Assembly: GCA_017938985.1 (NCBI GenBank)
Contig: JAGBAK010000130.1
Location: 9,263-73,262 of the forward strand
Direction: 5' to 3'
DNA: 64,000 nt
Source of the DNA: Clostridia bacterium
GTDB lineage: Bacteria > Bacillota > Clostridia > Oscillospirales > Acutalibacteraceae
Part shown: in pieces, positions 1 to 64,000 of the stretch
How the letters are laid out: each line of letters starts with the position of its first letter
Numbering within the stretch: position 1 is the first letter of the stretch
Program-made: the position numbers and the translations under genes
The notes under the pieces: generated by a model
Told to the model about the DNA's origin: nothing
The model's input: the letters and a program-made list of their open reading frames with translations, nothing else
Databases searched by the model: none

Positions 1-114
1 ATTGTTTATTTTTTCAGTAATTGAATCAGAATACAAATAAAAACAGGCTCACGATGTAAATTGCCACCGTAAGCCTGCTTTTTTATATTGAGTTTTATTT
101 TGAATGACAAATCT

Positions 115-3100
115 TTATTCACCGCTCATATAGTCAAGAACCCTTTCGATGAGTCCCAGACGTTTTTCGCCGTTGAGCAGTCTGACGGCAACGTGCGGTT
201 TACCGCCGCCTGCGCTGACAACAAGTCTGCCCTTGAAATGTGCCGCCGCAAGGGAGATTTTTTGCATATCAAGGTTGCTGATTCTGAAAATAACCCTGTC
301 ACCCTGCATTGTGATTTCATAAATATCGTTGCTTGCCGCCTTGCCTCGGAGCAGGGCAATTTTTATGAGACCCTCAACGCTTTCGGGCGGGTCGCCGAAG
401 CGGTCGCAAAGCTCGTCGATAACGTCCGCCGCATCGTCATCACCTTTGATATCGGCAATTCTGCGGTAAATCTGAAGTCTCTGCGGTACGCTCGAAATAT
501 AGTCGTCGGGAATATGCGCATCAATCGGCAAATCAATAACGCAGTCTTTCTCGGGTGTCGTCGGTGCTTCACCTTTTTCTTCGCTGATTGCCTGTTCAAG
601 CAGCTTGATATACATATCGTAACCGACGGTTTCCATATGACCGTGCTGGTTTGCACCGAGCACGTTTCCTGCACCTCTTAATTCAAGGTCACGCATCGCA
701 ATATGGAAGCCCGAGCCGAATTCGGTAAATTCCCTGATTGCATCAAGTCTGCGTGTTGCAATTTCGGTCAGCTCTTTGCCTCTTGTAAATGTGAAATATG
801 CGCTTGCCCTGCGTGATGAACGGCCGACACGGCCTCTTATCTGGTGGAGCTGTGCAAGACCCATACGGTCTGCATTTTCGATAATCAGCGTGTTTGCGTT
901 GGGTACGTCAACGCCTGTTTCTATAATTGTTGTGCATACGAGAACGTCGATTTCGCCCTCAAGCAGTCTGCGCCAGACCTCGCTCAGCTCGTCCTCACTC
1001 ATTTTGCCGTGAGCAATGCCGATTGTTGCGTCGGGCAGCATCGCCTTGATTTCCGCCGCCTTGCGCTCAATGGTTTCAACCCTGTTATAGAGGTAGTAAA
1101 CCTGTCCGCCTCGGCGAAGTTCCTGCTCCATTGCCTGAACAAGCACGGGCAGATTGTGCTCAATGACGTAGGTCTGAACGGGCAGTCTGTCCATAGGCGC
1201 TTCTTCAATAACCGACATATCCCTTATGCCCGTCATCGCCATATTCAGCGTTCTGGGAATGGGTGTTGCGGTTAACGTAAGAACGTCAACGGTGGGGTAA
1301 AGAGCCTTCAGTTTTTCTTTTTGGGCAACGCCGAAGCGCTGTTCTTCGTCAACGATAATCAGACCGAGGTCACGGAAAGTGACGTCTTTTGAAATGAGCC
1401 TGTGTGTGCCCACAACAACGTCAACCGAACCTCTGCGCAGACCCGCAATGGTTTTGTCGATTTCCTTTTTTGTGCAGAATCTTGAAAGCATACCTGCTTC
1501 AATCGGGAAGCCTTCAAAGCGTTTGAGAATGGTCTGGTAATGCTGAAGCGCAAGAATCGTTGTGGGAACAAGGATTGCGCACTGTTTGCCGTCTGCGATG
1601 CACTTGAAAACGGCACGCAGAGCAACCTCTGTTTTGCCGAAGCCTACGTCGCCGCAAAGAAGTCTGTCCATAGGGTACGGCTTTTCCATATCTTTTTTGA
1701 TTTCGTGAATGCAACGCAGCTGGTCATCGGTTTCAACGTATTCGAATCTGCGCTCAAAGTCACTCTGCATATCAATATCTTCGGTGAAAGCGTGTCCCTG
1801 CATTTTTATGCGCTTGGAATAAAGCTCAATAAGCTCTTTTGCCATATCCTTGACGGCACTTTTGACCCTTGAACGGGTTTTCTGCCAGTCCTTGCCGCCA
1901 AGCTTGCTGAGCTTGAGCGGTTTATCGTCGCTCTTCGGACCGATATATTTTGAAACCTGGTCAAGTTGAGTGACGGGTACGTAGAGATTGTCTCCCTTAT
2001 CGTACTGGATTTTGATGTAATCTTTTTTAACGCCTGCGGCTTCAAGGCTCTGAATGCCTTCAAAAATACCTATGCCGTGGGTGGAGTGAACAACGTATTC
2101 ACCTCTGTGAAGCTCGTTGAGGTTGTTGAAGGCGTGCTTAGCAGATTTTTTGGCTGCCGACCTTGATTTGGTTGAAGCCGTTTTGCCTCTGTAAGTTATA
2201 AGAGTGAATTTTGCGCCCGGATACTCAAAGCCTGCCGAAAAGCTGCCCGGCAGAACGCAAACCGTTTTTTGCGGAAATTCCGCAGGCGGTACGGGACAGT
2301 AAAGGGCGGAAATGCCCTCATTCTCAAGGTCGTCAACAAGAGTCTGAGCCGCTTTTTCTGTACCTGCAACAACGGCGCAGGCGTGACCCATTCTTGTGCG
2401 GATTGAGTTGAGGTCATCAACAATCGCCGCAAGAGTACCGTTCCACGGCGAAACCTGCTTCGCGGTGAACGTTACAAGGTCTTTTACGGGAGTGTCGAAG
2501 CTGCCGCGCGGCAGATTGTCAAGATAAACTGCGCCGTCCTCCTGATAAATGCTTATAAGCTCGTGCGGCTGCAGACCGAATCTGTCAAGCCCTTTGCAGA
2601 GAGTTCCGTCCTGAAACAGACCTTTGACTGTTTCGTTAAGAAGCTGGCAGGATGCCGAGAATTTGTCTTTAACGGAAAAGCTTTCGCAGATAAAAAGCAT
2701 TGCGTCCTTGCAATAATCAAAAATGCTTGCCGCATCGGGATAAATCAGCGGCATATACTTGTCTGCCGAAGAAAGTCTTACTCCGTTGCGGAGCTTTTCG
2801 AGGTCTTCGTTAAGATAACGGAGCGCATCGCCTTTTATTCTGTGAGTTTTTATATGATTTTCGATTATTTCGCAAAGCTCCTCGTCGGGAACAAGAATTT
2901 CACGTGCTGGAGTGATTCTGACAACGTCAAGGTTATCGCCTCTGCGCTGGGTTTCAAGGTCAAAATATGCAATACCGTCAACGGCATCTCCCCAAAACTC
3001 AACTCTGCAGGGTCCTTTTGAATCGGGAGGATAAAAATCAAGAATCCCGCCGCGCAGTGCAAACTGACCTGCGCCGTCAACCTGCTCACTGCGGATATAT

Positions 3101-3576
3101 CCGCTTCGGACAAGTTTTTCGGTAAGCTCGCCGATATCGTATTCTTCGCCGAATTTAATTTCAAAGCTGTTGCGGAAAAGGTTTTCGGGCGGCACGGTGA
3201 GCTGCATAGCCGCTTCTGCCGAAAAAACAACCGCATCGTAATCCTCTGAAAGCAGTTTGTCAAGCACGCTGAGTCTTGCGTGTTCATATTCACGGGAAAC
3301 GGTTTCGGTTGTGCGGAAAGAAAAGTCACGGGCAGGGTAGAGCAGTGCTCTTATGCCGAAGCTTTCCAGATCCTGTTTCATTCTTGTTGCCTGAGCTTCG
3401 TCTGGCATAACAACAACAGCCCTGCGCAGCAGACCCATGCAGAGCGAAGCGATAACGTGTGCCTTGTGGATATGCGAAAGACCCGTAACGCCCATTGGCA
3501 AACGGTTCTTTTTTACGTCCGTGGCAACGGTCATAAATTCCGGTATTTGTTTTGCGATTTCGGTGTAACAGTTCAT
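115..3576 (-). CDS. mfd: Transcription-repair coupling factor Mfd
   Basis: UvrB-homology N-terminus, RID (VVHSTHGIG), helicase motifs CGDVGFGKT, DEEQRFG, TATPIPRT and QIRGRVGRS, and a C-terminal TRCF domain. Start moved to the ATG at 3576 (MNCYTE) to avoid overlap with the upstream gene. Confidence 0.97.
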   Translation of the reverse strand: MNCYTEIAKQIPEFMTVATDVKKNRLPMGVTGLSHIHKAHVIASLCMGLLRRAVVVMPDEAQATRMKQDLESFGIRALLYPARDFSFRTTETVSREYEHARLSVLDKLLSEDYDAVVFSAEAAMQLTVPPENLFRNSFEIKFGEEYDIGELTEKLVRSGYIRSEQVDGAGQFALRGGILDFYPPDSKGPCRVEFWGDAVDGIAYFDLETQRRGDNLDVVRITPAREILVPDEELCEIIENHIKTHRIKGDALRYLNEDLEKLRNGVRLSSADKYMPLIYPDAASIFDYCKDAMLFICESFSVKDKFSASCQLLNETVKGLFQDGTLCKGLDRFGLQPHELISIYQEDGAVYLDNLPRGSFDTPVKDLVTFTAKQVSPWNGTLAAIVDDLNSIRTRMGHACAVVAGTEKAAQTLVDDLENEGISALYCPVPPAEFPQKTVCVLPGSFSAGFEYPGAKFTLITYRGKTASTKSRSAAKKSAKHAFNNLNELHRGEYVVHSTHGIGIFEGIQSLEAAGVKKDYIKIQYDKGDNLYVPVTQLDQVSKYIGPKSDDKPLKLSKLGGKDWQKTRSRVKSAVKDMAKELIELYSKRIKMQGHAFTEDIDMQSDFERRFEYVETDDQLRCIHEIKKDMEKPYPMDRLLCGDVGFGKTEVALRAVFKCIADGKQCAILVPTTILALQHYQTILKRFEGFPIEAGMLSRFCTKKEIDKTIAGLRRGSVDVVVGTHRLISKDVTFRDLGLIIVDEEQRFGVAQKEKLKALYPTVDVLTLTATPIPRTLNMAMTGIRDMSVIEEAPMDRLPVQTYVIEHNLPVLVQAMEQELRRGGQVYYLYNRVETIERKAAEIKAMLPDATIGIAHGKMSEDELSEVWRRLLEGEIDVLVCTTIIETGVDVPNANTLIIENADRMGLAQLHQIRGRVGRSSRRASAYFTFTRGKELTEIATRRLDAIREFTEFGSGFHIAMRDLELRGAGNVLGANQHGHMETVGYDMYIKLLEQAISEEKGEAPTTPEKDCVIDLPIDAHIPDDYISSVPQRLQIYRRIADIKGDDDAADVIDELCDRFGDPPESVEGLIKIALLRGKAASNDIYEITMQGDRVIFRISNLDMQKISLAAAHFKGRLVVSAGGGKPHVAVRLLNGEKRLGLIERVLDYMSGE

Positions 3577-3613
3577 ATTTAACAATTTGTCCTTGGAGTA
3601 TGTTTTTGCCTGA

Positions 3614-4219
3614 TTATATAATGCCTTTTTGCTCCATATCACGCTTCAGGATTTCCAAATCGCCGTGATAATAGCAGTGCCCGTCCATACCCGTTGCTTT
3701 TGCGCCGTCAATGTTTGCCTGAACGTCGTCAATAAAAAAGCATTCTTCCGGTTTGAGAGAAAATGTTTCGTAAAGTTTTTCATAGATTTCTTTTTCGGGT
3801 TTGAGGAGCTTGTGGTCGGCAGAAATTATAACACCGTCAAAGAATGAAAGAGCGGGAATTCCGATTCTGCGCTCGTGAAAATCGGGCGATGCATTTGAGA
3901 GCAGATATATGCCATAGCCCTTAGATTTGAGCATTTCAACAAAGCCGTACATCTTTTCAAACGGAGGCATATAGGGATAAAAATTATCGACCATTTCGCT
4001 TACTTTTTCAAAAACCGCTTCAGGAATACGGTTTTTGACCTTTTGCATAATCTCGGCAGGCGTTATAATTCCTCTGTCTTTATCTGACCAGAGGGGATTT
4101 CTGAAAATTTCTTTAAGAAGGATATCGGCGGTTGCTTTGTCAAACAGACCGTAAAGCGTTTTTTCGGGGTTATAATCAATCAGCACTCCGCCCATATCGA
4201 AGATTATGTTTTTAATCAT
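3614..4219 (-). CDS. HAD-family phosphatase
   Basis: IIFDMGGVL motif I, LSN motif II, KP, and FIDD motif IV. Confidence 0.9.
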   Translation of the reverse strand: MIKNIIFDMGGVLIDYNPEKTLYGLFDKATADILLKEIFRNPLWSDKDRGIITPAEIMQKVKNRIPEAVFEKVSEMVDNFYPYMPPFEKMYGFVEMLKSKGYGIYLLSNASPDFHERRIGIPALSFFDGVIISADHKLLKPEKEIYEKLYETFSLKPEECFFIDDVQANIDGAKATGMDGHCYYHGDLEILKRDMEQKGII

Positions 4220-4421
4220 AAGCGTTTCTCCGTTTCATAAGCATTACACTATATAATAACACTTCGCAAGCGATGCCGTCAAGAAAATATACTCGTAAAA
4301 GTACACATATTTATTTCAAATTAATGTTGAAATTATGAATATTATATGTTAATATTATCTTTATAATGACGGAGTTTGTGCATTCCGTCTGTTTGGATAT
4401 TTCAAAAGGAGTGTCAAGAAA

Positions 4422-6308
4422 ATGAAAAAAACTCTCAAAAGAGTAATCAGCCTTGTTCTTTGCACAGCTATGATCGTTTCGGTTGTTGCTTTTTCGGGTA
4501 CTGCAGCTGTTCCCGAAGACGTAAACAAGGACGTTATCACAACCTGCAACGGTGAATGCGGCAACTGCCCCGTTATCGTTCTGCCCGGTATCAACCATTC
4601 TCCCACACATCTCTATGATGAAAACGGTGAAATTGCAACCGACAGCAACGGCAGCGAAATCGGCGGCACACTGCTTATTCTCAACCTTGACGGCGTTCTT
4701 AAGCAGCTTCCTAAGGTTGTTCTCAGCCTTTTTGCAACTCTCGCTTTCCAGCGCAATATGATGCTCGATAAGGTGGCTTACGATGTTGCGCAGGCAGCTT
4801 TCTCAATTCAGCGCTGCGACGAAAAGGGCGACCACGTTGAAAACCTTCAGACTCAGAGATGGTATTATCCTCTTTCCAAGATGACAGAGGACGAAGTTGA
4901 CTGGGTTTACAGAATGGTGCCCATGAAGCCCCTTGTTGACGAAATCGGCGCTGACCACACATATTTCTTCACATTCAACCTTGTTGGCGACCCCATGGAT
5001 TCAGCTGACGACCTTGATAAGTATATCGACATCGTTAAGGCACAGACAGGTCACGATAAGGTAAACCTTCTTCCCGTTTCTCTTGGCGGCACAATTCTCA
5101 CCGCTTACCTTGAAAAGTACGGTCACGAAGACGTTAACGCAATCGTTAACGCTGTTGCCTGCCTTGACGGTACAGATCTTCTTGCAGACTTTATGGCAAG
5201 AGAATGGAACCTTTCACCCGAATTCTTCTATCACGAATTCATTGCAAACATTTTTGTTGAATCCAATGACAGAGGCACTATCGGTTATCTTATCAACCTG
5301 CTTCTCCGCATTATCCCCGAATCAGGTATCAACGCTCTTCTTTCGGGCGCAATGAGCGGTATTCTTGATACAATGATGCTCAACTGCCCCCAGTTCTGGG
5401 CAATGCTTCCATCATACAGATATGATGCTCTTGCAGAGAGATATCTCAAGGATAAGCCTGAGCTTAAAGCAAGAACAGACGCTTTCCAGACAGCAAGAGA
5501 AAATCTCAAAGAAAACATTCTTGCCGCTGAAAAAGACGGTGTAAGAGTAAACTTCATTTCGGGTTCAAATCTCAACCTTGGCGAAGAAATGTATACTTTC
5601 TTTGCAGTTGTTGCTTCTTCCGATAAGGTTAACAGCGACGGTATCATCAACCTCAGCTCAACAACACTCGGCGCAACAGGCGCAGCAGGTGATGCAACTC
5701 TCGGCGAAGGCTACAAGCAGAAGAATCCCAGTGAGGAATATCCTGATTATAACTACGTTTCACCCGACAATATGATCGACGTTTCAACGGCAGTTCTTCC
5801 CGACAACACATGGATTTTCCTTGACCAGTATCACGAGGTTGGCGACAATGACGTTGTTCTTAACCTTGCAAAGGCTCTTCTTCTTGAAGAAATTGACGAC
5901 GTTCATTCAGATCCCGAAAAGTATCCTCAGTTCAACTATCAGGTAACAACCAAATATGTTCGTCGCTGGAGACTTGCAGACGCATACGAAGTTGACCGCA
6001 CAACCCTCACCGCAGAGCAGACAGCAAAGCTTGACGCAGCTATTGCAGGCGGCGAAGCAGTTGTTCATGCAACCATAGCTCCCAAGCAGGAGGATGTTGA
6101 AGCTGCTGACAGAGCCCTTATGGAAATTCTTCACGAGGTCGGATATCCCGGATATGAAAACATTGACGAAGAAGAAGAATCCAAGATAAATGATATCCTT
6201 GAAACAGTTCTCGGCACCGTAAGCAAAACGTTTGTTGATATCTTCGGCAGCAAGAGTTACATTGATTTCTTCCTTGATCTTATTGTTGGAGTATTCTCAA
6301 AAATCTGA
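4422..6308 (+). CDS. Secreted alpha/beta-hydrolase, LCAT/PLA-lipase-like, with amphipathic C-terminal tail
   Basis: Signal peptide, Cys cluster CNGECGNCP, oxyanion-type VIVLPGI, nucleophile elbow VNLLPVSLGG, candidate Asp (SDGII) and His (YHE). RBS AAAGGAG. Confidence 0.65.
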   Translation: MKKTLKRVISLVLCTAMIVSVVAFSGTAAVPEDVNKDVITTCNGECGNCPVIVLPGINHSPTHLYDENGEIATDSNGSEIGGTLLILNLDGVLKQLPKVVLSLFATLAFQRNMMLDKVAYDVAQAAFSIQRCDEKGDHVENLQTQRWYYPLSKMTEDEVDWVYRMVPMKPLVDEIGADHTYFFTFNLVGDPMDSADDLDKYIDIVKAQTGHDKVNLLPVSLGGTILTAYLEKYGHEDVNAIVNAVACLDGTDLLADFMAREWNLSPEFFYHEFIANIFVESNDRGTIGYLINLLLRIIPESGINALLSGAMSGILDTMMLNCPQFWAMLPSYRYDALAERYLKDKPELKARTDAFQTARENLKENILAAEKDGVRVNFISGSNLNLGEEMYTFFAVVASSDKVNSDGIINLSSTTLGATGAAGDATLGEGYKQKNPSEEYPDYNYVSPDNMIDVSTAVLPDNTWIFLDQYHEVGDNDVVLNLAKALLLEEIDDVHSDPEKYPQFNYQVTTKYVRRWRLADAYEVDRTTLTAEQTAKLDAAIAGGEAVVHATIAPKQEDVEAADRALMEILHEVGYPGYENIDEEEESKINDILETVLGTVSKTFVDIFGSKSYIDFFLDLIVGVFSKI

Positions 6309-6373
6309 ACATAAAAACACCGCCTGCCGGATTTTTCCCGGCGGGCGGTAAGTTGATTTTTAACGGAGGTTAT

Positions 6374-8227
6374 ATGATGAAAAAGTTTATTTCGATTATT
6401 CTTTCGTTGGCACTTGTTATATCAATAGCCGCTATCGGCGGTGTCAGCGCAACTGAGCCTGTTTCGTCAGAAATTCTTACGGAGTGCGGCGGCAACTGCG
6501 ACGTTTGCCCTGCAATCGTTGTTCCCGGTATCGGTCAGTCAAACGTTTGGCTGCTTGATGATGACGGTGAATACGTGCTTGACGGCGACGGCAACAGAAT
6601 CAATTGCTTCCCCGGCTATTTTGATATCGGCAAAATCGTTTCAAAGGTTCTTCTGCCTGCGATTCTCACGCTGGTAACACAGAAAGATATGGGATTTTCA
6701 AATGCTCTTGCAGAGGCTCTTGCAGGCGCATTCTATATGAACTCATCTGACTTCAACGGCAAGGCTCCCGACTGCGTTGAGGTTGAAAAATATCCTTATT
6801 CCGTTGCGGAATGCAGCGACTATGAAAAGGAACAGATTTACGGCAATATTCCTCTTCAGGATTACGCAAACAGAGTTGGCGAAGACCATCTTTACTATTT
6901 TGCATATAACTCATTCGGCAACAACATTGATATCGTTGACGAGCTTTATGCTTTCATTCAGCAGGTTAAAAAAGAAACCGGTCACGATAAGGTAAACATT
7001 GTTCCCATAAGCATGGGCGGCACGGTTGCAAACGGTCTGCTTGATTATTATCCCGAGGTTGTAAACGACCTCAACAAGGTGGTTTACATTGTTCCCGCTC
7101 TCAACGGTTCAACAATCGTCGGTGACGTTATGACAAAGAACATCACTTTCCTTGATGTTGATTACCTTTATAACGGCTTCCTTGAGGGCCTTATGGACGA
7201 AGAAGACGCAAGAATGATTGAGGTTATTGCAAGAATTCTTCCCGACGAGCTTCTTGTCAAGGCTCTTGATACTGCTGTTGACAAGCTTCTTGCAGACGTT
7301 TTCTCAAAGAACACAAATATGTGGGCACTTCTTCCCAAGGAATATTATGAAGAGGCTTCCGAAGAGCTTCTTTCAGCTCCCGAATATGCAAAAATCAAGG
7401 AGCAGACAGACAGATATCACCTTGCACAGGTAAACTCAAACAAGAATATCCAGAACCTTGTTGATAACGGCGTTCAGGTTTTCAACATTGTTGACTACGA
7501 TTTCCCGCTTTATAACATAGGTGATGCCTGGAACGCAGATAACGCTGACGGCGTAATTCAGCTCAGCTCAACCGCAATGGGCGTTCACTCCGCACTTGTC
7601 GGCGAAACTCTTCCTGCCGACTACGTTCAGCAGAACACCTACTGCGACGACCCCGCACACAACCACATCTCACCCGACAGAGTTGTTGACGCATCAACAG
7701 GCCTTCTGCCTGATACAACCTTCTATTTTGACGGTCAGGCACACGAAAAGACAGCAAGAAACGACGTTATCATCAAGCTTGCAACAGAGCTTCTTGCAAC
7801 CGATAATATCACCGACGTTTATTCAACACCCGATTATCCCCAGTTCAACTATGCGAGAGATGTAAGAGGTCTTAAGAATGACCGTCTGCCCGATGCAAAG
7901 AACGCACTTGCAAACGTTGAAATGAGCGCTGAAGATAAAGCAGAGCTTGAAGCTGCAATTGCTGAAGCTGAAATGGTTCTCAACAGAACCGCAGGCGAAG
8001 AAGGCGATATTGAAGCAAGCGATGCAAGAATCAGAGCAATCCTTGTCAAGATCGGCGTATACGCTCCCGAAGAAGAGGAAAAACCCTCAACCATTTTCAC
8101 AAACATCAGCCTTTTCCTCTATGATAATTTCGGAACAGACGGTTACTCCGAGCTTGCGGCTGCCGCATTCTGCCTTTATCTTGAATTTGTTAAGGAAATC
8201 CTTTCAATCATCGTAAAGGTGCTTTGA
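6374..8227 (+). CDS. Secreted alpha/beta-hydrolase, tandem paralogue of 4422-6308
   Basis: Signal peptide, CGGNCDVCP, IVVPGI, VNIVPISMGG, ADGVI, AHE; shares TGHDKVN, ISPD/VSPD and YPQFNY with its neighbour. RBS GGAGG before the ATG at 6374. Confidence 0.65.
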   Translation: MMKKFISIILSLALVISIAAIGGVSATEPVSSEILTECGGNCDVCPAIVVPGIGQSNVWLLDDDGEYVLDGDGNRINCFPGYFDIGKIVSKVLLPAILTLVTQKDMGFSNALAEALAGAFYMNSSDFNGKAPDCVEVEKYPYSVAECSDYEKEQIYGNIPLQDYANRVGEDHLYYFAYNSFGNNIDIVDELYAFIQQVKKETGHDKVNIVPISMGGTVANGLLDYYPEVVNDLNKVVYIVPALNGSTIVGDVMTKNITFLDVDYLYNGFLEGLMDEEDARMIEVIARILPDELLVKALDTAVDKLLADVFSKNTNMWALLPKEYYEEASEELLSAPEYAKIKEQTDRYHLAQVNSNKNIQNLVDNGVQVFNIVDYDFPLYNIGDAWNADNADGVIQLSSTAMGVHSALVGETLPADYVQQNTYCDDPAHNHISPDRVVDASTGLLPDTTFYFDGQAHEKTARNDVIIKLATELLATDNITDVYSTPDYPQFNYARDVRGLKNDRLPDAKNALANVEMSAEDKAELEAAIAEAEMVLNRTAGEEGDIEASDARIRAILVKIGVYAPEEEEKPSTIFTNISLFLYDNFGTDGYSELAAAAFCLYLEFVKEILSIIVKVL

Positions 8228-8267
8228 TTGAAAACGGCAAAAATAAACAAAATAATATTCTGACCGA

Positions 8268-8306
8268 AAAGGGGTTACTGCAGATTTTGTTCTGCAGTAA
8301 CCCCTT
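8268..8306. terminator. Probable bidirectional intrinsic terminator
   Basis: GGGGTTACTGCAGA/TCTGCAGTAACCCC stem between convergent genes. Confidence 0.75.
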
Positions 8307-8329
8307 GGTTTATATTCTTTATGTGTTGG

Positions 8330-9349
8330 TTATATCAAATGTACGTACTGTGCTGTTATTACAAGCATAATGATTATTGCAATAATCATCGGTACGTTGA
8401 CAAAATATGCTGTTATTCTGGTGTTTGTATCAAGCTTTACCTGCGCAGGCTCAAGACGTTTTCTGCCCTTGACCAGCGCGAAAAGAACCGAACCGACAAT
8501 GCAGACCGAATAAAGGATAATCTGCGAAAGATTCCATATCATATTCAGCAGAGCTTCGTCTGCGACGTCGGCAATCAGAAAATCCATTAACGTTGAATAG
8601 AAATTGTTGCAAAAGTGAATCAGAACGCCTGTCCACACGCTGTTTGTAAGGCAGACTGCATAACCCATGCCCAGACCTGCGATGAAAGCAAACGGCGCCT
8701 GAACAAGGTTGCCGTGAAGAATGCCGAAAACCGCCGCAGAAACAATAATTGCAAATCTGTCGCCGTAACGTCTCAGCGGCTGCATAACAACGCCTCTTAC
8801 TGCAAATTCTTCAACAAGGGCAGGCACAACAGCAATTGAAACAACGTAAAGTATTCTGCCGATGACGGAATGCGGAACGGTGTATTCGGGTGCGGACAGT
8901 TCAACGCCCGAAGCTCTGGTCATTGAAACAAAAACGCTTGTTAAGTAGTTGCCTGCGAGACACACCAGAAAACCGAACGGAACGGAGGTCAGCATCAGCG
9001 GAAAGCAGTTTGGACGTTCAAACGCAAGCGATGGAAGAATCTTTTTTTTGTGGAGAAGATATGCCCCCAGCGCAAACGGACCGAGCAGACCGACAATCGA
9101 AAAAACAATGTTGATTATGCTGCGGAATTCAAGACTCCTTACGTACACAGACAAAAACGGTTCAAACGATATCAGAAAGGAAAGCACGTTCTGAAGCAGC
9201 ACGTACAATATAATACATACGCCTGAAATACTGCCAAGAAGCATCAGCCTTTTGCGCTCTTTCGCTTTGAGCATAAGTGCCCTTGTCTGCTGCTCAAAAA
9301 ACGCAAACGGATTAGGTGGAGTGTTGTTTTGTTGATAAGAGTAATTCAA
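8330..9349 (-). CDS. CPBP (Abi/CAAX type II) intramembrane metalloprotease
   Basis: Multiple TM segments with EEFAVRG, FGILH and HFCNN motifs. Confidence 0.9.
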   Translation of the reverse strand: MNYSYQQNNTPPNPFAFFEQQTRALMLKAKERKRLMLLGSISGVCIILYVLLQNVLSFLISFEPFLSVYVRSLEFRSIINIVFSIVGLLGPFALGAYLLHKKKILPSLAFERPNCFPLMLTSVPFGFLVCLAGNYLTSVFVSMTRASGVELSAPEYTVPHSVIGRILYVVSIAVVPALVEEFAVRGVVMQPLRRYGDRFAIIVSAAVFGILHGNLVQAPFAFIAGLGMGYAVCLTNSVWTGVLIHFCNNFYSTLMDFLIADVADEALLNMIWNLSQIILYSVCIVGSVLFALVKGRKRLEPAQVKLDTNTRITAYFVNVPMIIAIIIMLVITAQYVHLI

Positions 9350-9587
9350 ATCAAAATCACCGTCAGTAAGAATATTTTTGGCATTTCATACAAATATTAT
9401 TATATATTATACTTCAAATTTCTATACAACACAAGCCTATAAAATTAACTAAATGTTAAAATTTTATTGTAAATTATTAAATTTTAGTGTAAAATAATAT
9501 AGTCTGTAACCTTTGTTACGGTCTTATTGATTAATTTGCTGCAGACGGATTTTTATTAAGAAACGTCTGCGCTTTACGGAGGATAGT

Positions 9588-11999
9588 ATGAGCAAAAAAA
9601 TTACCCAGGCAGAACTCAAAGAAATGATTTCAGGCAAGCTGTCTCATCTTTTCGGCGTTTCCACAAAGGATGCCACAAATGAACAGTATTACAGAGTTCT
9701 TTCAACAATTGCAAGGGATATGGTCAGAGATTCAAGAAGAGCCTTTGATGCAAAATCTCTTGAAGCAGGTCAGAAAAAGGTTTATTACCTTTGCATGGAG
9801 TTTCTTATGGGCAGAAGCCTTAAGAACACACTTTATAACCTTAATCTCACCGATACTGCAAGAGCAGTGCTCAAAAGCTACGGCGTGAGCCTTGATAAGC
9901 TCTATGACTGCGAGCCCGATGCGGGTCTGGGCAACGGCGGTCTTGGCAGACTTGCAGCTTGCTACCTTGATGCGCTTGCAAATCAGGGTTACAGAGGTAT
10001 GGGATATTCAATTCTTTATGAATACGGTATTTTCAAGCAGAAAATCATTGACGGCTGGCAGACCGAGATGCCCGATTTCTGGCTTCCCGGCGGCGAAGTA
10101 TGGCTTGTTCCCAGAGAGGATAAGACTGTTCTTGTTAAGTTTGAGGGTACTGTTGAGGATTCGTGGGACGAACATTATCACCACGTTGAACTCAAAAATT
10201 GCAAAACGGTTAAGGCAGTTCCCTATGATATGATGGTTGCGGGCAAAGACGGCAAAAGCGCCGCTGTTCTGCGCCTTTGGTCGGCAAAGGTTGACGGCAT
10301 TGATATGGCAATGTTCAACCAGGGCGATTATATGCACGCTATGGAAGAAAAAGCTATGGCAGAGGTTATCAGCAAGGTGCTTTATCCTGCAGACAACCAT
10401 CAGGAGGGCAAGAGCCTTCGCCTTCGTCAGCAGTATTTCCTTGTTTCGGCATCCATTCAGGATATCGTTGCAAGACACCTGAGAGATTACGGCTCACTTG
10501 ATAATTTTGCAGAGATGAACGCAATCCATATCAACGATACTCACCCCACGATGGCAATTCCCGAGCTGATGAGAATTATGCTTGACGAATGCGGTTACGG
10601 ATGGGACGATGCTTTTGCAATTGTTGAAAAGGTTTGCGCTTACACCAACCATACCGTTATGGCGGAAGCGCTTGAATGCTGGGGCGAGGACCTCTTTAAG
10701 CGTCTGCTGCCCAGAATTTATCAGATTGTTAAAGAAATTGATAACCGCTTCAGAAGAAAGGTCTGGGAAGCAACAGGCGATGCAGGCAGAGTTGAAAGAA
10801 TGGCAATCGTTTCAAACGGTGCCGTCAAAATGGCTAATCTCTGCGTTGCAGGCTGCCACAAGGTAAACGGTGTTTCCGCTCTTCACAGCCAGATTCTCAA
10901 GGATACAATCTTCAACGAATTCTATACCCTTGAACCCGAAAAATTCACAAACGTCACCAACGGTATTGCTCACAGACGTTGGCTTTGCCAGGCTAACCCC
11001 AAGCTCACAAGCCTGCTGACCGAGCTTATCGGCGACGGATTTATTTATAATGGCGCAGAGCTTATCAAGCTGCGTGAATATGCCGATGACAAGGCTGTTC
11101 TTGACAAGCTCGGCGAAATCAAGCTTGCAAACAAAGAAAACTTTGCAAAAATCGTTAAAGACAAAACAGGTATCAGCCTTGACCCCACGTCCGTGTTTGA
11201 CGTTCAGGTAAAGCGTCTGCACGAATATAAGCGTCAGCATCTGAACGCTTTCAATATTCTTGCAAAATACCTTGAAATAAAGGCTAACCCCAACGGCGAT
11301 TTCACGCCCCATACCTATATCTTCGGTGCAAAGGCGGCTCCCGGCTACTATATGGCAAAGAAGATTATCGAATTCATCTGCGCTCTTGCAGACCTTATCA
11401 ACAATGACCCTGACGTCAGAGGCAGACTCAAGGTTGTTTATATGGAAGATTATAACGTTACAATGGCTGAGGCTCTTATGCCTGCGGCTGACATCAGCGA
11501 GCAGATTTCTCTTGCCGGCACCGAAGCAAGCGGTACGGGCAATATGAAGCTGATGATGAACGGCGCAATCACACTCGGTACAATGGACGGCGCAAACGTT
11601 GAAATTTATGAGGCCGTAGGTCCCGAAAACATTATCATTTTCGGCATGAACACCAGGGAAGTAACAGAACTGCGCAGAAGCGGTTACGTTCCGATGAATT
11701 ACTATAACAACAATGCCGAAATCCACAATGTAATCGAATTTATCAACAAGGGTATCGGCGGCAAGACGTTCAGCGAAATCAGCAACACAACCATTTATCA
11801 CGACCCCTATATGTCACTTGCTGACTTTGCAGATTACAGAAACAAGCAGAAGCTTGCAGTTGAACTCCGCAAGGATGCCGACAAGTGGAACAGAATGTCA
11901 CTTATGAATATCTCGGGTGCAGGTGTGTTTGCGGCTGACCGCTCAATCAACGATTATGCCCGTGATATCTGGCACGTTGAGCCTCTGAAGCTTCGCTGA
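9588..11999 (+). CDS. glgP: Glycogen/starch phosphorylase
   Basis: GLGNGGLGRLAAC, NDTHP, KRLHEYKRQ and the PLP-lysine motif EASGTGNMK. Confidence 0.97.
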   Translation: MSKKITQAELKEMISGKLSHLFGVSTKDATNEQYYRVLSTIARDMVRDSRRAFDAKSLEAGQKKVYYLCMEFLMGRSLKNTLYNLNLTDTARAVLKSYGVSLDKLYDCEPDAGLGNGGLGRLAACYLDALANQGYRGMGYSILYEYGIFKQKIIDGWQTEMPDFWLPGGEVWLVPREDKTVLVKFEGTVEDSWDEHYHHVELKNCKTVKAVPYDMMVAGKDGKSAAVLRLWSAKVDGIDMAMFNQGDYMHAMEEKAMAEVISKVLYPADNHQEGKSLRLRQQYFLVSASIQDIVARHLRDYGSLDNFAEMNAIHINDTHPTMAIPELMRIMLDECGYGWDDAFAIVEKVCAYTNHTVMAEALECWGEDLFKRLLPRIYQIVKEIDNRFRRKVWEATGDAGRVERMAIVSNGAVKMANLCVAGCHKVNGVSALHSQILKDTIFNEFYTLEPEKFTNVTNGIAHRRWLCQANPKLTSLLTELIGDGFIYNGAELIKLREYADDKAVLDKLGEIKLANKENFAKIVKDKTGISLDPTSVFDVQVKRLHEYKRQHLNAFNILAKYLEIKANPNGDFTPHTYIFGAKAAPGYYMAKKIIEFICALADLINNDPDVRGRLKVVYMEDYNVTMAEALMPAADISEQISLAGTEASGTGNMKLMMNGAITLGTMDGANVEIYEAVGPENIIIFGMNTREVTELRRSGYVPMNYYNNNAEIHNVIEFINKGIGGKTFSEISNTTIYHDPYMSLADFADYRNKQKLAVELRKDADKWNRMSLMNISGAGVFAADRSINDYARDIWHVEPLKLR

Positions 12000-12001
12000 T
12001 T

Positions 12002-12463
12002 ATGACTGACCGTGAATTTATGAATCTGGCAATCGAACAGGCAAAAATTTCGGCTTCGGAGCTGGAAGTGCCCGTCGGTGCGGTCATTGTCCGCAACGGC
12101 GAGGTGGTTTCGGTTGGGCGTAACCGCCGTGAAATCGGCAAAAACGCCCTTGCCCACGCCGAAATTGAAGCCATTGACCTTGCCTGCAAAAAGCTGGGCG
12201 GCTGGCGGCTCTGGGAATGTGAAATGTTCGTCACCCTTGAGCCTTGCCCGATGTGTACGGGTGCAATTATCAACTCTCGTATCCGCCGCCTTGTTTTTGG
12301 TGCAAGTGATTACAAGGCAGGCTCGTGCGGTTCGGTTGTTAACCTGTTTGATTTGCCCTATAACCATAAACCCGAGGTTGTTGAAGGCTTTATGCAGGAA
12401 GAATGCTCCGCTATGCTGACGGAATTTTTTGCCGATTTAAGAAAGCGTAAAAATGAAAAATAA
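12002..12463 (+). CDS. tadA: tRNA adenosine(34) deaminase
   Basis: EVPVGAVIV, AHAE and TLEPCPMC motifs. Confidence 0.93.
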   Translation: MTDREFMNLAIEQAKISASELEVPVGAVIVRNGEVVSVGRNRREIGKNALAHAEIEAIDLACKKLGGWRLWECEMFVTLEPCPMCTGAIINSRIRRLVFGASDYKAGSCGSVVNLFDLPYNHKPEVVEGFMQEECSAMLTEFFADLRKRKNEK

Positions 12464-12839
12464 GATTAAGCTTACATATTTTCTGGTTTTTACTATTCTT
12501 TTGGTAACCGAAATTCTCACTGCTCTTTTTGTGCATGACGGCTTTGTGCGCCCATATATCGGCGACATTCTTGTTGTGGGAGTTATCTGCGCTTTTCTCA
12601 GGCTTTTTGTTCCTGAAAAAATAAGGGTTCTTCCGATTCTGACTTCTGTCTTTGCTGCTGGGATTGAGCTTTTGCAGCTTTTTGATTTTGTTGATGTTAT
12701 CGGACTGTCGGGCAGCCGCTTTTTCAGCATTCTTCTCGGCAGAACCTTTGATATCAAGGATATTATTTGTTATGTTATCGGCGGTCTGATTTTCTTTGCC
12801 GCTGAAAATCTTGCAAGGAGGAAAACCGATGAATTTTGA
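12453..12839 (+). CDS. DUF2809-family membrane protein
   Basis: FVRPYIGDILVV, IELLQ and LLGRTFDIKDI motifs. Confidence 0.75.
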   Translation: MKNKIKLTYFLVFTILLVTEILTALFVHDGFVRPYIGDILVVGVICAFLRLFVPEKIRVLPILTSVFAAGIELLQLFDFVDVIGLSGSRFFSILLGRTFDIKDIICYVIGGLIFFAAENLARRKTDEF

Positions 12840-13485
12840 AAAAATACTCTTTGCTATTGAAATAACGGGTACAATCGCATTTGCTATAACGGGCGTTATA
12901 ACTGCGGTTGAAAAAAAGCTTGATATTCTCGGCGCAATCGTTCTCGGAACGGTTACTGCCGTCGGCGGAGGTATTCTGCGAGACATTATGCTCGGTTATC
13001 TGCCGCCCATGGCTTTCAGAAACCCCGTTTATGCGCTCACGGCAATTGCAACGTCAGTTGTGGTTTTTGTTATTGCATTTCTCGTCGGCAAAAAAATCGT
13101 CAAGCATTTTGAGGTGTATTCGCAGGTAATCAATTTTTTTGATTCGCTCGGCCTTGCCGTTTTTGTTGTGACGGGTGTTAATACTGCGGCAGCGTGCGGC
13201 TTTGGCGAAAACGCATTTCTTTCAATCTTTGTTGCCGTGCTCACAGGCGTCGGCGGCGGTGTGATGCGTGATATTCTTGCGGGCAGAGTGCCCAAAATTC
13301 TTCGCAGAAGAGTTTACGCTCTTGCCGCAATTCTCGGTGCAATTATCTATTATTACTTACTTGAATTCAATGTTTTTCCGCAAACGGTTTCAATGCTTAT
13401 CGGAGCAGGCTCGGTTCTGATTATCAGAATCCTTGCAACAATATTCCACTGGAATCTGCCCACAATAAAGAACATAGAAGAATAA
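12829..13485 (+). CDS. Trimeric intracellular cation channel (TRIC/YadS) family membrane protein
   Basis: Duplicated GGG(I/V)(L/M)RD motifs. RBS AGGAGG before the ATG at 12829. Confidence 0.88.
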   Translation: MNFEKILFAIEITGTIAFAITGVITAVEKKLDILGAIVLGTVTAVGGGILRDIMLGYLPPMAFRNPVYALTAIATSVVVFVIAFLVGKKIVKHFEVYSQVINFFDSLGLAVFVVTGVNTAAACGFGENAFLSIFVAVLTGVGGGVMRDILAGRVPKILRRRVYALAAILGAIIYYYLLEFNVFPQTVSMLIGAGSVLIIRILATIFHWNLPTIKNIEE

Positions 13486-13530
13486 AAAATCCGCTGATTC
13501 CCGAAAAGGAACCAGCGGTAATTTTTTTAT
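13486..13530. terminator. Bidirectional terminator ending the TRIC gene and the aminotransferase-transketolase operon
   Basis: CCGCTGaTTCC/GGAAcCAGCGG stem flanked by A and T runs. Confidence 0.7.
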
Positions 13531-13536
13531 GTTTTA

Positions 13537-14346
13537 TCAGCCCTGTGCGTAGTCGCCGACCATCATCATATATGCGCCGATCTGTGCGCCGAATTCAGGT
13601 GCGCCGTCCATAATGAGCTGACCGCCCTTTGTGAATTCAAGCATATCTGCAGTACCCATAAGAATACCGAGTGCACTGTCAAGGGAGTCAAAGCGCATTG
13701 TGAAGAAGGGAAGAGCGCGCTTGTAAGTGCCTCTGCCTGCCTTCGATTTGCCTGCCTTGATGCGGATATATGCTGAAATTTCGGGGTAGCCGTTAACTGC
13801 CCATGCATAAACTCTGTCGGGGCTCTTAAGAGTCCAGCCGTGAATTTCTTCGTGACCCTGCTTGTTGAGTGTGCTGATACCGCTTGAAAGCAGATAGAAA
13901 TAGCACTTAACAAGGAGCTTCTTTGTTTCTTCGTCTGCAGGGGGTTCTTTTGCAGTAAGAAGCGATGACATTTTGAGAAGAGTCATCATAAATGCAGCAA
14001 AAACTGCAGGCTTCTTTGCAATACCCTTCATTGCAGGAAGAGTTGCGGGACCGATTTTTCCTTTGAAGAATGCGTTCATTGTTTCAATGCTCTTGAATTC
14101 AAGTTCAATGTGAGCATTTGTTGCAACCTTATCGGTGTGGCAAATCCATTCGCCGCTGTTAACAACAAAATGTGTTGAAAACTTTCCGTTGGGAGCGTCG
14201 GGGTCTTTTGCGCTTACCTGGATAACTGCGTGAGCGTGCTCAAACTTTTTGGCAAGCTTGGGGTCATCCATAGCAATTGTTTTGATAAGGGGAAGAACGG
14301 CACAAAGGAAAATTTTATTGGTTAAAAATTCTTCTCTCGAAGCCAT
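13537..14346 (-). CDS. Hypothetical protein with two predicted SCP2-like (sterol-carrier/lipid-binding) domains
   Basis: Two repeats of a beta-strand-rich unit followed by the pattern (L/M)xFxS-helix-G; the second ends GQLIMDG plus a helix, as in SCP2 folds. RBS GAAAGGA 9 nt before the ATG at 14346. The fold call is by eye. Confidence 0.55.
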   Translation of the reverse strand: MASREEFLTNKIFLCAVLPLIKTIAMDDPKLAKKFEHAHAVIQVSAKDPDAPNGKFSTHFVVNSGEWICHTDKVATNAHIELEFKSIETMNAFFKGKIGPATLPAMKGIAKKPAVFAAFMMTLLKMSSLLTAKEPPADEETKKLLVKCYFYLLSSGISTLNKQGHEEIHGWTLKSPDRVYAWAVNGYPEISAYIRIKAGKSKAGRGTYKRALPFFTMRFDSLDSALGILMGTADMLEFTKGGQLIMDGAPEFGAQIGAYMMMVGDYAQG

Positions 14347-14392
14347 ATAAATCATTCCTTTCGAAAACTAATAATGCGGATTCTGTTATTAA

Positions 14393-14563
14393 TCAGAACG
14401 CTGCAAGGATTTGCTCCAACAAACCTGAAAGTCCTTCAACAGCCTGAGGAATAAGATCCAGATACATTTTTATGAATAGTGAAAGACTTTCAAAATCACC
14501 AATCATAATAAATTCAAATATCTGCAGAATTGTTGCCAAAGTCAGCATCGTTGTAAATCCCAT
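14393..14563 (-). CDS. 56-aa hydrophobic small protein (not in the ORF track)
   Basis: GGAGG RBS then ATG at 14563; MGFTTMLTLATILQIFEFIMIGDFESLSLFIKMYLDLIPQAVEGLSGLLEQILAAF, TGA at 14393-14395. Co-oriented inside the operon. Confidence 0.7.
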   Translation of the reverse strand: MGFTTMLTLATILQIFEFIMIGDFESLSLFIKMYLDLIPQAVEGLSGLLEQILAAF

Positions 14564-14603
14564 AATTTTACCTCCGTTTCAGAAAGAACAAAATCCGATT
14601 TTT

Positions 14604-14690
14604 ATGATTTGAGATTAGTTTCGCTTTCGCAGAGAGGGAAGTGTATTTTTATACACGACCGAACGAGAAAGTAAAAATAGCTCAAATTAT
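14604..14690. repeat. REP-like long hairpin with GAA/GA internal-loop core
   Basis: ATGATTTGAG...CTCAAATTAT outer stem; core GG-GAA-GTGTAT-TTTT-ATACAC-GA-CC. A similar core is at 35306-35338. Confidence 0.5.
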
Positions 14691-15697
14691 GCTTCGTCGT
14701 CCCAGTCGTCGTCAAGCTCGAAGTCCTTACCCATAACCTCGCGAACTGCGTCAATGATGCCGTTCTGGTCAATGCCGAGAGCCGACATAATGTCTTCGTG
14801 CAGACCGATGGGTGCAAACTTGTCGGGGATACCGAGCTGCTTGAATGCGCAGCCCTTACCTGCTTCAACAATAACCTCTGCAACAGCACTGCCGAGACCG
14901 CCGATAACGTTGTGGTCTTCAACCGTGATGATGCGGCGGGTGTCCATAACAGCCTTGATGATGGCTTCCTTGTCGATGGGCTTGATGGTGTGCATATTGA
15001 GAACTCTTACCTTAAGACCGTCGTTTGTTTCAAGGAACTTTGCTGCCTGATATGCCTGGAATACGCAGGAACCGCAAGCGATAACCGTGATGTCGGAACC
15101 TTCATTGATTGTAACAGCCTTACCAACTTCAAAGCCGTAATCGCTGTTCTCATAAAGAACACGGTCAAAGCCTCTGTTGATGCGGATGTAGTAAGGACCG
15201 AAGTTATCATATGCAGCGTGAACTGCGTTGTAAGTTTCAAGACCGTCTGCAGGGCAGATAACTGTCAGGTTGGGGATTGAGCGGCAAACTGCAAGGTCGC
15301 AGATTGCGTGGTGAGTTGAACCTGCCTGACCGAATGACGTACCTGCGTGGGTAGCAATAACCTTTGCATTGATGTTCTGGTAGCAGATGTCTGTATGAAG
15401 CTGGTCAGCACTTCTGAGAGAAGCGAAAACTGAGAAGGTTGAAAGGAAGGGAACAAGGCCTGCCTTTGCCATACCTGCGGCAACGCCGAACATATTCTGT
15501 TCTGCGATACCGACGTTAAAGAATCTGTCGGGGAATTTTTCGCCGAACATACCGATTTTTGTTGATTTACCAAGGTCAGCTGTAAGAGCTACAACCTCGG
15601 GATGCTTTTCGCCGAGCTCGCAGAGAGCCTTACCGTAAATTTCAGCAGTTGAAAAAGCGGTTGATTCTGCAGCTGTGTAGGTTAATCCTCCTGCCAT
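14687..15697 (-). CDS. Split transketolase, C-terminal (pyrimidine-binding) subunit with atypical substrate-site residues
   Basis: TADLGKST, NVGIAEQ, THAG...GQAGSTHH (canonical GEDGPTHQ), YIRINR, TVEDH and GGLGSAVAE. Confidence 0.9.
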   Translation of the reverse strand: MAGGLTYTAAESTAFSTAEIYGKALCELGEKHPEVVALTADLGKSTKIGMFGEKFPDRFFNVGIAEQNMFGVAAGMAKAGLVPFLSTFSVFASLRSADQLHTDICYQNINAKVIATHAGTSFGQAGSTHHAICDLAVCRSIPNLTVICPADGLETYNAVHAAYDNFGPYYIRINRGFDRVLYENSDYGFEVGKAVTINEGSDITVIACGSCVFQAYQAAKFLETNDGLKVRVLNMHTIKPIDKEAIIKAVMDTRRIITVEDHNVIGGLGSAVAEVIVEAGKGCAFKQLGIPDKFAPIGLHEDIMSALGIDQNGIIDAVREVMGKDFELDDDWDDEA

Positions 15698-15699
15698 GA

Positions 15700-16572
15700 T
15701 CAGATGCCCTCCTTTTCTGCGCGAGCTACGCGCTTAGCATAGTGTTTTTCAAGACTTGCTTTTGCAATCTCATATTTTTCTTCGTTGATAGCACCGTAAT
15801 GCCACATGAAGTTGTCTTCCATAAAGTCAACGCCTTCGCCTTTGATGGTGTCAGCGATAATCATAACGGGCTTGCCGCTCTTGTTTTCAAGAGCAAAGTC
15901 AATAGCTTCTGCAAGCTCATTGAAGTTGTGGCCGTTAACAACCTTAACAATGAAGCCGAAAGCTTCCCACTTGTCTGCAAGGGGTTCAAGAGCCATAACG
16001 TCTTCTGTTCTGCCGTCGATCATGCACTTGTTGCGGTCAACGAAAGAGATGAGGTTATCTACCTTGAAGTGAGCGGCTGCCATAGCAGCTTCCCAGTTTG
16101 AACCTTCGTCAAGTTCACCGTCGCCCATGATGCAGAATGTCTTATAATCCTTGCCCAGAACTCTTGCTGCAAGAGCTGTGCCCAGAGCGATGGGAAGTCC
16201 GTGACCGAGCGAACCTGTTGAAGCGTCAACGCCCTTAACCTTGTTGGAGTCAAGGTGGATACCCATTGTTGAGTTGCTCAGGTTGAAGGTCTTGAGCTTT
16301 TCTTTATCGTCAAAACCAACGTGGCAAACAAGGCTTGCAAGAGCAACGCCTGCGTGACCCTTGCTGAGAATGAAGCGGTCTCTGTCTTCCCAGTTGGGGT
16401 CTTCAACCTTGTAGTTCATATACTTGTAGTAGAGAATGGTGAGCATATCCATAACGCTCATGCCGCCGCCGATGTGAGCACTGCCTGCCCAGAACGTGGT
16501 GTCAAGGCAAAGCTTGCGCAGCTCATAAGCCTGTTCTTCAAGAGCTAACCATTCCTGTTTTGTTAATGCCAT
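15700..16572 (-). CDS. Split transketolase, N-terminal (ThDP-binding) subunit
   Basis: SAHIGG, DRFILSKGH, STGSLGHG, GDGELDEG...DRN ThDP motif, TIKG and WH. Confidence 0.92.
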   Translation of the reverse strand: MALTKQEWLALEEQAYELRKLCLDTTFWAGSAHIGGGMSVMDMLTILYYKYMNYKVEDPNWEDRDRFILSKGHAGVALASLVCHVGFDDKEKLKTFNLSNSTMGIHLDSNKVKGVDASTGSLGHGLPIALGTALAARVLGKDYKTFCIMGDGELDEGSNWEAAMAAAHFKVDNLISFVDRNKCMIDGRTEDVMALEPLADKWEAFGFIVKVVNGHNFNELAEAIDFALENKSGKPVMIIADTIKGEGVDFMEDNFMWHYGAINEEKYEIAKASLEKHYAKRVARAEKEGI

Positions 16573-16628
16573 AGGAATATTCCTCCTTTATAATGTTTAT
16601 AATTGAGCGGCAAACACCGCACGTTTAC

Positions 16629-16750
16629 AGTGAAGATTTAAGAGTGAACAGTGAATAGTTTCGGATAGGCTTCGCCTATGACCGATTATATTTTTTGGTG
16701 TGGGCAACGCCCACCCATAACTATTCAATTTTCACTATTCATTATTCACT
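16629..16750. repeat. Intergenic element: inverted arms of 7-bp tandem repeats (AGTGAAN-like) enclosing two hairpins
   Basis: Left arm AGTGAAG ATTTAAG AGTGAAC AGTGAAT AGTT; right arm (reverse complement) AGTGAAT AATGAAT AGTGAAA ATTGAAT AGTT. Inner hairpins ATAGGC-TTC-GCCTAT and GTGGGC-AAC-GCCCAC. Confidence 0.75.
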
Positions 16751-16758
16751 TGAATTGA

Positions 16759-18021
16759 TTAACCGAGTTCGGGGTGGTTTTTGCGGACTGCCTTGAAAGC
16801 ATCTTCAGCAACTTCGATTGTGAACTTGATATCCTCGTCGGAAAGTGATGCGTTGATGAAGTGGTTGTGGTGGTTGGTCATATAAACGCCTCTCTTAACA
16901 ACCTCTGCAATCCATTCCTGATGAAGCATAAGCGAGTTATCGTCTTTAAGCATAAGATAGAAGAGTGCGGGTTCGCCCGAAACGCTAAGGTTGAAGCCGT
17001 TGTTTGCGGCAGCAGCCTTAAGGCCCTCTGTGAGCATTGTACCTTTTTCGAGGCAAAGCTTGGGCAGGTCAATTTCTTTCATCTTGTTGATGCAGGCGAT
17101 AGCTGCAGCAAAGGGAACGGCGCTCATCCAATAGCTGCCTGTGTATGAAAGGCCGCTTATTGCGCTCTTGAGCCAATCCTTACCGCAGAGTGCGGAAACG
17201 TTCCAGCCGTTTGCAAGAGCTTTGCAGAAGCAGATGAGGTCAGCTTCAAAGCCGTAGTGATGGTCTGAGCCTGCAAGGTCAAGTCTGAAACCGCAGCGAA
17301 CGTCGTCAACAATAAGAACGATGCCCTTTTCCGTGCAGAGCTTGCGAACCTTCTGCCAATAGCCTTCTGCGGGAAGAATGTTATCAATAAAGTTGCCGTG
17401 CATATAGGGGGTTGAAATGAAAGCTGCAATTTCGCCTTCGTTTTCGGCAACTATTCTTTCAAGGTCTTCAAAGTTGTTCCATTCAACGTAAAGGTTGTTT
17501 GCAACGTCTTCGGGAATAACGCCGGGGTAGTCAACCTTCTGGCACCAGGGAGCAACACCGTGGTAATAACCCTTAACGAAGATAATCTTCTTTTTGTGGG
17601 TTGCGGCTCTTGCTGTCATAATGGCGGCTGTGGTTGTATCGCCGCCGTTCTTTGCAAAGAATGCCCAGTCAGCCGAAGCGACGGTGTCAACCATAAGCTC
17701 TGCAAACTCAATGATTTTTGTTGAAGGAGCTGTAACGCAGTTTTCAATCTTCATCTGCTCCATAACAGCCTTGTCAACGTCGGGGTCGTTATAGCCGAGA
17801 ACGTTGGGGCCGTAAGCACACATATAGTCTATGTATTTGTTGCCGTCAACATCCCAGAAATATGAGCCCTGAGCTTTCTGGCTGAAAAGGGGGAAAGCCG
17901 AAACGGGAATGCAGCAGCCTTCTGCAGGACCCTGATGTCCGTAAAGACCCGAGGGAATTACTTTTGCGGCTCTTTGAAAGAGCTCGGCGCTTTTTGTGTG
18001 TGTATTAATTTTCATACTCAT
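16759..18021 (-). CDS. Class III PLP aminotransferase, FumI (aminopentol aminotransferase)-like
   Basis: IPSGLYGH, YIDYMCAYGPNVLGY, ADWAFFAKNGGD, YHG, VDDVRCGFR, PLP-Lys FCKALANG and TGSYWMSAVP. Lacks the HemL motifs GGVNSPVR and GTLSGNP. Confidence 0.85.
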   Translation of the reverse strand: MSMKINTHTKSAELFQRAAKVIPSGLYGHQGPAEGCCIPVSAFPLFSQKAQGSYFWDVDGNKYIDYMCAYGPNVLGYNDPDVDKAVMEQMKIENCVTAPSTKIIEFAELMVDTVASADWAFFAKNGGDTTTAAIMTARAATHKKKIIFVKGYYHGVAPWCQKVDYPGVIPEDVANNLYVEWNNFEDLERIVAENEGEIAAFISTPYMHGNFIDNILPAEGYWQKVRKLCTEKGIVLIVDDVRCGFRLDLAGSDHHYGFEADLICFCKALANGWNVSALCGKDWLKSAISGLSYTGSYWMSAVPFAAAIACINKMKEIDLPKLCLEKGTMLTEGLKAAAANNGFNLSVSGEPALFYLMLKDDNSLMLHQEWIAEVVKRGVYMTNHHNHFINASLSDEDIKFTIEVAEDAFKAVRKNHPELG

Positions 18022-18036
18022 GTTCTCTTTACCTCC

Positions 18037-18795
18037 TTATGCAAGATACAGAGCAACTCTGTCAAGAATTCTGTTGAGGTTATCGAGCATTGAAATCATG
18101 CCCTTCATAACGATGTCGCCCGAACCTACGCAGGCAATGGCGTTAACGTTGCCGTCAAAGAGGTCTCTTGCAAGTTCAATGGAACTGAATTCCATAATGG
18201 CTCTGGGATTATCGCTTGCCTTTTTGATGCCGAGAAGGCGGTGGTCTTTAACTCTGATTGTTGTTGAAGCGGCGCCCTTGATGCTGAATGAGATTTCGCC
18301 GTCAACCATGTTGCTTGCGGAGAACTTGCCGATTTCGTCGTTATTGCCTATCTGAGCGATGGCAACCGTGATTGTGTTAAGCAGCAGAAGAGTGCTGATT
18401 CTGAAGAAATCGGGGTCCTTGAGGTCTTCGGGGTCGGGTCTCATATATTTTGAGAGCAGGTCGGTCAGCTTTGTGAAGCTGTTAAGAAGAAAACCGATAT
18501 GGTGGAAGCCCTTTGAGGGGATGGGCGTAACGGTTCCGTCAATAAGACCGTTGAATTTTTCGCAGGAGCTGAAGGGGAGCTTAACGTCGCACTTTGTGCA
18601 GCCCTGCTCCATTCTGCATCTGCCGTTTTTGAAAGTGATGGTGGCGCTGGGGCCGCCCTTAACTTCAAAGCCGATGGAGATAGGCTTTTTGTTTGTCAGC
18701 AGACTGCTTGCCTCGGGAGCAAGCTCGCAGAGGTTTTCGAGGGAACCGAGCACTGCGTAAAGGTTGATATACGCAAGGGTTCTTGAATCAGTCAT
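18037..18795 (-). CDS. Hypothetical protein with two predicted SCP2-like domains
   Basis: Internal duplication (IGFEVKGGPSATITFKNG...LPFSS and ISFSIKGAASTTIRVKDH...MEFSS...GDIVMKG). RBS AAGGAGG. The fold call is by eye. Confidence 0.55.
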   Translation of the reverse strand: MTDSRTLAYINLYAVLGSLENLCELAPEASSLLTNKKPISIGFEVKGGPSATITFKNGRCRMEQGCTKCDVKLPFSSCEKFNGLIDGTVTPIPSKGFHHIGFLLNSFTKLTDLLSKYMRPDPEDLKDPDFFRISTLLLLNTITVAIAQIGNNDEIGKFSASNMVDGEISFSIKGAASTTIRVKDHRLLGIKKASDNPRAIMEFSSIELARDLFDGNVNAIACVGSGDIVMKGMISMLDNLNRILDRVALYLA

Positions 18796-18859
18796 TATAT
18801 TTTCCTCCTTTTATTCTCAGAGCAGGGACAAAACACCTGCTTATAAATATAATCAATTT

Positions 18860-18888
18860 ATTTTAACAGATATATTGTTCATTGTCAA
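18860..18888 (-). promoter_or_regulatory. Sigma-A promoter of the SCP2-aminotransferase-transketolase operon
   Basis: TTGACA, 17 bp, TAAAAT with an extended TGn -10 on the minus strand. Confidence 0.75.
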
Positions 18889-19086
18889 CAAATCAGAGGG
18901 TGAAAAATGTGATTTTATGGTGAAAATTTAAATTCTTAAACCCCAAAGTGTGCCTGAACACGGTTTTTTTGTTTCACACAGGTTGCAACTCTTTTAATAA
19001 ATTGAAAATTTGAAGCAAAAGGATTGACTTTTGTTTAAAAATGTGTCCTAATATTATATAGATATTTGAATATTGGAGGTATATAT

Positions 19087-19623
19087 ATGAAAAAAGTTTT
19101 AGCCGTTCTTTGCGTTTTTGCAACACTTTTTGCTCTTGCAGCCTGCAAAAACAAAGAAAAAGAGCTTACAGAAGAAGAAAGACTTGCGAGCTTACATGCT
19201 TCGCAGGAGCAGAACAGAATTGAAATGTCACAGCAGGTTGAGAATTCGATAAAGCAGGAAATTGAAATTCAGTCGGATAAGAAAAATACTCTTGAAAATC
19301 TGGGTAAAACAGAAAAAGATAAGCGGATTGTCTTTTTGAGCGACGGTGAGTATCCCGGAATGAAAGAGGGATATCAGATTATCAAGTTTGACGGTTCCGG
19401 CAAGTTTGAAAGCTGGCTTCAGTATATTTACTATCCCACAACAGAAGCTTTTGACAGGGCGCTTGCATACATCAATGACGAGGGCAATTTTGCTTACGAA
19501 ACCTCTGATGCGTCAATGAGAGTTATTGTTTACAGATACACAAACGAAAAGTATCTTGCAAACGAGAAATATGACGATATGCTCCAGAGAGTAAGAGATT
19601 TCGGCTACACCGTTGTAGAATAA
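19087..19623 (+). CDS. Uncharacterised lipoprotein
   Basis: MKKVLAV signal with lipobox LAAC. RBS GGAGG. Confidence 0.75.
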   Translation: MKKVLAVLCVFATLFALAACKNKEKELTEEERLASLHASQEQNRIEMSQQVENSIKQEIEIQSDKKNTLENLGKTEKDKRIVFLSDGEYPGMKEGYQIIKFDGSGKFESWLQYIYYPTTEAFDRALAYINDEGNFAYETSDASMRVIVYRYTNEKYLANEKYDDMLQRVRDFGYTVVE

Positions 19624-19638
19624 TCGGGAGATTGAAAA

Positions 19639-20106
19639 ATGAAAAAAGTTTTAGCGATAATGCTTGTTTTTGCGTCGCTCTTTGCGTTTGCGGCGTGCAC
19701 AGGCAAAGAAAACACTGCAGAAACAACCGCATCAACCGTTGCACTCACAATACAAACAACAGCCGGAACGGATGAAACAACAAAAATCAGTGCGGTAGCA
19801 GGTAAAACAATTCTGCTCAAAAGCCTTGCAAGTGAAGATTACGTTGAGATTCATACAAACGTCGACGGTATAGCAACCGTTATGCTTGTGCATAAATTCT
19901 ACGCAGACGAAGCATCATATCAGGCAGCACTTGATAAGGGCGACTACGGTACTTATAAGCTTGAAAAAGCGATTGAACCCGAAAATGAAAACGAAAAACA
20001 TCAGATCGTTTTCAGGGATACGGAAACAATCAGCGGTATGACCTATGACGAGATTATGTCAGAAGCAAACGGCAATAAGGATTATGTGGTTGTTGGAAAA
20101 CAATAA
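19639..20106 (+). CDS. Uncharacterised lipoprotein, paralogue of the upstream gene
   Basis: MKKVLAI signal with lipobox FAAC, Thr-rich linker, and a shared C-terminal pattern. Confidence 0.75.
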   Translation: MKKVLAIMLVFASLFAFAACTGKENTAETTASTVALTIQTTAGTDETTKISAVAGKTILLKSLASEDYVEIHTNVDGIATVMLVHKFYADEASYQAALDKGDYGTYKLEKAIEPENENEKHQIVFRDTETISGMTYDEIMSEANGNKDYVVVGKQ

Positions 20107-20116
20107 AACGTAAAGC

Positions 20117-20152
20117 AAAACCCCACGCTCCAAAACGGGCGTGGGGTTAATT
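20117..20152. terminator. Bidirectional terminator
   Basis: AACCCCACGC/GCGTGGGGTT stem between convergent genes. Confidence 0.7.
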
Positions 20153-21103
20153 TTATTCCGTCACCTTTTTATATATTTTGTCAATTACTTTTTCATCTTC
20201 TTCAACCTTGAGGTCGGCGGCGATGAGGCTGATTCTTTTTTCGTTTTCTTCGGCATAAATATCATTGATACATACAGTGCGGTATGCCGCATAAACGCTT
20301 TCACCTTTATCCTTGAGGTTCTCTTTGTAAACGGCAAAAACGCAGTCGTCATAAATGATTATCTGCACGGTTGCATCGGTTTGAGCATAGACCTTATCAA
20401 AGAATCCTTCGGGATATCCGTCTGAGCTTTTTTTGAGAATTACCGTGTCCGATGCGGAATAGCCGGCTTCAAGAAATCCCTGCGTGAATGCTTCGGGCGT
20501 GCTTGCTTTTGACGTTGCAAAGCCTTCAAATACCGTCAGCATTTCATTCTTTTCAAGTTGGGTCATCGGCTCGCCGCTTGCAGACGTAAAATACACGCAA
20601 ACCGTGCGGAAGCTGACGTAGTTTTCATAAAAATAATTCTGAATTTTTTGCTCGGCAGCAGTGTTCTGCGTACCTTTATCATAAAGCGAAGCGAAAACGG
20701 CTTCTTCATATTTTTCGCTTGTAATAATTTTATTGAGCGTCTGCTTTGAAACGCCGATTTTGCTGTAATGATTTTCTGAGCGGAGCCAGACGTTGTTGAC
20801 TTTTTCGGATATTTCAACCTTTTGTGCCGAGGTCAGGGCAATTTCGCTGTTACTGAATTCGGTGTTGATTGCAACGTAGCGTTTGCATTCGTCAACAGCC
20901 GCTTTTTTCAGTTTACTTTCAGACGCATCGTCGTCCAGACCGTAGCTTTCGGGAGCAGCAATAACACGGTCAAGAAAATATGCAAAAATCTCGTCGCTGA
21001 TCACCGTTCCCTCAATTCTGAGCGCACAATCGTTCTTATCTGAGCAAGCACCAAGCAGCAGAAGCATTGCCGCCGCGAGGAGCGATGCAAGCAATTTTTT
21101 CAT
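20153..21103 (-). CDS. Lipoprotein, possibly a degenerate PrsA/SurA-like foldase
   Basis: Lipobox LGAC; helical N-domain (IFAYFLD...YSKIGVSKQTL) resembles the SurA N-terminal domain. RBS AAAGGA before the ATG at 21103. Confidence 0.5.
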   Translation of the reverse strand: MKKLLASLLAAAMLLLLGACSDKNDCALRIEGTVISDEIFAYFLDRVIAAPESYGLDDDASESKLKKAAVDECKRYVAINTEFSNSEIALTSAQKVEISEKVNNVWLRSENHYSKIGVSKQTLNKIITSEKYEEAVFASLYDKGTQNTAAEQKIQNYFYENYVSFRTVCVYFTSASGEPMTQLEKNEMLTVFEGFATSKASTPEAFTQGFLEAGYSASDTVILKKSSDGYPEGFFDKVYAQTDATVQIIIYDDCVFAVYKENLKDKGESVYAAYRTVCINDIYAEENEKRISLIAADLKVEEDEKVIDKIYKKVTE

Positions 21104-21276
21104 AAAAAGAAGTCCTTTCTTTGCGAAAAAAGTTTTCTTCAAACAAGACTATACCATATTTTTTATGTTTCCGCAACAAAAGATAAAAACTCTTGAAAAA
21201 AATTTAAAAAATCTCTTTATTCTTTTAAATTTATGCTGTATAATTAAGCTGTATAAAAATATTTGGAGTGAATACT

Positions 21277-21612
21277 ATGGAAAAAATCAGACTTTTAATT
21301 GCAGGCGAAGAATACAACCTTTCAACAGATGACGATCTTGATTACGTTGCCGCTCTCGGTGAAGAGCTTGACAAAAGAATCAGCGCCCTTATGAGCAGCA
21401 ACACAAGAATTTCCGTTACTCAGGCAGCTATCGTAACAGCTCTTGAATATGCTGACGAAGCAAAGAAATGCGAAATCACAGCAGAAAACCTTCGCACACA
21501 GATTCAGGAATACCTTGAGGATGCCGCAAGAGCAAGAACAGATGCAGAAATCTCAAAGCGCGAAGCTGAAAGACTTGCAAAAGAACTTGCATCTCTTCGT
21601 GCAGGCAAATAA
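21277..21612 (+). CDS. zapA: Cell division protein ZapA
   Basis: IAGEEYNL...YVAALGEELDKRI...AAIVTALEYADE followed by a coiled coil. Confidence 0.85.
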   Translation: MEKIRLLIAGEEYNLSTDDDLDYVAALGEELDKRISALMSSNTRISVTQAAIVTALEYADEAKKCEITAENLRTQIQEYLEDAARARTDAEISKREAERLAKELASLRAGK

Positions 21613-23657
21613 TGGCAGCCGAAATTCTTGCACCCGCAGGCAGCTTTGAGGCTCTTCAAGCGGCTGTCAGATGCGGTGCAAACGCAGTTTATCTTGGCGG
21701 AAAAGCGTTCAACGCAAGGCGCAACGCCTCAAACTTTTCCGACGAGGGGCTGAAAGAAGCCGTTGACTATTGCCACAAGAGAAACGTTAAGGTGTATCTG
21801 ACCCTCAACACCCTTGTGAGCGACAGTGAAATCAAAACTGCATATGACGCAATAAAAACTGCTTGCGATGCAGGCATAGATGCTTTTATTATTCAGGATA
21901 TCGGACTCGCCGCCATTGTGCGTCGGGTCTGTTCGTCTGTTGCGCTGCACGCATCGACCCAGATGTCGGTGCAGAGCATTGAGGGAATTCGTGTTCTTGA
22001 AAAGCTCGGTTTTTCAAGAGCCGTTATTCCGCGCGAGCTTTCCGAAAAAGAAATATCTGCCATTTCGGCACAAACCGATATGGAGCTTGAATATTTTGTT
22101 CACGGCGCACTGTGTATGTGTGTTTCGGGACAGTGCCTTATGAGTTCCGTTCTCGGCGGCAGAAGCGGAAACAGAGGTCTTTGTGCCCAGCCTTGCCGAC
22201 TCCCGTTCGGCGTTAACGGCAAAGGAGGCAATAATCTGAGTCTTAAGGATTTGTCGCTTGTTGATGAGCTTCACCGTCTTGAAAAAGCAGGTGTCTGCTC
22301 GTTCAAAATTGAGGGAAGAATGAAGCGACCCGAATACGTTGCGGCAGCGGTGACAGCCTGCAAAAACAGTCTTGAAAACGCTCCCGATGAGCAGCTTAAC
22401 CGTTCGCTTCAGGCTGTTTTTTCGCGCTCGGGTTTTACAAAAGGATATTTTGAAAACAAGCTTGGCAAAGAGATGTTCGGTATACGCCGTAAAGAGGACG
22501 TTGAAGAAGCCTCGGGCGTGCTTGACGGTTTGCAGAAGCTGTATGATAAGGAAAATCCGCTTATACCCGTTGATTTTTCTTTGACTTTTGCACCTGAAAC
22601 GCCCCTTTTGCTGACGGCGGAGGCTCTCGGCAAAACCGTTTGCGTTGAGGGTAACGCTCCTCAGAAAGCGCTTAACCGTGCCGTTACAAGCGAAGAAATC
22701 AGCGAACGTCTTTCAAAATGCGGCGGTACACAGTTCTATGCAAACAAAGTTGAAATCGATTTTTCGCACGGGCTTTTTGTTCCGGCAGGGGAGTTGAATG
22801 CTTTAAGACGCAATGCTCTTTCTGCACTTGAAAATGCCGTTGCGGAGAATGAAAAAATCAACGTCTCTCTATACAATTATAATATAGCACCTCATACGCC
22901 GTCAGAAAGAGAACTTCACGCAAGATTTTTTGATGCAAACGAAATACCCGAAAAACTTACGGGTATTTCTCGTGTGATTGTTCCTCTTGAAACCGACGGA
23001 GAAACGGTTGAGCGTCTTTGTAAAAACGGCATTGAAGTTGCCGCAGAGATTCCGTCGGCAGTTTTCTCAAATTACGAAAGATATCTTGAAAATCTGAACC
23101 GACTTAAATCCCACGGTGTTTCTATTGCGTGGGTCTGCACGCTTGACGGCGTTTCAATTGCTCAAAAAGCCGGTTTGCCGTTTGCCGGCGGTTTCGGTAT
23201 GAATATATTCAACAGTGTTTCGCTTGATGAAATGCAGACTCTCGGCGCAAAGGATTGTCTGCTCTCCTGCGAGGTCAGTCTTTCTCAGGCGGCGCATATG
23301 GGCGGCGAAATGCCGAGGGGTATTATGACATACGGCAGAATTCCGCTTATGCTCACAAGAAACTGTCCTGTCAGGAACAAGCTGACCTGCTCCGAATGCG
23401 GCAAAAACAGTGTGCTTGTTGACAGAATGGGCGTTGAGTTCCCCGTAAGATGCAAAAACGGTTGCAGTTATATTTTTAACTCACGTCCTCTCTGGCTTGC
23501 AGATAAACAGAGCGATATCAGAAACTGCGATTTTGCACTTCTTTATTTCACAACCGAGACCAAAACAGAAGCCGCAGAAATTATAGGTGATTATATTTGT
23601 GAAAAAAGCGCAAAAGGCGAGTTCACAAGAGGGTTATATTATAAAGGTGTAACATAA
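21612..23657 (+). CDS. Peptidase U32 family protein with DUF3656 (RlhA-like RNA hydroxylation protein)
   Basis: EILAPAG, HASTQ, EYFVHGALCMCVSGQC, SGNRGLCAQPCR and FKIEGRMK. Confidence 0.88.
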   Translation: MAAEILAPAGSFEALQAAVRCGANAVYLGGKAFNARRNASNFSDEGLKEAVDYCHKRNVKVYLTLNTLVSDSEIKTAYDAIKTACDAGIDAFIIQDIGLAAIVRRVCSSVALHASTQMSVQSIEGIRVLEKLGFSRAVIPRELSEKEISAISAQTDMELEYFVHGALCMCVSGQCLMSSVLGGRSGNRGLCAQPCRLPFGVNGKGGNNLSLKDLSLVDELHRLEKAGVCSFKIEGRMKRPEYVAAAVTACKNSLENAPDEQLNRSLQAVFSRSGFTKGYFENKLGKEMFGIRRKEDVEEASGVLDGLQKLYDKENPLIPVDFSLTFAPETPLLLTAEALGKTVCVEGNAPQKALNRAVTSEEISERLSKCGGTQFYANKVEIDFSHGLFVPAGELNALRRNALSALENAVAENEKINVSLYNYNIAPHTPSERELHARFFDANEIPEKLTGISRVIVPLETDGETVERLCKNGIEVAAEIPSAVFSNYERYLENLNRLKSHGVSIAWVCTLDGVSIAQKAGLPFAGGFGMNIFNSVSLDEMQTLGAKDCLLSCEVSLSQAAHMGGEMPRGIMTYGRIPLMLTRNCPVRNKLTCSECGKNSVLVDRMGVEFPVRCKNGCSYIFNSRPLWLADKQSDIRNCDFALLYFTTETKTEAAEIIGDYICEKSAKGEFTRGLYYKGVT

Positions 23658-23755
23658 TTGAAAAAATGAGTTAAAAACTCTTGTATGTTTGCTTTTGCAG
23701 GTGTATAATTCCACCATAAATTCAAACAAAAATCCAATATAAAGAAGGTATATAT

Positions 23756-24739
23756 ATGAGCATTAGAATCGGTATTTTCGGCTACGGTAACCTTGGCAGG
23801 GGTGTTGAATGCGCCGTTCATCAGAATCCCGATATGGAACTTGTTGCGGTTTTCACACGCAGAGATCCCTCTCTTGTTAAAACCGTTTTCGGCGAAACAC
23901 CCGTTTTCTCCGCCGACAAGGTTCTTGAATTCAAAAACAGCATTGACGTTATGATTCTTTGCGGCGGCAGCGCAACTGATCTGCCCGTTCAGACTCCGTC
24001 TCTGGCAGAAAACTTCAACGTTGTTGACAGCTTCGACACGCATGCACGTATTCCCGAGCATTTCGGCAACGTTGATAAGGCTGCAAAGGCATCGGGCAAA
24101 ACGGCAATTATTTCCGTCGGTTGGGATCCGGGTCTGTTCTCGCTTAACCATCTTTACGCCGCGTCAATTCTGCCCGAAGGCAAGAACTATACTTTCTGGG
24201 GCAAGGGCGTAAGTCAGGGCCATTCAGATGCAATCAGAAGAATCAGCGGAGTTGTCGATGCAAGACAGTATACTGTTCCTGTTCCCGCCGCACTTGAAGC
24301 GGTCAGAAGCGGTTCCGACCCCGAGCTCACAACCCGTATGAAGCACACAAGAGAGTGCTACGTTGTTGCCGAGGAAGGCGCAGACCTTGCAAGAATTGAA
24401 AACGAAATCAAAACAATGCCCAACTATTTTGCAGATTACGATACAACCGTAACCTTCATTTCACAGGAAGAGCTTAACGAAAAGCACAGCGGTCTGCCTC
24501 ATCAGGGCTTTGTTATCCGCTCCGCACGTACAGGCGCAGAGAATGAGCATAACCACATTATCGAATATTCACTCAAGCTTGACTCTAACCCTGAGTTTAC
24601 CGCAAGCGTGCTCGTTGCTTATGCAAGAGCTGCTTATAAGCTCAATTCACAGGGCAACACAGGCTGCAAGAGCGTGCTTGATATAGCTCCTGCAATGCTT
24701 TCCCCCTACAGCGGCGACGAGCTTTTCAGATACCTTTAA
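23756..24739 (+). CDS. ddh: meso-Diaminopimelate D-dehydrogenase
   Basis: GYGNLGRG, CGGSATDL, DSFDTHA, GWDPG, WGKGVSQGHSDA and NPEFT. Confidence 0.96.
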   Translation: MSIRIGIFGYGNLGRGVECAVHQNPDMELVAVFTRRDPSLVKTVFGETPVFSADKVLEFKNSIDVMILCGGSATDLPVQTPSLAENFNVVDSFDTHARIPEHFGNVDKAAKASGKTAIISVGWDPGLFSLNHLYAASILPEGKNYTFWGKGVSQGHSDAIRRISGVVDARQYTVPVPAALEAVRSGSDPELTTRMKHTRECYVVAEEGADLARIENEIKTMPNYFADYDTTVTFISQEELNEKHSGLPHQGFVIRSARTGAENEHNHIIEYSLKLDSNPEFTASVLVAYARAAYKLNSQGNTGCKSVLDIAPAMLSPYSGDELFRYL

Positions 24740-24844
24740 TCGTTGAATGCAGCGTTTTTTATGTTGATATTGACATATAATATAATGTAATTATTATTTA
24801 AAACGCAAATTATTTTACAAATTTCACAAAATCAAAAAAAGTTC

Positions 24845-24873
24845 TTGACTGCAGCGGTGGTATGTGATATCAT
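24845..24873 (+). promoter_or_regulatory. Sigma-A promoter for rpmG-secE-nusG
   Basis: TTGACT, 17 bp, TATCAT with TGn extension. Confidence 0.65.
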
Positions 24874-25010
24874 TATTCTACCTCTGCAGGAGGGTTCTTT
24901 TTTTGCGCCCGAAAACTAAATGTTACGCAGAGGGAGGCTTGAGCAGCAGCTTTTGTTGCCTGATAGACTTGAGCTGCGCTAAAAATTCCGATTAAATGGA
25001 GGTGCCGCAC

Positions 25011-25175
25011 ATGGCTGCTAACGGTAAAAGAGTAAAGATTACACTTTCTTGCACCGAATGCAAACAGCGTAATTACAACACAATGAAAAACAAGCAGAAC
25101 ACACCCGACAGGCTGGAGATGAACAAATACTGCCGTTTCTGCAAGAAACACACTCTCCACAAAGAATCCAAATAA
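25011..25175 (+). CDS. rpmG: 50S ribosomal protein L33, Zn-binding C+ form (not in the ORF track)
   Basis: [62 protein letters not shown]. Confidence 0.97.
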
Positions 25176-25195
25176 TTAAGCGGGAGGATTAACCT

Positions 25196-25552
25196 ATGGC
25201 TAAAAAGGAAATTTCCCAGGCAGCAGAAAAGGTTGCCGCCGCTGAAAAGAAAAAGGACAAGAAACCTGCCAACCCTAACGGCAATTTCTTTGTCAGAGCC
25301 GGCAAGGCAATCAAGAAGTTCTGCAAGGATCTTAAGGGCGAAATCAAAAAGATTGTTTGGCCCGACGCTAAAACAGTTTTCAAATCAACTGCAGTTGTTC
25401 TCGCAGTAGTTATTGTTGTTGGTCTTATCATTTTTGGTATTGACACTCTTCTTGTTGAGGGCATTGACCTTCTTCAGGAGGCTGCCGAAAAGAAAGAAGT
25501 AACAACCCAGGCTGCAGCAGTTATTAACGCCGCTGACCTTTTCAACGGCTGA
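25196..25552 (+). CDS. secE: Preprotein translocase subunit SecE
   Basis: EIKKIVWP motif plus a TM helix; lies between rpmG and nusG. Confidence 0.95.
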   Translation: MAKKEISQAAEKVAAAEKKKDKKPANPNGNFFVRAGKAIKKFCKDLKGEIKKIVWPDAKTVFKSTAVVLAVVIVVGLIIFGIDTLLVEGIDLLQEAAEKKEVTTQAAAVINAADLFNG

Positions 25553-25569
25553 GACCGGGAGGTTAAATA

Positions 25570-26118
25570 ATGTCAGTTGACACAAGATGGTATGTTGTTC
25601 ATACCTACTCCGGTTATGAGAACAAGGTTGCAACCAATATCGAAAAGATGGTTGAAAACCGCAAAATGCAGGACCAGATTTTTGAAGTCAAAATCCCGAC
25701 CGAAATCGTTGTTGACGCAGAAAAGAAGAAAGAGGTTGAACGCAAGCTCTTTCCCGGCTACGTCCTGGTTAAGGTTGCAGTTATGCCCGACAAGGACAAT
25801 CGCCCCGCAATGAGCGATGAATCCTGGCTTCTTATCAGAAACATTCACGGCGTAACAGGCTTCGTTGGTCCCGAAAACAAAGCAATACCTCTTAGCGACG
25901 AAGAAGTTATCAGGCTCGGAGTTGAAAAGAGAAGCGTTGAGGTTTCCTATAATGTTGGCGACACAGTCAACATCATTGACGAAATCTTTGACGGCTTCAG
26001 CGGTGTTGTTGAAGAAATCGACCTTGAAAACAATATGGTCAAGGTTACGGTTTCAGCACTCTTTGGCAAAGAAACCACAGTTGAGCTTGAGCTTGACCAG
26101 GTTGAGCTTGCCGAATAA
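25570..26118 (+). CDS. nusG: Transcription termination/antitermination factor NusG
   Basis: WYVVHTYSGYE, FPGYVLV, GVTGFVG and a KOW domain. Confidence 0.97.
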   Translation: MSVDTRWYVVHTYSGYENKVATNIEKMVENRKMQDQIFEVKIPTEIVVDAEKKKEVERKLFPGYVLVKVAVMPDKDNRPAMSDESWLLIRNIHGVTGFVGPENKAIPLSDEEVIRLGVEKRSVEVSYNVGDTVNIIDEIFDGFSGVVEEIDLENNMVKVTVSALFGKETTVELELDQVELAE

Positions 26119-26193
26119 TCACGGTAATTTGAGGGTTAAACCCTTTCAAATTTAGTGCCTTAACGGCACAGTCAGAGCAAAAGCTCCGGCTTC

Positions 26194-26235
26194 GTGGGAG
26201 GAGCAAAAAATTAAGGTTGCTCCGCCATTTACCAC
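26194..26235 (+). promoter_or_regulatory. L1-binding autoregulatory RNA site upstream of rplK
   Basis: GTGGGAG-GAGCAA...TTGCTC-C...ACCAC mimics the 23S L1 site. Confidence 0.65.
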
Positions 26236-26256
26236 ATTATATTGGAGGTTTTAATT

Positions 26257-26682
26257 ATGGCACAGAAAGTTGTTGGCTTAATTAAGTTACAGATTCCCGC
26301 AGGTAAGGCCACTCCGGCTCCCCCTGTAGGTCCTGCCCTCGGTCAGCACGGCGTTAACATCATGTCCTTCACAAAGGAATTCAACGAACGCACAAAGAAC
26401 GACATGGGTCTTATCATCCCTGTTGTTATCACAGTTTATGCTGACCGCACATTCTCATTCATCACCAAGACTCCGCCCGCTGCAGTTCTTATCAAGAAGG
26501 CTTGCGGCATCGAAAGCGGTTCAGGCGTTCCCAACAAGACCAAGGTTGCATCAATCACAAGCGAACAGGTTCGCAAGATTGCTGAGCAGAAGATGCCCGA
26601 CCTCAACGCTGCTAACGTTGAAGCAGCTATGAGCATGATCGCCGGCACAGCTCGCTCCATGGGCGTTACCGTAACCGATTGA
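26257..26682 (+). CDS. rplK: 50S ribosomal protein L11
   Basis: [23 protein letters not shown] and GTARSMG. Confidence 0.99.
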
Positions 26683-26690
26683 TTGCATAC

Positions 26691-26719
26691 TGTGGGAGGA
26701 ACAAATCCGATTAACCACA
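26691..26719 (+). promoter_or_regulatory. L1-binding autoregulatory RNA site upstream of rplA
   Basis: TGTGGGAG-GA...TCC...ACCACA. Confidence 0.65.
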
Positions 26720-26741
26720 ATGATTGGGAGGAAAAATTAAC

Positions 26742-27449
26742 ATGAAACACGGAAAGAAATATATCGAAAGCGCAAAGCTCGTAGATAAGGCAACTCTCTA
26801 CGACGTAAACGAAGCGCTTGACCTTGCAGTTAAGACTGCAAGCGCAAAGTTTGACGAAACTGTTGAAGTTCACGTTCGTCTGGGTGTTGACTCACGTCAC
26901 GCTGACCAGCAGGTCAGAGGCGCTGTAGTTCTCCCCAACGGTACAGGCCGTACAGTAAGAGTTGCAGTTTTTGCTAAGGGCGCAGATGCTGACGCAGCAG
27001 CTGCAGCAGGCGCAGAAGTAGTTGGCGCTGAAGACCTTGTTGCAAGAATCCAGGGCGAAGGCTTCATGGATTTTGACGTATGCATCGCAGCACCCAACAT
27101 GATGGGTCTCGTTGGTCGTCTCGGTAAGGTTCTCGGTCCCCGCGGTCTTATGCCCAGCCCCAAGGCAGGTACAGTTACACCCGACGTTGCTAAGGCTGTT
27201 ACAGAAGCTAAGGCAGGTAAGATTGAGTACCGTCTTGACAAAACAAACATCATCCACTGCCCCATCGGCAAGGTTTCCTTCGGCGCTGAGAAGCTTGGCG
27301 AAAACTTCACCACTCTCCTCGATGCTATCATCAAGGCTAAGCCTGCTGCATCAAAGGGTCAGTACATCCGTTCCTGCGTTCTCGCAACCACAATGGGCCC
27401 CGGCGTAAAGGTTAACCCCAACAAGGTTGGTTCAGCTCAGGAAGCATAA
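26742..27449 (+). CDS. rplA: 50S ribosomal protein L1
   Basis: [29 protein letters not shown] and TTMGPG. Confidence 0.99.
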
Positions 27450-27472
27450 TTTGAATTAAATTCAAAAAAAGC

Positions 27473-27501
27473 TTGACAGGCACGCGAAAGTGTGCTATCA
27501 T
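27473..27501 (+). promoter_or_regulatory. Sigma-A promoter for rplJ-rplL
   Basis: TTGACA, 17 bp, TATCAT with TGn. Confidence 0.75.
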
Positions 27502-27518
27502 AGCTAAGCTGTTCTTTT

Positions 27519-27640
27519 TAAGACAGCAGGTGCTTTTCGCATAAAGGTTTTTAAACCGCCTGCCGAGAGAGGAAGCATACAGATATTTTTATAATATTAA
27601 GTATGTTATGCCCTTTCTGCGGTTTGCGGAAAGGGCTTTT
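27519..27640 (+). ncRNA. Ribosomal protein L10 leader with attenuator hairpin
   Basis: AAGACAGCAGGTG...CCTGCCGAG core followed by the terminator GCCCTTTCTGC-GGTTT-GCGGAAAGGGC-TTTT before rplJ. Confidence 0.85.
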
Positions 27641-27695
27641 AATTTTGCAGATTTTATCTGTATTCATTGCATTTAACCAACGGAGGTGAAAATAA

Positions 27696-28238
27696 ATGCC
27701 TAGCGCAAAAGTTTTAGAGCAGAAAAAACAGATTGTTGCAGATCTTACCGAACAGCTTCAGAATTCAGTAGCAGGTGTTGTTGTTGACTATAAGGGCATC
27801 AACGTTGCTGATGATACAAAGCTCCGTAAGGACCTTCGTGAAGCAGGCGTTAAGTACACTGTAGTTAAGAACACTCTTCTTGGTCTTGCTGCTAAGAACG
27901 CAGGTCTTGATGACCTTTGCAACGTTCTTGAGGGCACAACAGCTATCGCTATCAGCCCCGAAGACCACACTGCAGCTGCAAGAATCCTTTCCAAGTTTGC
28001 TGACACACACAAGAACTTCTCCGTTAAGAGCGGTTATCTTGACGGCGCAGTTGTTGACACAGCAACAATTGATTCACTCGCAAAGCTGCCCACAAGAGAA
28101 ATTCTTCTTGCAACAGTTTGCAACGCATTCAATGCACCCATCGCTGCTTTCGCACGTGTTATCCAGGCTATTGTTGATAACGGTGGCGAAGCTGCTCCCG
28201 CTGAAGCTGCAGCTGAAGAAGCTCCCGCAGAAGCATAA
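27696..28238 (+). CDS. rplJ: 50S ribosomal protein L10
   Basis: VVVDYKGINV, VVKNTL and LAKLPTRE. Confidence 0.98.
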   Translation: MPSAKVLEQKKQIVADLTEQLQNSVAGVVVDYKGINVADDTKLRKDLREAGVKYTVVKNTLLGLAAKNAGLDDLCNVLEGTTAIAISPEDHTAAARILSKFADTHKNFSVKSGYLDGAVVDTATIDSLAKLPTREILLATVCNAFNAPIAAFARVIQAIVDNGGEAAPAEAAAEEAPAEA

Positions 28239-28284
28239 TCAAATTTTAAATTTAAAATCTATTTAATAATTGGAGGAAAATAAA

Positions 28285-28662
28285 ATGGCATCAGAAAAGA
28301 TTGCAGCAATGATTGAAACAATCAAAGAACTCACAGTACTTGAGCTTTCAGAGCTCGTTCACGCAGTAGAAGAAGAATTCGGCGTATCCGCAGCTGCTGC
28401 TGTAGCTGTTGCAGGTCCTGTTGATGCAGGCGCTGCTGCTGCTGAAGAAAAGACAGAATTTGACGTTATCCTTGCTGAAGTTGGTTCAGAAAAGGTTAAG
28501 GTTATCAAGGCTGTTCGTGAAATCACAGGTCTCGGCCTCGTTGAAGCTAAGGCTGTTGTTGACGGCGCTCCCAAGGCTCTCAAGGAAGCTGTTTCCAAAG
28601 ATGACGCTGAAGCTATCAAGGCTAAGCTTGAAGAAGTTGGCGCAAAGGTTGAAATTAAATAA
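28285..28662 (+). CDS. rplL: 50S ribosomal protein L7/L12
   Basis: [20 protein letters not shown] and GLGLVEAK. Confidence 0.99.
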
Positions 28663-28682
28663 TTTTAGCTTTATAAACAATG

Positions 28683-28716
28683 AAACCCTGCTCTTCGGAG
28701 CAGGGTTTTTGTTTTT
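28683..28716. terminator. Intrinsic terminator after rplL
   Basis: AAACCCTGCTC-TTCG-GAGCAGGGTTTTT. Confidence 0.85.
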
Positions 28717-28717
28717 A

Positions 28718-29377
28718 TTAACCTTGTGTCGCGTTTCCGTTGCCGCTGATGGGGATTGCTTCTCCAAGATAGGTGGGCTTGGGTTTGAAGATTGAAAAAA
28801 GAAAATCTTTGCTTCTTGCCAGAATTTCCCTGATATCTCTGTAAGTCTGACCGCCGTAGTTCATTGACGGCTCTGCAATAACACCGTAGGCATCAAGTCC
28901 CAGAGCCCTTGCATCGTAAATCGCTCTGTAAAGGTGATATTCCTGGGTAACAATGAGAATCTTTTCTGTTTTGAAAATCTCTTTTGCCCTGTACATACTT
29001 TCATAGGTTGAAAATCCTGCGTGGTCTTCAAAAATATCCTCAGACGGTATGCCTGCATCCTCAGCGTAAGCTTTCATTACTCCGACTTCATCATATCCGT
29101 CTTTGCCATGGTCGCCCGTCATCAGAAGTTTGTCGCTTGCAACGCCATAGAGAGCAACACCCTGTGAGAGTCTGTCACGCAGCATTGTGCTGGGACTGTT
29201 GCCGTTGACTTTGCAGCCGAGAATAAGTACACAGTCGTAGTCACAGTCAACGTCGGCGGCGTCGAGTATATACTTTGAGGCGCTCGCTTTTACAAAACTG
29301 TTTATTCCCAACATTGTTGCAACAGCAATAACAGCGAGCAACGTTATAACCGCAACAATTATTTTTACGATTTTCAC
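28718..29377 (-). CDS. SanA/YdcF (DUF218) family protein
   Basis: N-terminal TM, LILG, LRDRL, TGDH, YDEV, DHAGFSTYES, TQEYHLYRA and RE. Confidence 0.88.
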   Translation of the reverse strand: MKIVKIIVAVITLLAVIAVATMLGINSFVKASASKYILDAADVDCDYDCVLILGCKVNGNSPSTMLRDRLSQGVALYGVASDKLLMTGDHGKDGYDEVGVMKAYAEDAGIPSEDIFEDHAGFSTYESMYRAKEIFKTEKILIVTQEYHLYRAIYDARALGLDAYGVIAEPSMNYGGQTYRDIREILARSKDFLFSIFKPKPTYLGEAIPISGNGNATQG

Positions 29378-29485
29378 TTTAATCGCCTTCCTTTATGTTA
29401 CGGATATTCTAAATCATAAATATAGACAAATTATTACAAAAGAATAAAAAAACCTGCAACAGATTTCTGCTGCAGGTTTGGTTGA

Positions 29486-30901
29486 TTAAAAATGTCCGCC
29501 TCTGATTGCAACGACAACGTTGTCGATTTTCTGGTAAACGATGCCGAGAAATTCAACAAACTTATAGACAAATCGGTGAAGCTTCTGAAGAATACCGTTA
29601 TCCTTGAAATCCTTTGTCTTTTTGAGGGTCAGGCTGTCAAGCAGTTCGCTGTTGTCGCCTCTTCTTGTTTCGATTTTAAGAGTATCTCCGGTAAAATCAA
29701 GTGTTGTATAGGTTGTAACATCGTTATCGTAGAAATTATATGCCATATAGTTTGCCGAGCCACTGAAAGCGCCCTGGTCGCAGATTGCGTTTGTGTTAAG
29801 GTAAACCGTGCCTCTGGGGTCAGCGTAGGTCTTGCCGCTTTCCGCCTTGCCGACTACGGAGCTTTCATAGATGAAATGTGAGCGACCCTGAAGGTGGCTG
29901 TGACCTGTGAGAACGAGGTCAACGTCGAATGAATCAAAAATAGGGCTGAAAACAGCGTTGAGAAGAATCATTGTTTCGGCATCAAGTGCGCTGTAGCCGG
30001 GACCGAAAAGTGCCTGGTGCATAACGCCGATACGCCATTTTGCATCGGGGTTAGCTTCAACAGCTTCTTTTGCCATAGCCATATGGTCGGCTGCACTCGG
30101 TGAGCAGGCGTCAAAAACAAGATAAAGAACGTCGCCGTAACGGAACCAGAAATCTCTGTCCAGACCTTCAAAATATTTGCCGAAGTATTCGTTGGGCATA
30201 TTGGTATAGTAATTATACATCATGCCCTTTTTATCGTGGTTGCCGATTGCGAGAGCGAGAGGTAACTCGCGGAGTGCTTCGGGCATAAGAAGTGTCTGCC
30301 ATTCAGCCGCTGTCTGACCTGTTGAGGTGTTGTCGCCGGGCGAAACCATATATGCGGCATCGGGATTCTTTGAAAGAGCTTCGGCAAGAACGCTGTTCCA
30401 GGTGTATCCGTTCTGTGACTGTACTTCTGTGGAATCGGTCTGACCGCCAATCTGAATATCGCCGATAACAAGAGCCTTGTGGTCGCCGAACGATTTGGTT
30501 TCGTATTTGCAAACTTCGCTCCAGCCGTTATCGCTGTACCACTGATAATAGTAGGTTGAGTTTTCCTTGAGTCCGTCAACAGTTACACGGCAAACAACCT
30601 GTTCATCATTTTCTGCAGGAGTTGTTTCGCCTGTGTAAACGGTGGGATTGCTCATATTGGCGTTATCGGCGAGCTTTACCTCTGCTTTTGCTGTTGCCTT
30701 GTCAGCGTGCCAGCAAAGGCTGACCTGTGTTTCGTCAGCGCCGACGCAGAGCATAGGCAGAGTATTATCGTCTTTAAGTGAATTGTAAAGTGTGTCCCAC
30801 TCTGCTTTTGTGAGATTGGGTGAGGTGAAATCTGCGACGGCAAAAACGCTGATTTGAAGAATCAGCACGATTGCAAGCGCAACTGAAAGAAATCTTTTCA
30901 T
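29486..30901 (-). CDS. Secreted metallophosphoesterase (purple acid phosphatase-like, with an N-terminal Fn3-like domain)
   Basis: Signal peptide; GDIQ, PGDN, GNHD, MHQ and GHSH motifs. RBS AAGGAGG before the ATG at 30901. Confidence 0.85.
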   Translation of the reverse strand: MKRFLSVALAIVLILQISVFAVADFTSPNLTKAEWDTLYNSLKDDNTLPMLCVGADETQVSLCWHADKATAKAEVKLADNANMSNPTVYTGETTPAENDEQVVCRVTVDGLKENSTYYYQWYSDNGWSEVCKYETKSFGDHKALVIGDIQIGGQTDSTEVQSQNGYTWNSVLAEALSKNPDAAYMVSPGDNTSTGQTAAEWQTLLMPEALRELPLALAIGNHDKKGMMYNYYTNMPNEYFGKYFEGLDRDFWFRYGDVLYLVFDACSPSAADHMAMAKEAVEANPDAKWRIGVMHQALFGPGYSALDAETMILLNAVFSPIFDSFDVDLVLTGHSHLQGRSHFIYESSVVGKAESGKTYADPRGTVYLNTNAICDQGAFSGSANYMAYNFYDNDVTTYTTLDFTGDTLKIETRRGDNSELLDSLTLKKTKDFKDNGILQKLHRFVYKFVEFLGIVYQKIDNVVVAIRGGHF

Positions 30902-31123
30902 TTTTATGCCTCCTTTTATTGGTTTTATTTTAGCAAAATTTATTTTATTTGTAAAGTACACATTCGGTATTGTAAAGGCCGCTTTTTTATGATATATTTA
31001 TATTGCATTATCGGTGCCCGGATCATTTCAAAAAATTTGGAATCCGATGCAACAAAAACATAAGAATCGGCACACTTATCAACAGAAGGGTATGCCGGTC
31101 TTTAATCTGAAAGGAGTCAGATT

Positions 31124-32446
31124 ATGCCTAAAATTACCTTTATGGGTGCAGGCAGTACCGTTTTTGCCAGAAACGTTCTTGGTGACTGTATGTGCACACC
31201 CGTTCTTTGCGAAAGCACAATTGCTCTTTATGACATTGATGCAGAAAGACTTGAGGACAGCTATATTATCCTCAGCGCAATCAACAACAACATAAACGAG
31301 GGCCGCGCAAAGATTGAAAAGTATTGCGGCGTTGAAAACAGAAAAGATGCTCTCAGAGATGCAGATTTTGTTGTTAACGCAATTCAGGTCGGTCTTTATG
31401 ACCCCTGCACAATCATTGATTTTGAGGTGCCTAAAAAGTACGGTCTGTGCCAGACAATTGCTGACACGCTCGGAATTGGCGGCATAATGAGAGGTCTGCG
31501 AACAATCCCGGTTCTTCAGGATTTTGCAAACGATATGGAAGAGGTTTGCCCCAACGCATGGTTCCTCAACTATACGAATCCCATGGCCATCCTTTCGGGC
31601 TATATGCAGAGATACACAAAAATCAAAACCGTCGGTCTCTGCCACAGTGTTCAGAGTTGTTCAAAGGATCTTCTTAACGGCCTTGGTATGTCAGACAAGC
31701 TTGAGGGCAGAAAAGAACTTATTGCAGGTATCAACCATATGGGTTGGCTGCTTGAAATTCAGGATAAGGACGGCAATGACCTTTATCCCGAAATCCGTCG
31801 CAGAGCTGCCGAAAAAAATGCAAATGAAAAGCACAGCGATATGGTCAGATATGAATATATCAAAAACTTTGGCTATTACTGCACGGAATCCAGTGAACAT
31901 AACTCGGAATACAACTGTTTCTATATCAAGTCAAAATACCCCGAACTTATTGAAAGATATAACATACCTCTTGACGAATACCCCCGCCGCTGTATAAATC
32001 AGATAAAGGGCTGGAAAGAGGAAAAAGAAAGAATCCTTGCGGACGGCAAAATCACTCACGAGCGTTCGGGCGAATATGCCTCATACATTATGGAAGCCAT
32101 CATCACGGGCAATCCCTATAAAATCGGCGGCAATATGCTTAACACGGGTCTTATTGATAACCTGCCTGCAGATGCCTGCGTTGAGGTACCTTGCCTTGTT
32201 GACGGAAGAGGAGTTAACCCCTGCCACGTAGGCAAGCTTCCCGTTCAGCTTGCGGCAATGAATATGACAAACATCAATGCCCAGCTTCTTACAATCAACG
32301 CCGCTGTTACCAAGAAGCGTGAGGATATTTATATGGCGGCAATGCTTGATCCCCACACTGCCGCAGAGCTTTCGATTGACGATATCAAGGCAATGGTTGA
32401 TGAACTGATTGAAGCTCACGGCGAATATATGAAGGATTATAAATAA
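31124..32446 (+). CDS. melA: GH4 NAD+-dependent alpha-galactosidase/alpha-glucosidase (MelA-like)
   Basis: KITFMGAGSTVF, DTLGIGG, LNYTNP, GLCHS, AGINH, TESSEH and DPHT. Confidence 0.9.
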   Translation: MPKITFMGAGSTVFARNVLGDCMCTPVLCESTIALYDIDAERLEDSYIILSAINNNINEGRAKIEKYCGVENRKDALRDADFVVNAIQVGLYDPCTIIDFEVPKKYGLCQTIADTLGIGGIMRGLRTIPVLQDFANDMEEVCPNAWFLNYTNPMAILSGYMQRYTKIKTVGLCHSVQSCSKDLLNGLGMSDKLEGRKELIAGINHMGWLLEIQDKDGNDLYPEIRRRAAEKNANEKHSDMVRYEYIKNFGYYCTESSEHNSEYNCFYIKSKYPELIERYNIPLDEYPRRCINQIKGWKEEKERILADGKITHERSGEYASYIMEAIITGNPYKIGGNMLNTGLIDNLPADACVEVPCLVDGRGVNPCHVGKLPVQLAAMNMTNINAQLLTINAAVTKKREDIYMAAMLDPHTAAELSIDDIKAMVDELIEAHGEYMKDYK

Positions 32447-32504
32447 GATAACATCGGCAAATGCTGTGTTATAGAAAATAAAAATTAAGAAAGGAGTGTT
32501 ACAA

Positions 32505-32654
32505 ATGCTTGCAATTCTTGCAATGCTCAGCGATATCCCCACATATGTTCTCTCTTTTGTTGAACAGATCACAGGTAAGGATATGGGCGCAGTAAGCACA
32601 ATGATCGGCGACATTTTCTCTGCAATTCTTGATCTTGCAGCTAAAATTGGCTGA
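32505..32654 (+). CDS. 49-aa amphipathic micropeptide (not in the ORF track)
   Basis: GAAAGGAG RBS; MLAILAMLSDIPTYVLSFVEQITGKDMGAVSTMIGDIFSAILDLAAKIG; host-like codon usage; followed by a terminator. Confidence 0.75.
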   Translation: MLAILAMLSDIPTYVLSFVEQITGKDMGAVSTMIGDIFSAILDLAAKIG

Positions 32655-32668
32655 TAGCTTAAAAAAGG

Positions 32669-32702
32669 AAGGTCTGTCTCGGTTAACGGGACAGACCTTT
32701 TT
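32669..32702 (+). terminator. Intrinsic terminator
   Basis: AAGGTCTGTC/GACAGACCTT stem plus T run. Confidence 0.8.
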
Positions 32703-32866
32703 GCTGTCTGAAACGACGTTTATAAATTGCGGCGGTTTCACTTACAATAAGACAAAAATGCCATTAAATTGCAATAAATCAACTGCGGTAGTGTGTATTT
32801 TTGACATTGAAAAAATTACCGTCTGCTGATAAAATGTATTTCAGATTTGTTCGGAGGTAATTTTTT

Positions 32867-33715
32867 ATGTATTACGGTATGCTTGCAACTGCGGCGCTTT
32901 TGTTTGCAATGCAGTTTTTATTTAACCAGATGTATCAGAAAAGCAGAGGTGACGGAACAGATTCTGCAATCACCCTTTCGCTCTATCTGCATGCTATATC
33001 TTTTGTGATAATGCTTTCGCTCAACAAATTCCACCTGAATATAACCTGGTTTTCGCTTCTTATGGCGGCTTTATATGCCGCGGTTGTGCTCGGCTACAGT
33101 TTTGCGAGCCTGAAATCATTCAAAACAGCAAACCTTTCGGTTTTTTCAATCTTCGCAATGCTCGGCGGTATGCTTTTACCGCTTGCTTACGGACTCATCT
33201 TCCGCAACGAAGCCGTCACCCCCACAAAGATAATCTGCGTTGTCCTTATTGCAATCGCAACAGCAATGAGCTTTGAAAAGGGCAAAAAGAACAAAGGCAA
33301 TATGAAATATTACCTTGCGGTTTTTGTTCTCAACGGAACGGTCGGTGTTATCTCGACCATTCATCAAACGAAACCCGGGCTTGCGGTTGACAGCTTCAGC
33401 TTTATGGCAACGGTCAACATCTGCGTTGTTGTTGCCTGCGCGGTTTATCACCTTATCGTTAACAGAAAATTGCCCGTTCTTAAACCGAAAGAGCTCGGCT
33501 ATGCCGCAAGCTATGCGGTCTGCAACGGAATCGGCAACCTGTTTTGTCTGATAACTCTTACCGCTCTGCCTGCTTCGGTGCAGTTTCCGATTGTAACGGG
33601 CGGAACAATGTTTTTCTCAACTGCTTTAAGCATTGTCCGCAAAGAAAAGCCTTCGGCAAAAACCATTGTTGCCGCACTTGTTGCGTTTGCGGCGTCAGTA
33701 TTTATAATGTTTTAA
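32867..33715 (+). CDS. EamA/DMT-family transporter
   Basis: About 10 TM segments in two repeats, with LPASVQFPI near the C-terminus. Confidence 0.75.
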   Translation: MYYGMLATAALLFAMQFLFNQMYQKSRGDGTDSAITLSLYLHAISFVIMLSLNKFHLNITWFSLLMAALYAAVVLGYSFASLKSFKTANLSVFSIFAMLGGMLLPLAYGLIFRNEAVTPTKIICVVLIAIATAMSFEKGKKNKGNMKYYLAVFVLNGTVGVISTIHQTKPGLAVDSFSFMATVNICVVVACAVYHLIVNRKLPVLKPKELGYAASYAVCNGIGNLFCLITLTALPASVQFPIVTGGTMFFSTALSIVRKEKPSAKTIVAALVAFAASVFIMF

Positions 33716-33831
33716 CCGGAAAAAGAGTGCTTTGGCACTCTTTTTCTGGTTTTTTGCTTTGCAAGTCCGTTTTATGGTACATCTTGGTCGCTATAATAAA
33801 GACATAAAGAAAAAACGAAGGAGAAAACGTT

Positions 33832-33975
33832 ATGAAACTTTTAAACAGCATCTATAAATTCTTGCTCGGCGACGATACCGACGTTCCGTTTGAAGACCCT
33901 GATGATATCTGCTCTGTTGATCCTGACTCTGAAGCACCCGTTTTGTGTCTGGTTGCCGATTACGATGCCGCATAA
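33832..33975 (+). CDS. 47-aa acidic small protein (not in the ORF track)
   Basis: TATAAT about 40 nt upstream, RBS AAGGAG; MKLLNSIYKFLLGDDTDVPFEDPDDICSVDPDSEAPVLCLVADYDAA. Confidence 0.6.
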   Translation: MKLLNSIYKFLLGDDTDVPFEDPDDICSVDPDSEAPVLCLVADYDAA

Positions 33976-34066
33976 AATCTGAAAAAGAGCCGACCTGCAT
34001 TCAAAACTTTCACTCTTTTCATTTTTACATTCATTTTTCCTTTCTTTCACCCGTCGGCTTTTTGAT

Positions 34067-34108
34067 AAAAAAGGGGAGCTGTTCGCTTTGAACAGCTCCT
34101 TCTTTTTT
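34067..34108. terminator. Bidirectional terminator, near-identical to the one at 56028-56060
   Basis: GGAGCTGTTC-GCTTT-GAACAGCTCC flanked by A and T runs. Confidence 0.8.
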
Positions 34109-34122
34109 ATGCAATGATTAAA

Positions 34123-35187
34123 TTATTCCTCAAACATAACAAGCTTGTTGTTTGTGCCTGATTCAATGATTGCTTCAATAAGCTTCATAAGTCTGCGCTG
34201 CTGATCGTGAGTGACAATGATATCCTCTTTGCCCTCAAGATAAGCGAACACGTTTTTATAGTATTCTCCCCAGTCAGACTTTTCAATTTCAAGGGGATAT
34301 GTTTTGATTGTGTCATCAGTTCTGGGTGCCATGGTTTTGGTTATGCCTGCACCTGCAACAATCGGAACGGCGTCGCGGTTTTCCCAATCGCTGACTTTAA
34401 CGATTTTGCCGTTGAAATCCCAATCGTTGACAACTGCACTGCCGTTTTCACCAAGAACATACCAGAGCGGAAGCTCAATAAAGTTGCTCGTTGCAACCTC
34501 AACAAGGAATGAGAGACCGTCGTCAAAAATCAGAGTTGCTCTGAAGCCGTCGTCACATTTTTCGTTTGTGACATAAGTAAGCTCTGCATAAACGGACTTA
34601 AGCTTTCTGGGTTGAGTCATCATAAGCGCTTGGTCAAGCAGATGAATACCCCAGTCAAGCAGCATTCCGCCGCCGTGTTCGGGCTGGTTGCGCCAGTCGC
34701 CGGGAATACCTCTTGAGCCGTGAACTCTTGACTCAATTCTGAAAACCTTGCCGAGAGTGTTCTCTGCCATAAGTCTTTTGATGGTCAGATAGTCCTGATC
34801 CCAGCGTCTGTTCTGGTGAACGGTGAAAAGCTTGCCGCAACGGTTTGCGCATTCAATCATTTCGTTAAGCTCGCCGCTGTTCATGGCGACGGGTTTTTCG
34901 CTGATAACGTTTTTACCAGCTTCAAGAGCGGCAATTGCAATCTCCTTGTGATAGTCGTTGGGAGTTGCGATTGTTACAAGGTCAATTCTTTCGTCAGCAA
35001 GCAGCTCTTCTCTTGAAGAATAAGCGTGAATGCCGTTTTCTTCTGCGACCTTGCCTCTTTCGGGGTTAATGTCGTAAATTCCGATAAGCTCTGCGTGTTC
35101 GCCGAGTTCGTTCTTGATTTTTCTTGCGTGCCAGCTGCCCATACCGCCGTAGCCGATAACGGCGCAGCCAAATTTATTGTTAACCAT
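34123..35187 (-). CDS. Gfo/Idh/MocA family oxidoreductase
   Basis: IGYGGMG, ATPN, SEKP, HQNRRWD and GGGMLLDWGIH. Confidence 0.92.
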   Translation of the reverse strand: MVNNKFGCAVIGYGGMGSWHARKIKNELGEHAELIGIYDINPERGKVAEENGIHAYSSREELLADERIDLVTIATPNDYHKEIAIAALEAGKNVISEKPVAMNSGELNEMIECANRCGKLFTVHQNRRWDQDYLTIKRLMAENTLGKVFRIESRVHGSRGIPGDWRNQPEHGGGMLLDWGIHLLDQALMMTQPRKLKSVYAELTYVTNEKCDDGFRATLIFDDGLSFLVEVATSNFIELPLWYVLGENGSAVVNDWDFNGKIVKVSDWENRDAVPIVAGAGITKTMAPRTDDTIKTYPLEIEKSDWGEYYKNVFAYLEGKEDIIVTHDQQRRLMKLIEAIIESGTNNKLVMFEE

Positions 35188-35273
35188 AGTAAGCGCTTCC
35201 TTAAAAGAGTAAAAAGTCAATTTAATTTTGGTACGGGTAAAACCCTGTCCTTGTTTTGTTTAATGAATCCGGT

Positions 35274-35370
35274 TTGACTGCGGATTTTTGTCAAGACAAG
35301 GAAACCCGCCGAAGGAATATGCGGATATTTCGAGGCGGATTGACGCCGTATTGGCAAAAAAACGCGTCAA
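35274..35370. repeat. REP-like long hairpin with GAA/GA internal-loop core
   Basis: TTTTTGTCAA...TTGGCAAAAA outer stem; core CCGCC-GAA-GGAATAT-GCGG-ATATTTC-GA-GGCGG. Confidence 0.55.
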
Positions 35371-36332
35371 ACCCACCACATTTCGCCTGTGGATTCGGTG
35401 AGAATAATGTTCTTAAGGAACGAAACAGCCTTTGAAAGACCTTCATTCTGGCTCATAAGTGAATCCTCGTGCTCAATGCTGATTGCGTAGTCATAGCCGA
35501 CCATACGAAGATTGGAGATGATTTCTTTCCAATAAGCGTTATCATTGCCGTAACCGATTGTGCGGAAAATCCACGAACGGTTGATTTCGTCGCCGTAGGG
35601 CTTGTTGTCAAGTACGCCGTTAACGGCAGTGTTGTATTTATCAATCTTTGTATCCTTTGCGTGGAAATGGAAAATTGCGTCGCCGAGCTTGCGGATGCAG
35701 GCAACGGGATCAATACCCTGCCAGATAAGATGGCTGGGATCAAAGTTTGCGCCGATTTCGGGACCTACTGCCTCGCGCAGACGCAGAAGTGACTCTGTGT
35801 TATAAACGCAGAAGCCGGGATGAAGCTCAAGAGCAATTTTGTTAACGCCGTGAGCCTTTGCAAAAGCAACAAGGTCTTTCCAGTAGGGGATAAGAACCTC
35901 GTTCCACTGCCAGTCAAGAATTTCGCCGAAATCGTTGGGCCAGGGGCAGGTTACCCAGTTGGGATATTTAGCTGTTTCACAGTCGCCGGGGCAGCCTGAG
36001 AAAGTGTTGATCTGGCTCAGACCGAGTTTTTCGGCAAGCAGAATTGTGTTTCTGATTGTTTTATCATAATCTGCGGCAATTTCCTTGTTGGGGTGTACGG
36101 GGTTGCCGTGGCAGGAAAGAGCGCTGATCTGAACGTCATATTTTTTAAGCAGAGCCTTGAATTCCTCAAGCTTTGCTTCGTCTGCAAGCAGTTCTTCGGG
36201 GTTTGCGTGAGCGTTGCCGGGATAGCCGCCGCAGCCGATTTCAACCATCTCAATGCCGAGCGATTTGAAATATTTAAGAGCCTCTTCAAGAGAGAGGTTT
36301 GAAAGCAGAGTTGTAAATACACCGAGTTTCAT
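35367..36332 (-). CDS. Sugar phosphate isomerase/epimerase family TIM-barrel protein (AP endonuclease 2/IolE-like; possible 3-keto-glycoside eliminase)
   Basis: Metal-binding residues in ALELHP, NFDPSH, HFHAKD and ISIEHED. Confidence 0.85.
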   Translation of the reverse strand: MKLGVFTTLLSNLSLEEALKYFKSLGIEMVEIGCGGYPGNAHANPEELLADEAKLEEFKALLKKYDVQISALSCHGNPVHPNKEIAADYDKTIRNTILLAEKLGLSQINTFSGCPGDCETAKYPNWVTCPWPNDFGEILDWQWNEVLIPYWKDLVAFAKAHGVNKIALELHPGFCVYNTESLLRLREAVGPEIGANFDPSHLIWQGIDPVACIRKLGDAIFHFHAKDTKIDKYNTAVNGVLDNKPYGDEINRSWIFRTIGYGNDNAYWKEIISNLRMVGYDYAISIEHEDSLMSQNEGLSKAVSFLKNIILTESTGEMWWV

Positions 36333-36362
36333 CTGATAATCTCCTTGTTACGAACGTCAATA

Positions 36363-36427
36363 ATTATATTCAGGTGCGGACAGAGTCCGCCCTTAACTGT
36401 TCACTCTACACTATTCATTATTCACTT
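36363..36427. repeat. Half copy of the 7-bp-repeat intergenic element
   Basis: Minus strand AGTGAAT AATGAAT AGTGTAG AGTGAAC AGTT-AAGG-GCGGAC-TCT-GTCCGC-ACC...AATATAAT, homologous to 16685-16750. Confidence 0.75.
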
Positions 36428-37151
36428 AAATAATGGTTTTAAGATATTTATAGCTTCTTGCGATATCTTCAAGACCTGTGGGCACGGGGTCGTCATTTTC
36501 AACGATTACCCAGTCAAGACCGATTTCCTTTGCCGTTTCAATAACAGCAGGAACGTCGCAGTTACCTTCGCCAAGAGCCTTGGGTTTACCGTCAATACCG
36601 TCCTTGACGTGAACAAGAACGATGTTGTCTTTCTTTGCCTTGAGCAGAGCACGGTTATCTTCGCCTGCGTGGAAGCTCCAGTATGTATCAATTTCAAGCG
36701 AGCATCTGTCGCCGATAATATTGATGGGATACTGACCGTCCTCAAGAGCAACAAACTCTTCGCAGTGGTTGTGGTAATAAACCTTTATGCCGTATTTTTC
36801 CATTGCATATTTCTCGGCTGCGCCGAGAACGTCGCCTGTTTCGGCAGATTCGTCGTATGTTGAGTGGGGAGCGCCGCCAACACCGACTGCTTTTGCGCCG
36901 AGGGTGTTGATGAATTCGATTGTCTGCTCCATTTTGTCTGCTCTGAAATCGTCAAGACCCATATGAGCACCTACTGCAACAAGACCAACCTCGTCAAGCT
37001 TTGCCTTGATTGTTGCGGCATCCGTGTTGAAGAAGCCTGCAAACTCAACGCCGTCATAGCCGATTTTTTTGATTTCTTCAAGAGCCTTTAACAGCGTTTC
37101 CGTATCGTTTATATGGTCTCTTACGGAATAGACCTGAACTGCAATTTTCAT
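36426..37151 (-). CDS. Sugar phosphate isomerase/epimerase family TIM-barrel protein (possible ketoglucal hydratase or eliminase)
   Basis: QVYSVRD, GYDGVEFAG, YHNH, EIDTYW, HVKD and IVEND. Confidence 0.85.
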   Translation of the reverse strand: MKIAVQVYSVRDHINDTETLLKALEEIKKIGYDGVEFAGFFNTDAATIKAKLDEVGLVAVGAHMGLDDFRADKMEQTIEFINTLGAKAVGVGGAPHSTYDESAETGDVLGAAEKYAMEKYGIKVYYHNHCEEFVALEDGQYPINIIGDRCSLEIDTYWSFHAGEDNRALLKAKKDNIVLVHVKDGIDGKPKALGEGNCDVPAVIETAKEIGLDWVIVENDDPVPTGLEDIARSYKYLKTII

Positions 37152-37157
37152 AATCAA

Positions 37158-38249
37158 TTAATCCTCATCGTTAAAGTATACGGGTTTGCCTGTCTGAGCG
37201 GATTCATAGATAGCTTCAAGGATTCTTGTAACAACCATAGCCTGCTCAGGCTTTGTGCTGACCTCTTTATCGTTGATAACCGCATCGTAGAATGCGCGGC
37301 ATTCAAGCTCTGCGGGATCGTCGCTGCAGCCGTCATAGAATGCAACTCCGCCTGCATCAAAGTTGGGCTTTTCAATAACCTGTCTGCCGTTCTTTACGTA
37401 GTTGATGCGAAGATCGTCAAACATATCTGCGCCGCCCTTTGTGCCTGCAAGAAGGGTTGAAGCTTCAATGGGGTCTGCAATGTTGATTGCCCAGCTGGAT
37501 TCAACGCTGATGGTTGCGCCGTTTTCCATAACAACAAAACCGAAAGCGGAATCTTCAACGGTATATTTTTCGGGATCCCAGTCGCCCCAGGCGTTAGCGG
37601 TGTTTTTCTGATCGCCGAGTTTCTTGTATTTTGTACCTACTACCATCTTGGGTTTGTAGTTATCCATCATCCAGAGTGTGAGGTCAAGAGCGTGTGTGCC
37701 GATATCGATAAGCGGACCGCCGCCCTGTTCATATTCGTTAAGGAAAACGCCCCAGGTGGGAACAGCTCTTCTGCGGATGGCAAGAGCTCTTGCGTAATAG
37801 ATTTCGCCGAGGTCGCCGTTTTCGCAGCACTGCTTGAGATAAAGCGAATCGTCTCTCCAGCGTGACTGATAGCCGATTGAGAGCTTTTTGCCTGTTCTTA
37901 CCGAAGCTTCGTACATAGCCTTTGCTTCGGCATATGTTTTAGCCATGGGCTTTTCGCAAAGAACGTGCTTGCCTGCTTCAAGAGCGTCAATTGTTATGAA
38001 GCTGTGCGAGCGGTTGGGGGTACAAACGTGAACGGCAACGATGCTCTCATCCTTGAGAAGCTCTTTGTAGTCGGTATAAATTTTTGCATCGGCAGAGCCG
38101 TATTTTTTTGCGGTTTCAACTGCTCTCTCTTCAATGATATCGCAGAAAGCAACGGGTTCAAGGAAATCAATATTAGAGATGGCACGCAGGTGTTTGCCGT
38201 TGGCGATGCCGCCGCAGCCGATAATACCAATCTTGATTTTTTCGCTCAT
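37158..38249 (-). CDS. Gfo/Idh/MocA family oxidoreductase (possible glycoside 3-dehydrogenase)
   Basis: IGCGGIA, CTPN, CEKP, PTWGVF and GGGPLIDIGTH. Confidence 0.92.
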   Translation of the reverse strand: MSEKIKIGIIGCGGIANGKHLRAISNIDFLEPVAFCDIIEERAVETAKKYGSADAKIYTDYKELLKDESIVAVHVCTPNRSHSFITIDALEAGKHVLCEKPMAKTYAEAKAMYEASVRTGKKLSIGYQSRWRDDSLYLKQCCENGDLGEIYYARALAIRRRAVPTWGVFLNEYEQGGGPLIDIGTHALDLTLWMMDNYKPKMVVGTKYKKLGDQKNTANAWGDWDPEKYTVEDSAFGFVVMENGATISVESSWAINIADPIEASTLLAGTKGGADMFDDLRINYVKNGRQVIEKPNFDAGGVAFYDGCSDDPAELECRAFYDAVINDKEVSTKPEQAMVVTRILEAIYESAQTGKPVYFNDED

Positions 38250-38475
38250 AAGAAAATCTCCTTTGCATTTAAACAGATTTGTTCTGACATTTTCAGGCAG
38301 CTACAGCACATTAAAGCGATAAACCACCCCTATACCTTTATTATACTTAATATGCAAGGTAATTCAAGATTAATATTTTTTAGCAGGTGTAAATTTTTAG
38401 GGTCAGAATTTGGGCAATATAAACAAAAATCGGAGCGCTGTTACGGCACTCCGAAATTATATTTTTAATTTGACA

Positions 38476-39369
38476 TTATTTGTTGACATAAACCCTTTTT
38501 ACAAGCAGGTTTTCGCTGTCACGCACTTCGCCGAGACCGAGAAAAACGCCGTCGTGGTCATAAACTCTGTAATATCCGAGCATTCTGGGACACTTGATTC
38601 GGTTCAGGTCAAGCTCACCGCCGTTTGAAAAGCGTTTTGCCTGAGCTTCTGTAACCTGAACAGAGGGGTAGAGTTCCATTGCTTTTTCAACGGAGATAAC
38701 AATGCTGTCAAGATTACCGTTTTTTGCCGCTTCTTCAAGTTGCTCAACTGTTATTGCCTGTTCAACGCAAAATCCGTTTGCCCTTGTGCGGCGAAGCTCC
38801 GTGAGCACTGCACCGCAGCCGAGCTTTTTACCGATATCGTCAATTAAAGTTCTGATGTACGTACCCGACGAGCAGGAAACCGATATTTTATATTCATGCG
38901 TGCTTTCGTCGGATTCAAGCAAGTCGGCGGAATAAATCATAACCTTTCTTGCCTGCCTTTCAACCTCAATTCCCTGCCTTGCAAGGTCATAAAGACGCTG
39001 ACCGTTGACCGAAACAGCGGAATACATCGGCGGAAGCTGGCTGATTTCGCCCGTGAAGCTTTCAAGGGCGGCAACAACGTCATCTTTTGCTGCGGTTACG
39101 GGAGATTCGCTGAGGATTTTGCCTGTTATATCGAGCGTGTCTGTGGTGATGCCGAGACGGAATGATGCAAGATATTCTTTATCGTGGTTGGGCAGCAACT
39201 CGCAAAAACGTGTTGCGCCGCCAAGCATAACCGTCATAACGCCTGTTGCCATCGGGTCAAGCGTGCCGCTGTGGCCGCACTTTTTTTCGCCGCAGATACG
39301 GCGCACCCTTGCAACTGCGCCGAAAGAGGTGATGCCCTTGGGTTTATCGAGAATAATTATACCTGTCAT
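38476..39369 (-). CDS. truB: tRNA pseudouridine(55) synthase
   Basis: LDKPKGITS, GHSGTLDPMATG, PPMYSA, CSSGTYIR and LRRT. Confidence 0.97.
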   Translation of the reverse strand: MTGIIILDKPKGITSFGAVARVRRICGEKKCGHSGTLDPMATGVMTVMLGGATRFCELLPNHDKEYLASFRLGITTDTLDITGKILSESPVTAAKDDVVAALESFTGEISQLPPMYSAVSVNGQRLYDLARQGIEVERQARKVMIYSADLLESDESTHEYKISVSCSSGTYIRTLIDDIGKKLGCGAVLTELRRTRANGFCVEQAITVEQLEEAAKNGNLDSIVISVEKAMELYPSVQVTEAQAKRFSNGGELDLNRIKCPRMLGYYRVYDHDGVFLGLGEVRDSENLLVKRVYVNK

Positions 39370-39525
39370 AATAATATCCTTTCGGATTTGATGGTGTGAT
39401 TATAGCACAAAACGGATTGCGTTTCAACAATGAATAAGTTTTTTGCAGGTAAAAACGGGATTACGGCAGAAAAAACAAGGTGCTTATAATAAGGTCATAC
39501 CAAACAAAAACAAGGAGGCGCAACG

Positions 39526-39807
39526 ATGAGAAACTGCAACGGCAACAGAATAAGCACCGTTCTTATTGCGGGCATCGCCACGTCGGCTGTTGCTGTTATC
39601 GCTTGCCTCGCTATGATTTTTGTCAACAATCCCCATCTTACCTCAAAAGAGGTTACTAACGGTCTTTCCGCAACGTTTGACGCTTGCGAATCCGTTGCAA
39701 ATATTGCCGAGATTATGGGCGATATGCTCAGCGACGACGGCGAAGAGGCTCTTGAAATCGCAGAAATCAACGCGATTGATTTCCGTGCGGAAACAGCCGC
39801 AGAATAA
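39526..39807 (+). CDS. Small single-pass membrane protein with acidic tail
   Basis: RBS AAGGAGG, TATAAT upstream, one TM helix, downstream terminator hairpin. Confidence 0.65.
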   Translation: MRNCNGNRISTVLIAGIATSAVAVIACLAMIFVNNPHLTSKEVTNGLSATFDACESVANIAEIMGDMLSDDGEEALEIAEINAIDFRAETAAE

Positions 39808-39863
39808 AATATACAGCAATGTTAAAAGCTTGCACCGATTTGTTTCGATGCAAGCTTTGTTTG

Positions 39864-40814
39864 TTATACGGGGAATTCCGTAAGCGCTCTGAATTCGTAA
39901 CCCTGCTCACGGGCATAGTCAATTATTCTGCCAAGAGCCGCTGCGTTATCGGGCGAAACGGAGTGGAGAAGAATAACAGCACCCGGGTGCAGGCGCGCTG
40001 TTACCGTTTCAAACGCATAGTCGGCACCCTTCGGGTTATTAACGTCCCAATCGGCATAGGCGCAGGACCAGAAGGCGGTTTTGTATCCCAGCGAATTAAC
40101 AAGGTCAAGAGAATTTTCGTTGTATGCGCCTTCCGGATAACGGAAGAAAACGGGCGTATAGCCGAATTCGTTGACAAGTCGGTTTTCGCATTCTTTTATT
40201 TCGGCAGTCATTTTTTCACGTGAGATTTCCGAAAAATCAGGATGGTTTGCGGAATGGTTGCCCACAATGTGCCCCTCGTCTATCATTCTTCTGATAAGCT
40301 CGGGTTCGGCGTCGATGTGGTCAAGCGTGCAGAAGAATGCGGCAGGCACGTTTTTTTCTTTGAGAACGTCAAGAACGTCAAACGTGTATCCGTTTTCCCA
40401 GCCGCAGTCAAAGGTAAGATAAAGCACCTTTTCCTGTGTTTTTGTGTCAAGACAGAATGCGCCCATATCAAGCGAATCAAAATACGCCTGATTATCAACG
40501 GAGATGCTGTGAGGCTTGCCGTTTTTTGCAACGCCGTAGCTGTGTTCCCTGCGTTTTGTCGAAAGACCCGATGAAGAAGAGTTTGCGGGTCTTGTTACGG
40601 GTGACGTGATGCTGACGGCGGTTGTTTCTGTTGGCATCTCGGTCATAAGCTCGGCGGAGGTCGGTTCGGCATAGATTACGCTAACAGACGTGCTGCGGCT
40701 GTCCTCAACGCTTGCCTTAACGTCTGCTTCCTGTTCTTCAAGCTTGCCCTCAACTGCACACGATGACAGTGTAAGAAGTCCTGCAAAAAGCAGGGCAATA
40801 AATTTTTTATTCAT
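39864..40814 (-). CDS. Polysaccharide deacetylase lipoprotein, PdaA (muramic delta-lactam)-like
   Basis: Lipobox LSSC, YLTFDCGWENG, GNHSANHP, FRYPEG, FWSCAYADW and LHPGAVILLH. Confidence 0.85.
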   Translation of the reverse strand: MNKKFIALLFAGLLTLSSCAVEGKLEEQEADVKASVEDSRSTSVSVIYAEPTSAELMTEMPTETTAVSITSPVTRPANSSSSGLSTKRREHSYGVAKNGKPHSISVDNQAYFDSLDMGAFCLDTKTQEKVLYLTFDCGWENGYTFDVLDVLKEKNVPAAFFCTLDHIDAEPELIRRMIDEGHIVGNHSANHPDFSEISREKMTAEIKECENRLVNEFGYTPVFFRYPEGAYNENSLDLVNSLGYKTAFWSCAYADWDVNNPKGADYAFETVTARLHPGAVILLHSVSPDNAAALGRIIDYAREQGYEFRALTEFPV

Positions 40815-40952
40815 ATTTTTCACCTTGCTTTATTATTGTTGTTCCTGTATAGTATTCCTTGCAGAATAAATTTTATCAAAAATTTCTCTCATATGCAACA
40901 AAAATCAATTTTTTGCACACTGATATTATGAGAGTGGTAAGGAGGGTCGATT

Positions 40953-41498
40953 TTGAGCGCTCAGATAAACGAACTCGTTACTCTTGCAAAAAACGGTGAC
41001 GCCGAAGCTTTTGGCGAACTGTATGAAATTTACTATAAAGAGATGTATTATTACGCCTGCTGCGTTACGGGCAGCAACGAGCTGGCACAGGACGCTGTGT
41101 CAGAGGCTGTTCTTGCGGCGTTCAGGCAAATCGGCTCTTTAAAAAAGCCGGAAGCATTCAAAGGATGGCTTTTTAAAATTCTGTGTGCTTCCTGCAAAAG
41201 GCATTATACCGAAAATCAACATAAAAAAGCATTTGTATATCTTGACAGCGAAGAAAACAGCGGCGAAGAGCCTGCGACGGACGACGACCTTGATGTTTCG
41301 CTTGACCTTAAGCGTGCTCTTTCAGAACTTGCCGATGATGAACGTGAAATCGTTATGCTCAGCACTGTCAGCGGATACCGAAGCCGCGAAATTGCGGAAA
41401 TTCTCGGTATCAATGCGGCAACGGTGCGTTCAAAGCTGAGACGTTCGCTCAAGAAGATGAAAAATATGCTTGAAGAAACTACGGCGAAAGGGGGGTGA
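40953..41498 (+). CDS. ECF RNA polymerase sigma factor
   Basis: GDAEAFGELY, AQDAVSE, FKGWLFKI and the region-4 HTH EIAEILGINAATVRSKLRR. TTG start with RBS AAGGAGG. Confidence 0.92.
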   Translation: MSAQINELVTLAKNGDAEAFGELYEIYYKEMYYYACCVTGSNELAQDAVSEAVLAAFRQIGSLKKPEAFKGWLFKILCASCKRHYTENQHKKAFVYLDSEENSGEEPATDDDLDVSLDLKRALSELADDEREIVMLSTVSGYRSREIAEILGINAATVRSKLRRSLKKMKNMLEETTAKGG

Positions 41499-41502
41499 AA
41501 AG

Positions 41503-43563
41503 ATGAAGAACGGAGGCAAAAATATTGAAGAAATACTCAGGCAGGGATTAAACGATATAGAAGTGCCTGAAAATCTGAGAAAAGAGAAAATCGTTGAAAT
41601 GCTCAGAGAGCAAAAGGATTTTTCCGATGAAACGGGTAATATAATTGAAATGGATGCGCACAGGGACAGCGCATCAAAGCCGATAAATGCGGCATCAGCG
41701 GTGCGCCGACTTGCAGCGGCGGCTGCGGCAGTAATAGTTGTGTTTGTGAGCGTGATGTTTGCTAAAGTGAACACGGGCGTGAGAATTATCAGAACCGAAC
41801 CCACGTTCATTAATTACAATGCCGAAAATCTTGTTGTCGGCGTAAGCAGCTATGAAGAAGTTGAGTTTGCGGTTCAGAGTATCCTGAAAAAAGATAAAGC
41901 GGACCGTGTACCCGATGCAACACATAACGGTAACGATTCTTCCGCAACTGCGGTGCAGAATTCCGCACCGTCGGGACAGAGCAACGCTTACGTGATTGAT
42001 AATTCTGTAATGCTTGAAACTGCTGTTAACGCTTACAACACAAGCAGCGAAATTGTTGAATCGTTTACAGGTCTTGAAGCAGATATCGTCAAAAATAACG
42101 ATGAATATCTTTTTGTTGCAACAACGGGTCTCAACGCAAACGGTGCAAATGCGGAGCTTATCAAAGTTATCAGGGCTCTTCCTGCCGAAGAGATGTCGGT
42201 TGCATCAACAATAGTACTTTCTGATAACAGCAGTTCAAAATGCACCGATGACTGCATTGAAATCTATCTTAAAGGCAACAAGCTTATTGCAATTATGAGC
42301 AGAGACGCTTACGTTATGGAGGACAGCTCGGGATTCAGCAAGGCTTCAACGGTTGCGGTTTATTATGATATCAGCAACCCTTCAGAGCCTGTCAGAATCC
42401 GTGAACACGTTCAGGACGGCGAATATATTGTTTCGGGTATAACCGAAAGCGGGGCTCTTTATCTTATCACCGAAAAAGCCGTTTCAGACGGAGAACAAAG
42501 CGCCATTCCTGTTTGCTCTGCAGACGGAAAGGAAGTAAAACCTGCCACGGATAAAATATTTATGGCGGTCAATGACCCCGAAGCGGCATTCACTTTTATT
42601 ACGGTAACAAATACCGACAATCTCACACAACCTGTTGACAGCCTTGCATTTTTCGGCAGCAACAGCGGCAGATTGTGGGTCAGCGGCAACACGGTTATGA
42701 TTTCAAGGGGATTTATCTCCGTTGAGGCGGACGAAAACGGAGTTCACAAAAATCTGACCGAGTTATACAGGTTCAATATCGGCGAATCAAAGGTTGAACT
42801 GGTCGGTTCATATGTATTCAAAGGCTTTTTGTCCGATAAACCCGTTGTTGATGAAGCGACAGGCTGGCTTACAGCCGTTGCCACGGACTCGGATTTCACA
42901 ACGCTCTATATTCTGAACGAAAAAATGGAGTTTGTGAGCGGAGTTGATAACATTTTCCCGGGCGAAAAGGTCAAAGGCGCAAAGGTTATAGAAAAAAATT
43001 GTTACGTCATTTCAGGCTCGGCAACAGAAACAACAATGATAATTGATATTTCTGACGCAAACAAGCCTCGCAAGGTTGCAACCGTTGCCACAAACGGTCT
43101 GGCAGACAGACTTTTCAGCGCGGGCGGTGAAAAGCTTATTCACATCGGCGCATCCGATGCCGGCAGCGAGCTTCTCAAGGGCATCAGTATTTCGTTGCTT
43201 GACCTGAGCGACCCGTCAAGACCGGGTAGCCTTGATTTATATAATCTTTCAGATATTTCGGATACTCTTTCGGTTTTTGATAACGGCGGAATCATGATTA
43301 TGCAGGATGAAAAGATTCTGGGCATTCCCGTAATCAGAACCGATTCCGAAACCAAAGAAACCGCTCTTGCATACGCTCTTTTTGAGCTTACGCAGAGTGA
43401 TATAAAACCTGTGGGTTATTTTAATCACGAAACGGGTGCAAAAACAGAAACGGCAATGCGAGGCACCTGCATCGGCGATATTTTCTACAGCATCACAGGC
43501 AGCAAGATAGTTGCTTTTTCAATAAGCGGCGAGAGCAGGCTCGGCAGCATCGAGCTTAATTAA
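41503..43563 (+). CDS. Putative anti-sigma factor with an extracellular Beta_propel-type domain
   Basis: Short cytoplasmic N-terminus, one TM, EADIVK motif, repeated (Y/I/L)D(I/L)S(N/D) blade motifs; directly after the ECF gene. Confidence 0.7.
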   Translation: MKNGGKNIEEILRQGLNDIEVPENLRKEKIVEMLREQKDFSDETGNIIEMDAHRDSASKPINAASAVRRLAAAAAAVIVVFVSVMFAKVNTGVRIIRTEPTFINYNAENLVVGVSSYEEVEFAVQSILKKDKADRVPDATHNGNDSSATAVQNSAPSGQSNAYVIDNSVMLETAVNAYNTSSEIVESFTGLEADIVKNNDEYLFVATTGLNANGANAELIKVIRALPAEEMSVASTIVLSDNSSSKCTDDCIEIYLKGNKLIAIMSRDAYVMEDSSGFSKASTVAVYYDISNPSEPVRIREHVQDGEYIVSGITESGALYLITEKAVSDGEQSAIPVCSADGKEVKPATDKIFMAVNDPEAAFTFITVTNTDNLTQPVDSLAFFGSNSGRLWVSGNTVMISRGFISVEADENGVHKNLTELYRFNIGESKVELVGSYVFKGFLSDKPVVDEATGWLTAVATDSDFTTLYILNEKMEFVSGVDNIFPGEKVKGAKVIEKNCYVISGSATETTMIIDISDANKPRKVATVATNGLADRLFSAGGEKLIHIGASDAGSELLKGISISLLDLSDPSRPGSLDLYNLSDISDTLSVFDNGGIMIMQDEKILGIPVIRTDSETKETALAYALFELTQSDIKPVGYFNHETGAKTETAMRGTCIGDIFYSITGSKIVAFSISGESRLGSIELN

Positions 43564-43741
43564 TCAGCTTGAATTTCCACACCCGTACGGATGGAGGGAT
43601 ATCGGTCAGTACCGATTGAGTGGAATTTTCATAAACCGCCGTATCCTTGGGGAAGGATACGCAAAGGGCGGACAAAAGATGGAGTGGTTTGGCGGAGCCG
43701 AAGGCACAACGGCTCCGCCGCCGCGCGTTTACGGATAGCGG

Positions 43742-43912
43742 TTATAAATCGTCGGCGTCCTGAACAGGTTCATTGTCCTCGGCGTCATAGGGCACGCCCG
43801 TGTAGCTTCCGTTAACGTCGGAGGGGATATCCTCAAACGGTTCGGCACCAAGCGGGTTTTTGACGGGGTAGCGACGGCAGTTCTTTTTTTCGTTGCTGAA
43901 GCTGAATTGCAT
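43742..43912 (-). CDS. 56-aa small protein ending PVQDADDL (not in the ORF track)
   Basis: RBS GAGGTG; MQFSFSNEKKNCRRYPVKNPLGAEPFEDIPSDVNGSYTGVPYDAEDNEPVQDADDL. I recognise GSYTG...PVQDADDL from clostridial hypothetical proteins. Confidence 0.75.
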   Translation of the reverse strand: MQFSFSNEKKNCRRYPVKNPLGAEPFEDIPSDVNGSYTGVPYDAEDNEPVQDADDL

Positions 43913-43973
43913 ATAAACACCTCTTGTTTACAAATTGTTTATAGTTTTACCCCTGTTAACTAAAATATACCGC

Positions 43974-44002
43974 TTGACAAAAATGCATATATAGGCTAAA
44001 AT
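43974..44002 (+). promoter_or_regulatory. Sigma-A promoter
   Basis: TTGACA, 17 bp, TAAAAT upstream of 44054. Confidence 0.65.
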
Positions 44003-44053
44003 TAACTCATATATTGCTCACAAGCAAAAAATTAAAAAAGGATGGTTTTTAAA

Positions 44054-44503
44054 ATGAAAAAGACAATCGCACTCATCGCAGCAATCGCTGTTGCAGCTCT
44101 TTCAATCTGCACACTTTCAATCTGCGCATTTGCAGACGGCGAAACAACAACCGCAGAAGTAACAACAGAAGCTGTTGAAACAACAACCGAAGCTGCTGAA
44201 ACAACAACAGCAATCGACCTCGGTCACCCCGGTCAGACAGATGCAACAACAACAGAAAAGGCTGACGATGCAACAGACGCATCAGATGCTGACGCAGACA
44301 AAACAACAGTTGTTGTTGGCGACGAAATCAAGACAAACGCTCCCGGTCAGACAGCTATTGACGATCCCGACGAAACAACAAAGGCTCCCGCAGCTGTTGA
44401 TGACGATATCCCCAGCACAGGCAGCAAGGCAGTTGTTCCCGCAATCGCTCTTCTTGCTCTTGCAGGCAGCGTAGCAGTTGCAGTTAAGGCAAAGAAAGAC
44501 TAA
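44054..44503 (+). CDS. Small Thr/Ala/Asp-rich cell-wall-anchored protein (sortase signal IPSTG)
   Basis: Signal peptide, low-complexity ETTT repeats, IPSTG followed by a TM helix and KAKKD. Confidence 0.8.
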   Translation: MKKTIALIAAIAVAALSICTLSICAFADGETTTAEVTTEAVETTTEAAETTTAIDLGHPGQTDATTTEKADDATDASDADADKTTVVVGDEIKTNAPGQTAIDDPDETTKAPAAVDDDIPSTGSKAVVPAIALLALAGSVAVAVKAKKD

Positions 44504-44514
44504 TTTAAAACAAT

Positions 44515-44546
44515 AAAAGCTCGCTCCTTTCGGGGCGAGCTTTTTT
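44515..44546. terminator. Intrinsic terminator
   Basis: AAAAGCTCGCTCC-TTTC-GGGGCGAGCTTTTTT. Confidence 0.85.
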
Positions 44547-44636
44547 GTTGCGGAAAGAGCTTTCCGCATAAAGCATTCAGAATGCAGGTGGGAGGTGTTT
44601 CGTATCCTGCAAATTCGGCACATGAATGCTTCGGTT

Positions 44637-45836
44637 TTAATAGAGATCGTTATACGGAGTGTTTTCAATGCCTTTGCCGTTCAGTTTGTATACCATTTTA
44701 TCGAGCCTTTTCTTCCAGAAGCTCTTGAACCATGACATTTCGCCGAAAAGCTTGATGATTTTGGGACTTACGGCGTAATAGATTTTTATAAATGCTTTGC
44801 CGAACGGAGTTTTGTCGAGAGTGTTATCACGGTAACGGCGCAGAGTCCATACCTGCGGACAATCGTATGAGCCGTAAACGCAGGTTGCAACGTAGCAGCC
44901 TTTTGCAGGTTTTATAATTTTTTGGTCATCAGGTAAAAAACTGTCAATTTCTCTTATGTATTTTATTAAATTATTTGTATTTACGGGTCCTTTCTCTAAC
45001 GTAAACGATCCACCTTTTGAACATTCCTTAAAAGTGAACATATAATTATTAAAAATCGTGCTCTTACCATCTTCTTTTGATAACGAGAGAAATTCTCTGA
45101 AAAAACTCGTTATGGATTGGTCATAGTCATGATAACTTTCGCTGTAATATATCCTGAAACTGACTTTTGTATTTAGCGACAATCCCAAAGATATCATTTT
45201 TTTAAAATATTTTGCAGGAAGATAATATGCCGTGTAAACGGAATTCAGTAATTCTTTTTGGTAAGCCAGCTTGAAATATGAAAGAAAGATGTCATTAATA
45301 TTTACTCCATTGTTATAAAGGAACTGAATCATATCAATATTGCTATTGTTGAATGATGTAAAGTTGATTAAATTTGCAGTGATTGCCTCGTTAAAGTGTT
45401 CGGCAATATAAGACAGTCTTTCCAAATCATCAGAATTACAATACATTTTTGCGATGTATTCACAGTTAAATTCGTTAATTACGCTTGCTTCTTCGCTTGA
45501 AATGGAAACGCTGTTTCTTTTCAAAAGGTTATAATAGTGTTGATTCTTTTCTTTGGTTAGAAACGCTCCGAATATAGCAAGAATATTTGAAGGGTCAATG
45601 CTTAACGCTTTATCAAAAGTTGATTCGGCAAGCTTATATTCACCGGCATCGATTTCCATAAAACCTTTCTGGCATAAGGAACTAACTCCGGCAACCCCTT
45701 CTATGTTAATATGTGCTTTGTGAATAATAGTTTCATTAATCTGAATTTTTGCGCCGCAATAGGTGCAAAAACCAAATTCCCTGCTGTCATCAAGACTTAA
45801 ATTTGCGCTGCACTGCGGACAGACCATAGCTTTCAT
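44637..45836 (-). CDS. Zinc-ribbon/TPR protein with C-terminal CFI-box-CTERM domain
   Basis: CPQC...CTYCG N-terminus, TPR-like AESTFDKALSIDPSN, and C-terminal GCYVATCVYGSYDCPQVWTLRRYRD...FIKIYYAVSP. Confidence 0.8.
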   Translation of the reverse strand: MKAMVCPQCSANLSLDDSREFGFCTYCGAKIQINETIIHKAHINIEGVAGVSSLCQKGFMEIDAGEYKLAESTFDKALSIDPSNILAIFGAFLTKEKNQHYYNLLKRNSVSISSEEASVINEFNCEYIAKMYCNSDDLERLSYIAEHFNEAITANLINFTSFNNSNIDMIQFLYNNGVNINDIFLSYFKLAYQKELLNSVYTAYYLPAKYFKKMISLGLSLNTKVSFRIYYSESYHDYDQSITSFFREFLSLSKEDGKSTIFNNYMFTFKECSKGGSFTLEKGPVNTNNLIKYIREIDSFLPDDQKIIKPAKGCYVATCVYGSYDCPQVWTLRRYRDNTLDKTPFGKAFIKIYYAVSPKIIKLFGEMSWFKSFWKKRLDKMVYKLNGKGIENTPYNDLY

Positions 45837-45989
45837 ATCGGTTCCTCCAAATTCTAATATTTAAAAGCAGCTGAAGTTGCTTTTAAATATTAGACAATCT
45901 TTTTCACCGAAAAGTTCACTTTTTGCGAAAACAAAATTTTGAGCAAAAAAACGGCCTGCACTTTTACGTGCAAGCCGTTTGCTTGTTTA

Positions 45990-46874
45990 TCAGAACGTTT
46001 TTACAAGTTCCTTGAGATAGGCTTTGAAATCGTCGCCGATTTCGGGGTGGTCAAGAGCAACCTCGCAGTTTGCTTTCATAATGCCGAGCTTGTTGCCCAT
46101 ATCGTATCTCTTGCCGTCAAAGTCATAAGCGATGAGCTTATCCTGCATACCGAGCTCTGTCATAACGTCGGTAAAATAGAATTCCTCGCCTTCGGGAGTT
46201 GCGGCAAGACCTTTTTCAATCATACCGAAAACTTCAGGCGGCATAACAACTCTGCCGAGAATGGCGTAAAGCGAAAGAATCTGCTCGGGAGTGGGCTTTT
46301 CAATAATCTCGCGGCAGTTCATTGCTCTGTCTTCGCCCTCGATGGGTGAAACGCCGAGTGTGCAGTAGAGTCTGATAAGCTCTTCGGGAACTTCCTTGAC
46401 ACCGACAACGCCCTTGCCGTATTTTTCGTAGCAGCGGCAAAGCTGAGCTGTTACGGGGTCTTCCGAAATGATAACGTCATCGCCGTAAAGAACAACAAAA
46501 GGCTCGTCGCCTACAAAGGATTTGCCGCATAAAATGGCGTGAGCAAGACCCTTTGTTTCTTTCTGACGTACAAAGCAGATGTTTGCAAGATTTGCGCAGG
46601 CTTTTACATCCTCATAGAGCTTTGCTTTTGAGGGATTACCCTTAAGCTGGGCTTCAAGCTCAAAGGAATGGTCAAAGTGGTCTTCGATTGCACCTTTACC
46701 TCTGTTGGTTACAATAAGAATATCTTCGATACCTGCAGCAACCGCTTCTTCAACGATATACTGAATTGCGGGTTTATCAACAATGTTGAGCATTTCCTTT
46801 GGAACTGATTTTGATGCAGGCAGAACTCTTGTGCCAAGACCTGCTGCGGGAATAATCGCTTTTCTTACTTTCAT
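45990..46874 (-). CDS. galU: UTP--glucose-1-phosphate uridylyltransferase
   Basis: KAIIPAAGLGTRVLPASKSVPKEML, KGLAHA, GDD, IIEKP and RYDMG. Confidence 0.93.
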   Translation of the reverse strand: MKVRKAIIPAAGLGTRVLPASKSVPKEMLNIVDKPAIQYIVEEAVAAGIEDILIVTNRGKGAIEDHFDHSFELEAQLKGNPSKAKLYEDVKACANLANICFVRQKETKGLAHAILCGKSFVGDEPFVVLYGDDVIISEDPVTAQLCRCYEKYGKGVVGVKEVPEELIRLYCTLGVSPIEGEDRAMNCREIIEKPTPEQILSLYAILGRVVMPPEVFGMIEKGLAATPEGEEFYFTDVMTELGMQDKLIAYDFDGKRYDMGNKLGIMKANCEVALDHPEIGDDFKAYLKELVKTF

Positions 46875-46890
46875 AATGCTACCTCCGTTT

Positions 46891-47991
46891 TTATATGATT
46901 GTAGATAGTTTGTCTGCTGCCATAATGAATAGATTTATCAGAACCTGTTCGCCGAGATTACCTGCAAAATATGCAAGGAACGATACGCTGCCTCGGCGGA
47001 CGACCATCATTCTTCTTATGCCGTCATCGTCAACCGTGTTGTCAATCAGTTTCAAATCTGCCCGCACTTTTTTGTAGTACAGGATATCTGCCAGAAAACC
47101 GCACAGGAGTCTTTCGGCAAGCATAATACCTAAAAAAGCAAACGTGGGTGCGGCAATTCTTTTTGTGAATTCCATAGCCGCTTCTTCACTGAGCATATTG
47201 ATAAGCTGCGTTGCTGAAACTGTTGTTTCAAGATCAATACCGTTTTGCACCGCAACCTCTTCAAACGCAGCGGTCAGGGTGTTGAGCAAAGGTGTGCACA
47301 TCATCGACACCGCAATAAACGAAATAAGCAGAAATATGCCTGCCTTATACAGCTTTCTGAAAAGGAACCACTGCGGACCAAACAAAAACGCCACCCAGTT
47401 GAAGGGTAACTTTTTATTTGTTATTTTGCGGAATTTTGGAATATAGTGTTTGGCATTAAGCTGAACGTAAAGAGCGTAATCGCCAACCGTATAGCCACCG
47501 ATTTTTTCGTTTTCGTTGTCGCTGATTCCGTTCATAAACGGGTTGCCGCTGACATTTGGTGAAAGAAAGTTACCGCAAGCGCTGCATCTGAGAGAACCCT
47601 CGGGGTTATCTGCGCCGCAGAAAGGGCATTTTATTTGTTTTGCGTTATCAGTCTCACCAAAGAGAGCGCCGCAACCGCCGCAATGAAGCGCATCGGCAGG
47701 ATTTTCGCTGCCGCAGATGTGGCATACTATATTGTTGCTTTCGGTTGAATCAGAGTCAGCTTCGGCTGCCTGCGTTGCTTCGGAAGCGCTGACGGCAGGA
47801 CCGTTTTCAGATACTGAAGAATCAGGTGACCACACAAAGGTTTCTGAATGCAACTGAACGTTGACGCATTTGCCGTTTTTCAACCAGCACTCACGGTGGT
47901 GAGGTGTGGCACATTCGGGGCAGACTACAACGTCGTCATTTTCATTAAATACCGCTCCGCATACGGGACACGGCAAACCGTAATATTTCAT
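46891..47991 (-). CDS. Prokaryotic RING-like and zinc-ribbon membrane protein (DUF2628-like C-terminus)
   Basis: CPVC...VVCPECATPHHRECW...C, two further CxxCG...CxxCG ribbons, and FNWVAFLFGPQWFLFRKLY. Confidence 0.75.
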   Translation of the reverse strand: MKYYGLPCPVCGAVFNENDDVVVCPECATPHHRECWLKNGKCVNVQLHSETFVWSPDSSVSENGPAVSASEATQAAEADSDSTESNNIVCHICGSENPADALHCGGCGALFGETDNAKQIKCPFCGADNPEGSLRCSACGNFLSPNVSGNPFMNGISDNENEKIGGYTVGDYALYVQLNAKHYIPKFRKITNKKLPFNWVAFLFGPQWFLFRKLYKAGIFLLISFIAVSMMCTPLLNTLTAAFEEVAVQNGIDLETTVSATQLINMLSEEAAMEFTKRIAAPTFAFLGIMLAERLLCGFLADILYYKKVRADLKLIDNTVDDDGIRRMMVVRRGSVSFLAYFAGNLGEQVLINLFIMAADKLSTII

Positions 47992-48181
47992 TCGGGTTTC
48001 ACACTTTCATAAAAATATATACTATATCATTTTAACTAATAGTCAGCAAAATTTCAATTGCTTTTTAAAAATATTTATGAATATTAAAAAATAAAATAAA
48101 CATAAAATAATTTTTGGCTTTACAAGTGACAAATTATTAGTTATAATACATCTTGAAAAAATACGCTTTAGGAGATTTTTT

Positions 48182-49291
48182 ATGATTCAGTTTGAAGAAT
48201 TAAGGCTTTCGGTTCTCGAATATGAAGAAAAACTCAAGCAGCTTCGTGATGCCCTCGGCCTTGATGCAATGAGCAAAGAGGCTGCCGAGCTTGAAGAGCA
48301 GACAGCACAGGACGGTTTCTGGAATGACCTTGCAAACTCGCAGAAGGTTCAGCAGAGAATCAGCCAGCTCAAAAATAAAATAAATGCATATAATTCCCTT
48401 GAGGGTGAATATAACGACGCACTTGTTCTTATTGAGCTTGCAGACGAGGCGGAAGACCTTGAAATGCTTGACGAATGCAAGGATGCGGTCAACAGCTTTA
48501 TCTCAAAGCTTGACGCTATGACGCTCAGCACTCTTCTTTCGGGCGAATACGATGCAAAGAACTGCATTCTTACTTTCCACGCAGGTGCAGGCGGCACAGA
48601 GGCTCAGGACTGGAACCAGATGCTTGTAAGAATGTATCAGCACTGGGGCGAAAAGCACGGCTTCAAGGTCAGCATGATCGACTTCCTTGACGGCGACGAA
48701 GCAGGTCTCAAATCTGCCGTTCTTCTTGTTGAGGGCGAAAATGCTTACGGCTACCTCAAGGGCGAAATGGGCGTTCACCGCCTTGTAAGAGTTTCGCCGT
48801 TCGATGCTTCGGGCAGACGCCACACGTCGTTCGCTTCACTTGAAGTTATGCCTGAAATTGACGATACCGTTGAGGTTGAAATCAACCCCGATGACCTCAA
48901 GATTGACTATTACCGTTCCAGCGGTGCGGGCGGTCAGAAGGTTAACAAAACGTCATCAGCCGTTCGAATCACTCATATCCCCACGGGCATTGTCTGCGCT
49001 TGCCAGGTTGAAAGAAGCCAGCATCAGAACAGAGAAGTTGCAATGAAGATGCTCAAATCAAAGCTTATTGAAATCAAGGAACGCGAACACCTTGACAAGA
49101 TTGACGATATCAAGGGCGAACAGAGAGAAATTGCATGGGGCAGCCAGATTCGTTCCTATGTATTTATGCCCTATACCCTTGCCAAAGACCACCGCACAGG
49201 CTTTGAAGCAGGCAACATCAACGCTGTTATGGACGGTGATATTGACGGCTTTATCAATGCTTATCTCAAAATGGAATCATTAAAGAACTAA
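48182..49291 (+). CDS. prfB: Peptide chain release factor 2 (no programmed frameshift)
   Basis: SPF tripeptide (VSPFD), GGQ and WGSQIRSY; continuous reading frame. Confidence 0.96.
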   Translation: MIQFEELRLSVLEYEEKLKQLRDALGLDAMSKEAAELEEQTAQDGFWNDLANSQKVQQRISQLKNKINAYNSLEGEYNDALVLIELADEAEDLEMLDECKDAVNSFISKLDAMTLSTLLSGEYDAKNCILTFHAGAGGTEAQDWNQMLVRMYQHWGEKHGFKVSMIDFLDGDEAGLKSAVLLVEGENAYGYLKGEMGVHRLVRVSPFDASGRRHTSFASLEVMPEIDDTVEVEINPDDLKIDYYRSSGAGGQKVNKTSSAVRITHIPTGIVCACQVERSQHQNREVAMKMLKSKLIEIKEREHLDKIDDIKGEQREIAWGSQIRSYVFMPYTLAKDHRTGFEAGNINAVMDGDIDGFINAYLKMESLKN

Positions 49292-49320
49292 CCTTCTTTT
49301 ATGTTACAGGAGGCGGCAAA

Positions 49321-49923
49321 ATGGAATTTATTGATATAACCAAAAGGTATTTCAGTTGTGAGGTTTATCCCGGTGACCCCAAGCCTGAGGCAGAACAGAT
49401 TGCCGAAATCGGCAAAGATTCCGAATGCAACCTTTCCGTTGTTCACGCTTGCGTTCATACAGGCACTCACGCCGATGCGCCTCTTCATTTTTTGCCGGGC
49501 GGAACGCCCATTGACGAAATGGTTCTTGATGCTTATATCGGACCCTGCACCGTTATTGAGGTTCCGGGCGGAGTTATAACAGGGGACTACGTTGACAGAT
49601 ATTTCCCCAAAAACTGCAAAAGGCTGCTGATTAAAGGCGGCGGCAGAGCTTTCTTTATGGATTCCTCTGCGCAGGAAATTGCGGACAGAGGACTGCTGCT
49701 TATCGGAACGGATGCTTTATCCGTTGGCAGCAAAGGCAATCAGGTCGGTCCGCACAGAGCTTTTCTCGGCGAAGGGGTTGCGATTTTAGAGGGTCTTGAA
49801 TTAACCAGAGTTGAGCCGGGGGAATATTTTTTGTTTGCGCCGCCCGTACCGTATGACGGTCTTGACGGTGCGCCTGTAAGAGCCGTTCTGATTTCGGACT
49901 ATATTTTCTGGTCCAAAAAATAA
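49321..49923 (+). CDS. Cyclase/kynurenine formamidase family protein
   Basis: YPGDP, HTGTHADAPLH, GTDALS, ILEGL and DGAPVRAV. Confidence 0.88.
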   Translation: MEFIDITKRYFSCEVYPGDPKPEAEQIAEIGKDSECNLSVVHACVHTGTHADAPLHFLPGGTPIDEMVLDAYIGPCTVIEVPGGVITGDYVDRYFPKNCKRLLIKGGGRAFFMDSSAQEIADRGLLLIGTDALSVGSKGNQVGPHRAFLGEGVAILEGLELTRVEPGEYFLFAPPVPYDGLDGAPVRAVLISDYIFWSKK

Positions 49924-49999
49924 TACGTACTTTTGTTATCAGCAATCAAATGTAAATTGATTTTAATAAAAGTATTACATCTGCATTACGAGGTGTAAA

Positions 50000-50590
50000 A
50001 TGAAACGATTTTTCGATTTTACGGTGAGCCTGTTGCTCATCATAGTGCTGATGCCCGTGTTTCTTATTATTGCGCTGATTGTGCTTGTTGATTCGGGTTC
50101 GCCTGTTATTTTTAAGCAGTACAGAGTCGGCAAGGACAACAAACTGTTTTATATTTATAAGTTCCGCACAATGAAGGTCAACACACGCAACGCATCCACC
50201 GATGACCTTGTTGAAGCGGAATCGGTTATCACAAAAAGCGGACGCATTCTGCGCAAGACCAGTCTTGACGAATTGCCGCAGCTTTTTAACGTGCTTACGG
50301 GCAAAATGAGCTTTGTCGGTCCCAGACCTCTGATTCCCGAAGAAAAGGAAATCAGGCAGATAAGAAAGGAATATAACGTTTATTCTGTAAGACCCGGCAT
50401 AACGGGACTTGCTCAGGTCAACGGCAGAGATATGCTCGGAGCAAAAGAAAAAGCTCTGTTTGACAAAGAATATGTCGAAAAACAGAGCATTTTGCTTGAT
50501 ATAAAAATTATGTTTAAAACCGTTATGGTAGTTATCAAAAGAGAAAACATATCAGAGGGCGGCGAAGCAAATAACTCACGCAAGGTGTGA
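50000..50590 (+). CDS. Sugar transferase (priming polyprenyl-phosphate glycosylphosphotransferase)
   Basis: KRFFD, KFRTM, RKTSLDELPQLFNVL, MSFVGPRP and PGITGLAQV. Confidence 0.92.
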   Translation: MKRFFDFTVSLLLIIVLMPVFLIIALIVLVDSGSPVIFKQYRVGKDNKLFYIYKFRTMKVNTRNASTDDLVEAESVITKSGRILRKTSLDELPQLFNVLTGKMSFVGPRPLIPEEKEIRQIRKEYNVYSVRPGITGLAQVNGRDMLGAKEKALFDKEYVEKQSILLDIKIMFKTVMVVIKRENISEGGEANNSRKV

Positions 50591-50598
50591 GTTTGCGA

Positions 50599-51492
50599 TT
50601 ATGCAAGCCCGAGATACTCTTCAAGGCATTCGCCGCTTGCTTTCATTTCTTTTGCGGCTTCAACGCCTACATATCTCCAGTGCCAGGGTTCATAAATAAT
50701 TTTTGTGATATCCTGCTTATCCTCGGGATAACGGAGAATAAAGCCGTAATCTGCGGCGTTTTCGCAGAGCCATTCAAATTCTTTGGTATCCTCAAAATTC
50801 TGTTCAAGGCTGCATATGTCCATTGCAAGACCTGCGTTATGCTCGCTTGTTCCGGGTGGCAGAATAATTGTGGCGGCTTCTTGCGTTGCCTCCACCTTGC
50901 TGTAGCCCTGGTCGATATAATAATTTATTTTTCTTTCAAAGTTTCTTGTCTGGCGCTCAACGGAACGGTACCCCGAAACGGGAACAAGATGTATGCCGTC
51001 TTCGTAAGCTGCTTTATACATTTCATTATAATAAGGAGCAACTCTTTCGTCGAGATACATATCGTCAAAGCCGCTTTCAACTGCGTTGGCAAGCTCGGGT
51101 TTGTATCCGTCGGGCAGAATGTAGTCCCTGTTGACAAGAATCAGACGCCAGTCAGAAACGTTCATATCGGCATAGGCGGGTTCAAAACCTGCATAGGCGT
51201 ATTTATATCCACTGTCTGAAGTTTCTTCAGGTTTTGTGGGTACCTCAACAGATTCCGTATGTTTTTCTGTTTCGGGAGCATCGGTTTCGTGCTCGGTGAC
51301 GGTATCAGTCTCATCGTGAAAAGTGAGTTCAATTCCGAGATAATCAGATTTGCTTTCACTCTCACGTTCACTTGTGTAAGTATGTTTTTTGCTGTTTTTT
51401 TCTGTTCTGTCAGATTTTGTATCGTCGGCGCTGCAAGCAGCAAGAGAGACGGCAAGGATTCCCGCAACTGCGGCAATAAAATATTTTTTCAT
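50599..51492 (-). CDS. M15B D-Ala-D-Ala carboxypeptidase lipoprotein (VanY/LdcB-like)
   Basis: Lipobox LAAC, SGYRS, PGTSEHNAGLAMD and YEPWHWRYVG. Confidence 0.9.
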   Translation of the reverse strand: MKKYFIAAVAGILAVSLAACSADDTKSDRTEKNSKKHTYTSERESESKSDYLGIELTFHDETDTVTEHETDAPETEKHTESVEVPTKPEETSDSGYKYAYAGFEPAYADMNVSDWRLILVNRDYILPDGYKPELANAVESGFDDMYLDERVAPYYNEMYKAAYEDGIHLVPVSGYRSVERQTRNFERKINYYIDQGYSKVEATQEAATIILPPGTSEHNAGLAMDICSLEQNFEDTKEFEWLCENAADYGFILRYPEDKQDITKIIYEPWHWRYVGVEAAKEMKASGECLEEYLGLA

Positions 51493-51650
51493 ACGTTAAC
51501 CTCCGCTGAATGATATTAATTACAGCAATATATATTCTACAACTAATCAAAGCCGTTGTCAAACGGTTGAAAAAAATTAATAATTACGTAAAAATACTGC
51601 TGACAGTTTTTATATGCCGATGAATCGGCAAAAGAAAGGAGATGTTTGTT

Positions 51651-52925
51651 TTGAAAGCAAACGAAAGCGTACAAAACTATCCTTCCGAAAGAAGAATGTA
51701 TGCGAACTACACAGCAAGAAGCATCAAAAAGGTGTGCAAGGAAATCGGACCCCGATTTGCCGGCTCCGAGCAGGAAAAGAAAGCCGTTGAATATATGGCG
51801 GAAGATCTTAAGACCTGCTGCGACGAGGTTGGCATGGATGAATACACCGTCAGCCCTATGGCTTTCCTCGGTTGGATTCCGCTCTCGGTTATCCTTATGA
51901 CAATTTCATCGCTGCTTTTCTTTGCGGTTGCATTTTTCGGACTTGCTTATCAGCTTCTTTTTGTTTCGGTTGCTCTTGTTGCAGTCTGCCTTTTCTTCAT
52001 AATAACAGAGTTTCTTTTCTATAAAGAAACACTTGACCCGTTTATGAAGAAAAAAACTTCTTATAACGCCTACGGCTACAGAAAAGCTTCGGGCGAAACC
52101 AAACGACGCATCATTTTCTGCGGTCACGCCGACTCGTCAATGGAATGGCGTTTCACATATTACGGCGGACCCAAGCTGGTTATTCCCGTAATCGGCGGCA
52201 GCTTTGTGGGCATTCTGGTTACTCTTGTTTGTGACATCATTGTTATTGCAAAGTGCTTTGCAGATCCCGCATTTATTGAAACAAAGGCTGTTGACGTTAT
52301 CAGCTACGTTCTTCTCGGCTTTGTTGTAATTTTCCTTTGCGCTTCGCTTTTCTATGACAAAAAGCGCATTGTTGAAGGTGCAAACGATAACCTTACCGGC
52401 TGCTTTGCATCAATTGCAATGCTTAAATATCTCAAGGACCATGATATCCGCTTTGAAAACACAGAGGTATGGGCACTTTGCGCCGGCTCCGAAGAAATCG
52501 GTCTCCGAGGTTCAAAGGCTTTCTGTGAAAAGCACGGCAAAGAGCTTGCTGACGTTGAAACCGTTTTTATCGCTCTCGATACAATCCGTGACTTTGATTT
52601 TATGGCAGTCTATAATAAGGATATGACATTCACGGTAAACAATGATGCCGAGGTATGCAACCTTATCAAAGCAGGCGGTAAAATTGCAGGCTATGACCTT
52701 CCTTTCAAGCCTGTATCTCTTGGTGCTACAGATGCTGCTGCAGTCACAAAGAGCAAGTGCGGAATGAAGGCTGCAGCCTTTGCTGCTATGGACCCTGCTC
52801 CCGCACGTTATTACCACACAAGACTTGATACTCACGAAAACCTTGACCTCAAAACAATTGAAGCAGGCGTGGATATCTGCCTTGAAACAATGTTCCTCTA
52901 TGACGAAAAAGGTCTTAACGTTTGA
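51651..52925 (+). CDS. Membrane-inserted M28 family peptidase
   Basis: IGPRFAGS, GHADS, GANDN, GSEEIGLRGS and YYHTRLD with TM insertions. TTG start fits the RBS spacing better than the ATG at 51642. Confidence 0.8.
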   Translation: MKANESVQNYPSERRMYANYTARSIKKVCKEIGPRFAGSEQEKKAVEYMAEDLKTCCDEVGMDEYTVSPMAFLGWIPLSVILMTISSLLFFAVAFFGLAYQLLFVSVALVAVCLFFIITEFLFYKETLDPFMKKKTSYNAYGYRKASGETKRRIIFCGHADSSMEWRFTYYGGPKLVIPVIGGSFVGILVTLVCDIIVIAKCFADPAFIETKAVDVISYVLLGFVVIFLCASLFYDKKRIVEGANDNLTGCFASIAMLKYLKDHDIRFENTEVWALCAGSEEIGLRGSKAFCEKHGKELADVETVFIALDTIRDFDFMAVYNKDMTFTVNNDAEVCNLIKAGGKIAGYDLPFKPVSLGATDAAAVTKSKCGMKAAAFAAMDPAPARYYHTRLDTHENLDLKTIEAGVDICLETMFLYDEKGLNV

Positions 52926-53080
52926 ATGATTGGGCAATTTTAACAAATAACCGCTCATATTTTCAAACCTTTTAACAAAAATTTTTGTTTTTGAAAATTT
53001 TTCTGTTTTATTGCAGTAATATATGCTATAATTAGAAAATAGCAATGGCATATGCTGCTTGCGAAAGGAGAAACATCACA

Positions 53081-54028
53081 ATGAACAAGAAAATTCTTGC
53101 AGTTATAAGCGTAATTCTTACTCTTACAATGCTCCTCGGTTTTGCGGGCTGTCAGTCTGAAGGAGAAGAGCAGGTTACTTATGCGGTAAAGACACCTCTT
53201 TCAATCGAAAACCGTACAGAGATCGACGATGCAGGTGCGGCTCATACTCTTCCCACATACTCACCCGAAGAGGCTGAAATCAACACAACCGACATCTTTG
53301 CATATATCCAGACTATCCTTCCCGAGCTTAAAGAAGCAGAGGCAGGCGTTAAAATCGGTCTTTCAAAGGGTATTGTGAAAGCAAAGAATGAAAAGGACGA
53401 AGAGCTTCCCTGCAGCGATAACGATACACTTAACGCTGTTGTTAACACACTCTCAAAGCATATGCTCGTCACAGGTCCCACAGAAGAAAACAAGGACGGC
53501 GGCTATGTTGGCATGGATAAAACAGGTCAGCTTGTTGTTTTCAACGGTGAATCGGCATACGGTAAGGCTGAACTTGAAAAGGTTATTCCCTTTGAACACA
53601 TCGGTTCCCTTACACGTGAAAACGTTGAGAAGGCAATCTGCGTTGACGAAGGTCCTCTCAGAATCGTAACCATCACTCTTAAGGATGCATTCCCTCCCGA
53701 AATGGTTCAGAATATCTATAACCAGGGTATTGCACAGGACGACATCAAAACTGCCGTTCTTGCAGAGCTTGCAACGGCTGACGACTTTATGAAGGTTGTT
53801 GAACCCGAAAATATCGGCGTTTCATATGACAACTGCCAGCTTGTTATCACAATCAACCTTGAAACAGACGAAATCACAGCTATCGAATACATCAAGCGTG
53901 CAAATATCAGCACAAAGGTTGTTGGCATCGGTACAATGGAAGGACTTAAGGAAACTCCTCTTAATTTCTGCTATGAAAGCTTCCTTAAGTATGAAATCGA
54001 CAGAAACAATCCTGCTGACGCTGAATAA
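53081..54028 (+). CDS. Uncharacterised lipoprotein
   Basis: RBS GAAAGGAG and lipobox FAGC. Confidence 0.7.
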   Translation: MNKKILAVISVILTLTMLLGFAGCQSEGEEQVTYAVKTPLSIENRTEIDDAGAAHTLPTYSPEEAEINTTDIFAYIQTILPELKEAEAGVKIGLSKGIVKAKNEKDEELPCSDNDTLNAVVNTLSKHMLVTGPTEENKDGGYVGMDKTGQLVVFNGESAYGKAELEKVIPFEHIGSLTRENVEKAICVDEGPLRIVTITLKDAFPPEMVQNIYNQGIAQDDIKTAVLAELATADDFMKVVEPENIGVSYDNCQLVITINLETDEITAIEYIKRANISTKVVGIGTMEGLKETPLNFCYESFLKYEIDRNNPADAE

Positions 54029-54169
54029 TTCAACATCACACAAGCCGCACCTGTTTTGGTGCGGCTTTTTTCTGCCGTGAAGCCGTTTGAAATAATTTCG
54101 GTTGACTTTTACAAAAGATAATATATAATTGAATAAGGTAACAAAGACAATCGGATTGGAGAAACGAAC

Positions 54170-54640
54170 ATGAAAAAAATTCTTGCAATGATATCGGTAT
54201 TGTCGGTGATGCTTTCGTTTGCAGCGTGCAGCTCATCGAAAAAGGATCCTAAAACAACGGTTGTTCCTTATGAGTCTGACGCAGTAACACAGTCGCCGAT
54301 AGCTGAAAAACAGAATCAGAAAGTTGCCGAAAAATTCGGTGTTTCAATTGAGAACAAAATAATCATCGGTTACATCGGTGAAAATGAATATGTAAAATAT
54401 ATTGTTACAGAATATGATGAAGCTACAGGCAACTACAGAAAGGGTCAGGAGCATTACCTCTTCCACAGTGAAAGCGCTTATAAGGCTGCACTTCTGAAAT
54501 ACGGTGACAGCTATGCCGAGAAAGACGATGATGCATGGTATCTTGTTGTTGCTTCAGGTTTTGCCGGAACAAACTACAGCGCTGACTTTGAAAAGCTCGA
54601 TAAGGATTACGATATCAAAACGCAAACAGGTGTTCAATAA
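54170..54640 (+). CDS. Uncharacterised lipoprotein related to 19087 and 19639
   Basis: Lipobox FAAC; HYLFHSESAYKAAL resembles HKFYADEASYQAAL. Confidence 0.7.
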   Translation: MKKILAMISVLSVMLSFAACSSSKKDPKTTVVPYESDAVTQSPIAEKQNQKVAEKFGVSIENKIIIGYIGENEYVKYIVTEYDEATGNYRKGQEHYLFHSESAYKAALLKYGDSYAEKDDDAWYLVVASGFAGTNYSADFEKLDKDYDIKTQTGVQ

Positions 54641-54817
54641 GACAGTTTTATTAAACAAAAAACAGGCTTGTGAGAAATTATTTTTTCTGCAAGCCTGTTT
54701 AGTTTTTTATTGGAAATATAAAGCCGTTTTCTCGGTCAATCGGTAAAGATTACCCATATCATTTCAAAGAGAATAGTAGTATTATATATTGGACTTTTGA
54801 AAGGGGACAAATACAGC

Positions 54818-56023
54818 ATGAAGAAAATTACAGCGATTTTTATGTCACTTGTGCTTGTGTTTTCGTTTACAGTTGCACCTGTAAATGCGAATGAAAAAAC
54901 GGCAGACATAGGCAAAACGGAGATTATGACCGTTGATGAATACAGACAGATGCTTATTGAGGAAGGATATCCTGCGTTAACAACCGACAGATACCTTAAG
55001 GCAGCAGGATTCTTTTCGGATATGATCAGACTTCTCACGGGTCAGATTTTAAAACCCAAAAAGCATTTCAACGTAACAACCGATGACGTTATCAAAGAAA
55101 TCAGCGAATACGCTCTTGCACGCTCGGGCTTTGATATGGAAAAGGTTCTGCACCGTCTGCCCGATATCAATAAGCCTGCCGAGTTTGTGGTTAATACGTT
55201 TAACCTTGATACAACCGAACTGCGCAACAATTTTTATGCCGCGCGCGATGAGGCTTATGAAAACGGTGACGGAACAAAGGGCGGTATCTGCCATTTTCTC
55301 GGCGTTTATATGAGCATAATTGAGCTCTGTGAGCTTTATGCCGTACCTGTTGGCGAGAATGGCGAGATTTATCAGATAATGATGCGTTTTACCTATAAAG
55401 ACGGTACGCAGGAGGAAACGTCGCCGGGCATTTACATAAACACGGTTACGGGTGAATGCACAAACCATGATGATTCGGGAATGTGCGGCATAGGTTTTAA
55501 TTTCAACATTGCGGAAATGACAATGTATGCAACCGTCGGCTGCTGGATGAGAAACTTTGGTTTCTGCCTGTTTTATGACGTAGCCGCAAGCACAATGCCT
55601 TATTTCTTTAATTATAACACAAGAAGATTCAAGTTTGATTATGACGGCCGTGAATGGATGATTCAGATTTGGAAAGGCAACTATATCATAACAAACGGTG
55701 CGGAGGTTGGTCTCTACAGCAGGGATGCGGAAAAATCCGGGACTTATTATGACAGTGCAACCGATGAGCAGATGCTTGAAATGTCAATGCAGGTTTATGC
55801 GGGCGATAAGCTGCTTGTCAATAAGCCGCTTCAGAAGCATTGGTGGATTAACGGCTTCAACCTCAGCGGCAGAATGTATCTGCCGTCAACCCTGACTCTT
55901 AAATTCAGCATTGTTATGCCCGATGAAGAAATGCTTCAGGCATTCTGTGAATCAATTGATAACCACTACAGAAAAGACGTGACGTATACCGTTGACGGAC
56001 TTACAGTAAACGTGGTATGGTAA
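54818..56023 (+). CDS. Secreted DUF4474-domain protein
   Basis: Signal peptide; CWMRNFGFCLFYD, FDYDGREWMIQIWKGNY, GAEVGLY and HWWINGF. Confidence 0.8.
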   Translation: MKKITAIFMSLVLVFSFTVAPVNANEKTADIGKTEIMTVDEYRQMLIEEGYPALTTDRYLKAAGFFSDMIRLLTGQILKPKKHFNVTTDDVIKEISEYALARSGFDMEKVLHRLPDINKPAEFVVNTFNLDTTELRNNFYAARDEAYENGDGTKGGICHFLGVYMSIIELCELYAVPVGENGEIYQIMMRFTYKDGTQEETSPGIYINTVTGECTNHDDSGMCGIGFNFNIAEMTMYATVGCWMRNFGFCLFYDVAASTMPYFFNYNTRRFKFDYDGREWMIQIWKGNYIITNGAEVGLYSRDAEKSGTYYDSATDEQMLEMSMQVYAGDKLLVNKPLQKHWWINGFNLSGRMYLPSTLTLKFSIVMPDEEMLQAFCESIDNHYRKDVTYTVDGLTVNVVW

Positions 56024-56027
56024 AAAC

Positions 56028-56060
56028 AAAAGGAGCTGTTCGTTTGAACAGCTCCTTATT
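56028..56060. terminator. Bidirectional terminator
   Basis: AAGGAGCTGTTC-GTTT-GAACAGCTCCTT. Confidence 0.8.
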
Positions 56061-56075
56061 TATTGCTTCATTAAA

Positions 56076-57287
56076 TCAGCTGATAACAGGAATAAATGCG
56101 TTGTGAACAGCTTCAACTGCCTTGTCGGCATCCTTAGCGTCAATGAGAACGGAAATTTTGATTTCGCTTGTTGCGATCATCTGGATGTTGATATCAGCCT
56201 CGAAGAGAGCTTCAAACATTGTTGAAGCAACGCCGGGATGGGTTTCCATACCTGCGCCTACAACTGAAACCTTTGCAACGTCGGTGTCGCAAACGATGTC
56301 GAGACCTGCTGTGAGGTCAAGAGCTTTGAGAATGGCAACAGCTTCTTCGCCGTGTGACTTTGCAACGGTGAATGTGATATCCTTTGTGTCGCCTCTGCCA
56401 ACGGACTGAAGAATGATATCAACGTTGATATTCTTGGCGGCAAGCTTGCCGAAAATTTTATAAGCAATACCGGGAACGTTGGAAACGCCGATGATTGAAA
56501 TTCTTGCAACATCGGCATCCTTTGTTACGCCTCTTACGAGCATTTTTTCCATGGTGGTGACCTCCTTAACGATTGTGCCGGGTGCGCGAACAAGGCTTGA
56601 AAGCACCTCAAGCGTTACATTGTATTTTTTAGCCATTTCTACCGAACGGTTGTTGAGAACCTGTGCGCCGAGAGTTGCAAGTTCAAGCATCTCGTCATAA
56701 GTGATTTCGCTGAGCTTTTGAGCGCCCTTAACTTTTCTGGGGTCAGCGGTGTAAACGCCTTCAACGTCGGTGAAAATCTGGCAGCGGTCTGCGTGCATTG
56801 AAGCTGCAATTGCAACTGCGCTTGTGTCGGAGCCGCCTCTGCCGAGGGTTGTAATATCGTCATATTTGTTCAGACCCTGGAAGCCTGCAACAATAACGAT
56901 GTTCTTTTTGCCGATTTCAAGCTTGATGCGCTCTGCGTTAACCTTTTTGATTCTTGCAGTGCCGTAAGCTGAGTTGGTTGAGAATCCTGCCTGCCAGCCA
57001 AGAAGAGAACAAACGGGATAGCCGAGCTTTTCGATAGCCATTGCAAGAAGAGCAATTGAAATCTGTTCGCCTGAAGCAAGGAGCATATCCATTTCTCTTT
57101 TGGAAGCATTGGGGTTAATCTCTTTTGCCTTTTCGATAAGGTCGTCTGTTGTGTCGCCCTGTGCAGAAACAACAACAACAACGTCGTTGCCCTCTTTATA
57201 GGTATCTGTAACAATTCGGGCAACATTCATAACTCTTTCGGCATTGGCAACGGAGCTGCCGCCGAACTTCTGAACAATGAGTGCCAT
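56076..57287 (-). CDS. lysC: Aspartate kinase (alpha subunit; internal beta start at 56552)
   Basis: QKFGGSS, VVSAQG, TLGRGGSD, TDVEGVYTADPR and two ACT domains. Confidence 0.95.
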   Translation of the reverse strand: MALIVQKFGGSSVANAERVMNVARIVTDTYKEGNDVVVVVSAQGDTTDDLIEKAKEINPNASKREMDMLLASGEQISIALLAMAIEKLGYPVCSLLGWQAGFSTNSAYGTARIKKVNAERIKLEIGKKNIVIVAGFQGLNKYDDITTLGRGGSDTSAVAIAASMHADRCQIFTDVEGVYTADPRKVKGAQKLSEITYDEMLELATLGAQVLNNRSVEMAKKYNVTLEVLSSLVRAPGTIVKEVTTMEKMLVRGVTKDADVARISIIGVSNVPGIAYKIFGKLAAKNINVDIILQSVGRGDTKDITFTVAKSHGEEAVAILKALDLTAGLDIVCDTDVAKVSVVGAGMETHPGVASTMFEALFEADINIQMIATSEIKISVLIDAKDADKAVEAVHNAFIPVIS

Positions 57288-57306
57288 AAGAAACCTCCAT
57301 TAGGGA

Positions 57307-58545
57307 TTAATAGTCTGTGATTCTGATAATTGATTCGGCTGTTGCGCCTGTGAAAGCGGCAAGCTTATCTGCAAGCTCTTTTTCGCTGAGTGTTGCGGTA
57401 ACAAAAGCGAATTCGCCGTCGGGTGCGTCTGCTCTTGTGAGCATTGAAACTTCGCCGAATGCCTTGTTGACCTGAACGAGTGCGGCAGCCGCATCGTCGG
57501 CGGTCATACGGATATAGAAGCTTGACTTTGTGTCAAGATAGTTTGCAACGTAGCCGTCCTCGCTGTCCTGCCAGCCGAAGAACTTTTTGCCGTTCATATG
57601 TCTTGCGCAGTCAATAACGTCTGCAACAACGGCGCTTGCTGTGGGCATTGCGCCTGCACCCTTACCGTAGAACACAACGTCGCCGATTGCATCGCCTCTG
57701 ACAAGAATTGCGTTGAAAACGTCGTCAACGCTTGCAAGCTGGCTGTGATTCTGAACGAAAGCGGGAGAAACCATAACGGCAACTCTGTTATCCTCAAGAA
57801 GCTTTGCTCTTGCAATGAGCTTGATAACGCCGCCCCATACTCTTGCATATTCTACGTCTGCAAGGGTAATTTTGCGGATACCTTCGGTGTAAACCGAATC
57901 GGGATAAACGTGTTTGCCGAAGCAGAGGGCAGCAAGAATGCAGATTTTTCTGCAAGCGTCAAAGCCGTCAACGTCTGCGGAGGGGTCACGCTCGGCATAA
58001 CCGTTTCTCTGAGCAAGAAGCAGAGCTTCGTCAAAGGTCATACCGTCGCTTATCATTTTTGTGAGAATGAAATTGGTAGTGCCGTTGAGGATACCTGCAA
58101 TTTCATCAATATCGTTTGCGGCGAGGCACTGGCTGATGGGACGGATAATCGGAATACCGCCGCCAACGCTTGCTTCAAACAGGAAGTTAACATCATTTTC
58201 TTCTGCAACCTTAAGAAGCTCGCAGCCTTTTGCCGCAACAAGCTCTTTGTTTGAGGTCACAACGTGCTTGCCTGCCTTGAGGCTTGCAAGAACGTATTCA
58301 TAAGCAGGGTGAAGACCGCCCATGGTTTCAACAACAATTTTAACCTCGTCATCTTCAACTATTTTTGCAAAGTCAGAAATAACGAGATGCTCGTAGGGAT
58401 CGCCGGGGAACGTGCGGCGGTCAAGAATATATTTAAGTTCCATAACATCCTGCATACTTTTTTTGAGGATATGTTCATGGTTCTTTTTAAGAAGGCTTGC
58501 TACGCCGGAGCCGACAACTCCGTAACCCATAATGGCAACGTACAT
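57307..58545 (-). CDS. hom: Homoserine dehydrogenase
   Basis: GYGVVGSG, VVTSNK, FEASVGGGIP, GILNGTTNFIL and GKGAGAMPTASAV. Confidence 0.95.
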   Translation of the reverse strand: MYVAIMGYGVVGSGVASLLKKNHEHILKKSMQDVMELKYILDRRTFPGDPYEHLVISDFAKIVEDDEVKIVVETMGGLHPAYEYVLASLKAGKHVVTSNKELVAAKGCELLKVAEENDVNFLFEASVGGGIPIIRPISQCLAANDIDEIAGILNGTTNFILTKMISDGMTFDEALLLAQRNGYAERDPSADVDGFDACRKICILAALCFGKHVYPDSVYTEGIRKITLADVEYARVWGGVIKLIARAKLLEDNRVAVMVSPAFVQNHSQLASVDDVFNAILVRGDAIGDVVFYGKGAGAMPTASAVVADVIDCARHMNGKKFFGWQDSEDGYVANYLDTKSSFYIRMTADDAAAALVQVNKAFGEVSMLTRADAPDGEFAFVTATLSEKELADKLAAFTGATAESIIRITDY

Positions 58546-58746
58546 CAAACGCACTTCCTTTCTTAAAAAATAATAATTGCATATATATTAACATACTTTT
58601 TCAAAATAATAAAGAGAAAAAAGAAAGTTTGTTAAAAATTTATGTATTTTTACTAAGATTAATTGCCTTTTTATTCAAAATGGTGTAAACTGTTTTTTAT
58701 CGTTACGGAAATGCTTGTTTCCGGGCGTGTCAGGAGGTGTAAATAG

Positions 58747-59988
58747 GTGAATGTAATTGAAAAAAGACGAACAACGCTCATTAACGTTGCATATTTTGCA
58801 GTGCTTGCAACAGGCTATTACCTGTTTATGAAATATGCGCTTGACCTTGTTGCTCCGTTTGTTTTTGCGTTTCTGATTGCTCTTATGCTTCAGAACCCGA
58901 TAAGAAAGATTTCGCAAAAAACAAAGCTTCCCCAAAAACCGGTGGCTATCGGCGTTGCCGTTTTGCTGGTTGCCGTGCTTGTGGGCTTGGTTGTTTTTGT
59001 TGGCTACAAGCTTTTTATCGAATTCAGAGATTTTGTGGATTTTGTCGGATACAAGCTCAGCAATCTGCCGCAGACCATCGAATCCATACGTTTATGGCTT
59101 CTTGATGCGATTGAGTTTCTGCCGGCAAAAGCAGAAGCTTCATTAGCTGAATCCATAAACGGAATTTCGTCTGAACTTATCAAGAGCACGTCTGAGCACG
59201 GTATTGCCGGCCTTGGCGGTGAAGAAGGCATCGGCGGCATTGCCGGCAAAATAGACTTGTCAATGCTGCAAGGACCTATCGGCGGTATTTTTGCTGCCGC
59301 AAAAAGAATTCCGTGGGTTCTTACTGCAATGCTTATCAGCGTTATTGCGTTTTTCTTTGTCACAACCGACTACGATAACATTGTAGGTATGATAAAGAGA
59401 AATGTTTCCCAAAAAAATGAATATGCACTTGTAAAAGCCAAAAATCTTTTCAGCAACGTTATCGGCAAGATGGTCAAATCGTATGCAACAATCATCTTTA
59501 TCACGTTCACTGAGGTTGCAATCGGACTTAATCTGATGCAGCTTTTTGACGTTTATAAGGGCTCGCACATCATTGTAATTTCATTAATAACTGCGCTTGT
59601 TGATATTATACCTGTTCTGGGAACGGGCACCGTTGTCATTCCCTGGGCGATTTACTCTTTTATTATGGGTGATACGCCTTTTGCCATAGGTTTGGTTATT
59701 CTCTATGTTATTATAACGGTTATCCGTCAGGTGCTTGAACCCAAACTTGTTGCTATGAACGTTGGTGTTCATCCGATTCTTACTCTGTCAGGTATGTACG
59801 TCGGCGCACAGCTTTTCGGTGTTATAGGTCTTTTTGCTGTTCCCATTACCCTTGTTCTTCTCAAAGCACTTAACCAGGAGGGCATTATACATCTCTGGGG
59901 CAGGGTAAAAGAAGGGGAAGAAGTAAAAAAGGAAGAAATTGCCGAAGATACCGACAAAATTGTTGTTAAGCAGGATAAACAAGGCTGA
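58747..59988 (+). CDS. ytvI: Sporulation integral membrane protein YtvI (AI-2E family)
   Basis: APFVFAFLIA, VDIIPVLGTG, RQVLEPK and VGVHP. Confidence 0.85.
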   Translation: MNVIEKRRTTLINVAYFAVLATGYYLFMKYALDLVAPFVFAFLIALMLQNPIRKISQKTKLPQKPVAIGVAVLLVAVLVGLVVFVGYKLFIEFRDFVDFVGYKLSNLPQTIESIRLWLLDAIEFLPAKAEASLAESINGISSELIKSTSEHGIAGLGGEEGIGGIAGKIDLSMLQGPIGGIFAAAKRIPWVLTAMLISVIAFFFVTTDYDNIVGMIKRNVSQKNEYALVKAKNLFSNVIGKMVKSYATIIFITFTEVAIGLNLMQLFDVYKGSHIIVISLITALVDIIPVLGTGTVVIPWAIYSFIMGDTPFAIGLVILYVIITVIRQVLEPKLVAMNVGVHPILTLSGMYVGAQLFGVIGLFAVPITLVLLKALNQEGIIHLWGRVKEGEEVKKEEIAEDTDKIVVKQDKQG

Positions 59989-60199
59989 AAACAAAGAAAA
60001 TTTCTTAATTAGACTTAAATTTTAATAAAAAATCACAAAAAAATTATTGAAATGGTAAAACTTTTGTGATATAATCACATTTAATGTGGCACTTTAATTC
60101 GTTGAAATTAAAACACTGAAATTTTTACTGCCAAAGGCAGTTTCGCCGTAAAGCAAAAAGATTTTTGTTTTGCAGTGCGTATTTAAGGAGGAAAATCTT

Positions 60200-62251
60200 T
60201 TGAAAGCCTACAGTGCAAAAGACATCAGAAACATCGTTCTCGCCGGTCACAGCGGCAGAGGTAAAACAACTCTTGCAGAAGCTATGCTTTACATTTCCGG
60301 TGCAACAGACAGACTCGGCAGAGTTGCTGACGGCAACACTGTTCTTGACTTTGATGCAGAAGAAAAAAGACGTAAGACTTCAATAGCTTCGGCTGTTGCT
60401 TCTTTTGAATGGAAAAATACAAAAATCAATATCATCGACACTCCCGGTCTCTTTGACTTTGCAGGCGGTATGAGCGAAGGTATGCGTGCAGCAGGCGCAG
60501 CTCTTATCGTTCTTGCTTCAGGCAGCACACTTGACGTTGGCGCTGAAAAGGCTTATAAGGCTGCTACCGAAAGAGGCATCAACAAGATGTTTGCAATCAC
60601 ACGCTGCGACGGTGAAAATGCACACTTCTACAAGACATTTGATTCTCTTCAGGAAGAATACGGCAACAAGATTTGCCCCGTTGTTGTTCCTTATGTTGAA
60701 GGCGACAAGGTTGTTTCCTACGTTGACTTCTCACGTAACGAAGCTTTCTCATACAAAGACGGCAAGCGTTCAGACGCTCCCATGCCCGAAAATGACGAAA
60801 GAACAAACAGAATGAAGGAAGCTTTCATCGAAGCGGTTGCAAGTGCTGACGAAGATCTTATGATGAAGTTCTTTGACGGCGAAGAGCTTACCGATGAAGA
60901 AATCGACAGAGGTCTTAAGACCGGTATCCTTGCCGGCGACATCTGCCCTGTTTATGCTTGCTCAGGTTATCAGCTTGAAGCGGTTGACCTTATCAACAAC
61001 AGCATCGTTCAGTCCGCTCCCGACGCAGCTTCAGTTGCATCCGAAGGCGACCTTACCTGCGATGAAAACGGCGACCTTGCAGCTATCTGCTTCAAGACCG
61101 TTGCTGACCCCTTTGTTGGTAAGATGTCATATTTCAAGGTTATTTCAGGTAAAATCACTCCCGATACACCCGCTTATAACGAGCGTACAGGCGAAACCGA
61201 AAGAATGGGTAAACTTCTCTTCCCCAAGGGCGGCAAGCAGGAAGAAGCTCCCGCTATTGTTGCAGGTGACATCGGCGTTATCACAAAGCTTTCAGGCTTC
61301 AAGACAGGCGACACACTCTGCTCACCCAAGAAGCCTTTCCAGCTTAAGGGCGTGAACTTCCCCAACCCCTGCCTTCCCATGGCTGTTAAGGCTAAGAAGA
61401 AGGGTGAAGAAGATAAGATTGCCGCAGGTCTCAACAGACTCGCAGAAGAAGATCTTACAATCGCTTACACAACAAACGTTGAAACCAAGGAACAGATTAT
61501 CACAGGTCTCGGCGAACAGCATCTTGATTCCGTTGTTACAAAGCTCAAGAATAAGTTCGGCGTTGAAGTTGACCTGAGCGTTCCCAGAGTTGCATACAGA
61601 GAAACCATCAGCAAGAAAGTTGCTGTTCAGGGCAGACATAAGAAACAGTCAGGCGGCAGCGGCCAGTTCGGTGACGTTTGGATTGAATTTGAACATATCG
61701 AAGGCGACAGCTTTGAATTTGCGGAAAGAGTTGTTGGCGGCTCCGTTCCCAAGAACTTCTTCCCCGCAGTTGAAAAGGGTCTTCGCGAAGCTATTCTCAA
61801 GGGTCCCCTTGCAGGTTATCCCGTTGTTGGTCTGAGAGCTACTCTTTATGACGGTTCATCACACCCCGTTGACTCAAACGAAATGGCATTCAAGATGGCT
61901 GCCAAGATTGCTTATAAGAACGGTATGCCTCAGGCTAATCCCAAGCTTCTTGAACCCTACGGCTCACTCAAGGCTTATATGCCCGGCGACAATCTCGGCG
62001 ATATCATGGGCGATATCACAAAGAGAAGAGGCCGCGTTCTTGGTATGGGTCCCTGCGAAGACGATCCCAAGATGCAGGAGCTTGTAGCTGAAGTTCCCAT
62101 GGCAGAAATGGGCGATTTCGCAACAGTTCTCCGTTCCGTAACAATCGGCAGAGGCTATTTCTCATTCGAGTTTGACCACTATGAAGCAGCTCCCGAAATG
62201 GTTGCATCAAAGGTTATCGAAGAAGCAAAGGCTCTTGCAGAAGACGAATAA
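60200..62251 (+). CDS. fusA: Elongation factor G paralogue (EF-G2/FusA2 class)
   Basis: GHSGRGKT, DTPG, and domains II-V (KKQSGGSGQFG, DGSSHPVDS). Divergent G2 RKTSI, G3 DTPGL and G4 TRCD. TTG start after AAGGAGG; not in the str operon. Confidence 0.88.
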   Translation: MKAYSAKDIRNIVLAGHSGRGKTTLAEAMLYISGATDRLGRVADGNTVLDFDAEEKRRKTSIASAVASFEWKNTKINIIDTPGLFDFAGGMSEGMRAAGAALIVLASGSTLDVGAEKAYKAATERGINKMFAITRCDGENAHFYKTFDSLQEEYGNKICPVVVPYVEGDKVVSYVDFSRNEAFSYKDGKRSDAPMPENDERTNRMKEAFIEAVASADEDLMMKFFDGEELTDEEIDRGLKTGILAGDICPVYACSGYQLEAVDLINNSIVQSAPDAASVASEGDLTCDENGDLAAICFKTVADPFVGKMSYFKVISGKITPDTPAYNERTGETERMGKLLFPKGGKQEEAPAIVAGDIGVITKLSGFKTGDTLCSPKKPFQLKGVNFPNPCLPMAVKAKKKGEEDKIAAGLNRLAEEDLTIAYTTNVETKEQIITGLGEQHLDSVVTKLKNKFGVEVDLSVPRVAYRETISKKVAVQGRHKKQSGGSGQFGDVWIEFEHIEGDSFEFAERVVGGSVPKNFFPAVEKGLREAILKGPLAGYPVVGLRATLYDGSSHPVDSNEMAFKMAAKIAYKNGMPQANPKLLEPYGSLKAYMPGDNLGDIMGDITKRRGRVLGMGPCEDDPKMQELVAEVPMAEMGDFATVLRSVTIGRGYFSFEFDHYEAAPEMVASKVIEEAKALAEDE

Positions 62252-62259
62252 TTAAAATG

Positions 62260-62289
62260 ACAGCCGAAGCAGAAATGCTTCGGCTGTTT
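62260..62289 (+). terminator. Terminator after the fusA paralogue
   Basis: ACAGCCGAAGCA-GAAA-TGCTTCGGCTGT-TT. Confidence 0.8.
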
Positions 62290-62309
62290 AATATATCAAC
62301 ATAATTCTC

Positions 62310-62338
62310 TTGACATAGTACAATCTTTTTGATAAAAT
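62310..62338 (+). promoter_or_regulatory. Sigma-A promoter of tRNA-Arg
   Basis: TTGACA, 17 bp, TAAAAT with TGn. Confidence 0.75.
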
Positions 62339-62365
62339 TGTTTTCGCTGTCAGAACAGAATATCT

Positions 62366-62440
62366 GCCCCCTTAGTTAAATGGATATAATAAATCCCTCC
62401 TAAGGATTAGTTATGCGTTCGATTCGCGTAGGGGGTGCCA
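62366..62440 (+). tRNA. tRNA-Arg (anticodon CCT)
   Basis: Acceptor GCCCCCT/AGGGGGT, anticodon arm AATCC-CT-CCT-AA-GGATT, TTCGA T-loop and encoded CCA; followed by the terminator CTCCGACGA/TCGTCGGAG. Confidence 0.95.
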
Positions 62441-62546
62441 GTCTCCGACGATATTTCGTCGGAGCTTTTTCTTTTATGCGGTTGATTTGCGTTGCTATAT
62501 ATAATATAATGACAAGGTAAATATCCGCCTTGAAAGGATGATAAAA

Positions 62547-64000
62547 ATGAAACTCAGAGCCCCTGCAATTCCGCTTGTCACCATTGACCCGTTTATTTCA
62601 ATCTGGTCATCGGATTCGTGCCTTAACCACAACGAAACCGAGCACTGGACAGGCACCGAAAACTCTGTTATCGGCATAGCCGAAATCGACGGTGAAAAGC
62701 GCCTTTTTCTCGGTTACAACAGAGATATAATAAAGATGAAGCAGACGTCGCTTGATATTGATGCTCTGTCAACAACCGCAGTTTTTGAAAACGAGAAAGC
62801 AATCATTAAGGTTAAATTCCTCACACCGCTCATTCCCGATGATTACCGTCTGCTTACCCGTCCTGTTTCGTATATTGAGGTTGAATATCAATCAAACGAC
62901 GGCGCTGAGCACGACGTAAAAATCAGCATTTCAGCAAGTGAAAAAATCTGCCTTGACGAAGAAATTGACAGTCCCGTTATTACGGAAAACATAAACCGCA
63001 ACGGTCTGTGCATTATGAAAATGGGCAACGAAAACCAGAAACCGCTCAACAGAAGCGGCGACCAGGTGAGAATTGACTGGGGATATCTTTATCTTGCATC
63101 CGACAGTGCCGAAGCAATGGGCAGGGAGATTGAGGTTTTCGGCGACACTCAGATTGAAATTTCTGCCCCGATAAAAGAAAATCAGCCGCTTATGTTTTAT
63201 TTTGCGTATGATGATATTGAGAGTATTGAATATTTTGGCAAGCATCTTCGTTCATATTGGAACAAAGACGGTCAGAATATACTTGATGCAATTGCAGAGG
63301 CCGCAGAGGAATATGGCGTTTTGAATGAACGCTGCACCGCTTTTTCAAAAAAGCTTTACGACGATGCTTTTGCTGCAGGCGGCGAAAAATATGCAGAGCT
63401 TCTTTCGCTTGCATACCGTCAGGTTATTGCCGCTCATAAGCTTGTGCTTGATGAAAACGGTGACGTTCTTTACGTTTCAAAGGAATGCAACTCCAACGGC
63501 TGTGCCGCAACGGTTGACGTTTCTTATCCCTCAACCCCGATGTATCTTCTCTATAACCCCGAGCTTGTCAAGGGTATGATGCGTCCTGTTTATAAATATG
63601 CAGAGAGCGACGCCTGGAAGTTTGATTTTGCGCCGCACGACGTTGGTCAGTATCCTCTTCTCAACGGTCAGGTTTACGGCGACAATCAGGAAAAATGGCA
63701 GATGCCCGTTGAAGAATGCGGCAATATGCTTGTTATGGAAGCAAACGTTGCTCTTGCAACAGGTAGTGCGGATTTTGCCGCAAAGCATATCGGTTTGCTT
63801 GAAAAATGGTGCCGTTACCTCATCGAATACGGTGCAGACCCCGGCCATCAGCTTTGCACCGACGATTTTGCAGGTCATCTTGCTCACAATTGCAACCTTT
63901 CTCTTAAAGCCGTTATGGGCTTGCAGGGAATGTCGATAATCACCGGAATGCTCGGCGATGCCGAAAAGAGCGCATTTTACAGAGCAGAGGCGGAGAAGAT
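62547..64000 (+). CDS. Glutaminase A (GtaA)-like DUF5127/DUF4965 protein, truncated by the window edge (not in the ORF track)
   Basis: RBS GAAAGGA; MKLRAPAIPLVTIDPFISIWS, RIDWGY, SKECNSNGCAATVDVSYP, APHDVGQYP, MPVEECGNM and TDDFAG. Confidence 0.85.
   Translation, partial: MKLRAPAIPLVTIDPFISIWSSDSCLNHNETEHWTGTENSVIGIAEIDGEKRLFLGYNRDIIKMKQTSLDIDALSTTAVFENEKAIIKVKFLTPLIPDDYRLLTRPVSYIEVEYQSNDGAEHDVKISISASEKICLDEEIDSPVITENINRNGLCIMKMGNENQKPLNRSGDQVRIDWGYLYLASDSAEAMGREIEVFGDTQIEISAPIKENQPLMFYFAYDDIESIEYFGKHLRSYWNKDGQNILDAIAEAAEEYGVLNERCTAFSKKLYDDAFAAGGEKYAELLSLAYRQVIAAHKLVLDENGDVLYVSKECNSNGCAATVDVSYPSTPMYLLYNPELVKGMMRPVYKYAESDAWKFDFAPHDVGQYPLLNGQVYGDNQEKWQMPVEECGNMLVMEANVALATGSADFAAKHIGLLEKWCRYLIEYGADPGHQLCTDDFAGHLAHNCNLSLKAVMGLQGMSIITGMLGDAEKSAFYRAEAEK

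Follow-up and report, generated by a model that had tools for sequence, protein, structure and literature searches.

A conserved carrier, aminotransferase and split transketolase operon of Clostridia as a candidate system for sphingoid-base degradation

The window (the whole stretch of 64 000 nucleotides of Clostridia bacterium DNA that was analysed) contains a compact gene row for which the initial annotation had proposed six genes, a promoter (18860-18888) and a terminator. All were located, on the minus strand:

18860-18888, minus strand: sigma-A-type promoter, TTGACA-17-TAAAAT with extended TG (consensus score 11/12)
18037-18795, minus strand: SCP2a, 252 aa, tandem SCP2-like
16759-18021, minus strand: class III PLP aminotransferase related to FumI, 420 aa, Aminotran_3
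15700-16572, minus strand: TK-N, ThDP diphosphate-binding chain of the transketolase (TK), 290 aa, Transketolase_N
14687-15697, minus strand: TK-C, pyrimidine and C-terminal chain, 336 aa, Transket_pyr and Transketolase_C
14690-14713, minus strand: C-terminal tail of TK-C (residues 329-336), acidic and with a Trp, predicted SCP2b docking peptide
14393-14563, minus strand: hydrophobic 56-aa ORF, accessory, outside the conserved unit
13537-14355, minus strand: SCP2b, 272 aa, tandem SCP2-like
13491-13518, minus strand: intrinsic terminator-like hairpin, 12 pairs followed by a T run

By themselves, the promoter-like and terminator-like sites are no more than chance would give: the promoter ranks first among 18 promoter-like sites (11.9 in shuffled sequences), and 13 terminator-like hairpins were found versus 10.3 in shuffles. 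RNA-library contigs from three studies cover the five larger genes with 85–99% likeness, and beyond 13494-18731 their coverage is almost nil; these are contigs of relatives, matched by small word shares, and are evidence of neither transcription nor a single transcript. They skip the region around the 56-aa ORF (14362-14606). This ORF, which had been counted in the gene set, gave no family in profile searches and is present in only 5 of 80 relative loci, which rules it out as a core member.

The grouping of the other five genes is far beyond chance. In 63 of 80 relatives (GTDB loci) all five keep the same order, the remaining 17 being broken off by contig ends, and the set was complete in 13/14 strong-match loci of another class and in 15/80 distant metagenome loci. 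The order is kept even at 43–50% identity; where the operon is split, SCP2a stays paired to the aminotransferase gene and SCP2b to the transketolase genes. The genes therefore stay together across Bacillota classes and beyond, despite rearrangement, as the co-conservation check suggested by the initial annotation had anticipated. Within Acutalibacteraceae, a family common in the gut, the operon is carried by 24 of the 120 genera sampled, and its hosts are gut and environmental anaerobes.

The aminotransferase matches Aminotran_3 (PF00202; E = 9e-44, 150 bits against a cut-off of 30.5). Its best PDB match, and the only characterised close structure, is the class III PLP enzyme FumI (6HBS, 300 bits; next match 156), and Lys267, invariant in 8/8 rows, aligns with the PLP lysine of FumI. 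FumI-type proteins, however, share only about 40% identity with it, and operon enzymes and proteobacterial FumI-like proteins fall in separate clades (support 100, in a FastTree-only tree of the last 430 residues per row with FumI left out); the substrate is therefore not fixed by homology. The protein lies below every NCBIfam cut-off listed, and glutamate-1-semialdehyde aminomutase (HemL) was rejected (205 bits versus 527 for TIGR00713, 230 versus 398 for NF000818). FumI, from the fum cluster of Sphingopyxis sp. MTA144, takes the C2 amine off the sphinganine analogue HFB1, preferably onto pyruvate, and leaves a 2-keto-3-ol (PMC3136697); HFB1 differs from a sphingoid base in carrying a C1 methyl instead of CH2OH. 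In contrast to the operon enzyme, no split transketolase or SCP2 pair was seen to adjoin the proteobacterial relatives at eight plasmid loci.

The two transketolase chains show the features of a split-type transketolase (ThDP motif GDG-X-N, catalytic Glu, His26/His261, His100 and His473). In E. coli numbering, mapped through 6YAJ and human transketolase, TK-N keeps His33, His73, His106 and His258 (H26, H66, H100 and H261) and has a clade-specific Tyr directly after His258; TK-C retains Ser45, His117, His129 and Arg175 and exchanges Asp469 for Ala125, Arg358 for Ala18 and Gln474 for His130. Among 128 operon transketolases position 469 is Ala in 126, Gly in one and Ser in one, never Asp. The phosphate site keeps Ser385 (129/130), His461 (128/128) and Arg520 (125/125), whereas Arg358 occurs in 2/91, being retained in a few more divergent copies. 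Judged by the missing Asp469, the enzyme is not a canonical sugar-phosphate transketolase (EC 2.2.1.1). It is changed at the very site altered in E. coli variants acting on aliphatic aldehydes, in line with the initial description of the transketolase as altered. In the canonical enzyme Asp469 binds the 2-OH of the acceptor (PMC11387542), and E. coli D469A gains activity on propanal only (PMC3657141). The loss is not specific to the operon, because other specialised split transketolases, in L089 and L207, have Asn there. DXP synthase was also rejected (221 bits versus 466); its His100 is replaced by Phe (PMC7661550), while the operon enzyme keeps His106.

Could the operon enzyme nevertheless be an ordinary pentose-phosphate transketolase in a chance or housekeeping gene row? 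Its best structural match is the split transketolase of Carboxydothermus hydrogenoformans (6YAK/6YAJ; PMC7661550), with which it shares the two-chain form and, as with canonical enzymes, the ThDP motif and His26/66/100/261/473, Glu411, Ser385, His461 and Arg520. It departs from these enzymes in the Asp469 to Ala and Gln474 to His exchanges, the loss of most Arg358, the Tyr after His261 and an extra acidic tail predicted to bind SCP2. The source genome, moreover, has a second split transketolase with Arg358 and the GEDG motif intact. Together with the absence of Asp469 throughout the operon copies and the gene order kept at low identity, this contradicts the ordinary-enzyme explanation, which we find hardly credible. 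As His100 and the His26/His261 pair need a hydroxymethyl ketol, a 2-amino-1,3-diol is indicated before transamination.

The SCP2 assignments were at first faint: SCP2a matched the SCP2 profile weakly (E = 4e-4, below cut-off) and SCP2b did not match. Further profiles, and a fold model for SCP2b, revealed two SCP2 domains in each protein, which bears out the SCP2-like calls of the initial annotation. For SCP2a the assignment is by profile (41 of 56 family members match Pfam SCP2; its own single-sequence model has a pLDDT of 32.8). The SCP2b profile found no match among PDB sequences, but both halves of its model (pLDDT 93.8) match SCP2 structures (Z 10.9, rmsd 3.0, 113 aligned; Z 8.8, rmsd 4.3, 116 aligned). 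The lower rows of this structure comparison also contain SCP2 folds that are non-carrier domains. SCP2b was seen only beside the operon transketolase, with no match on plasmids, and the acidic TK-C tail is conserved in operon transketolases only. The predicted TK-C/SCP2b complex scored 0.73, against 0.00 for the best of three controls, on a scale whose mark was reached by 116/157 solved pairs and 2/215 mismatched pairs; between runs at least 62% of contacts agree, with partner pLDDT of at least 89. In the models, the predicted binding site of the acidic tail is the basic strand 203-208 of SCP2b. SCP2a is predicted to be a carrier or activator for the aminotransferase.

On balance, we regard it as somewhat more probable than not, from these sequences, that the operon degrades sphingoid bases by transamination and ThDP-dependent cleavage: it likely strips nitrogen from sphingosine-type lipids, after which the altered transketolase would cut off the two-carbon head. 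Long-chain 2-amino-1,3-diols (sphinganine/sphingosine type) would be degraded without oxygen in three steps: (i) by analogy with FumI, SCP2a would present the base to the aminotransferase, which would move the C2 amine onto pyruvate or another keto acid and leave a 1,3-dihydroxy-2-ketone; (ii) as the active-site residues suggest, the transketolase, with SCP2b predicted to be held on its acidic tail, would cut C2–C3 on ThDP and release a fatty aldehyde, e.g. hexadecanal; and (iii), least certain, the glycolaldehyde unit would be transferred to an aldose phosphate or freed, and the fatty aldehyde oxidised or reduced, possibly supplying acyl chains in fatty-acid auxotrophs. Transfer of the C2 unit to pentose-phosphate metabolism, as first proposed, is no more than a possibility, Asp469 and most Arg358 residues being lost. 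S1P lyase breaks that C2–C3 bond too and yields the same fatty aldehyde. The proposed route would do so with no C1 phosphorylation, on ThDP instead of by PLP retro-aldol chemistry and with nitrogen removed first; as a route it would be independent of S1P lyase, as had been claimed, although an S1P-lyase-like gene is present in the source genome. By CIP rules the ketol from D-erythro bases is 3R, and the earlier caveat that canonical transketolase uses 3S is correct. The loss of Asp469 does not lift it: small substitutions keep S selectivity in the E. coli enzyme, D469S/T remaining S-selective and only D469Y or H26Y reversing it (PMC3657141, PMC10787763), and the His26 equivalent is kept in the operon.

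If sphingoid bases are the substrate, ceramidases might accompany the operon, and they are enriched. Ceramidase-family genes were found in 14/24 carrier genera versus 5/96 others in Acutalibacteraceae and in 8/19 carriers versus 4/96 others in a second order; these counts include related genera, which are not independent, so that they overstate the association and the statistics are descriptive. Strong matches (E 1e-25, a threshold chosen after the matches were seen) are mostly in carriers, and one ceramidase-family protein is closely related to solved neutral ceramidases. On the points that the initial annotation had held decisive and that could be run in silico (co-conservation, the altered transketolase, ceramidase enrichment), its proposal was not contradicted; overall it is partly supported. 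The source genome (G000, 81% complete) has two ceramidase-family proteins only, both distant. Other observations would suit the same chemistry, in the same direction, on a different lipophilic substrate with an amine or amino alcohol group (for instance the head of a bacterial aminolipid, an amino diol of alkyl or aryl type, or a metabolite from plants or fungi): ceramidase matches are missing from 10/24 family carriers and 3/4 phylum-sample carriers, the lipids bound by SCP2 folds are of many kinds, the operon aminotransferases form a clade apart from the FumI-like one, and no conserved transporter, regulator or hydrolase flanks the operon in the 80 near loci. Sphingoid bases are, however, the abundant long-chain 2-amino-1,3-diols, the substrate type to which the transketolase histidines point, and strong ceramidases are concentrated in carriers; we consider another amine unlikely.

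The direction of the pathway is a separate matter, since the reactions of both enzymes are reversible. A ketose phosphate could donate a C2 unit that the transketolase adds to a fatty aldehyde; amination of the product by the aminotransferase would then yield a membrane lipid of sphingoid-like or aminodiol type, with no need for serine palmitoyltransferase (SPT). Such synthesis would allow the usual 3S product and would fit the three of four phosphate-binding residues kept. In the source genome the promoter is near-consensus, no TetR operator was found before the operon (best score −6.7), and neither a matching TetR nor an SPT match was found. At 23/80 metagenome loci SCP2a and the aminotransferase are paired without the transketolase; some of these pairs adjoin either a glycolipid-synthase-like gene or a PKS and alpha-oxoamine synthase, and look biosynthetic; AniQ/AniP provide a biosynthetic precedent. 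Against synthesis, a TetR governs the operon of other lineages, with an operator common to a kinase-aldolase module, and the five genes come with no conserved acyltransferase, reductase or glycosyltransferase. L177 and L224 have aldehyde dehydrogenases after the operon, and L203 has an alanine-dehydrogenase-like gene at its flank; no match to the operon-linked aldehyde dehydrogenase was found in the source genome, and 1/5 carriers has one. FabF was detected in none of the 24 Acutalibacteraceae carrier genera, nor in the source genome, which fits scavenging; it was found in 15/25 non-carriers tested in the family and in 3/5 carriers of the second order. We therefore judge synthesis unlikely and degradation the better reading. 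Sharing of the operon's operator by ceramidase-family genes was not borne out (0/10 upstream regions at a score of 12 or more; best 10.5).

The kinase-aldolase module includes a second aminotransferase, lies elsewhere in the source genome and adjoins the operon in several relatives. The earlier statement that there is no sugar kinase is right for the operon itself, but the module is co-inherited, a class II aldolase and an FGGY kinase each being present in 22/24 carriers. All three enzymes lie under the curated cut-offs of named enzymes. FucK and FucA are the kinase and class II aldolase of fucose/arabinose-type catabolism; the module likewise pairs an FGGY kinase with a class II aldolase, with a class III aminotransferase in place of the isomerase. 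By our reasoning 2-keto-phytosphingosine would have the 3R,4R configuration cleaved by FucA. The module may act on 4-hydroxy bases (phytosphingosine to DHAP and pentadecanal) or in uptake of the C2 unit. In keeping with the main reading, genes for a sugar kinase and a class II aldolase stand beside the proteobacterial aminotransferase relatives at 3/8 plasmid loci. The sugar-type enzymes of the module would also suit a substrate that is small and polar, either an amino polyol or an amino sugar alcohol, with the SCP2 proteins as structural subunits without lipid cargo. Proteobacterial aminotransferase relatives lie near peptide-type ABC transporters and amidases, and non-carrier SCP2-fold domains exist. 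Yet the loss of Asp469 speaks against a polyhydroxy chain, two tandem SCP2 proteins are retained for two different enzymes, and FabF absence with ceramidase enrichment points to lipids, making a polar substrate improbable.

No description of the operon or the route was found in the literature searched, which leaves out most subscription journals. The claim that no such natural pathway has been described stands to that extent; a transaminase and transketolase-like pair for other chemistry is known, AniQ/AniP of anisomycin biosynthesis, which also act on non-phosphorylated substrates (PMC11387542). AniP differs in being biosynthetic and single-chain, in decarboxylating aromatic keto acids and in having neither SCP2 carriers nor the histidine-rich motif that the operon enzyme keeps. 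Engineered E. coli D469 variants serve laboratory synthesis from hydroxypyruvate and short aldehydes (PMC3657141, PMC10787763), whereas the operon transketolase has D469A naturally, in a probably catabolic, long-chain setting. The cysteinolate pathway (PMC12814064) has different chemistry. Sphingoid bases inhibit bacteria, so their removal would be useful; in the SphBCD system of Pseudomonas, SphBC is a periplasmic oxidase-cytochrome pair of sphingosine metabolism with an unidentified product (PMC11398299). Phytosphingosine from Flavonifractor plautii has been reported (PMC11914097).

More speculatively, and with considerable doubt, anaerobic Bacillota might possess a two-branch backbone system free of oxygen and S1P lyase, with a carrier-docked transketolase for 4-deoxy bases, naturally 3R-selective for long-chain aldehydes, and an aminotransferase-kinase-aldolase branch for phytosphingosine, both under one TetR operator family; in fatty-acid-auxotrophic gut Acutalibacteraceae it could convert the sphingolipids of diet and host to acyl chains for the membrane. 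The novelty would lie in pathway and architecture, since the enzyme and fold families of the single parts are all known, and the sphingoid substrate is a candidate only. If the proposal is true, the pathway, made up of four or five soluble proteins, is directly testable. It would provide a natural lipid transketolase that holds its carrier through a short tail, a natural counterpart of the transketolase-transaminase cascades that chemists engineer for amino diols, and would set the survival of dietary and host sphingolipid in the gut.

The operon consists of six ORFs on the minus strand (18795-13537), with the region's top-scoring promoter-like site upstream and a 12-pair terminator downstream. 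Pfam recognized one class III aminotransferase and both halves of a split transketolase (TK-N and TK-C) among its proteins, none of which reached an NCBIfam cut-off. The features concerned, in the window and on other contigs (C) of the source genome, are as follows:

Window 18795-13537, minus strand: SCP2a, class III aminotransferase, TK-N, TK-C, 56-aa ORF, SCP2b
Window 14393-14563, minus strand: the 56-aa hydrophobic ORF, with a strong ribosome site and a promoter-like site upstream (14715-14686)
Window 16573-16758: gap between aminotransferase and TK, with imperfect inverted repeats and small hairpins; highly variable in length in relatives, perhaps a small inserted element
Window 19066-20106, divergent from the operon promoter: two small lipoprotein-like genes, whose family has multiple copies in the genome
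Window 6353-8227: alpha/beta hydrolase that resembles lipases and has a signal-like N-terminus
Window, about 51640-52925: M28/M20-family peptidase-like gene, one of two homologues in the genome
C36:71493-74221 and C1:3933-5531 (L283, L284): second module, without TetR
C137 (L330:1728-6166): S1P-lyase-like gene, preceded by genes for a GH3-family acyl-amido-synthetase-like protein and a DUF819 membrane protein
C69 (L285:3155-6881): distant ceramidase-family protein, then an alkylsulfatase-like lipoprotein whose C-terminal domain is of the SCP2 type

The initial annotation treated all six ORFs as one unit, and this held for the five large genes: among the best 80 of 472 stretches from a GTDB scan for aminotransferase relatives, 63 carry them in order, and in the other 17 the contig breaks off at the start of the aminotransferase gene or no more than 2.1 kb beyond it on the downstream side. 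The 56-aa ORF does not belong to the conserved row, being present at 5 of the 80 loci; at locus L015 (11551-11962) it forms two tandem copies. The flanks of the 80 loci are variable, and no conserved transporter or regulator was found in them. SCP2b was detected in 4 of 400 sampled phylum genomes: two have an intact row, one has it rearranged into TK-N/TK-C/SCP2b and SCP2a/aminotransferase, and one is split alike over two contigs. In a second order, that of G294 (a genome of another class), a close aminotransferase occurs in 19 of 115 genomes (4 of the 19 counted without view of the flanks); the five genes are complete at 13 of the 14 loci with flanks examined, the remaining one being cut. Eighty distant metagenome loci comprise 15 with all five genes, 11 with a partial row and an operon-type TK, 23 with SCP2a and the aminotransferase only and 31 with neither. 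SCP2b without TK was never seen in the loci examined. The genes are conserved as two sub-pairs, SCP2a-aminotransferase and TK-SCP2b. NAD(P) transhydrogenase-like genes lie divergently beside operon parts in two different lineages (L091, L131, L132, L271), and an M28/M20-family peptidase-like gene, a candidate N-deacylase, follows the operon in two genera (L272:11223-12461, L277:11145-12404).

The closest solved relative of the operon aminotransferase is FumI (E 1.9e-88, 300 bits; runner-up 156), which deaminates hydrolysed fumonisin B1 at C2, with pyruvate as the amine acceptor, to yield a 2-keto compound; the available text of that study reports no test with sphinganine (PMC3136697). A tree built with FastTree from 123 rows, FumI itself not among them, places the SCP2-linked enzymes in one group (support 88), separate from proteobacterial FumI-like proteins (support 100), so that the link to sphingoid substrates is one of family, not of orthology; we attach a small but appreciable probability to another lipophilic amine being the substrate. 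At eight plasmid loci with FumI-like enzymes, a sugar kinase and class II aldolase stand alongside in three, dimethylformamidase-like genes in three and neither neighbour type in three. In sphingoid-base catabolism, the aminotransferase would transaminate a long-chain 2-amino-1,3-diol, and ThDP-dependent cleavage by the TK would then release a fatty aldehyde and a C2 unit.

In the E. coli numbering, mapped through alignment with solved TKs, the operon TK retains His26, His66, His100, His261, Glu411, Ser385, His461, His473 and Arg520. A second split TK in the genome, 42-45% identical to the operon TK, has kept both the GEDG motif and Arg358. Operon-type TK-C was compared across 131 distinct sequences: Arg358 is present in 2 of 91, Gln474 is replaced by His in 126 of 126, and position 469, covered in 128, is Ala in 126, Gly in one and Ser in one. 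Asp469 is also lost in other specialised split TKs (Asn in L089 and L207). According to the available texts, Asp469 binds to the hydroxyl groups of sugars and governs the choice of stereoisomer (PMC11387542), D469A gains activity for propanal only, S selectivity is retained in D469S and D469T and reversed by D469Y and H26Y (PMC3657141), and His100 discriminates hydroxymethyl donors from pyruvate (PMC7661550). To judge from its residues, the operon TK would fit HOCH2-CO-CHOH-R with no hydroxyl adjacent in R; a small polar substrate seems quite improbable, and an ordinary TK scarcely credible. The pattern does not account for a 3R preference, which D-erythro bases demand and for which a clade-specific Tyr after His261 is a candidate determinant.

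The fold model of SCP2b (56-row alignment; pLDDT 93.8) matched SCP2 proteins and SCP2-bearing alkylsulfatases in Foldseek, and VIA-align placed both residues 146-269 (Z 10.9, rmsd 3.0, 113 aligned) and residues 14-130 (Z 8.8, rmsd 4.3, 116 aligned) on SCP2 structures. SCP2a is a paralogue of SCP2b over 254 columns (probability 99.9), and 41 of 56 SCP2a members match Pfam SCP2; judged by fold only, both proteins would bind lipid. The operon TK-C chains have an acidic C-terminal tail, with a Trp conserved in it, that the other TKs aligned lack, and SCP2b has a conserved basic strand. Complex prediction for the two scored 0.73 (best control 0.00), with run-to-run contact agreement of at least 62% and partner pLDDT of at least 89; the score mark is reached by 116 of 157 solved and 2 of 215 mismatched pairs, rates that are only rough for the custom alignment used. 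The predicted interface, TK-C 329-336 against SCP2b 203-208 and neighbours, supports putative binding of SCP2b by TK-C.

Co-occurrence was counted in a family sample of 120 genera, each represented by one genome of 90% or higher completeness. Carriers, i.e. genera with an operon-type TK, number 24; the counts are descriptive, since kin among genomes are not independent. A tandem class II aldolase and an FGGY kinase are each found in 22 of the 24 carriers versus 2 of the 96 other genera. Both belong to a module that further comprises a TetR and a second class III aminotransferase; this module wholly or partly adjoins the operon in L272, L293, L297, L299 and L056-L058. Six of the 400 phylum genomes encode the second aminotransferase, three of the six being carriers, as do all 5 second-order carriers that were tested; it is lacking in two carriers. 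The promoter palindrome of this module, modelled from 19 training regions, reaches a score of 12 or more ahead of SCP2a in 7 of 117 loci (shuffles 0-1), one of which shares a training region; ahead of SCP2a in the window, none reaches that score. By CIP reasoning, 2-keto-phytosphingosine would be the 3R,4R form, as cleaved by FucA-type aldolases. Since this form suits the aldolase and a TK lacking Asp469 suits 4-deoxy bases, each of the two modules could handle part of the common sphingoid bases. Alternatively, the second might serve to assimilate glycolaldehyde or ethanolamine. Rows homologous to it, with aldehyde dehydrogenases nearby, occur on Butyrivibrio fibrisolvens and Burkholderia ambifaria plasmids.

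Ceramidase-family matches, whose co-occurrence with the operon the initial annotation proposed to test, are found in 14 of 24 carriers versus 5 of 96 others in the family and in 8 of 19 versus 4 of 96 in the second order; the source genome has just two family members, both distant. Matches at E 1e-25 or better (a threshold set afterwards) fall in 8 genomes of three samples, 7 of them carriers; four weaker matches in the phylum sample are all in non-carriers. The ceramidase-family protein of G294 aligns with solved neutral ceramidases. The source genome (81% complete) gave no SPT match. Its S1P-lyase-like gene (390 bits) was not detected in three other carriers searched and may therefore have been gained recently or reflect a binning error. 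The lipase-like hydrolase has at least eight paralogous matches there, which fits lipid scavenging. FabF was not detected in any of the 24 family carriers or in the source genome and is present in 15 of 25 non-carriers tested (of 96); none of 5 carriers yielded FabZ. Of 5 carriers examined in the second order, 3 encode FabF. The catabolic direction is favoured because of this missing FabF, TetR control in other lineages, and aldehyde dehydrogenase genes behind the operon in L177 and L224. Operation in the synthesis direction, which we consider unlikely, would agree with the constitutive appearance of the source operon and with TK-less SCP2a-aminotransferase pairs that lie behind a PKS module with an alpha-oxoamine synthase (L172:1-5394) or a glycolipid-synthase-like gene (diglucosyl-diacylglycerol-synthase-like; L173, L192, L209, L228); these pairs are possibly a separate aminolipid biosynthetic system.

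The nearest known systems are the FumI step of fumonisin catabolism, split and engineered TKs, the AniQ/AniP pair, which is biosynthetic, S1P lyase and Pseudomonas SphBCD, whose pathway product is not identified in the available text of PMC11398299. None of them has the architecture of the operon, and the literature searched, as far as its text was available, yielded no description of the operon or the route. Catabolism of sphingoid bases is, on balance, its probable function. The operon is a real, widespread pathway module and, within the literature covered, an undescribed one.

What the first reader, a model, noticed from the sequence alone, without database searches (positions are those of the whole stretch)
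14687..16572. Split transketolase naturally carries the substitutions used to accept aliphatic aldehydes
Seen: TK-C reads THAGTSFGQAGSTHH where E. coli TktA has THDSIGLGEDGPTHQ, so the D469-equivalent is Ala (residue 125, codon 15323-15325). STAEIYGKAL replaces the usual split-TK TREAYGKAL, so the phosphate-binding R358-equivalent is also Ala. TK-N has GIHL for GHP and WHYG, while the ThDP motif and catalytic His residues remain. Established: D469 binds the 2-hydroxyl of aldose substrates, and D469 mutants gain activity and change stereoselectivity on non-hydroxylated aliphatic aldehydes. Inference: the natural partner is a non-phosphorylated hydrophobic aldehyde, which also makes this a biocatalysis lead.
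Basis: partly seen in the sequence, partly recalled or inferred. Interest (0 to 1): 0.75.

Follow-up and report, generated by a model that had tools for sequence, protein, structure and literature searches.

The report
Lipid-cutting split transketolase, sphingoid-base operon
This two-piece transketolase has lost two residues that grip sugars and sits in a conserved five-gene operon with an amine-removing enzyme and two lipid-carrier-fold proteins, one predicted to dock on it; it likely cuts the head off sphingosine-type lipids to free a long fatty aldehyde, an oxygen-free route that is untested and that my paper searches did not find.

Summary
Observation confirmed: the D469 and R358 positions are Ala; GIHL and WHYG are real. 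The inference from these residues alone is weak. Asp is absent in 66 of 150 split-transketolase representatives, three of four phosphate ligands remain, and a natural D469L split enzyme is already published.

The context carries the case. The gene lies in a five-gene operon (SCP2-fold, FumI-like aminotransferase, TK-N, TK-C, SCP2-fold), intact in 71 of 80 loci. TK-C's acidic tail is predicted to dock on the downstream SCP2 protein (0.75 vs 0.00). A second module (aminotransferase, FGGY kinase, FucA-type aldolase) co-occurs in 24 of 25 family and 25 of 30 further genomes and shares an operator. Full ceramidases occurred only in genomes with one of the modules (6 of 66 vs 0 of 381).

Best reading (0.55): catabolism of sphingoid bases, with the aldehyde as product rather than acceptor. 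This requires (3R) selectivity, opposite to known wild-type transketolases, which is both the main weakness and the sharpest test. The substrate is untested. This scan noted both modules before on other genomes.

The parts
14687..15697 (-). TK-C, transketolase pyrimidine-binding plus C-terminal subunit (336 aa) with A18 (R358), Q124 (E468), A125 (D469), H130 (Q474); keeps S45, E66, H117, H129, R175
15323..15325 (-). Codon of Ala125, the D469 position
15644..15646 (-). Codon of Ala18, the R358 position
14690..14713 (-). Acidic C-terminal tail of TK-C (residues 329-336, W-D-D-E), predicted docking strand for the downstream SCP2 protein
   Evidence: interface; tail in 79 of 80 loci, 3 of 150 representatives, absent in the C38 paralogue
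15700..16572 (-). TK-N, ThDP-binding subunit (290 aa); keeps H33, H73, H106, H258, GDGE...N181; has L107 (P101), Y259 (G262), N97 (R91)
16759..18021 (-). Class III aminotransferase AT1 (420 aa), best solved relative FumI aminopentol aminotransferase
   Evidence: 6HBS 300 bits vs 156 for the next hit
18037..18795 (-). SCPa, tandem SCP2-fold protein (252 aa), travels with AT1
   Evidence: Pfam SCP2 weak; model pLDDT 93, Foldseek hits are SCP2 domains; gene order
13537..14355 (-). SCPb, tandem SCP2-fold protein (272 aa), paralogue of SCPa, travels with TK and is predicted to bind TK-C
   Evidence: (Z 11, rmsd 3.2, 113 aligned)
13732..13749 (-). SCPb residues 203-208, basic strand predicted to pair with the TK-C tail
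   Evidence: R208 at least 90% conserved and G209 invariant in A2
18860..18888 (-). Sigma-70-like promoter TTGACA-17-TAAAAT with TG, upstream of SCPa
   Evidence: best site (11 of 12); total site count not above shuffles (10 vs 7.3 +/- 3.0)
13491..13518 (-). Terminator-like hairpin after SCPb, closing the five-gene operon
   Evidence: 12-pair stem plus T tail; total count not above shuffles

Best explanation
The split transketolase is likely the carbon-carbon lyase of an oxygen-free pathway that breaks down sphingoid bases, and it is predicted to carry its own SCP2 lipid carrier on its acidic tail. Step 1 (inferred): AT1 with SCPa moves the 2-amino group of sphinganine or sphingosine to a keto acid, giving a long-chain 1,3-dihydroxy-2-ketone. 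Step 2 (inferred): ThDP attacks C2, the C2-C3 bond breaks and a C16 aldehyde leaves into SCPb. Step 3 (inferred): the two-carbon unit goes to a small aldose phosphate, for which S45, H117 and R175 are kept, or is released as glycolaldehyde. Step 4 (inferred): aldehyde or alcohol dehydrogenases, and an ene-reductase for 2-enals, process the aldehyde; in lineages without FabF this would supply acyl or alkyl chains. A co-regulated module elsewhere in the genome (AT2, FGGY kinase, FucA-type aldolase) likely treats phytosphingosine like D-ribulose: deaminate, phosphorylate C1, split to DHAP plus a C15 aldehyde. Shown: gene content, order, residues, co-occurrence, shared operator. Predicted: folds and docking. 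No substrate or reaction is shown.
For: Five-gene order in 71 of 80 loci, the other 9 cut by contig ends. AT1's best solved relative is FumI, which turns a sphinganine-like 2-amino-3-ol into its 2-ketone with pyruvate as acceptor. Both flanking proteins have tandem SCP2 folds. SCPa stays with AT1 and SCPb with TK when the operon is split or shuffled (G020, L147, L165, L167, L208). TK-C plus SCPb score 0.75, best of 3 controls 0.00; the mark was met by 116 of 157 solved and 2 of 215 mismatched pairs; runs agree in at least 54% of contacts; partner pLDDT 90. Class-3/fatty-type ALDH beside the cassette in 4 of 80 metagenome loci (one checked against PDB) and inside an AT2 module. Fe-ADH hits in 8 of 80 loci; ene-reductase in 5 and VOC protein in 9 of 80 GTDB loci. 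AT2 shares 24 of 25 family genomes with SCPb, is in 25 of 30 further cassette genomes across phyla and 3 of 5 SCPb-positive of 300 class genomes. A palindrome learnt on 13 cassette promoters scores 17 or more before the AT2 module in 5 of 22 loci, against 3 such sites in 2.19 Mb of G000. Full-length ceramidases in 6 of 66 module-bearing vs 0 of 381 other genomes. FabF in 0 of 25 cassette vs 42 of 96 other family genomes. No SPT-type enzyme found in 5 of 5 genomes tested. DesAB is a precedent for a split TK that cleaves a lipid ketol.
Against: Natural sphingoid bases give (3R) ketodiols (2S,3R and 2S,3S,4R in PMC2444003; CIP reasoning mine), while wild-type full-length and split TKs give (S) almost always, including the natural D469L enzyme; small residues at D469 kept (S) in E. 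coli. No ceramidase lay next to the TK cassette among 89 neighbours scanned of 142 picked. Most module-bearing genomes (60 of 66), G000 included, have no full ceramidase; G000 has only weak ceramidase-fold hits. The operator was not found in 6 of 6 ceramidase loci, nor at the window's own cassette. FumI-like proteins at 33-41% identity sit in mixed contexts on 7 plasmids viewed, so FumI likeness does not fix the substrate. SCP2 folds bind sterols, acyl chains and quinone precursors alike. G000's one complete ALDH looks like a different type and no fatty ALDH was found (81% complete). FabF is present in 13 of 40 cassette genomes. Kin are not independent in any of these counts.
Confidence: 0.55

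Rival explanations
1. Same architecture and catabolic direction, but the substrate is another lipophilic amine or ketol (for example a steroid, alkaloid or aryl amino-diol), cleaved in the way DesAB cuts cortisol.
For: SCP2 folds are not chain-specific. Loss of D469 is shared with a broad specialised group. DesAB cleaves a steroid ketol. The GH5 beside one AT2 module is closer to sterylglucosidases than to endoglycoceramidases. Avoids the (3R) problem.
Against: FumI, not a steroid enzyme, is AT1's best solved relative. No HSDH or DesD-like transporter in the conserved core. Ceramidase enrichment. The kinase/aldolase module needs a 1,3,4-triol-2-one, which fits phytosphingosine.
Confidence: 0.23
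2. One reading: the enzyme adds a two-carbon unit to a fatty aldehyde (from plasmalogen turnover or from deamination of a primary amine) and AT1 then aminates the ketodiol, building a sphingoid-like base without serine palmitoyltransferase.
For: AniP and AniQ do transketolase-then-transaminase chemistry in anisomycin biosynthesis (PMC11387542). No SPT-type enzyme in 5 genomes. A plasmalogen-synthase-like DUF2229 gene is in G000 and G073 and lies near a module in L075 and L128. TK reactions are reversible.
Against: The co-regulated partners are a kinase, a class II aldolase, ALDH and ADH under a TetR repressor, a catabolic set. Family carriers lack FabF. DUF2229 found in only 2 of 5 tested. No acyltransferase or head-group enzyme in the conserved core.
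Confidence: 0.1
3. The enzyme is a specialised sugar or small amino-polyol transketolase and the SCP2 proteins are scaffolds, not lipid carriers.
For: S385, H461 and R520 equivalents invariant. A related Asp-less TK lies in a sugar ABC/FGGY operon. The partner module is built from sugar-type enzymes.
Against: Each enzyme keeps its own SCP2 partner across phyla. A canonical split TK already exists in the genome. Fatty-type ALDH neighbours. No sugar transporter in the conserved core.
Confidence: 0.12

Closest known systems
Split transketolase of Carboxydothermus hydrogenoformans (PDB 6YAJ/6YAK; PMC7661550)
   Same: Two adjacent genes, best solved hit for both subunits (270 and 228 bits); same ThDP and His residues.
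   Different: 6YAK keeps R358 and D469 and has GHP and WHG; it lacks the acidic tail; no aminotransferase or SCP2 partner is described in the passages read.
DesAB steroid-17,20-desmolase of Clostridium scindens (PMC3735941, PMC12065433)
   Same: An extra split transketolase of a gut anaerobe used to cut a two-carbon ketol off a lipid without oxygen; C2 unit proposed to enter the pentose phosphate pathway.
   Different: Operon is desC/desE HSDH plus desD transporter; product is a 17-ketosteroid; no aminotransferase or SCP2 carriers. Sequence relation not tested.
AniP/AniQ of anisomycin biosynthesis (PMC11387542; PDB 8K03 taken to be siAniP from recall)
   Same: Natural TK-like enzyme with D469 replaced (Trp) and paired with an aminotransferase on a non-phosphorylated hydrophobic substrate.
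   Different: Single chain, biosynthetic, aromatic keto acid donor, lacks the His-rich motif and all four phosphate ligands; only a weak hit here (E 2.8e-4).
FumI aminopentol aminotransferase, Sphingopyxis sp. MTA144 (PDB 6HBS; PMC3136697)
   Same: Closest solved relative of AT1; makes a 2-keto product from a sphinganine analogue with pyruvate.
   Different: Its substrate lacks a C1 hydroxyl; its cluster has FumD esterase and tricarballylate genes; no test on sphinganine appeared in the passages read.
pQR2809 and the ten-enzyme split TK panel (PMC13663882); E. coli D469 mutants (PMC3657141)
   Same: Natural or engineered loss of D469 goes with better use of aliphatic aldehydes.
   Different: Short-chain assays only; pQR2809 remains (S)-selective; physiological substrate not addressed in the parts read.
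FucK/FucA route for L-fuculose and D-ribulose 1-phosphate (stereochemistry recalled)
   Same: The co-regulated module has an FGGY kinase and an aldolase whose best PDB hits are FucA, with the SSE glutamate and His ligands.
   Different: An aminotransferase replaces the isomerase; the aldolase is often a tandem-domain protein.

Membership tests
Split transketolase (ChyTK type) | Adjacent genes for ThDP-binding and pyrimidine/C-terminal subunits | tested here: met
   Pfam PF00456 and PF02779+PF02780, genes 2 bp apart
Split transketolase (ChyTK type) | GDG-x-N motif, catalytic Glu (E411) and H26, H66, H100, H261, H473 | tested here: met
   E411 and H473 in 80 of 80 loci
Split transketolase (ChyTK type) | Ketol-transfer activity as alpha2-beta2 tetramer | not testable with these tools
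   needs protein
Canonical sugar-phosphate transketolase (TktA, ChyTK) | Asp at D469 for the aldose 2-hydroxyl | tested here: not met
   Ala in window and 80 of 80 loci
Canonical sugar-phosphate transketolase (TktA, ChyTK) | Phosphate ligand R358 | tested here: not met
   Ala18; Arg in 1 of 80 loci
Canonical sugar-phosphate transketolase (TktA, ChyTK) | Phosphate ligands S385, H461, R520 | tested here: met
   S45, H117, R175; each 80 of 80
DesAB steroid desmolase | Operon with desC or desE HSDH and desD transporter | tested here: not met
   conserved neighbours are AT1 and two SCP2 proteins
DesAB steroid desmolase | Sequence in the DesA/DesB clade (over 50% identity per PMC12876203) | not tested
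   no DesAB sequence was obtained from a tool; Devendran 2018 not held; SSTDhunter supplements listed, not read
AniP-type ThDP enzyme | Single chain lacking the His-rich motif and phosphate ligands, with AniQ and AniN | tested here: not met
   split, His set and three ligands kept versus PMC11387542 passages
DXP synthase | Phe/Tyr at H100, Arg at H461, Asp427 kept | tested here: not met
   H106, H117, A125; a separate DXS is on C134 (for the H100 rule)
AptAB apulose-4-phosphate and SqwGH sulfo-transketolases (recalled) | Sequence clade membership | not tested
   no named sequence from a tool; paper search gave 0
AptAB apulose-4-phosphate and SqwGH sulfo-transketolases (recalled) | Operon with sugar isomerase, kinase and sugar transporter | tested here: not met
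   none in the five-gene core; the linked kinase lies in a separate module
FumI-like aminotransferase (AT1) | Closer to FumI than to HemL and other class III enzymes | tested here: met
   300 vs 156 bits; below all NCBIfam cut-offs shown
FumI-like aminotransferase (AT1) | Deaminates hydrolysed fumonisin or a sphingoid base | not testable with these tools
   needs assay
SCP2 lipid-carrier fold (SCPa, SCPb) | SCP2 fold | tested here: met
   paralogy hhalign probability 99.3
SCP2 lipid-carrier fold (SCPa, SCPb) | Binds a lipid | not testable with these tools
   a shared fold shows no function

The most novel reading that the evidence does not exclude
Anaerobes across several phyla run a two-branch regulon that treats sphingoid bases as amino-sugars. 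A naturally (3R)-selective transketolase, tethered to a lipid carrier by its tail, cleaves 2-keto-sphinganine and would pass the C2 unit to glyceraldehyde 3-phosphate to give D-ribulose 5-phosphate. A kinase/FucA-type aldolase branch cleaves 2-keto-phytosphingosine. Gut Clostridia that cannot make fatty acids use it to mine host, plant and Bacteroides sphingolipids for their membrane chains.
Probability: 0.3. Interest if true: 0.88.

Novelty: new variant of a known kind. Interest (0 to 1): 0.66.

Why it matters
If true, it names the enzymes for bacterial breakdown of sphingoid bases without oxygen and without sphingosine-1-phosphate lyase (the textbook route, from recall), in a gut family where about one in five sampled genomes carries the cassette (25 of 121). 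That would bear on gut levels of sphingosine and phytosphingosine and on how FabF-lacking Clostridia get lipid chains. It also predicts a wild-type (R)-selective transketolase for long-chain aldehydes with a built-in carrier; the published wild-type panel gave (S) products in almost all cases. Coupled to AT1, such an enzyme would make D-erythro amino-diols in two steps. The bare D469 and R358 substitutions are not surprising.

Tried and rejected
Residue-only argument: rejected, Asp absent in 66 of 150 representatives, counting 1 gap (this set was picked by an Asp-less profile, so it overstates the rate). Shared operator at ceramidase genes (claimed in e1-9862817): not found in 6 of 6 ceramidase loci, each covering 0.3 kb or more upstream. 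Ceramidase next to the TK cassette: none in 89 neighbours scanned. GH5 glucosylceramidase-like gene as a general partner: 0 of 121 family genomes, one case only (G127). FabF loss as obligatory: rejected, 13 of 40 cassette genomes have it; no tree-based correction was run. TetR orthologue in G000: not found (genome 81% complete). G266's SCPb hit is a lone weak gene, not a cassette, but was left among the 66 positives and the 5 of 300. G255 was unscored. The ML tree did not finish; FastTree was used on 170 rows, leaving out TktA, rows under 200 aa and most near-identical loci; no clade test was run. DesAB, AptB and SqwH could not be placed in the tree. What 'fell' in e1-5315955 could not be seen. 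Paper searches for the pathway: 0 papers; 0; 1, unrelated; listings only, none described it. The library lacks most subscription papers and bioRxiv supplements. Expression was not examined. No TK structure was predicted.
Full report
1. Observation. TK-C (14687-15697) and TK-N (15700-16572) are intact ORFs on the minus strand. Ala125 is codon 15323-15325 and Ala18 is codon 15644-15646. Alignment to the solved split TK 6YAJ/6YAK is gapless at these motifs. Alignment with E. coli TktA gives R358A, E468Q, D469A, Q474H, P101L, G262Y and R91N. The ThDP motif, E411 and the five substrate histidines remain. So do S385, H461 and R520, three of the four phosphate ligands listed in PMC11387542. The genome has a second, canonical split TK on C38 and a DXS on C134, so this is an extra enzyme.

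2. How special are the substitutions? They are fixed in the clade: Ala at D469 in 80 of 80 GTDB loci and no Asp in 79 of 79 parsed metagenome loci. R358 is lost in 79 of 80 loci but kept in basal members. Loss of D469 is not rare, though. Of 150 representatives at 50% clustering, 84 keep Asp; the set is biased by my Asp-less profile. In a FastTree tree the clade (21 rows, SH 98) nests in a 67-row group (SH 99) where no scored row has Asp. That group holds a Rhizobium TK with Leu at this site in a sugar ABC/FGGY-kinase operon, and plasmid TKs with Tyr beside aminotransferases or aldehyde dehydrogenases. In print, D469A improves propanal use, D469S and D469T stay (S), D469Y gives (R) (PMC3657141). 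A natural split TK with D469L is already assayed and stays (S) (PMC13663882). The residues show a remodelled pocket; they do not name the substrate.

3. The operon. Upstream lie a class III aminotransferase whose best solved relative is FumI (300 bits vs 156) and SCPa; downstream lies SCPb. A promoter-like and a terminator-like site bracket the five genes (counts not above shuffles). The order SCPa-AT1-TKN-TKC-SCPb holds in 71 of 80 loci from Bacillota, Spirochaetota and Bacteroidota, and the other nine are cut by contig ends. Both unknowns fold as tandem SCP2 domains (pLDDT 93 and 95) and are paralogues. Where the operon is broken or shuffled, SCPa stays with AT1 and SCPb with the TK. A complex prediction of TK-C with SCPb scored 0.75 against 0.00 for the best of three controls; the mark was reached by 116 of 157 solved and 2 of 215 mismatched pairs; runs agree in at least 54% of contacts; partner pLDDT 90. 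The interface is TK-C's acidic tail (W332-D-D-E335) on SCPb strand 203-208. The tail is in 79 of 80 loci, 3 of 150 representatives and not in the C38 paralogue. This supports binding; it does not show it.

4. Accessory genes. Among 80 GTDB loci a TetR occurs in 13, a VOC protein in 9 and a flavin ene-reductase in 5. Among 80 metagenome loci an ALDH occurs in 4 and an Fe-ADH hit in 8, several from close kin. The ALDH checked is class 3/fatty type. In G020 an Fe-ADH follows AT1 directly. Alanine dehydrogenase adjoins in L072, in line with pyruvate as FumI's acceptor.

5. A second module. In G043 the cassette faces an operon of another class III aminotransferase (AT2), a class II aldolase, a TetR and an FGGY kinase. 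G000 has AT2 and the aldolase on C36 and the kinase on C1. In 121 family genomes SCPb (the proxy for the cassette) is in 25 and AT2 in 25, with 24 shared. AT2 is in 25 of 30 further cassette genomes. Class-wide it is in 9 of 300, including 3 of 5 SCPb-positive. The aldolase's best PDB hits are FucA and it keeps the SSE glutamate and His ligands. A palindrome learnt from 13 cassette promoters scores 17 or more before the AT2 module in 5 of 22 loci, and 11-14 in three more, against 3 sites of 17 or more in G000's 2.19 Mb. The window's own lineage has neither the site nor a detectable TetR orthologue. A Novosphingobium plasmid pairs a FumI-like gene itself with a class II aldolase, a kinase and an ALDH.

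6. Lipid links at genome level. Full-length neutral ceramidases were found in 2 family genomes, 3 of 30 further genomes and 1 of 301 class genomes. All six carry the cassette or AT2: 6 of 66 vs 0 of 381. The sets are not random and kin are not independent. In G124 a homologue of the cassette-linked ene-reductase lies two genes from the ceramidase; in G177 the AT2 module includes a class 3 ALDH. FabF was found in 0 of 25 cassette genomes and 42 of 96 others in the family, is missing in two carriers from other families, but is present in 13 of 40 other carriers. Against: no ceramidase beside the TK cassette, no operator at six ceramidase loci, and FumI-like genes in mixed contexts.

7. Mechanism. 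Inferred: AT1 converts a 2-amino-1,3-diol to a 1,3-dihydroxy-2-ketone, exactly a transketolase donor. The TK releases the long-chain aldehyde to SCPb. A ping-pong enzyme uses one channel for both aldehydes, which would explain why D469 and R358 go while S385, H461 and R520 stay for a phosphorylated acceptor. Release of glycolaldehyde is also possible, since TK splits ketodiols that way (PMC5573996). Kinase, aldolase, ALDH and ADH make the direction catabolic. Stereochemistry is the hinge. Sphinganine and sphingosine give (3R) ketodiols, and phytosphingosine gives (3R,4R) (descriptors from PMC2444003; CIP conversion mine). (3R,4R) is the FucA/D-ribulose configuration (recalled), which fits the second module well. 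For the TK it demands the opposite of the usual (S) outcome. The extra changes Q124, H130 and Y259 could do this, but nothing here shows it.

8. Known relatives and novelty. It is a split transketolase by every testable feature, not a canonical sugar-phosphate one, and works most like DesAB (lipid ketol cleavage) with the enzyme pairing of AniP/AniQ. DesAB, AptAB and SqwGH membership by sequence was not tested. Seven paper searches listed no description of either module. Papers seen: PMC13663882 parts 1-2 of 3; passages of PMC11387542, PMC7661550, PMC5573996, PMC3136697, PMC12065433, PMC12876203, PMC7696235, PMC3657141, PMC2444003, PMC3735941; no supplements read. I reached the sphingoid reading before looking at earlier scan notes; those notes report the same cassette and the AT2 module on other genomes, and one is marked as partly fallen for a reason I could not see.

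9. Verdict. Real feature, correct observation, partly right inference. New variant of a known kind; interest 0.66; sphingoid-base catabolism 0.55.

Noticed in passing
G000:C36:71496-74220 and G000:C1:3942-5486 (outside the window); L101:1-5085: Second module: class III aminotransferase AT2, tandem class II aldolase, FGGY kinase and TetR, co-occurring and co-regulated with the cassette.
   Followed up: yes
window 14356-14686: Unusually long 331-bp gap between TK-C and SCPb (about 10-60 bp in most loci), with a 56-aa ORF at 14393-14563 (-); close relatives show gaps of varying length.
   Followed up: no
window 4422-6308 and 6353-8227: Two tandem secreted alpha/beta hydrolases (628 and 624 aa, lipase-like); a similar-looking secreted protein family lies near the cassette in L022, L028 and L061. 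Fits a lipid-scavenging lifestyle.
   Followed up: no
G000 whole genome: No FabF/FabB found (81% complete); 79 of 121 family genomes lack a hit, suggesting widespread fatty-acid auxotrophy in this family.
   Followed up: partly
L102:3155-4621 and 4821-6878 (G000:C69): Secreted ceramidase-fold protein (weak hit) next to an alkyl sulfatase-like lipoprotein; ceramidase-family hits of any strength occur in 13 of 25 cassette vs 3 of 96 other family genomes.
   Followed up: partly
L129:148-6688 (G127): GH5 sterylglucosidase/endoglycoceramidase-like gene, GH2, a transporter-like gene and TetR beside an AT2 module.
   Followed up: partly
L083:6117-13029 (Novosphingobium plasmid NZ_CP140001.1): FumI-like aminotransferase flanked by class II aldolase, carbohydrate kinase, ALDH, P450 and TetR: a possible aerobic parallel.
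   Followed up: no
L104, L105, L106 (plasmids of Mesorhizobium, Agrobacterium, Paraburkholderia): A related split TK clade with Tyr at the D469 position, next to aminotransferases or aldehyde dehydrogenases.
   Followed up: partly
L075:10777-14961; L128:10152-14567: Plasmalogen-synthase-like proteins (tandem activase; DUF2229 shown for L128; family name recalled) next to the cassette or the AT2 module.
   Followed up: no
L124:6297-8333; L228:6534-7844: RuBisCO-like protein and HAD phosphatase follow a divergent AT2 copy in G121; a similar-looking gene follows the second AT2 copy in G177.
   Followed up: no
G000:C132:407: Strongest operator-like palindrome in the own genome (score 22.9); the gene beside it was not examined.
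   Followed up: no
L069:6564-7440: TK-N appears split into two ORFs (frameshift or assembly error) in this one locus.
   Followed up: no
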